Of a stretch of 11,329 nucleotides of DNA, positions 1 through 11,329 are shown one piece after another. The position numbers were made by a program, and so were the translations under genes. The DNA comes from a virus (taxonomy: Duplodnaviria; Heunggongvirae; Uroviricota; Caudoviricetes), in the IMG/VR virus record IMGVR_UViG_2778261360_000002, positions 1 through 11,329 of that record; one strand, given 5' to 3'. A model generated the notes under the pieces. It was given only the letters and a program-made list of their open reading frames with translations, was not told the origin of the DNA and did no database searches. Within the stretch, counting starts at the first letter, position 1. The number at the start of each line of letters is the position of its first letter.

Positions 1-6
1 GTCCGT

Positions 7-450
7 CTATATCAGATGGGCGTCTAAGTTACCAATTTTCGTCTGATGGCTACATACGGCGGTCAGTTTACGCTTACCATCCATCCACTCGGTAACGCAG
101 ATCGGATGATTACGGTCCTTGCGGTAAATCCGGCATGTACAGGATTCATTGTCCTGCTCAAAGTCCATGCCATCAAACTGCTGGTTTTCATTGATGATGC
201 GGGACCAGCCATCAACGCCCACCACCGGAACGATGCCATTCTGCTTATCAGGAAAGGCGTAAATTTCTTTCGTCCACGGATTAAGGCCGTACTGGTTGGC
301 AACGATCAACAATGCGATGAACTGCGCATCGCTGGCATCACCTTTAAATGCCGTCTGGCGAAGAGTGGTGATCAGTTCCTGTGGGTCGACAGAATCCATG
401 CCGACACGTTCAGCCAGCTTCCCTGCCAGCGTTGCGAGTGCTGTACTCAT
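7..450 (-). CDS. bet: Bet (RecT-family single-strand annealing protein), about 125 N-terminal residues lambda-like, then an unrelated 22-aa tail and stop; probably a truncated remnant
   Basis: Translation begins MSTALATLAGKLAERVGMDSVDPQELITTLRQTAF and matches lambda Bet as I recall it up to ...VTEWMD, then diverges and stops at 7-9. Lambda Bet is about 261 aa. The first ~75 nt of the window do not resemble lambda. Confidence 0.7.
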   Translation of the reverse strand: MSTALATLAGKLAERVGMDSVDPQELITTLRQTAFKGDASDAQFIALLIVANQYGLNPWTKEIYAFPDKQNGIVPVVGVDGWSRIINENQQFDGMDFEQDNESCTCRIYRKDRNHPICVTEWMDGKRKLTAVCSHQTKIGNLDAHLI

Positions 451-455
451 CCGTT

Positions 456-872
456 TTATACCTCTGAATCAATATCAACCTGGTGGCGGGCAATAGTTTC
501 AACCATGTACCGGATGTGTTCTGCCATGCGTTCCTGAAACTCAACATCGTCATCAAACGCACGGGTAATGGCTTTTTTGCTGGCCCCGTGGCGTTGCAAA
601 TGATCGATGCATAGCGATTCAAACAGGTGCTGGGGCAGGCCTTTTTCCATGTCGTCTGCCAGTTCTGCCTCTTTCTCTTCACGGGCTATCTGCTGGTAGT
701 GACGCGCCCAGCTCTGAGCCTCAAGACGATCCTGAATGTAATAAGCGTTCATGGCCGAACTCCTGAAATAGCTGTGAAAATATCGCCCGCGAAATGCCGG
801 GCTGATTAGGAAAACAGGAAAGGGGGTTAGTGAATGCTTTTGCTTGATCTCAGTTTCAGTATTAATATCCAT
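456..872 (-). CDS. gam: Gam, host RecBCD nuclease inhibitor (138-aa long form; the 98-aa GamS form would start at the internal Met)
   Basis: Translation [59 protein letters not shown]... is near-identical to lambda Gam; lies 5 nt downstream of the bet start as in lambda. Confidence 0.9.
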
Positions 873-970
873 TTTTTATAAGCGTCGACGGCCTCACGAA
901 ACATCTTTTCATCGCCAATAAAAGTGGCGATAGTGAATTTAGTCTGGATAGCCATAAGTGTTTGATCCAT
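827..970 (-). CDS. kil: Kil, host-killing/FtsZ-inhibiting protein (47 aa)
   Basis: The internal Met of the 89-aa track ORF gives [47 protein letters not shown], matching lambda Kil; overlaps the gam start and the cIII end as in lambda. Confidence 0.85.
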
Positions 971-1103
971 TTTTGGGGACTCCTGGCTGATTAAGTATGT
1001 CGATAAGGCGTTTCCATCCGCTACGTAATTTACGGGTGATTCGTTCAAGTAAAGATTCGGAAGGGCAGCCAGCAACAGGCCACCCTGCAATGGCATATTG
1101 CAT
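939..1103 (-). CDS. cIII: CIII, inhibitor of FtsH-mediated CII degradation (54 aa)
   Basis: Hand translation from the ATG at 1103 (minus strand) gives [53 protein letters not shown] with stop at 939-941. Missing from the ORF track because it is short and overlaps kil in another frame. Confidence 0.85.
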   Translation of the reverse strand: MQYAIAGWPVAGCPSESLLERITRKLRSGWKRLIDILNQPGVPKNGSNTYGYPD

Positions 1104-1175
1104 GGTGTGCTCCTTATTTATACATAACGAAAAACGCCTCGAGTGAAGCGTTATTGGTATGCGGTAACGCCGCGC

Positions 1176-1544
1176 TCAGGCGGCTTTGATAGTCATATCA
1201 TCTGAATCAAATATTCCTGATGTATCGATATCGGTAATTCTTATTCCTTCGCTACCATCCATTGGAGGCCATCCTTCCTGACCATTTCCATCATTCCAGT
1301 CGAACTCACACATAACACCATATGCATTTAAGTCGCTTGAAATTGCTATAAGCAGAGCATGTTGCGCCAGCATGATTAATACAGCATTTAATACAGAGCC
1401 GTGTTTATTGAGTCGGTATTCAGAGTCTGACCAGAAATTATTAATCTGGTGAAGTTTTTCCTCTGTCATTACGTCATGGTCGATTTCAATTTCTATTGAT
1501 GCTTTCCAGTCGTAATCAATGATGTATTTTTTGATGTTTGACAT
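1176..1544 (-). CDS. ea10: Ea10 early protein (122 aa)
   Basis: Translation MSNIKKYIIDYDWKASIEIEIDHDVMTEEKLHQINNFWSDSEYRLNKHGSVLNAV... matches lambda Ea10; position upstream of cIII matches lambda. Confidence 0.85.
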   Translation of the reverse strand: MSNIKKYIIDYDWKASIEIEIDHDVMTEEKLHQINNFWSDSEYRLNKHGSVLNAVLIMLAQHALLIAISSDLNAYGVMCEFDWNDGNGQEGWPPMDGSEGIRITDIDTSGIFDSDDMTIKAA

Positions 1545-1563
1545 CTATTCATATCCTCATAGA

Positions 1564-1590
1564 TAAAAAATCGCCCTCACACTGGAGGGC
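1564..1590 (-). terminator. Intrinsic terminator in the pL operon immediately upstream of ea10 (tL2-like)
   Basis: Plus strand reads aaaaaa-tc-GCCCTC-acactg-GAGGGC; on the minus strand this is a 6-bp GC stem followed by a U-tract. Confidence 0.5.
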
Positions 1591-1713
1591 AAAGAAGATT
1601 TCCAATAATCAGAACAAGTCGGCTCCTGTTTAGTTACGAGCGACATTGCTCCGTGTATTCACTCGTTGGAATAAATACACAGTGCAGTGTTTATTAGTAT
1701 GCCTGTCTTTTAA

Positions 1714-2611
<898 letters not shown>

Positions 2612-2769
2612 CTGGATTCTCCTGTCAGTTAGCTTTGGTGGTGTGTGGCAGTTGTAGTCCTGAACGAAAACACCCCGCGATTGGCACATTGGCAGCTAAT
2701 CCGGAATCGCACTTCCGGCCAATGCTTCGTTTCGTATCATACACCCCAAAGCCTTCTGCTTTGAATGCT

Positions 2770-2800
2770 GCCCTTTTTCAGGGCTTAATTTTTAAGAGCA
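2770..2800 (-). promoter_or_regulatory. nutL: nutL (boxB GCCCTGAAAAAGGGC at 2770-2784, boxA-like TGCTCTTAA at 2792-2800, both on the minus strand)
   Basis: The boxB hairpin sequence is read directly from the reverse complement; boxA precedes boxB on the leftward transcript, upstream of N. Confidence 0.8.
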
Positions 2801-2844
2801 TCACCTTCATGGTGGTCAGTGCGTCCTGCTGATGGTTTAAAATT

Positions 2845-2912
2845 ACAAGAAAGATTGTATATTGTAAACAAGAAATATTGTAAAAAGAGGTGTGCAAAAC
2901 AAACTCCATTGT
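2845..2912. promoter_or_regulatory. 434-type OL operator cluster overlapping pL: 14-bp ACAA-N6-TTGT sites at 2845-2858, 2868-2881, 2899-2912
   Basis: Three 14-mers with the phage 434 operator half-sites ACAA/TTGT (acaagaaagattgt, acaagaaatattgt, acaaactccattgt) between nutL and the immunity genes. Confidence 0.75.
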
Positions 2913-2962
2913 TTTTAAACGGAAAATAGTTTGTTTTTTGGTTATTGAGATTGAGGTGGGGA

Positions 2963-4315
<1,353 letters not shown>

Positions 4316-4323
4316 GACATTCC

Positions 4324-4355
4324 CGTTCTTACACATCCCCGCCCTGAAAAAGGGC
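4324..4355 (+). promoter_or_regulatory. nutR: nutR (boxA-like CGTTCTTAC at 4324-4332, boxB GCCCTGAAAAAGGGC at 4341-4355), followed by the tR1 region
   Basis: Exact boxB hairpin sequence immediately downstream of cro, as in lambda. Confidence 0.8.
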
Positions 4356-4404
4356 ATCCAATTAAACCACACCTATGGTGTATGCATTTATTTGCATACA
4401 TTCA

Positions 4405-4460
4405 ATTAATTGTTATCTAAGGAAATACTTACATATGGTTCGTGCAAACAAACGCAACGA
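4405..4460 (-). promoter_or_regulatory. pRE region with CII-binding direct repeats TTGC-N6-TTGC (minus strand, plus coordinates 4444-4457) overlapping the cII 5' end
   Basis: Plus strand gcaaacaaacgcaa is the reverse complement of TTGCGTTTGTTTGC. Position at the cII start matches lambda pRE architecture. Confidence 0.65.
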
Positions 4461-4728
4461 GGCTCTACGAATCGAGAGTGCGTTGCTTAACAAAATCGCA
4501 ATGCTTGGAACTGAGAAGACAGCGGAAGCTGTGGGAGTTGATAAGTCGCAGATCAGCAGGTGGAAGAGAGACTGGATTCCAAAGTTCTCAATGCTGCTTG
4601 CTGTTCTTGAATGGGGTGTCGTTGACGACGACATGGCTCGATTGGCGCGACAAGTTGCTGCGATTCTCACCAATAAAAAACGCCCGGCGGCAACCGAGCG
4701 TTCTGAACAAATCCAGATGGAGTTCTGA
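4435..4728 (+). CDS. cII: CII transcriptional activator (97 aa)
   Basis: MVRANKRNEALRIESALLNKIAMLGTEKTAEAVGVDKSQISRWKRDWIPKFSMLLAVLEWGVVDDDMARLARQVAAILTNKKRPAATERSEQIQMEF matches lambda CII. The true start is the internal Met of the track ORF. Confidence 0.9.
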   Translation: MVRANKRNEALRIESALLNKIAMLGTEKTAEAVGVDKSQISRWKRDWIPKFSMLLAVLEWGVVDDDMARLARQVAAILTNKKRPAATERSEQIQMEF

Positions 4729-4750
4729 GGTCATTACTGGATCAATCCAC
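4674..4750 (-). ncRNA. oop: oop antisense RNA (about 77 nt) covering the cII 3' end, with intrinsic terminator
   Basis: Minus-strand sequence from about 4750 down to the U-tract at about 4675 matches lambda oop RNA as I recall it (…CCAGUAAUGACCUCAGAACUCCAUCUGGAUUUGUUCAGAACGCUCGGUUGCCGCCGGGCGUUUUUU). Confidence 0.75.
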
Positions 4751-4760
4751 AGGAGTCATT

Positions 4761-5660
4761 ATGACAAATACAGCAAAAATACTCAACTTCTGCAGAGGTA
4801 ACTTTGCCAAACAGGAGCGTAATGTGGCAGATCTCGATGATGGTTACGCCAGACTATCAAATATGCTGCTTGAGGCTTATTCAGGCGCAGATCTGACCAA
4901 GCGACAGTTTAAAGTGCTGCTTGCCATTCTGCGTAAAACCTATGGGTGGAATAAACCAATGGACAGAATCACCGATTCTCAACTTAGCGAGATTACAAAG
5001 TTACCCGTCAAACGGTGCAATGAAGCCAAGTTAGAACTCGTCAGAATGAATATTATCAAGCAACAATGCGGCATGTTTGGACCAAATAAAAACATCTCAG
5101 AATGGTGTATCCCTCAAAACGAGGGAAAATCCCCTAAAACGAGGGATAAAACATCCCTCAAATTGGGGGATTGCTATCCCTCAAAACAGGGGGACACAAA
5201 AGACACTATTACAAAAGAAAAAAGAAAAGATTATTCGTCCGAGAATTCTGGCGAATCCTCTGACCAGCCAGAAAACGATCTTTCTGTGGTTAAACCGGAT
5301 GCTGCAATTCAGAGCGGCAGCAAGTGGGGGACAGCAGAAGACCTGACCGCCGCAGAGTGGATGTTTGACATGGTGAAGACTATCGCACCATCAGCCAGAA
5401 AACCGAATTTTGCTGGGTGGGCTAACGATATCCGCCTGATGCGTGAACGTGACGGACGCAACCATCGCGACATGTGTGTACTGTTCCGCTGGGCATGCCA
5501 GGACAACTTCTGGTCCGGTAACGTGCTTAGCCCGGCCAAACTCCGCGACAAGTGGACCCAGCTCGAAATCAACCGTAACAAGCAACAGGCAGCCGTGACA
5601 GCCAGCAAACCAAAACTCGACTTGACAAACACAGACTGGATTTACGGGGTGGATCTATGA
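4761..5660 (+). CDS. O: Replication initiator O (299 aa)
   Basis: MTNTAKILNFCRGNFAKQERNVADLDDGYARLSNMLLEAY... matches lambda O; the gene contains the ori iterons. Confidence 0.9.
   Translation: MTNTAKILNFCRGNFAKQERNVADLDDGYARLSNMLLEAYSGADLTKRQFKVLLAILRKTYGWNKPMDRITDSQLSEITKLPVKRCNEAKLELVRMNIIKQQCGMFGPNKNISEWCIPQNEGKSPKTRDKTSLKLGDCYPSKQGDTKDTITKEKRKDYSSENSGESSDQPENDLSVVKPDAAIQSGSKWGTAEDLTAAEWMFDMVKTIAPSARKPNFAGWANDIRLMRERDGRNHRDMCVLFRWACQDNFWSGNVLSPAKLRDKWTQLEINRNKQQAAVTASKPKLDLTNTDWIYGVDL
5110..5240. repeat. ori-lambda: four about 19-bp iterons (ATCCCTCAAAACGAGGGA-type, about 5110-5195) followed by an A/T-rich unwinding region (about 5196-5240) inside O
   Basis: Four tandem copies of the tccctcaaaac-N-ggga motif are visible, then aaagacactattacaaaagaaaaaagaaaagattatt. 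Confidence 0.85.
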
Positions 5661-6358
5661 AAAACATCGCCGCACAGATGGTTAACTTTGACCGTGAGCA
5701 GATGCGTCGGATCGCCAACAACATGCCGGAACAGTACGACGAAAAGCCTCAGGTACAGCAGGTAGCGCAGATCATCAACGGTGTGTTCAGCCAGTTACTG
5801 GCAACTTTCCCGGCGAGCCTGGCTAACCGTGACCAGAACGAACTGAACGAAATCCGCCGCCAGTGGGTTCTGGCTTTCCGGGAAAACGGGATCACCACAA
5901 TGGAACAGGTTAACGCAGGAATGCGCGTAGCCCGTCGGCAGAATCGACCATTTCTGCCATCACCCGGGCAGTTTGTTGCATGGTGCCGGGAAGAAGCATC
6001 CGTTATCGCCGGACTGCCAAACGTCAGCGAGCTGGTTGATATGGTTTACGAGTATTGCCGGAAGCGAGGCCTGTATCCGGATGCGGAGTCTTATCCGTGG
6101 AAATCAAACGCGCACTACTGGCTGGTTACCAACCTGTATCAGAACATGCGGGCCAATGCGCTTACTGATGCGGAATTACGCCGTAAGGCCGCAGATGAGC
6201 TTGTCCATATGACTGCGAGAATTAACCGTGGTGAGGCGATCCCTGAACCAGTAAAACAACTTCCTGTCATGGGCGGTAGACCTCTAAATCGTGTTCAGGC
6301 GCTGGCGAAGATCGCAGAAATTAAAGCTAAGTTCGGACTGAAAGGAGCAAGTCTATGA
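5657..6358 (+). CDS. P: Replication protein P (DnaB helicase loader, 233 aa)
   Basis: MKNIAAQMVNFDREQMRRIANNMPEQYDEKPQVQQVAQIINGVFSQ... matches lambda P; ATGA overlap with the O stop. Confidence 0.9.
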   Translation: MKNIAAQMVNFDREQMRRIANNMPEQYDEKPQVQQVAQIINGVFSQLLATFPASLANRDQNELNEIRRQWVLAFRENGITTMEQVNAGMRVARRQNRPFLPSPGQFVAWCREEASVIAGLPNVSELVDMVYEYCRKRGLYPDAESYPWKSNAHYWLVTNLYQNMRANALTDAELRRKAADELVHMTARINRGEAIPEPVKQLPVMGGRPLNRVQALAKIAEIKAKFGLKGASL

Positions 6359-6645
6359 CGGGCAAAGAGGCAATTATTCATTATCTGGAGACGCACAAGA
6401 GCTTCTGTGCGCCGGACGTTGCCGCGCTAACAGGCGCAACAGTAACCAGCATAAATCAGGCTGCGGCTAAAATGGCACGGGCAGGTCTTCTGGTTATCGA
6501 AGGTAAGGTCTGGCGAACGGTGTATTACCGGTTTGCTACCAAGGAAGAACGGGAAGGAAAGATGAGCACGAACCTAATTTTTAAGGAGTGTCGCCAGAGT
6601 GCCGCGATGAAACGGGTATTGGCGGTATATGGAGTTAAAAGATGA
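6355..6645 (+). CDS. ren: Ren (protection from Rex exclusion, 96 aa)
   Basis: MTGKEAIIHYLETHKSFCAPDVAALTGATVTSINQAAAKMARAGLLVIEGKVWRTVYYRFATKEEREGKMSTNLIFKECRQSAAMKRVLAVYGVKR matches lambda Ren; ATGA overlap with the P stop. Confidence 0.85.
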   Translation: MTGKEAIIHYLETHKSFCAPDVAALTGATVTSINQAAAKMARAGLLVIEGKVWRTVYYRFATKEEREGKMSTNLIFKECRQSAAMKRVLAVYGVKR

Positions 6646-6669
6646 CCATCTACATCACTGAGCTAATAA

Positions 6670-6700
6670 CAGGCCTGCTGGTAATCGCAGGCCTTTTTAT
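6670..6700 (+). terminator. tR2 intrinsic terminator between ren and ninB
   Basis: caGGCCTGCtggtaatcGCAGGCCttttta: 8-bp stem, 8-nt loop, T-tract. Confidence 0.8.
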
Positions 6701-6718
6701 TTGGGGGAGAGGGAAGTC

Positions 6719-7159
6719 ATGAAAAAACTAACCTTTGAAATTCGATCTCCAGCACATCAGCAGAACGCTATTCACGCAGTACAGCAAATCCTTCCAGACC
6801 CAACCAAACCAATCGTAGTAACCATTCAGGAACGCAACCGCAGCTTAGACCAGAATCGAAAGCTTTGGGCTTGCCTTGGTGACGTCTCTCGTCAGGTTGA
6901 ATGGCATGGTCGCTGGCTGGATGCAGAAAGCTGGAAGTGTGTGTTTACCGCAGCATTAAAGCAGCAGGATGTTGTTCCTAACCTTGCCGGGAATGGCTTT
7001 GTGGTAATAGGCCAGTCAACCAGCAGGATGCGTGTAAGCGAATTTGCGGAGCTATTAGAGCTTATACAGGCATTCGGTACAGAGCGTGGCGTTAAGTGGT
7101 CAGACGAAGCGCGACTGGCTCTGGAATGGAAAGCGCGATGGGGAGACAGGGCGGCATGA
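6719..7159 (+). CDS. ninB: NinB (Orf family recombination mediator, 146 aa)
   Basis: From the internal Met: [84 protein letters not shown]... matches lambda NinB. Confidence 0.85.
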
Positions 7160-7338
7160 GACGACAGCGACGAAGTTTCACCGACATCATCTGCGAAAAC
7201 TGCAAATACCTTCCAACGAAACGCTCCAGAAATAAACGCAAGCCAATCCCAAAAGAATCTGACGTAAAAACCTTCAACTACACGGCTCACCTGTGGGATA
7301 TCCGGTGGCTAAGACATCGTGCGAGGAAAACAAGGTGA
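7156..7338 (+). CDS. ninE: NinE (60 aa)
   Basis: The internal Met of the track ORF gives [60 protein letters not shown], matching lambda NinE. The ATGA overlap with the ninB stop implies ninC and ninD are absent here. Confidence 0.85.
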
Positions 7339-7424
7339 TTGACGCGATGATTTATTCGGGGCTATATTCCTCACGCGCCAGCAAAATCTGGCGTCGGGAT
7401 TAGCACCCCGGATATCGAAACGGT

Positions 7425-7450
7425 GCATAACCGCGCTGGCGGTTTTTTTA
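7425..7450 (+). terminator. Candidate intrinsic terminator within the ninE-ant intergenic leader
   Basis: gcataaCCGCgctgGCGGtttttttatgc: short GC stem plus T8, flanked by the gcataa/ttatgc inverted repeat. Confidence 0.45.
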
Positions 7451-7613
7451 TGCGCTAAGCACAGTCACATTCGCGATTTATGGCGGGCTGTGTGGGGGAG
7501 CCGAAAGGCTCGCCGGATGTTTCGACCGGTAGTGCTAACCCCGCACAGTTCGCCACCACGATGATTAGCACCTGACGGTGGCGAGGTAAAAATTATCGAA
7601 ACGCGAGGTCATT

Positions 7614-8291
7614 ATGGCTGTTCAAATTTCTGTCGAAAACCTTTCCCCTGTTACCTATAACCAGATCCCCGTAATTACTACTGAACTGTTGGCTCACCTT
7701 TACGGAACAAAAATCAAAAACATTTCTGATAACTTTCTGAACAACACGACGCGATTCATGCCCGGAAAGCATTACTTTAAAATTGAAAAAAACGAATTAC
7801 GCGAGTTTAAGAACAGACCCGAAACAATCGGGTTAGTTGGTAAAAATGCCCGCGCCCTCATCCTCTGGACAGAACGCGGCGCAGCCCGTCACGCAAAAAT
7901 GCTCGAAACCGATCAGGCGTGGGAAGTGTTCGAAAAACTGGAAGACTGCTATTTCAGCCAGTGCGAGAAAAATACTGGCAAACAAGAGAAGAAGCCCAAC
8001 GGGCTTTCCGCAAAAGAAACAGACAGCCTTGTATGGCTGTGGGATTATGCCAACCGCTCACAGGCATTGTTCCGTGAGTTGTATCCCGCATTAAAACTGA
8101 TTCAGTCTGGCTATTCCGGCATATGCTACGACTACGGTCATGAGTTCTCGTATGTTATTGGAATGGCGAGAGACGTTTTAATTAATCACACACGAGATGT
8201 TGATATCAATGAGCCAGACGGACCAACGAACCTTCTGGCATGGGAAAGGCTTAAGAACAAAGAATTGCCGCCTTCACTGCATCGCTACTGA
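7614..8291 (+). CDS. Antirepressor-like phage regulatory protein (225 aa; N-terminal domain resembles the antirepressor/ORF6N-type fold), nin-region moron
   Basis: SD GAGGT 5 nt before the ATG. N-terminal region ...[38 protein letters not shown]...[34 protein letters not shown] is typical of phage antirepressor N-terminal domains by recollection only. Moderately AT-rich. Followed by a strong terminator. Confidence 0.6.
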
Positions 8292-8309
8292 CAATTGACA
8301 ACTTAACAA

Positions 8310-8332
8310 ACCCAGCTTCGGCTGGGTTTTTT
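8310..8332 (+). terminator. Intrinsic terminator after the antirepressor-like gene
   Basis: aCCCAGCttcgGCTGGGtttttt: 6-7-bp stem, tetraloop, T6. Confidence 0.8.
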
Positions 8333-8365
8333 ATTGCTGAATTTTCAATGTGAGAGGACATGACA

Positions 8366-9088
8366 ATGAATGAGCTGATAAATAGCAATGCCATCAAAAT
8401 GACAAGCATTGAAATCGCTGAGTTGGTGGGAAGTCGTCATGACAAGGTGAAACAATCCATTGAACGACTGGCTGTTCGAGGTGTGATCCGAAATCCCCCA
8501 ATGGTGGTTTTCGAAAAAATCAATAACTTAGGATTACTTCGTGGCGTAGAGGCTTACGTTTTTGAGGGCGAACAAGGTAAGCGCGACAGCATTATTGTCG
8601 TTGCCCAGTTGTCGCCGGAATTCACCGCTCGCCTTGTTGACCGCTGGCGAGAACTCGAAGGGGCAACCGCGAAAATACCACAAACCTTTTCTGAGGCATT
8701 GCGCCTTGCGGCCGACCTTGAAGACCAGAAGGCTGAACTGGAGAAACAGCTTGCTCTCGCAGCACCTAAAGTTGAGTTTGCCGATCGCGTTGGCGAGTCC
8801 AGCGGAATTTTGATTGGAAACTTTGCAAAGGTTGTTGGTATTGGTCCAAACAAACTGTTTGCGTGGATGCGCGATCACAAAATCCTTATTGCTTCAGGCT
8901 CCCGGCGCAATGTGCCAATGCAGGAATATATGGATCGTGGCTATTTCACAGTGAAAGAAACAGCGGTCAACACAAATCACGGAATACAGATATCGTTCAC
9001 CACAAAAATCACCGGGCGTGGTCAACAGTGGCTGACCAGAAAGCTGCTCGATAACGGAATGCTGAAAGTAACAGGGGAGGCTGCTTAA
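8366..9088 (+). CDS. Rha-family phage regulatory protein with C-terminal KilA-C/antirepressor-type domain (Roi-like); start at 8366 preferred, 8360 possible
   Basis: N-terminus ...[40 protein letters not shown] is a Rha-type (Phage_pRha) signature. The C-terminal half ...[38 protein letters not shown]... resembles the KilA-C/Ant C-terminal domain. SD GAGAGGA is 7 nt before the ATG at 8366. Confidence 0.7.
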
Positions 9089-9693
9089 TGGCTAAACCAG
9101 CGCGAAGGAAATGCAAAATATGCAAGGAATGTTTTCACCCGGCATTCTCAAATCAGTGGTGGTGCTGCCCGGAACACGGAACTCAATTAGCACTCGAACG
9201 ACGAAGTAAAGAACGCGAAAAAGCGGAAAAAGCAGCAGAGAAGAAACGACGACGAGAGGAGCAGAAACAGAAAGATAAACTGAAGATTCGAAAACTCGCC
9301 TTAAAGCCCCGCAGTTACTGGATTAAACAAGCCCAACAAGCCGTAAACGCCTTCGTCAGAGAAAGAGACCGCGACTTACCATGTATCTCGTGCGGAACGC
9401 TCACGTCTGCTCAGTGGGATGCCGGACATTACCGGACAACTGCTGCGGCACCTCAACTCCGATTTGATGAACGCAATATTCACAAGCAATGCGTGGTGTG
9501 CAACCAGCACAAAAGCGGAAATCTCGTTCCGTATCGCGTCGAACTGATTAGCCGCATCGGGCAGGAAGCAGTAGACGAAATCGAATCAAACCATAACCGC
9601 CATCGCTGGACTGTCGAAGAGTGCAGGGCCATCAAGGCGAAGTATCAGCAGAAACTTAAAGACCTGCGAAACAGCAGAAGTGAGGCCGCATGA
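9088..9693 (+). CDS. ninG: NinG (Rap) structure-specific recombination endonuclease (201 aa)
   Basis: [89 protein letters not shown]... matches lambda NinG/Rap. Confidence 0.85.
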
Positions 9694-9884
9694 CGTTCAC
9701 AGTAAAAACCATTCCTGACATGCTCGTTGAGGCATATGAAAATCAGACCGAGGTAGCCAGAATACTGAACTGCAATCGTGCCACAGTCAGAAAATACATT
9801 GGCGATAAAGAAGGGAAAAAGCACGCCGTCGTCAATGGCGTCCTTATGGTTCATCGCGGATGGGGTAAAGATACTGATGCGTGA
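9690..9884 (+). CDS. ninH: NinH (64 aa)
   Basis: [58 protein letters not shown]... resembles lambda NinH; ATGA overlap with the ninG stop. Confidence 0.8.
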
Positions 9885-10311
9885 TATCCGGCAGGTTCTT
9901 GAGCGCTGGGGTGCATGGGCGGCAAATAACCATGAGGATGTTACATGGTCGCCCATTGCTGCCGGATTTAAGGGACTGATCCCCGAAAAAGTAAAATCAC
10001 GTCCACAGTGTTGTGACGATGACGCGATGATTATATGCGGGTGTATGGCTCGCCTTAACAGGAACAACAGCGATCTGCATGACTTGCTGGTTGATTATTA
10101 CGTGTTGGGGGAGACGTTCATGGCGCTGGCACGGAAACATGGGTGCTCTGACACCTGTATAGGTAAACGCCTTCACAAAGCGGAGGGGATTGTTGAAGGC
10201 ATGCTGATGATGCTGGGAGTGAGGCTTGAGATGGATCGGTATGTTGAGCGTGAATTGCCGGGAGGGAGAACCTCTGTATTTTATCAGCGAAAAAATAGTT
10301 TACGATCGTAA
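9877..10311 (+). CDS. Q: Late-gene antiterminator Q, non-lambda type (phage 21/82, QuuD-like family, 144 aa)
   Basis: [60 protein letters not shown]... resembles E. coli prophage QuuD-type Q proteins by recollection. Occupies the Q position after ninH. The track ORF's N-terminal extension (start 9778) overlaps ninH and is rejected. Confidence 0.7.
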
Positions 10312-10358
10312 AAATCTGCATATCATGATAAGAGTGGTTACATTGCCACGCAGCCGAA

Positions 10359-10381
10359 CCCGCCGATGCGCGGGTTTTTTT
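10359..10381 (+). terminator. Intrinsic terminator about 50 nt downstream of Q (candidate tR' of a short pR' transcript, or the end of the Q transcript)
   Basis: CCCGCCgatgGCGCGGGttttttt: 6-bp GC stem, tetraloop, T7. Confidence 0.75.
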
Positions 10382-10561
10382 GTACCCAGAATCCTGTGAG
10401 CTATACGGAAAGTACACAGAAAGGAAGGTGCGACCGCAATTAATAACAAAATCTTAAAAATCGCATATGGCACTATTAGTTTTCTAAATATTGTATATTT
10501 TAAGTATTGCAGGATAACCCTGTAACGAAGTTTGCGTAACAGCATTTTGCTCTACGAGTTT

Positions 10562-10591
10562 GCCAGCCTCCCCTGGTGGCTGGCTTTTTTT
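10562..10591 (+). terminator. Second intrinsic terminator in the Q-distal region
   Basis: GCCAGCCtcccctggtGGCTGGCttttttt: 7-bp stem plus T7 on the plus strand. Confidence 0.7.
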
Positions 10592-10690
10592 GTATCCGTT
10601 CAACAGGAATGTTACATACCTCACAATTAAGTCAGTTGAATGTTGTCTGCCCGGATGAGAATTTGTTAGAAAAAAACTGCATGGTGAATC

Positions 10691-10732
10691 CCCCTGAGCG
10701 GAGGGGCGACTGGTGACGGTATAATCTCTGAT
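10691..10732 (+). promoter_or_regulatory. Candidate strong sigma70 promoter (perfect TATAAT at 10720-10725) with upstream palindrome CCCCTgagcggAGGGG (10691-10706); possible pR'-type late promoter
   Basis: Consensus -10 hexamer read directly; the -35 is weak, and the palindrome sits where a -35 or activator site would be. Confidence 0.4.
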
Positions 10733-10825
10733 TATCAAAACGAGAATGACGAGGGTTTAGTGGCACCGGGCTGAACTCACCGGGAGGCACCCGGCACCAT
10801 GCAATGGCACATAGCGCCACTCTCC

Positions 10826-10850
10826 AGCCCCTCTCCGGAGGGGCTTTCTT
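10826..10850 (+). terminator. Terminator-like hairpin AGCCCCTCtccgGAGGGGCT followed by a U-rich tract (TTCTT)
   Basis: 8-bp stem with tetraloop; about 115 nt downstream of the TATAAT promoter. The U-tract is interrupted, so efficiency is uncertain. Confidence 0.4.
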
Positions 10851-10856
10851 ATGGAC

Positions 10857-10884
10857 AAAAAAGCCCGCGCTGGGAGACGCGGGC
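10857..10884 (-). terminator. Minus-strand intrinsic terminator (hairpin GCCCGCG/CGCGGGC preceded on the plus strand by A6)
   Basis: Plus strand aaaaaaGCCCGCGctgggagaCGCGGGC; on the minus strand the hairpin is followed by a U6 tract. Confidence 0.5.
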
Positions 10885-11077
10885 GGCAAGGAATAAACAA
10901 TGAAACGTGAAGTAATATTTCAGCTGGCGAATAATACCCTATAGTAATCACTCTGCGCAACTGCGCGACCTTTTTCGAATTGCGGGCTGTAGTCTCCCTT
11001 CTGCCATTGTCCTGTAACTTCCGGACTTCAGCCCGCTCCTTATTTTACTCACAATATTATCCCGGCCGGGAGGATTC

Positions 11078-11329
11078 ATGGCATTTAAACACTATGATGT
11101 TGTCAGGGCGGCGTCGCCGTCAGACCTTGCGGAAAAGCTGACACACAAACTGAAAGAGGGCTGGCAGCCGTTTGGTAGTCCGGTGGCCATAACCCCTTAT
11201 ACCCTGATGCAGGCGATTACAGCAGAAGGTGATGTGGTGGTCAGTGGTGCAACTGAGCCGGATTGGTACTACGTCATCGTACTGGCCGGGCAGTCCAATG
11301 CCATGGCTTACGGTGAAGGGCTTCCGCTG
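11078..11329 (+). CDS. 5' part of a prophage NanS-p-like sialate O-acetylesterase (DUF1737-like N-terminal domain plus start of SGNH/SASA esterase domain); runs off the window end
   Basis: Hand translation MAFKHYDVVRAASPSDLAEKLTHKLKEGWQPFGSPVAITPYTLMQAITAEGDVVVSGATEPDWYYVIVLAGQSNAMAYGEGLPL with no stop before the window end. SD GGGAGGA upstream. The GQSN motif is typical of SASA-type esterases. Missing from the ORF track because it is open-ended. Confidence 0.65.
   Translation, partial: MAFKHYDVVRAASPSDLAEKLTHKLKEGWQPFGSPVAITPYTLMQAITAEGDVVVSGATEPDWYYVIVLAGQSNAMAYGEGLPL

Follow-up and report, generated by a model that had tools for sequence, protein, structure and literature searches.

A probable P1 immI-type C4 antisense RNA module in the spacer that separates ninE from the antirepressor gene in a lambdoid E. 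coli prophage

Identity of the spacer

The 275-bp spacer at positions 7339-7613 of the window, by which we mean the whole 11,329-nt stretch of phage DNA analysed, very probably constitutes a complete C4 antisense RNA immunity module of the phage P1 immI type, carried by a lambdoid prophage of E. coli within its nin region. A composite motif in which TTAGCAC is followed by TCGAAAC had been described from three copies in this spacer, and each copy was found exactly at the coordinates given for it. In the P1 immI-type module, the first copy represents a1/b1, the second b'/a' and the third a2/b2. An RNA switch dedicated to the downstream antirepressor gene had also been proposed, and this reading held, the spacer encoding a predicted short terminated sRNA and motif copies that are complementary to one another.

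The spacer is an element of a known kind that Rfam already lists, and at most it adds an unannotated copy to that family. Nothing fundamentally new is described here, since knowledge of the family, its structure and its mode of action goes back to 1990 (P1/P7), 2010 (Rfam) and 2016 (Gifsy-1). The present copy has a specificity of its own (TTAGCAC/TCGAAAC), lacks icd and is unannotated, with no RNA entered in the spacer in either the GenBank record (phage JLK-2012) or the RefSeq record. This leaves an annotation gap, as the spacer holds two sRNA genes that probably decide the expression of the antirepressor and hence prophage induction. The features of the spacer and its borders are as follows.

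7156-7338: NinE, upstream border of the spacer
7339-7368, + strand: sigma-70 promoter-like site, with -35 TTGACG (7339-7344), an 18-nt spacer and -10 TATATT (7363-7368)
7375-7449, + strand: predicted IsrK-like short RNA (c4-a1b1 element plus terminator), matched by isrK and c4-a1b1 in Rfam
7400-7406, + strand: a1 site TTAGCAC, in the loop of the hairpin CGGG-AUUAGCAC-CCCG, complementary to a' (7532-7538)
7415-7421, + strand: b1 site TCGAAAC, complementary to b' (7519-7525)
7429-7449, + strand: intrinsic terminator, stem AACCGC-GCUG-GCGGUU followed by U7, from the isrK model alignment
7480-7575, + strand: 31-codon ORF, opened by a conserved AUG that forms part of the 5' strand of the C4 stem, and ending 38 nt before the ant ATG
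7482-7558, + strand: predicted mature C4 of about 77 nt, its ends set by register with the annotated P1 c4 (L012 8344-8420)
7519-7525, + strand: b' GUUUCGA, exposed in the 9-nt P3 loop of C4
7532-7538, + strand: a' GUGCUAA, in the 8-nt unpaired junction (7531-7538) between P3 and the 3' strand of the closing stem P1
7565-7571, + strand: a2 site TTAGCAC, within the leader of the antirepressor mRNA and 7 nt past the predicted 3' end of C4
7577-7584, + strand: GGTGGCGA, able to pair with TCGCCACC (7550-7557), the 3' strand of the C4 closing stem
7596-7602, + strand: b2 site TCGAAAC, 2 nt upstream of the Shine-Dalgarno sequence GAGG (7605-7608) and 12 nt before the ATG at 7614
7614-8291, + strand: 225-aa antirepressor, ORF6N in its N-terminal domain and of the P22 Ant type in its C-terminal domain

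The two heptamers are separated by 8 nt in the first copy (a1/b1), by 6 nt in the second, which is inverted and reads GTTTCGA-N6-GTGCTAA (b'/a'), and by 24 nt in the third (a2/b2). When both strands of the 11.3-kb window were scanned for TTAGCAC-N(4-30)-TCGAAAC, three matches were obtained, against 0.01 ± 0.07 expected from 200 dinucleotide-preserving shuffles, of which none (0/200) reached three. The single heptamers were at chance level, with four found for each and 1.3-1.7 expected. Isolated extra copies, also at chance level, occur at 9187 (TTAGCAC) and 7903 (TCGAAAC).

Rfam models matched the spacer in three places, all on the + strand and all above the respective gathering thresholds (50 bits for isrK, 46.7 bits for c4-a1b1 and 45 bits for C4). 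The isrK family (RF01394) scored 76.6 bits at 7375-7449, over model positions 1-77 and with the Rho-independent terminator included; c4-a1b1 (RF03163) scored 50.6 bits at 7362-7414; and C4 antisense RNA (RF01695) scored 75.1 bits (E = 1.3e-13) at 7476-7560, over the full-length model (positions 1-87). Phage P1 itself is matched by the identical three families in unchanged order. A tRNA or tmRNA was considered and rejected, as ARAGORN found none and the resemblance of C4 to a tRNA is confined to the acceptor end.

Structure and covariation of the C4 antisense RNA

The predicted C4 RNA consists of a 17-bp closing stem (P1), a GNRA hairpin (P2, 7498-7511) and a further hairpin (P3, 7512-7530). 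Its minimum free energy (MFE) over 7482-7558 is -48.6 kcal/mol (z = -5.5), and the MFE structure is this three-helix fold, with a' and b' unpaired. The hairpin GAGCC-GAAA-GGCTC that the preliminary description had placed in a structured leader is thus present, although its reading as a leader element has to be given up, as it is helix P2 of C4. The same correction applies to the second motif copy, which had been taken for another part of the leader and instead lies inside a separate, conserved 77-nt antisense RNA.

Folding and covariance across homologous prophages, which had been suggested as a check on the spacer, gave a strongly covarying C4 fold and target sites that covary with C4. Among 26 homologues, the 27 base pairs of the C4 fold are 99.7% paired, and 15 of the 27 show compensatory changes. 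The covariation score was 0.484, compared with 0.198 for shuffles (reached in 0/500) and at most 0.094 for slid controls.

A tRNA-like A-C-C-A (7556-7559) follows the C4 closing stem, which is opened by G7482, an arrangement in keeping with reports that RNase P processes the C4 of P1/P7. The P1/P7 C4 RNA, once cut out by RNase P, acts in trans. As summarised in PMC5320573, C4 of P1/P7 is processed by RNase P and its b' occludes the ribosome-binding site. From P1/P7 we infer that the 5' end of the approximately 77-nt C4 of the window may likewise be matured by RNase P, although the predicted site reads GGC rather than the usual GGW.

Promoter-like site and predicted IsrK-like short RNA

The promoter-like site at 7339-7368 abuts the ninE stop codon, matches the consensus at 10 of 12 positions and is the sole promoter-like site in 6600-8400; transcription is predicted to start at G7375. 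A TTGACN-17/18-TATAnT site lies at equal distance in 16 of the 33 related modules that were compared (see below), including those of P1, where it is annotated as P1c4/P51b, and of Gifsy-1.

The short RNA is predicted to fold into a first hairpin (7375-7394), a hairpin with a1 in its loop (7395-7410), a single-stranded b1 and the intrinsic terminator. For the latter, a hairpin followed by a T8 tract had been described. The hairpin, AACCGCGCTGGCGGTT at 7429-7444, was recovered, whereas the T run counts seven (7443-7449) rather than eight. As a member of the isrK family, the predicted 7375-7449 RNA may exist as a discrete sRNA and may bind Hfq.

It had further been suggested that the first and second motif copies pair as a long-range stem of roughly 20 bp. 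Such a stem can form, and its a1:a' part has been validated in the Gifsy-1 homologue, but it is interrupted, being made up of 7395-7406 with 7532-7543 (11 of 12 pairs), 7408-7411 with 7526-7529 (4 pairs) and 7415-7421 with 7519-7525 (7 pairs). Forcing this stem in a 266-nt transcript gave -107.1 kcal/mol, compared with an MFE of -109.3 kcal/mol, a difference of 2.2 kcal/mol.

Target sites and antirepressor gene

In the leader of the antirepressor mRNA, the target duplexes are short (7-8 bp) and of about -9 kcal/mol each, with predicted energies of -9.0 kcal/mol for a'-a2 and -8.7 kcal/mol for b'-b2. Their shortness weighs against the mechanism proposed below, as does the end of b2 in the window, which lies 2 nt before the Shine-Dalgarno sequence and leaves it uncovered; in many homologues the b'-b2 pairing extends into GGAGG.

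Between a2 and b2, the segment 7577-7584 can pair with 7550-7557, and this pairing is conserved in 28 modules (96% paired, 11 compensatory cells). The two segments would make up an alternative hairpin with a2 inside it, in competition with the C4 fold. Weinberg 2010 likewise describes a hairpin further downstream that overlaps the 3' half of P1.

An overlap of this kind would also suit transcriptional control, whereby C4 pairing mainly causes premature termination, either at the IsrK terminator or further downstream, in the manner of the P4 CI RNA or through Rho-dependent polarity, and ribosome binding is not the chief target. In P1 the transcription of ant is also lowered by C4. The authors of the Gifsy-1 study cite the P4 CI/seqA/seqC system as a structural analogue and report an 8-fold rise of a transcriptional fusion with IsrK (PMC4825925). 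On the other hand, no T run follows the alternative hairpin 7550-7557/7577-7584 in the window, b2 adjoins the Shine-Dalgarno sequence in the window as in almost every homologue, and the translational effect in Gifsy-1 is 139-fold, against 8-fold for transcription (PMC4825925). We regard transcriptional control as very improbable. The CI RNA of satellite P4 is alike, according to the literature, in being a small RNA processed from a longer transcript, in pairing with complementary sites (seqA/seqC) up- and downstream of itself on that transcript and in controlling immunity; it differs in having no sequence or Rfam relationship to the present RNA and in terminating the transcription of replication genes instead of controlling the translation of an antirepressor.

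The spacer had been called non-coding, and this stands with one qualification, namely the 31-codon ORF at 7480-7575, which is the positional analogue of Gifsy-1 orf45. Its equivalents in the 33 modules range from 8 to more than 68 codons, with the stop located inside C4 in eight of them. A conserved leader peptide was therefore rejected, neither length nor frame being kept, and judged from sequence conservation the ORF is probably not a conserved coding sequence.

The protein encoded downstream has Pfam matches to ORF6N (3e-20) and P22_AR_C (4e-25) and belongs to PHROG 377 ('anti-repressor Ant'). Identity to Gifsy-1 AnrP amounts to 87% over its N-terminal 124 aa and identity to P22 Ant to 86.5% over its C-terminal half; P1 Ant1 showed no similarity to it. 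The gene controlled thus resembles AnrP and P22 Ant and is unrelated to P1 Ant1, which indicates that the RNA module is the conserved unit and the cargo is variable. Across modules the cargo likewise differs (icd/ant in P1, ORF6N proteins, Bro-N) and the RNA stays conserved.

Comparative evidence for RNA pairing

Homologous spacers were found in 256 phage records, the majority from Stx-converting phages with identities of 70-76%. Apart from APSE-7, for which isrK, C4, a' and b' were annotated by its authors, almost none of them carries an annotation. A set of 33 distinct modules was assembled from the window, 10 GenBank phages, P1, Gifsy-1 and 20 viral contigs, the latter picked with an nhmmer C4 filter. 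A loose structural-pattern scan of viral contigs had returned mostly unrelated loci, and only about 22 of 120 held a real C4 according to nhmmer.

The 33 modules contain 17 different a' sequences and 27 different b' loops, and in each phage the complements of its own a' and b' recur on either side of C4, as a1 and b1 upstream and as a2 and b2 downstream, and b2 borders on the Shine-Dalgarno sequence or overlaps it. The mean longest Watson-Crick match was 6.4-7.7 nt for own pairs, compared with 3.2-4.2 nt for pairs of other specificity. When C4s were reassigned to flanks by permutation, the observed total was reached in none of 10,000 trials. The downstream sites a2 and b2 covary with a' and b' as tightly as a1 and b1 do. 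Many Stx phages share the same a and have a different b.

The motif copies had alternatively been interpreted as inverted protein-binding sites or repressor operators. DNA operators for a phage repressor or a Rha/Ant-like protein would, if the binding protein co-evolved, likewise give three direct and inverted copies that vary in concert from phage to phage. The sites, however, lie in single-stranded loops of strongly covarying RNA structures. The differences between b1 and b2 are A→G changes opposite a U of b' at which a G:U pair is kept, so pairing rather than sequence identity is preserved, a signature of RNA pairing and not of a repeated DNA site. Each site is also just 7 nt in length, the spacing varies (N8, N6, N24), the module is accompanied by no DNA-binding gene, its cargo being variable, and RNA pairing has been demonstrated experimentally in P1/P7 and Gifsy-1. 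Operators at these sites are, in our judgement, barely credible, and this part of the preliminary description was abandoned.

Proposed mechanism

A mechanism of the P1 c4 type is strongly favoured for the window, in which its elements, their family membership, their folds and the covariation of all four sites with C4 were observed; the translational block and the competition by a1/b1 would follow by homology with P1/P7 and Gifsy-1. The promoter at 7339-7368 would be constitutive and initiate at about 7375, and the terminator at 7429-7449 would end most transcripts, yielding a 75-nt IsrK-like sRNA with a1 and b1 exposed. The C4 precursor would be supplied by read-through transcripts and, in lytic growth, by PR-derived transcripts; by analogy with P1/P7, RNase P would cleave 5' of G7482 to give a 77-nt RNA with a tRNA-like ACCA end.

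The b' loop and the a' junction of C4 would then pair with b2 (7596-7602) and a2 (7565-7571), blocking the loading of ribosomes at the Shine-Dalgarno sequence beside b2, so that no antirepressor would be made and lysogeny would be stabilised. The ant of an incoming phage would be silenced too, provided that its a/b specificity is identical. Repression would be relieved by a1/b1, carried by the short RNA or, in cis, by the long transcript, which would compete for a'/b', and the expression of Ant would be set by the ratio of short RNA to C4. The supplement to Weinberg 2010 credits the idea that a1/b1 compete with a2/b2 for C4 to Citron & Schuster 1990.

No icd-like ORF was found between b2 and ant, the first ORF after b2 being that of the ORF6N/P22_AR_C protein. 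The mechanism described for P1, a block of icd translation combined with Rho polarity, can therefore not apply literally.

Comparison with known phage systems

The order of elements is the same as in P1 immI: promoter, a1 hairpin, b1, terminator-like hairpin, C4, a2, and b2 at the ribosome-binding site. Both C4 RNAs, that of the window as predicted, are 77-nt three-helix structures with b' in a loop, a' in a junction and a 3' CCACC(A), and the antirepressor is the controlled gene in both. The distances agree closely.

-10 element to a1: 32 nt in P1, 32 nt in the window
a1 to b1: 14 nt in P1, 15 nt in the window
C4 length: 77 nt in P1, 77 nt in the window
a2 to b2: 29 nt in P1, 31 nt in the window
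b2 end to ATG: 11 nt in P1, 12 nt in the window

The recognition sequences differ (TTAGCAC/TCGAAAC in the window, TTGACAG/GTTAGTG in P1). P1 has icd–ant, whereas the window lacks icd and a C1 operator and has b2 directly before the antirepressor gene; the P1 module is carried by a plasmid prophage and that of the window by the nin region of a lambdoid prophage.

The isrK–orf45–anrP region of Gifsy-1, also a lambdoid prophage, is collinear with the spacer over its full length (promoter, IsrK, C4, a2, b2, gene start), and the two share a TTGACR-18-TATATT promoter. IsrK of Gifsy-1 is the counterpart of the a1/b1 RNA, and a C4 profile gave 65.8 bits for the orf45/STnc1160 region. The specificities differ (TTGGCGT/TCACCG in Gifsy-1), as does the location of the module, which is downstream of Q in Gifsy-1 and upstream of Q, between ninE and ninG, in the window. 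The stop of the 45-codon ORF of Gifsy-1 overlaps the anrP ATG, whereas that of the window has no ATGA overlap, and the P22-Ant C-terminal domain of the window Ant is absent from AnrP.

With +1 placed at the A of ACGCCAGC, all mutant positions of Hershko-Shalev et al. 2016 fit the Gifsy-1 sequence, and the pairs G28–C162 and G31–C159, which were validated by compensatory mutation as 'helix b-I' (PMC4825925), map to a1:a'. In the same study IsrK supplied in trans raised the translation of AnrP more than 100-fold, an RNA of about 80 nt (STnc1160) was processed, and AnrP triggered prophage induction (PMC4825925). STnc1160 arises at the position of C4.

The explanation given by these authors is a structural switch in cis combined with coupling to the leader ORF (PMC4825925). 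Transferred to the window, the read-through transcript would be silent through a1/b1:a'/b' pairing in cis, an IsrK-like RNA would open this fold in trans, and the leader ORF would be translated and carry ribosomes into ant; free C4 would not be the key player. This reading draws on the full-length alignment with isrK–orf45–anrP and the similarity of the Ant N-terminal domain to AnrP, on the AUG conserved at the 5' edge of C4, and on published mutants and native gels that support two conformers and activation in trans (PMC4825925). The a1b1:a'b' helix, at only 2.2 kcal/mol above the MFE, also makes a switch in cis plausible. As a point against the mechanism proposed above, the a1 mutation G28A in cis increased rather than decreased basal expression (PMC4825925), which a pure decoy model does not predict. 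Yet the leader ORF is not conserved in length and ATGA coupling is absent from the window; the C4 fold is kept in the MFE structure of the window; and a2 and b2 are left without a role despite their tight covariation with a'/b'. The double mutant G28A/C162U, moreover, was not silent again (224 against 4 units, PMC4825925), which is better accommodated if a' needs a2. We consider it unlikely that this logic, rather than repression by a free C4 RNA, operates in the window.

P22, in which ant is under the control of Arc/Mnt and the sar RNA, had been offered as the precedent, and P22 immI is indeed alike in that an antirepressor is silenced by a small RNA. P1/P7 immI (c4–icd–ant) and Gifsy-1 IsrK–AnrP are closer and were preferred. 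The sar RNA is an opposite-strand transcript that crosses the ribosome-binding site of ant, whereas all elements of the window are on the + strand; a search of 6600-8400 gave no promoter-like site on the - strand, and no arc or mnt genes are present.

Wider implications and further observations

The literature on P1 c4, which concerns a repressor antisense RNA, and that on Gifsy-1 IsrK, which concerns an activator sRNA and a leader ORF, do not cite each other, and P1 c4 is uncited in Hershko-Shalev et al. 2016 (PMC4825925). Tentatively, and with less confidence than the assignment of the spacer itself, we suggest that the P1 c4 and Gifsy-1 modules might be one and the same, with IsrK as the a1/b1 competitor of C4 that had been postulated long before, orf45/STnc1160 as C4, the a2 hairpin as a switch in cis, and the a/b code as a combinatorial second immunity. 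If so, the choice between the a2-enclosing hairpin and the C4 closing stem would decide whether a transcript becomes a repressor RNA or a translatable ant mRNA, and the a/b code would set which co-resident lambdoid or Stx prophages cross-induce through their antirepressors. Homologous modules occupy the same place in many Shiga-toxin phages, so that a/b specificity could affect prophage cross-induction and the release of toxin.

Past the antirepressor gene, an isrJ-like sRNA was considered and rejected, there being no Rfam match above noise in this region. A terminator-like hairpin is located there at 8308-8329.

Pairing specificity and the Gifsy-1 isrK locus

The 33 C4 antisense RNA modules compared here (the window, 10 GenBank phages, P1, Gifsy-1 and 20 viral contigs) contained 30 different combinations of a' and b', the two recognition elements of the predicted C4. 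Many Stx and lambdoid phages had a = TTGGCGT in common, with differing b sites; the two-site a/b code is combinatorial.

The Rfam families isrK and c4-a1b1 overlap, and one RNA is described by both. The comparison, which took in C4 as well, covered 7375-7560 of the window and approximately 34350-34076 (minus strand) of Gifsy-1. The Gifsy-1 'orf45/STnc1160', from the isrK–orf45–anrP locus studied by Hershko-Shalev et al. 2016 (PMC4825925), is a C4 homologue, and the compensatory pairs published for Gifsy-1, G28–C162 and G31–C159, are a1:a' pairs, a1 being the first a site, on the IsrK-like RNA. The P1 c4 work was not cited in the Gifsy-1 paper (PMC4825925).

Possible alternative hairpin and open reading frame at the C4 boundaries

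TCGCCACC (7550-7557), which makes up the 3' side of the closing stem of C4, is complementary to GGTGGCGA (7577-7584), located between a2 and b2 in the antirepressor leader, and this pairing was kept with compensatory changes in 28 modules. When paired, the two segments would form a hairpin displaying a2, and this would exclude the predicted RNase P site together with the outer part of the stem of C4. Such a hairpin could act in cis as a switch between C4 production and translatable mRNA.

At the opposite edge of C4, the following reading frame was identified:
7480-7575, plus strand, ORF with its AUG at the C4 5' edge

The AUG was nearly invariant, at the same position, among the 33 modules, while the ORF that it opens ranged from 8 to >68 codons. 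In 10 modules, e.g. those of phiP27 and L018 (another of the compared set), no stop was present within the sequence examined, and in 7 of these 10 the ORF extended, without a change of frame, into the gene that follows. The AUG is probably kept for structure (RNase P site and closing stem), not for coding.

Other elements of the early region

Further elements of the window were as follows:
1058-1116, minus strand, thermoregulator element of lambda cIII (perfect match, 88.5 bits with Rfam Lambda_thermo)
6671-6694, plus strand, terminator-like hairpin AGGCCTGC…GCAGGCCT with T run, upstream of ninB
8308-8329, plus strand, strong terminator-like hairpin (9 bp and T run), directly 3' of the antirepressor gene
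8360-9088, plus strand, second antirepressor-like gene, 'Roi'-like, with Rha/KilAC domains
9778-10311, Q antiterminator gene
10650-10856, plus strand, STnc100 RNA (full-length Rfam match, 166.9 bits)

No isrJ-like RNA was found after the antirepressor gene, where Rfam gave nothing above noise in the region of the hairpin at 8308-8329. The second antirepressor-like gene, which follows this hairpin, carries a frameshift annotation in E. coli TB354.

The STnc100 match lies just downstream of the Q gene, in the place of a short terminated PR' transcript, as for lambda 6S RNA or, in Stx phages, for the sRNA StxS (PMC7547250). The hairpin at 6671-6694 is placed where the tR terminator of the nin region would sit, and the perfect Lambda_thermo match confirmed the window as a lambdoid early region.

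Follow-up and report, generated by a model that had tools for sequence, protein, structure and literature searches.

The genes designated here ant and roi are already described lambdoid-phage accessory genes, lying side by side at the position of ninF in lambda. They are two separable mosaic units, rather than one module. Homology breaks delimit a self-contained cassette of approximately 1 kb, composed of a promoter, an IsrK-like small RNA, a C4 antisense RNA, ant, and a terminator, after which roi stands separately. As a whole, the model of a C4/IsrK-controlled ant cassette (approximately 7339–8335) followed by a separate roi is considered highly probable. The two genes, their position, and the regulatory RNAs are already known from GenBank annotations, Pfam, PHROGs, and Rfam. 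All coordinates are those of the window, being the whole 11,329 nt stretch of viral DNA that was analysed.

DNA comparison with lambda imm434 identified homology over 2288–7159, 7163–7343, and 9088–9871 of the window. There is therefore no ninC or ninD between ninB and ninE, and 7344–9087 takes the place of ninF. This agrees with the preliminary description, which had reported the loss of ninC and ninD and the occupation of the ninF site by two rightward ORFs between ninE and ninG; the coordinates it gave for both ORFs are exact. The flanking genes were assigned from Pfam matches (Table 1). The start of ninE has been set at 7156 because the Pfam match begins only at residue 21 of the longer ORF. 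The roi stop codon overlaps the ninG ATG (TAATG). The prophage encodes an N of the lambda type, which would allow read-through, and annotation of the 434 CI indicates that the adjacent hex gene shields this repressor from RecA.

Table 1. Features of the ninB to Q interval of the window.
Feature	Position	Strand	Description
NinB	6701–7159		Pfam-based flank assignment
NinE	7156–7338		60 aa; inside ORF 7096–7338
Cassette promoter	7339–7368	+	-35 TTGACG 7339–7344; 18 bp spacer; -10 TATATT 7363–7368
IsrK-like small RNA (a1/b1 target element)	7375–7449	+	Two hairpins and a Rho-independent terminator
a1	7400–7406		TTAGCAC; loop of IsrK hairpin 2
b1	7415–7421		TCGAAAC; in IsrK-like RNA
C4 antisense RNA	7476–7560	+	Rfam C4 (RF01695), 75.1 bits against gathering score 45
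31-codon ORF	7480–7575	+	Overlaps C4 and a2; positional equivalent of Gifsy-1 orf45
b'	7519–7525		GTTTCGA; C4 hairpin-2 loop
a'	7532–7538		GTGCTAA; C4 internal single strand
a2	7565–7571	+	TTAGCAC; downstream C4 target site
b2	7596–7602	+	TCGAAAC; downstream C4 target site
ant Shine-Dalgarno	7606–7609	+	GAGG; between b2 and ATG at 7614
ant	7614–8291	+	ORF, 225 aa; ORF6N and P22 antirepressor C-domain
Intrinsic terminator closing ant cassette	8308–8335	+	Stem 8308–8316/8321–8329; loop TTCG; T-run to ~8335
roi	8360–9088	+	ORF, 242 aa; Rha-like winged helix (predicted) and KilAC
NinG	9088–9693		Pfam-based flank assignment
NinH	9690–9884		Pfam-based flank assignment
Q	9778–10311		Pfam-based flank assignment

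The product of the first gene had been called antirepressor-like and the domain searches support this. Pfam ORF6N matches residues 12–96 (72.7 bits) and P22_AR_C matches residues 125–197 (88.3 bits against a cutoff of 22.4), with the full model covered. In PHROGs the best family is phrog_377, 'anti-repressor Ant' (E = 1.6e-80). Ant is 95% identical to its Phi24B counterpart; residues 122–225 have 86.5% identity to P22 Ant and residues 1–124 have 87% identity to Gifsy-1 AnrP. No match for either Ant or Roi is present in NCBIfam, and searching the PDB by sequence gave no relative of known structure for the two proteins. Phi24B 24B_1, or d_ant, was set aside, being a different gene located downstream of R in the lysis region.

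The second gene had been described as encoding a Rha-family protein with a KilA-C-type C-terminal domain, and it is the C-terminal part of that assignment that stands. ANT/KilAC (PF03374) matches residues 128–230 with 114.4 bits against a threshold of 25.3, this domain being common to Roi, P1 Ant1, and KilA. Phage_pRha (PF09669) matches residues 14–100 along profile positions 1–90 of 91 (E = 8e-6), yet its 26.8 bits fall below the gathering score of 29.9, so that formally the Rha assignment fails. The same sub-threshold match (25–27 bits against 29.9) is seen in every Roi orthologue, including those of HK022 and Phi24B, and likewise in the D6 relative, the N-terminal domain of which passes the winged-helix model HTH_24. 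Judged by these profiles, the N-terminal domain of Roi appears to be Rha-like in fold and length and is not a formal member of Pfam Phage_pRha. The protein is an orthologue of HK022 Roi, at 83.9% identity over 241 aa, and is 88% identical to Phi24B Roi; it belongs to phrog_63 (E = 6.7e-95), and 44 phage records contain a protein at least 99% identical to it.

Within roi, at 8518–8530, there is an IHF consensus, AATCAATAACTTA. This is the sole match to WATCAANNNNTTR in the window, a count that is not significant, as at least one match is generated in 96 of 200 shuffles. The consensus is at the same position of the gene in HK022, VT2-Sakai, and PhiR12_2. The Phi24B roi allele does not have an internal IHF consensus; that of the window is HK022/VT2-Sakai-like. 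Clerget and Boccard, in 1996, are said to have found that Roi binds its own gene beside an IHF site, and HK022 Roi is reportedly associated with DNA binding and with inhibition of lytic growth in IHF-deficient hosts. Roi is most likely a separate DNA-binding protein that is linked to IHF.

The cassette promoter has 10 of 12 matches to the consensus in a consensus scan, with a predicted transcription start at approximately 7375, the position to which the 5' end of Gifsy-1 IsrK aligns. Its -10 core is invariant in the 10 aligned leaders and the promoter aligns with the annotated P1 promoter P1c4/P51b, which has a -10 of TATAGT. LexA boxes and 434 operators were sought as possible SOS or CI inputs, and none is present within one mismatch near 7339–7368; the 434 operators are found only at OL and OR. 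The small RNA that follows the promoter matches Rfam isrK (RF01394) with 76.6 bits against a gathering score of 50 and, over 7362–7414, Rfam c4-a1b1 (RF03163) with 50.6 bits against 46.7. Its terminator has a stem at 7429–7444 and a T-run at 7443–7449. The terminator closing the cassette folds with -15.1 kcal/mol (z = -3.74), a stability reached by none of 200 shuffles, and encloses the 8310–8332 terminator noted in the preliminary description. There is no match to isrJ in the window, unlike in Gifsy-1.

The structured leader of ant that had been noted previously is not a chance structure. According to the RNA family models and the fold, it is seen as a P1-type C4/IsrK element with its own promoter, which also fits the earlier proposal that leader and terminator indicate regulation independent of pR. 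C4 has the shape of a long basal stem around two hairpins (-49.1 kcal/mol, z = -5.95), and the mature RNA is predicted to span approximately 7482–7557 by homology with P1 c4, using the coordinates in the P1 record. The trio of isrK, c4-a1b1, and C4 is also present in Phi24B, VT2-Sakai, PhiR12_2, P1, D6, Gifsy-1, and eight further phages.

Both a' and b' have an exact 7 nt complement upstream and downstream of C4 (at 7400, 7415, 7565, and 7596), in the P1 order with a before b. There are also 10 nt direct repeats, GATTAGCACC at 7398 and 7563 and TATCGAAACG at 7413 and 7594. In 11 of the 13 loci compared, b2 is located 7–16 nt 5' of the first downstream start codon, and the spacing of b2, GAGG, and ATG in the window is the same as in P1 and D6. 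Exact complements were used for the analysis of specificity, RNAduplex of the whole C4 against the flanks being uninformative due to unfolding of the C4 stem. Eight different a' and approximately 11 different b' sequences are found across the loci, each matched by its own four sites, with at least 12 a'/b' combinations among 15 loci. Across 13 loci, the mean longest complement is 6.5–7.9 nt to a locus's own targets versus approximately 4.1–4.3 nt to foreign targets, and no a' cross-match to a foreign target reaches 7 nt. Compensatory changes are present in 12 of the 27 C4 consensus pairs (14 loci).

The 31-codon ORF that overlaps C4 is unlikely to be a gene in this locus. Its stop codon comes 38 nt ahead of the ant ATG, and the two reading frames differ. 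Its AUG belongs to the conserved AUGG found at C4's 5' edge, a motif that P1-type processing would split. Translational coupling is central to both P1 and Gifsy-1; with this arrangement, and with no icd, it cannot operate in the same manner in the window.

The preliminary description had treated ant and roi as a single two-gene module. This does not hold, because HK022 has roi without ant and because homology breaks at 7343/7344 and at 8344/8345. The second break, just past the ant terminator, is a mosaic joint with HK022 and with vB_EcoS_P27. DNA homology with HK022 extends over 8345–9095, and HK022 has neither ant nor C4; vB_EcoS_P27 has an additional ORF between ant and roi, and in Gifsy-1 the cassette is present without roi. 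A total of 541 phage records match, with ant and roi annotated in Stx-type lambdoid phages. Matches to the cassette occur in 1,390 of the 5,426 complete E. coli genomes, and up to six copies of cassette-like sequence are found per genome.

From the observed gene identities, domains, RNA families, complementarities with their covariation, and mosaic boundaries, the following mechanism is proposed. A σ70 promoter homologous to the constitutive c4 promoter of P1 would drive the cassette. Most transcripts would end at the first terminator, generating an IsrK-like RNA of approximately 75 nt with a1 and b1, and those that read through would contain C4, then a2 and b2, then ant, and would end at the second terminator. 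C4 would probably be cut out of the transcript, as in P1, with its a' and b' able to pair with a2 and b2; b2 is immediately next to the ant Shine-Dalgarno, so that translation of ant would be blocked. C4 would thereby keep Ant off in the lysogen, and likewise in any phage of its own C4 type that enters the cell. Carrying the same two sites, the short IsrK RNA may draw C4 away or change the folding of the long transcript, turning ant translation on. Ant would then counteract a CI-type repressor without cleavage, for faster or stronger derepression and expression of late genes (Q, pR'). As roi is behind the cassette terminator, its expression would come mainly from pR transcripts antiterminated by N, and Roi may modulate lytic growth in connection with IHF.

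Repression by C4 is established in P1 and P7. It is most likely that C4 represses ant here, and IsrK probably relieves this repression. In Gifsy-1, IsrK activates anrP and phage induction (PMC4825925). The authors of that study propose that IsrK acts by refolding of the long mRNA, not by titration of processed C4, and IsrK toxicity persisted when STnc1160, the C4 equivalent, was expressed constitutively (PMC4825925), a result that a simple sponge model does not fit. The compensatory mutants reported for Gifsy-1, G28A/C162U and G31A/C159U (PMC4825925), map exactly on the a1:a' pairs of the C4 model. Ant most likely speeds derepression of the prophage, based on the Phi24B ant knockout, in which pR'-lux after norfloxacin was 27–56% of wild type and complementation was obtained in trans (PMC3064807). 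The effect of the Phi24B knockout is modest, and the CI of Phi24B differs from that of this 434-immunity prophage. The behaviour of these relatives presumably extends to this prophage, where Ant would act on the 434-type CI and IsrK would mainly titrate C4. Experiments of the kind proposed in the preliminary description have thus largely been done in relatives (PMC3064807, PMC4825925), and its finding is correct, not new.

Near-identical Ant proteins are found with different immunity regions, therefore the target of Ant may not be the cognate CI. Ant could instead be mainly a trans-acting weapon or signal between prophages, inactivating the repressors of others as the Gifsy and Fels antirepressors do. 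The leaders, too, are identical between phages with different immunity (434 type here, Phi24B type elsewhere), E. coli genomes can contain as many as six cassette-like copies, and antirepressor cross-induction is documented in Salmonella (PMC3121763). P22 Ant, which shares the C-terminal domain, acts against heterologous repressors including lambda CI, according to work cited in PMC3064807. The only direct tests in close relatives, those in Phi24B and Gifsy-1, nevertheless show effects on induction of the phage itself, leaving this as a rather doubtful main role for Ant. Such a role is compatible with the C4/IsrK-controlled cassette model. It is very improbable that ant and roi form one operon, with a single transcript and a bipartite antirepressor like P1 Ant1/Ant2, even though they lie next to each other and point the same way in hundreds of Stx phage records and the domains of Roi recur in the C4-controlled Ant of D6 (N-terminal domain 63% identical) and of P1/SJ46 (KilAC). 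A strong intrinsic terminator separates the genes, the mosaic joint at 8344/8345 is where vB_EcoS_P27 has its extra ORF, roi of HK022 is alone with no ant or C4, and the Gifsy-1 cassette does not have roi.

Ant and Roi might also be DNA-binding transcription factors, not antirepressors, with N-terminal domains (ORF6N, Rha-like winged helix) that contact DNA and directly switch phage promoters on or off, for example in the expression of Q. Gifsy-1 AnrP, which shares only ORF6N with the window Ant, raises antQ expression and in GER2 the cargo protein, of 104 aa, has ORF6N only, while Roi is described as a DNA-binding protein in the summary in PMC3430580 and its D6 relative passes HTH_24. However, the effect of AnrP on antQ would follow equally well if repression were relieved, the literature examined contains no evidence of DNA binding by ORF6N, and it is with the classic P22 antirepressor that Ant shares its C-terminal half, at 86.5% identity, making this explanation unlikely. 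A function of ant and roi in anti-phage defence or superinfection exclusion, and not in induction, is scarcely credible. The ORF6N region does match PADLOC candidate system PDC-S05 (E ~1e-6), and accessory ('moron') genes are common in the nin region. The PADLOC matches are weak and reflect a shared domain only, on which ground a defence role was rejected; Roi has no match, and superinfection is unchanged in Phi24B without ant (PMC3064807).

For the favoured model of a C4/IsrK-controlled ant cassette with a separate roi, the coincidence of the IsrK compensatory mutants with a1:a' pairing in the P1 c4 model suggests that the IsrK and C4 literatures describe one mechanism. A broader interpretation, offered tentatively, treats IsrK and C4 as the two parts of a single switch, handled separately in the literature so far: IsrK would be a P1-type C4's a1/b1 decoy in released form, and Gifsy-1 orf45/STnc1160 would be C4. 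The many C4 types would make up a second prophage immunity network, based on RNA, and would decide which prophage makes antirepressor in polylysogenic E. coli. In this prophage, a 434-immunity phage would thereby gain a means of induction independent of RecA. Cassettes of this kind affect the induction of Stx phages, so that the C4 specificity type could be relevant to toxin release by strains with multiple prophages; the literature search found nothing directly relevant on RecA-independent Stx2a antirepressors. The window itself is of little significance, its relatives having been studied experimentally (P1/P7 c4, Gifsy-1 IsrK/AnrP, Phi24B Ant, and HK022 Roi). The practical gain is in annotation, as the spacer between ninE and ant is no empty leader and contains a small RNA and an antisense RNA together with their promoter. 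Gene callers omit these elements or mis-call them as small ORFs, such as vb_24B_17, VT2-Sakai orf34, and Gifsy-1 orf45.

Among the closest known arrangements is the ant-roi pair of the Stx phages Phi24B (vB_EcoP_24B), Min27, VT2-Sakai, JLK-2012, and Lahn2, which have the same genes in the same order and at the same position between ninE and ninG. The leader in the window is 100% identical to that of JLK-2012 and 99.7% identical to that of Stx2a_F451. The prophage differs from the Stx phages in its 434-type immunity and its lambda O and P; in addition, no DNA methylase separates ninB from ninE, and neither tRNAs nor stx follow Q.

The immI region of P1 and P7 (c4, icd, ant1/ant2) is like the cassette in its order of promoter, a1/b1, C4 fold, and a2/b2, in the location of b2 at the ribosome binding site, and in having an antirepressor as cargo. 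Across loci, the specificities of loop and target also co-vary, as is the case between P1 and P7. In the window there is no icd and ant itself is directly after b2; among the loci compared, icd (73–74 aa) is found only in P1 and D6. Nor does the window have the C1 operator, Op51 in P1, or the second promoter, only the P1c4/P51b-like promoter being conserved. Other differences from P1 are the intrinsic terminator between b1 and C4, which releases the short IsrK RNA, a cargo of ORF6N and P22_AR_C rather than P1 Ant, and a host that is a lambdoid prophage instead of a plasmid prophage. The isrK-orf45-anrP-isrJ locus of Gifsy-1 (Hershko-Shalev et al. 2016, PMC4825925) shares the promoter, IsrK, C4 (STnc1160/orf45'), ORF6N protein, and closing terminator. 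The Gifsy-1 cassette is downstream of Q, whereas that of the window is 1.5 kb upstream of Q. The C-terminal half of AnrP is different, without P22_AR_C, and the C4 specificity type is not the same, with an a' of TACGCCAA against AGTGCTAA. The orf45 equivalent in the window is shorter and is not adjacent to ant, so the coupling of orf45 to the antirepressor is not seen.

Roi of HK022 is similar over its full length, has the same two domains, follows ninE in the interval between P and Q, and has the IHF consensus in the same place. HK022 retains a ninF-like ORF, has no ant cassette upstream, and has other genes after roi, where the window has ninG. Ant of the P22 immI region is 86.5% identical over the C-terminal 104 residues, with the P22_AR_C match being full length. 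The N-terminal half of the 225 aa window protein is ORF6N, however, not the P22 N-terminal domain. Control in the window is through C4/IsrK, instead of Arc, Mnt, and the sar RNA, and the gene is in the nin region, flanked by ninE and roi.

The window represents a lambdoid early-right region. Its immunity is that of phage 434, its N, O and P are of lambda type, and ren, ninB and ninE precede ant and roi, with ninG, ninH and Q following them. Alignment with lambda imm434 gave homology at 2288–7159, 7163–7343 and 9088–9871, which indicates that ninC and ninD are missing and that ninF is replaced by 7344–9087. This agrees with the preliminary description, where ninC and ninD were noted as absent and the gene pair was placed between ninE and ninG at the site of ninF. 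The two ORFs that it reported are present with exactly the coordinates listed in the table below.

The genes are adjacent and both on the + strand, as in the single two-gene module proposed earlier, but they do not form one unit. In HK022, roi lies directly after ninE, together with a ninF-like ORF; ant is absent from HK022, and neither isrK nor C4 matches there. Sequence homology between HK022 and the window stops at 7343 and returns at 8345, 15 nt before the roi ATG. At this same joint vB_EcoS_P27 has an extra 133-aa coiled-coil-like ORF (L007 2818–3219) between the ant terminator and roi, for which there is no confident Pfam family, and in Gifsy-1 the ant cassette is present and roi is absent. 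These layouts define 7344–8344 as a discrete mosaic unit, of the "moron" type, carrying a promoter, regulatory RNAs, a gene and a terminator of its own. The strong terminator previously placed after ant was found, with a stem at 8308–8329 and a T-run (z = −3.74). The second unit, independent of the first, is roi. The −35 hexamer of the cassette promoter (7339–7344) spans the mosaic joint, its TTGAC belonging to the lambda/HK022 ninE-flank homology (to 7343) and the cassette-specific sequence starting at 7344.

Features of the ant cassette and roi
Feature	Position	Strand	Details
promoter-like site	7339–7368		TTGACG-18-TATATT
c4-a1b1	7362–7414		Rfam 50.6 bits
isrK	7375–7449		Rfam 76.6 bits
a1	7400–7406		exact complement of a'
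b1	7415–7421		exact complement of b'
C4 antisense RNA	7476–7560		Rfam 75.1 bits
b'	7519–7525		GTTTCGA, in C4
a'	7532–7538		GTGCTAA, in C4
a2	7565–7571		exact complement of a'
b2	7596–7602		exact complement of b'
ant	7614–8291	+	225 aa
roi	8360–9088	+	242 aa

Pfam searches identified ORF6N (72.7 bits) and P22_AR_C (88.3 bits) in Ant, bearing out its description as antirepressor-like. In Roi, which had been called a Rha/KilA-C protein, ANT/KilAC scored 114.4 bits, and Phage_pRha matched at full length but at 26.8 bits, against a cutoff of 29.9; this match is below the Pfam threshold in every Roi orthologue. The PHROGs assignments, phrog_377 for Ant and phrog_63 for Roi, are both labelled anti-repressor Ant. 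Sequence searches found no solved structures for either protein. The ant/roi DNA matched 541 phage records by megablast, 158 of them covering at least 80% of the query at ~94–96% identity, and matching records, including Phi24B, Min27, VT2-Sakai, JLK-2012, Lahn2 and many Stx1a/Stx2a phages, annotate the genes as ant and roi. Identity to Phi24B is 95% for Ant and 88% for Roi. Roi is 83.9% identical over its full length to the original HK022 Roi, and at least 99% identical Roi sequences are present in 44 phage records. Ant is a chimera: residues 1–124 are 87% identical to Gifsy-1 AnrP, and residues 122–225 share 86.5% identity with the C-terminal end of the P22 antirepressor. The 1-kb ant cassette has a match in 1,390 of 5,426 complete E. 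coli genomes, with at least 80% covered in 426 and 100% identity in two. The only exact IHF consensus in the window, a count not significant by itself, is within roi (8518–8530) and occupies the position that it has in the HK022 gene. In HK022, Roi binds inside the roi gene, beside an IHF site, and the location of the consensus fits this.

The 275 bp spacer between ninE and ant contains three Rfam families above gathering scores. Across ten aligned leaders the −10 core of the promoter-like site does not vary, and it falls on the P1 promoter annotated as P1c4 (former P51b); position 7375 of the window lines up with the IsrK 5' end of Gifsy-1. There is no LexA box or 434 operator at the cassette promoter. 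Following the nomenclature of the P1 record, b' denotes the loop of C4 hairpin 2 and a' the single-stranded segment behind that hairpin. Their target sites a1, b1, a2 and b2 lie in 10-nt direct repeats, and b2 is followed by GAGG (7606–7609) and the ant ATG (7614). The structured leader that had suggested independent regulation is therefore an IsrK/C4 element, and that interpretation is supported. A 31-codon ORF (7480–7575) stops 38 nt before ant, in another frame. Within 7546–7590, the basal stem of C4 has a 3' arm, TCGCCACC (7550–7557), that can instead pair with GGTGGCGA (7577–7584), which would put a2 in a hairpin loop. Similar arms can be seen in P1 and Gifsy-1, and the pairing may correspond to the alternative-structure switch reported for Gifsy-1. 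Small CDSs annotated as 'hypothetical protein' overlap IsrK/C4 elements in Phi24B (L001 3188–3256), VT2-Sakai (L002 2796–2969) and vB_EcoS_P27 (L007 1755–1877 and 1948–2091); these are probably mis-called non-coding RNA.

The leader was compared across 15 loci (the window, Phi24B, VT2-Sakai, PhiR12_2, D6, GER2, vB_EcoS_P27, Stx2a_JNE122398, IdasGreatGrand, Stx2_14744, phiV10, Tyrion, phiP27, P1 and Gifsy-1). Among them, 8 different a' and about 11 different b' sequences occur, and each finds its match in the a1, b1, a2 and b2 of its own locus, which sit at conserved positions. In an all-against-all control the longest complement averaged 6.5–7.9 nt for own targets versus about 4.1–4.3 nt for foreign ones, with no a' cross-match reaching 7 nt. 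Compensatory changes are found at 12 of 27 pairs in the C4 stems, while both recognition segments are hypervariable. The first downstream start codon is 7–16 nt after b2 in 11 of 13 loci, the exceptions being Tyrion, where an in-site GTG was picked automatically, and IdasGreatGrand, where no ORF was picked. An antisense RNA that determines specificity would be expected to covary with its targets in this way, as is known for P1 versus P7. E. coli prophages harbour many C4 specificity types side by side. The leader precedes varying cargo: ORF6N with P22_AR_C, ORF6N with another C-domain, ORF6N alone, Bro-N, or icd with a KilAC or Rha-like Ant. In GER2 the C4 cassette adjoins an oppositely oriented HigB-type toxin gene pair (L006 1140–1793), and an Rfam sRNA-Xcc1 match (75.7 bits; L006 2524–2607) lies behind the 104-aa ORF6N-only cargo gene.

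In Gifsy-1 the isrK promoter drives isrK-orf45-anrP as a translationally silent long transcript, IsrK in trans raises anrP translation >100-fold, AnrP raises antQ expression and induces the prophage, and a ~80-nt processed RNA, STnc1160/orf45', accumulates (PMC4825925). A C4 element (Rfam, 69 bits) lies exactly on orf45/STnc1160 (L016 34131–34214, −), and the compensatory pairs G28A/C162U and G31A/C159U of that study correspond to G28-C162 and G31-C159 among the a1:a' base pairs. In Gifsy-1, constitutive STnc1160 failed to counteract IsrK (PMC4825925), which suggests that a simple sponge model may be incomplete. Deletion of the nin-region ant in Phi24B reduced pR'-lux after norfloxacin to 27–56% of wild type and was complemented in trans, with superinfection unaffected (PMC3064807).

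A mechanism may be proposed from the identities, RNA family membership, complementarity, covariation and boundaries observed here, and by analogy with relatives, where C4 repression, IsrK activation and the induction phenotype have been shown. In a lysogen, the constitutive-looking promoter would produce mostly short IsrK RNA and some read-through transcript, from which C4 would pair with a2/b2 and block the ant ribosome binding site. Excess IsrK, presumably through titration, or heavy pR transcription through the region under antitermination by N, which is present in the window, would tip the balance towards Ant. Ant would then counteract CI, its presumed target in this 434-immunity phage, without cleavage, reinforcing derepression and Q-dependent late expression. 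Roi, predicted to be a winged-helix and KilAC DNA-binding protein, is encoded beyond the cassette terminator, and its expression should rely on transcription modified by N.

Just downstream of the 434-type cI, ORF 2963–3439 (−), with no Pfam match, is the counterpart of the imm434 Hex gene, annotated in lambda imm434 as 'repressor protection protein Hex' and said to shield repressor from RecA-dependent proteolysis. With it present, an antirepressor route that bypasses RecA could gain relevance in this phage. A 167-aa ORF (1792–2295, +), also with no Pfam match, is at the lambda ral/sieB position just outside the imm434-homologous segment, and a lambda cIII thermoregulator RNA element is at 1058–1116 (−; Rfam 88.5 bits). 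STnc100 sRNA (10650–10856, +; a strong Rfam match, 166.9 bits) is ~340 nt downstream of Q, with neither tRNA nor stx genes in between, so this lambdoid prophage is not of the Stx type; Phi24B has the element behind its stx region, adjoining AsxR.

The preliminary description is thus confirmed in observation and supported in interpretation, and is refined on three points: the number of units (two), the Rha match (sub-threshold) and the leader (an IsrK/C4 element). ant, roi and the regulatory RNAs all belong to known kinds, and the wide spread of c4 and c4-a1b1 motifs was reported in 2010 (PMC2864571). The one mildly new point is a synthesis that equates IsrK with the a1/b1 element and orf45/STnc1160 with C4; it concerns the family rather than the window itself. 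P1 c4 is neither mentioned nor cited in PMC4825925. The P1/P7 immI c4 system shares its RNA logic with the window but differs in leader ORF and cargo: the P1 immI layout is kept, yet ant itself is behind b2 without an intervening icd. Neither of the leader ORFs on which the P1 and Gifsy-1 models turn is kept in the window: icd is absent, and the 31-codon ORF is in another frame than ant. The Gifsy-1 isrK locus is the same cassette in another position. The ant-roi genes of Stx phages are nearly identical to the window pair; PMC3430580 treats the two genes of these phages together and cites HK022 Roi as implicated in lytic growth. Together with HK022 roi, the Stx-phage genes, the P1/P7 system and the Gifsy-1 locus are the closest relatives.

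Follow-up and report, generated by a model that had tools for sequence, protein, structure and literature searches.

What does a lambdoid prophage keep between its antiterminator gene Q and its nanS-p esterase gene when the toxin and tRNA cargo that relatives carry there is missing? The question arises from a stretch of 11,329 nucleotides, here called the window, in which 766 nt separate the two genes. In our reading this interval is very probably the leader of the late operon of a lambdoid Escherichia coli prophage with Q of the Q933/Q21 type, in which the moron site is empty and three known prophage RNA genes have been kept. The flanking genes are as follows.

9877 to 10311, plus strand: Q antiterminator gene, 144 aa, Q21/Q933 family (Pfam PF06530, E = 5e-52)
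11078 to 11329, plus strand: 5' end of nanS-p (DUF1737 and SASA esterase), which runs past the window edge (Pfam DUF1737, E = 4e-17; RefSeq annotation)

Coding content and signal density of the interval

The Q protein also matches the Q21 entries of the PDB (6P18 and 6JNX; E = 6e-7) and is labelled 'antiterminator Q family protein' in genomes that are 99% identical. In near-identical genomes the gene on the other side is annotated as a SASA-family carbohydrate esterase. A first-pass annotation, made from the letters of the window, had described the interval as free of convincing protein genes and of anything resembling a tRNA, and both statements hold. None of the nine small ORFs of the interval matches a Pfam family at E<=0.01, the only match listed, to YmjE, being sub-threshold at E = 0.033; RefSeq places no gene there in the 30 genomes among the matches listed; and ARAGORN finds no tRNA gene in the entire window.

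That a small protein gene is nevertheless hidden in the interval, such as the 80-aa ORF on the minus strand at 10300-10545, seems to us extremely improbable. The region of this ORF contains no gene in the current Sakai RefSeq annotation, in the O104:H4 record or in the matches of the 30 listed genomes, no ORF of the interval reaches significance in Pfam, and the ORF lies antisense to an RNA that has been mapped by experiment. These points outweigh the facts that the ORF is real, with an ATG start, that PHANOTATE and older annotations call it, that its equivalent is annotated as hypothetical in the phi296 record, and that an ORF annotated beside StxS in Sp5 is mentioned by Sy et al. 2020 (PMC7547250).

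The interval had also been described as crowded with hairpins, terminators and repeats. All of these are present, at or within a few bases of their reported positions, and the terminator density is above chance, since 8 terminator-like sites are found in positions 9800-11329, where shuffles give 1.5±1.4. Nearly all of the listed signals belong to elements already described in the prophages of E. coli O157 Sakai. The transcript ends given below are all transferred from homologues that are 84-98% identical, and feature matches were used to deduce the offsets (+142, +135 and 0) between one Sakai genome version and the other.

The late promoter, the StxS leader and its terminators

The left part of the interval comprises the following elements.

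10299 to 10326, plus strand: late promoter pR' (TTTACG, spacer of 16 nt, TATCAT), called by the promoter scan; predicted transcript start at 10333
10333 to 10590, plus strand: homologue of StxS-L, the 258-nt leader RNA from pR' to tR', by homology to Sp5 and Sp15
10356 to 10381, plus strand: intrinsic terminator hairpin with U7 close to the promoter, spanning +24 to +49 of the transcript from pR' (presumed role)
10504 to 10508, plus strand: RNase E site GU|AUU, cut after +173; same letters as in Sp5 (GTATT)
10506 to 10590, plus strand: homologue of StxS-S, the processed Hfq-binding sRNA, by homology (fold z -3.3)
10518 to 10529, plus strand: core of the rpoS-pairing seed, CCCUGUAACGAA, within the StxS-S homologue
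10562 to 10591, plus strand: tR', terminator and 3' end of StxS (stem 10562-10584, U7 10585-10591; -17.3 kcal/mol, z -4.0)

The left 280 nt of the interval align without gaps to the pR'-StxS-tR' unit of the Sakai prophages Sp5 and Sp15, a unit that has been mapped by experiment (PMC7547250). They belong to an ungapped alignment of 790 nt, with 96.5% identity to Sp5 and 94.8% to Sp15, that stops exactly at 10590. Over the StxS-L homologue itself there are 5 mismatches in 258 positions to Sp5 (98% identity) and 9 in 258 to Sp15 (96.5%), again with no gaps. In Sakai, dRNA-seq places the transcript start 22 nt after the Q stop codon; transferred through the alignment, this start is position 10333, 7 nt past the predicted -10. 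The Term-seq 3' end in Sakai corresponds to window position 10590, inside the U tract of tR', and RNase E cuts Sakai StxS at +173 (PMC7547250). The length of the RNA and both its ends agree with Sy et al. 2020, and three coordinates match independently, namely the start, the 3' end at +258 and the RNase E site at +173. Promoter, processing site and rpoS-pairing seed are all intact. The pR' core is also kept in the Q cassettes of Pantoea and Citrobacter.

The seed region 10511-10538 is predicted to pair with positions -133 to -95 of the MG1655 rpoS leader at -25.6 kcal/mol, compared with -12.2±2.7 for shuffles, none of 1000 reaching the observed value. The comparison was limited to the seed, the duplex of full-length StxS with the rpoS leader being uninformative (35 of 300 shuffles were equally good). 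Sub-threshold matches to the RprA and DsrA models fall in 10506-10590.

Like StxS/EcOnc15 of the Stx1 and Stx2a phages, the RNA described here directly follows a 144-aa Q, is 258 nt long, and has the promoter, the RNase E site, the seed and tR'. It differs from them in that no stx gene lies downstream and in 2 nt of the terminator loop. Since stx is absent, the stx1B-repressing role would have no target in cis. The finding of StxS outside toxigenic phages has precedent, as some non-toxigenic phages carry it (Sy et al. 2020, PMC7547250), and its transcription, Hfq binding and processing in vivo were shown for Sakai only (PMC7547250).

The 6S RNA of phage lambda is a constitutive short leader that ends at tR' and is read through by Q. 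Both it and the leader in the window run from pR' to tR', but their sequences and Q families are unrelated and, unlike 6S RNA, the StxS-type leader is processed into an Hfq-dependent sRNA.

Two strong plus-strand terminators had been proposed for this region. Both are there, although which of them is tR' had been left unspecified; the published tR' is the second (10562-10591). The Nil3 record places its tR' at the equivalent of 10435-10503, where neither the sequence nor the leader fold has a hairpin, and we take this to be a misplaced annotation.

The first terminator is less easily placed in published schemes. Its hairpin (stem 10356-10377, U7 10375-10381; -14.8 kcal/mol, z -2.6) has a stem identical to those in Sp5 and Sp15, and the available portion of Sy et al. 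(PMC7547250) does not mention a terminator at +24 to +49. At a comparable distance the Pantoea Q cassette carries another terminator, and only such a proximal one; this comparison involves a single informative genome (Pantoea), because the Q-based locus search yielded only six loci. The hairpin may be ancestral and the primary Q-responsive terminator of this Q family, in which case partial read-through would set the amount of StxS. The hairpin looks strong, and efficient termination there would leave little StxS-L, an observation that counts against our preferred explanation of the interval.

The arrangement is that of the Q21-type cassette (Yin, Kaelber & Ebright 2019), with a Q homologue, pR', terminators and late genes in the same order. 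The window departs from it in that its Q is only distantly related and that two tandem terminators precede the first late gene. Q21 loads on polymerase at pR' and forms a nozzle at the RNA exit (10.1101/651190). Positions 10277-10314 contain a palindrome of 14 bp, TTTACGATCGTAAA, and a direct repeat of 19 nt, neither clearly assignable as a Q-binding element, and the TACATT at +7 to +12 of the pR' transcript is a weak candidate for a sigma-dependent pause element.

The empty cargo junction and the STnc100 RNA

Beyond tR' the following elements are found.

10591 to 10607, no strand: empty cargo (moron) junction, where relatives carry cargo
10650 to 10856, plus strand: STnc100-family sRNA of the EcOnc27/EcOnc05 type, related to PasD (Rfam RF02076)
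10689 to 10707, plus strand: 5' stem-loop of STnc100, conserved (78-96% identity across relatives) and base-paired in the Rfam consensus
10720 to 10725, plus strand: TATAAT, located in the variable STnc100 loop and unlikely to act as a promoter (no -35 element; scan negative)
10826 to 10853, plus strand: STnc100 terminator (stem 10826-10845 and tail UUUCUUAU; -18.0 kcal/mol)

Homology to the relatives breaks just past tR', where they hold tRNAs and/or stx; the slot between tR' and STnc100 measures about 17 nt here. The cargo lies between approximately 10599 and 10608-10621, and consists of ileZ-argN-argO plus stx2AB in Sp5, stx1AB in Sp15 and tRNAs only in phi296 and Nil3. A single junction (10590-10621) is seen in four states, empty, with tRNAs only, with stx1AB, and with tRNAs plus stx2AB, both flanks being common to all. 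The suggestion that the site is an empty cargo-integration hotspot is supported by these relatives, which share both flanks and differ in the DNA inserted at the same point. Alignment with Stx and non-Stx relatives, proposed earlier as a way of defining the empty site, sets its boundaries at 10591-10607, the left flank being ungapped to 10590. Of 5426 E. coli genomes, 90 have the contiguous empty junction; none of the 291 phage records containing the tR' part has it. The biology of both the empty site and the sRNAs is already published, Tree et al. 2014 having reported pairs of convergent sRNAs that lie 3' of pR' at the moron site.

The first member of such a pair is readily recognised. The match to STnc100 scores 166.9 bits (E = 2e-38; gathering threshold 47 bits) and covers the full model, positions 1-206, and matches are found at the same place in Sp5, Sp15, Sp4, O104:H4 and phi296. 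As in known members (RF02076, EcOnc27, EcOnc05), the RNA has its own terminator and lies between the moron site and nanS-p; the hairpin with a U-rich tract noticed earlier at 10826-10850 is that terminator. The Hfq peaks of EcOnc05 and EcOnc27 map onto 10711-10861. PasD2, an sRNA held to be related to STnc100, adjoins an esterase gene, and a Q gene is found within 10 kb of >98% of PasD copies (Zhu et al. 2026).

RNAs of the STnc100 type measure 222-247 nt on Northern blots (Table S2, PMC4104026), the Northern data for these homologues coming from Sakai and EDL933 only. From a CACAATT motif to the terminator tail of the window the distance is 215-231 nt, and the true 5' end probably lies near 10605-10625. 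The promoter scan returned no convincing promoter for STnc100. Two motifs were considered and set aside: TTGAAT/TTGACA at 10636, which lacks a conserved -10 and has been lost from Sp15 by deletion, and a weak TGnTAAAT-like motif at 10610-10618.

A perfect TATAAT with a palindrome upstream had been put forward as a promoter within this region. Both sequences exist, but they are parts of STnc100 and probably not a promoter: the palindrome is the conserved stem, and the TATAAT falls in the variable central loop, which is of the Sp15/phi296 type and contains the hexamer by chance. We consider it very unlikely that 10720-10725 is a real internal promoter, producing an RNA of about 120-130 nt from the 3' half of STnc100. 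The perfect -10 hexamer does stand some 125 nt upstream of a good terminator, and the 3' half is the best-conserved part of the RNA and the part in which the Hfq peaks lie. Yet the hexamer has no TG extension and no -35 element, for which reason the promoter scan did not call it; it is missing from Sp5, Sp4 and Nil3; it is not above chance, with 2 occurrences in the window against 4.7 expected; and the Northern sizes given above contrast with the approximately 125 nt predicted.

The convergent RNA and the proposed working of the locus

On the other strand, and up to nanS-p, lie the remaining elements.

10857 to 10930, minus strand: 3' part of a convergent RNA of the EcOnc08 type, with its terminator at 10884-10857 (stem 10884-10863 and U6; -16.9 kcal/mol)
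10931 to 10960, minus strand: candidate promoter read from the sequence (TTGCGC, spacer of 18 nt, TATTAT); predicted RNA of about 68 nt
10936 to 11021, minus strand: upstream part of the minus-strand RNA, by mapping of the EcOnc21 and EcOnc42 Hfq peaks
10954 to 10977, plus strand: small conserved hairpin with T5, overlapping the -35 of the candidate minus-strand promoter (-7.0 kcal/mol)
10982 to 11036, no strand: long-loop inverted repeat, GCGGGCTG...CAGCCCGC (-22.6 kcal/mol, z -5.0)

The minus-strand terminator, already proposed in the first-pass annotation, ends the convergent RNA. Positions 10857-10949 are 92-94% identical to Sp15 and Sp4 and 42% identical to Sp5, and the EcOnc08 Hfq peak maps to 10858-10930. 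In its terminator and in its position convergent to STnc100 the RNA agrees with EcOnc08, EcOnc21 and EcOnc42 of Sp4 and Sp15, with no notable difference; our literature search found no published function for this group. Sp4, Sp5 and Sp15 match the block 10950-11077, which precedes nanS-p, at 93-95% identity. The small hairpin at 10954-10977 is largely kept across four prophages, Sp4 and Sp15 differing by two substitutions. The inverted repeat at 10982-11036, likewise reported before, folds better than any of 200 shuffles and lies under the EcOnc21/42 Hfq peak.

Northern blots size the EcOnc08/21/42 RNAs at about 271 nt (Table S2, PMC4104026), so that the 5' end here would be near 11127, inside nanS-p. 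The scan found no promoter near 11127 for an RNA of this size, and its sole minus-strand promoter (11084-11056) would give an RNA of about 193 nt. The promoter at 10931-10960 is a candidate only, since the scan did not call it; its TTGCGC-18-TATTAT layout resembles the TTGCGC-18-TAAAAT upstream of AsxR in Sp5. If about 271 nt long as in Sakai, the RNA would start within nanS-p and cover its ribosome-binding site and start codon, and it may serve in lysogens as a cis-antisense silencer of the esterase.

The similarity to AsxR and AgvB extends to the slot, the strand, the TTGCGC -35 and the 18-nt spacer. AsxR at 3230-3282 on the minus strand of locus L004 adjoins STnc100 at 3023-3228, just as the terminator at 10884-10857 of the window adjoins the STnc100 end at 10856. 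The window differs in having no conserved 42-nt 3' region and only the 42% identity to Sp5 in the body of the RNA, and the AsxR and AgvB models (RF02703, RF02702) give no match in the window even at E<=5, nor does the Rfam model of Esr41 match there. Judged by sequence, the minus-strand RNA is a positional analogue of AsxR/AgvB, not a member.

These elements suggest how the locus would operate. In the lysogen, by analogy with the homologues, pR' (TTTACG-16-TATCAT) would fire constitutively from 10333 and, without Q, polymerase would be stopped by one of two terminators, the proximal hairpin (about +49) or tR' (+258, position 10590). RNase E would cut the 258-nt StxS-L at 10505/10506 to leave the stable, Hfq-binding StxS-S, the seed of which (10518-10529) would pair with the rpoS leader at the site of DsrA, RprA and ArcZ and so raise RpoS. 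The STnc100-type RNA (plus strand, end about 10850) and the EcOnc08/21/42-type RNA (minus strand, end 10857) would converge on back-to-back terminators; in O157 Sakai both EcOnc27/EcOnc05-type and EcOnc08/21/42 RNAs are Hfq ligands (Tree et al. 2014, PMC4104026). On induction, Q would join polymerase at pR' and form an RNA-exit nozzle, as was shown for Q21, and would then carry transcription past all plus-strand terminators into nanS-p and the lysis genes. The earlier suggestion, that an empty cargo site is accompanied by a pR'/tR' leader, by sRNAs and by an antisense RNA, is supported in its central reading by homology to RNAs that have been mapped, or crosslinked to Hfq and confirmed on Northern blots.

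Alternatively, the hairpins might be transcription insulators and nothing else, silencing the late genes in the lysogen, with the short RNAs as inert by-products in this prophage. There are five plus-strand terminator-like sites between pR' and nanS-p, STnc100 and EcOnc08/21/42 have no demonstrated target, and Sy et al. (PMC7547250) describe the RNA made from pR' as a by-product of antitermination. We nonetheless judge this unlikely. No part of the StxS seed has been lost, and its predicted pairing with the rpoS leader is much stronger than that of shuffled sequences; StxS function was demonstrated in Sakai with compensatory mutations (PMC7547250); RNAs homologous to those of the window crosslink to Hfq, and without hfq one EcOnc27 form is destabilised; and the structure of STnc100 is conserved from Salmonella to E. 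coli. That the interval is more than three independent sRNA genes, through either the proximal hairpin as primary Q terminator or the silencing of nanS-p by the minus-strand RNA, is a possibility that we hold to be doubtful.

The signals of the interval are real and ordinary, those of a late-operon leader without toxin or tRNA cargo and with three known sRNA genes. These genes could be added to the annotation, as RefSeq leaves all 766 nt unannotated. Beyond annotation the impact is small, the proximal terminator and a possible antisense effect on nanS-p being small leads. The locus shows that the complete set of Stx-phage sRNAs (StxS, STnc100 and EcOnc08/42) is retained in a non-toxigenic prophage, which O104:H4 and ML35 carry as well, and the base-level borders of its empty stx/tRNA slot help to trace the gain and loss of toxin cassettes.

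An interval free of protein and tRNA genes

The window is a portion of a lambdoid E. coli prophage in which 766 nt separate the Q gene from the nanS-p esterase gene.

Features of the interval and its flanks
9877-10311, plus strand: Q, 144 aa (Pfam PF06530, E 5e-52)
10356-10377, plus strand: stem of the first terminator hairpin, with U7 tract (+24 to +49 of the pR' transcript)
10650-10856, plus strand: STnc100 RNA (Rfam full-model match, 166.9 bits)
10884-10857, minus strand: terminator of a convergent RNA, directly against that of STnc100
10960-10931, minus strand: promoter-like TTGCGC-18-TATTAT, read from sequence
11078 (start), plus strand: nanS-p, with a DUF1737 domain at its beginning

Q shows distant kinship to Q21, whose structure has been solved (E 6e-7). 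As the first-pass annotation had proposed, no protein or tRNA gene is evident in the interval: a tRNA search of it was empty, its ORFs gave no significant Pfam match and, among the 30 genomes listed at around 99% identity, which include O104:H4 outbreak strains and ML35, RefSeq places no feature between Q and nanS-p. In the O104:H4 genome NZ_CP027394.1 the locus tags here pass from CEQ27_RS03240 to RS03230, RS03235 being absent from the listing, so that a formerly annotated feature may have been withdrawn. An E. coli-type Q protein (82% identity) is also encoded by a 2.1-kb contig in a Candidatus Nanosynbacter MAG bin (JARKOR010000135.1), probably a binning or contamination artefact. The hairpins noticed at first pass are all present and each is stable on folding; the density of signals is also real, with eight terminator-like sites compared with 1.5±1.4 in shuffles.

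The pR'-tR' leader and the Q cassette

Positions 9801-10590 align without gaps to the Sakai prophages Sp5 (96.5%) and Sp15 (94.8%), homology ending exactly at 10590. Sakai transcript features were carried to the window through this alignment, the offsets between two Sakai genome versions being deduced and backed by three exact feature coincidences. According to Sy et al. 2020 (PMC7547250), the Sakai pR' start maps 258 nt upstream of the tR' Term-seq 3' end, RNase E cuts between GU and AUU at +173, and StxS-L (258 nt) and StxS-S (74 nt) bind Hfq. On transfer, the start falls at 10333, 22 nt past the Q stop codon and 7 nt past TATCAT, the cut between 10505 and 10506 within GTATT, and the 3' end at 10590, where the 10562-10591 terminator has its U tract. 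The second terminator seen at first pass is therefore the published tR', and the suspected pR'/tR'-type leader is, judged by alignment, the StxS gene within a non-toxigenic phage, an occurrence already mentioned in that paper. A promoter scan independently picked the promoter-like TTTACG-16-TATCAT directly 5' of 10333.

The 258-nt leader has nine mismatches to Sp15 and five to Sp5, none of the latter falling in the seed in that alignment. The seed region (10511-10538) is predicted to pair at -25.6 kcal/mol with -133 to -95 of the MG1655 rpoS leader, the DsrA/RprA/ArcZ site; shuffles gave -12.2±2.7 kcal/mol and 0/1000 reached the observed value. This pairing is consistent with weak, sub-threshold matches of the RprA and DsrA models there.

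The first terminator stem is without differences in Sp5 and Sp15, and the +24 to +49 hairpin is not discussed in the available text of Sy et al. 2020 (PMC7547250). A Pantoea stewartii Q homologue (80% protein identity) shares the pR' core, followed by an unlike 13-pair terminator at about +32 to +70 and directly by a gene; the Citrobacter cassette has the core, with no clear hairpin in the aligned stretch. From this one informative relative, we tentatively infer that the hairpin is the promoter-proximal half of a tandem terminator pair. The tR' annotated in phage Nil3 (AM051322; locus L001, 986-1054) corresponds to 10435-10503, where no hairpin was seen; that stretch is flanked by the real terminators, one about 55 nt before it and the other about 60 nt after it.

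At 10277-10314, overlapping the Q stop codon and the pR' -35 element, lies a perfect 14-bp palindrome, TTTACGATCGTAAA. It represents copy two of a direct repeat of 19 nt whose copies are 74% identical. Since the palindrome is kept in the Pantoea and Citrobacter cassettes, it may be the Q-binding element.

The empty moron site

Past tR', the window and its relatives share about nine further bases; about eight bases later the window joins a block starting AATGTTA (10608). Alignment to Stx and non-Stx prophages places the empty junction at 10591-10607.

Content of the slot between the same two flanks
Sp5: methyltransferase remnant, ileZ-argN-argO, stx2AB
Sp15: stx1AB
phi296 and Nil3: only the three tRNAs
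Window: about 17 nt

The locus, proposed at first pass to be an empty cargo site, is the classical moron site 3' of pR', as described by Tree et al. 2014 (PMC4104026). Among 5426 complete E. coli genomes, 682 carry the tR' part and 90 show the empty junction as one contiguous sequence; none of the 291 phage records having the tR' part does. In two tRNA-bearing prophages (locus L002, 1865-1963; the Sp5 locus L004, 1204-1273) a short DNA methyltransferase gene remnant directly follows tR', which suggests that the tRNA cargo came in along with flanking foreign DNA.

Small RNAs upstream of nanS-p

Candidate small and antisense RNAs had been suggested here, and homologues of both kinds are present. 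The palindrome at about 10689-10707 is a conserved STnc100 stem and the 10826-10850 hairpin its terminator. TATAAT at 10720 is present beside the palindrome, as had been noted, but is probably not a promoter: the scan made no call and its frequency is not above chance. It lies within a variable STnc100 loop and is absent in Sp5, Sp4 and Nil3. STnc100-family RNAs occupy the equivalent position in Sp5, Sp15, Sp4, O104:H4 and phi296. Two Sakai Hfq-crosslink peaks map onto the window copy: EcOnc27, seen on Northern blots at about 235 nt and about 247 nt, the longer form being less stable when hfq is missing, and EcOnc05, at about 222 nt (PMC4104026). EDL933 has 11 copies of STnc100, which are transcribed. 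According to Zhu, Shabalina and Storz 2026, the family is related to PasD; PasD2 adjoins the esterase gene, and over 98% of PasD copies lie no more than 10 kb from a Q gene. The CACAATT motif and the terminator tail are 215-231 nt apart, and set against this distance the published sizes would put the 5' end near 10605-10625; no convincing STnc100 promoter was found in the window.

The convergent minus-strand RNA fills the slot held by AsxR in Sp5 but is not of AsxR type: the AsxR and AgvB models have no match in the window, and its body is 42% identical to Sp5 and 92-94% to Sp4 and Sp15. From the latter two, Hfq peaks EcOnc08 and EcOnc21/EcOnc42 map to 10858-10930 and 10936-11021, and Northern blots sized the RNA there at about 271 nt (PMC4104026). 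Starting from the 10960-10931 site, whose layout matches TTGCGC-18-TAAAAT upstream of AsxR, the RNA would be about 68 nt long; one of 271 nt would have its 5' end near 11127 and lie antisense over the nanS-p start.

The 10950-11077 block, under the EcOnc21/42 peak, contains a small hairpin with a T5 tract and a long inverted repeat (fold z -5.0). Its identity among the window, Sp4, Sp5 and Sp15 is 93-95%, against 42% to Sp5 in neighbouring 10857-10949, a step that marks either an abrupt mosaic junction or selection acting on the sequence ahead of nanS-p.

Two further RNA loci lie elsewhere in the window. At 7362-7560 (plus strand), c4-a1b1, isrK and C4 antisense RNA stand in tandem (Rfam, 50.6-76.6 bits) immediately 5' of ORFs 7614-8291 and 8360-9088; the array resembles an immI (c4-ant) module for antirepressor control of the P1/P7 type, and the O104:H4 prophage has the same pair (L003, 203-390). 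At 1058-1116 (minus strand) the lambda cIII thermoregulator element (RF01804) is matched over its whole length at 88.5 bits.

The first-pass observation is thus confirmed and its interpretation, the TATAAT promoter excepted, supported; since all major components are already in the literature, this is good annotation rather than discovery. In homologues, constitutive pR' activity, tR' termination, RNase E processing, Hfq binding and RpoS activation by StxS are demonstrated (Sy et al. 2020, PMC7547250), as is Hfq binding of STnc100-type and minus-strand RNAs (PMC4104026). For Q21 it is established that the protein makes a nozzle at the RNA-exit channel and blocks terminator hairpins (10.1101/651190). 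These steps would operate likewise in the window, where Q-modified polymerase would pass three to five plus-strand terminators before reaching nanS-p.
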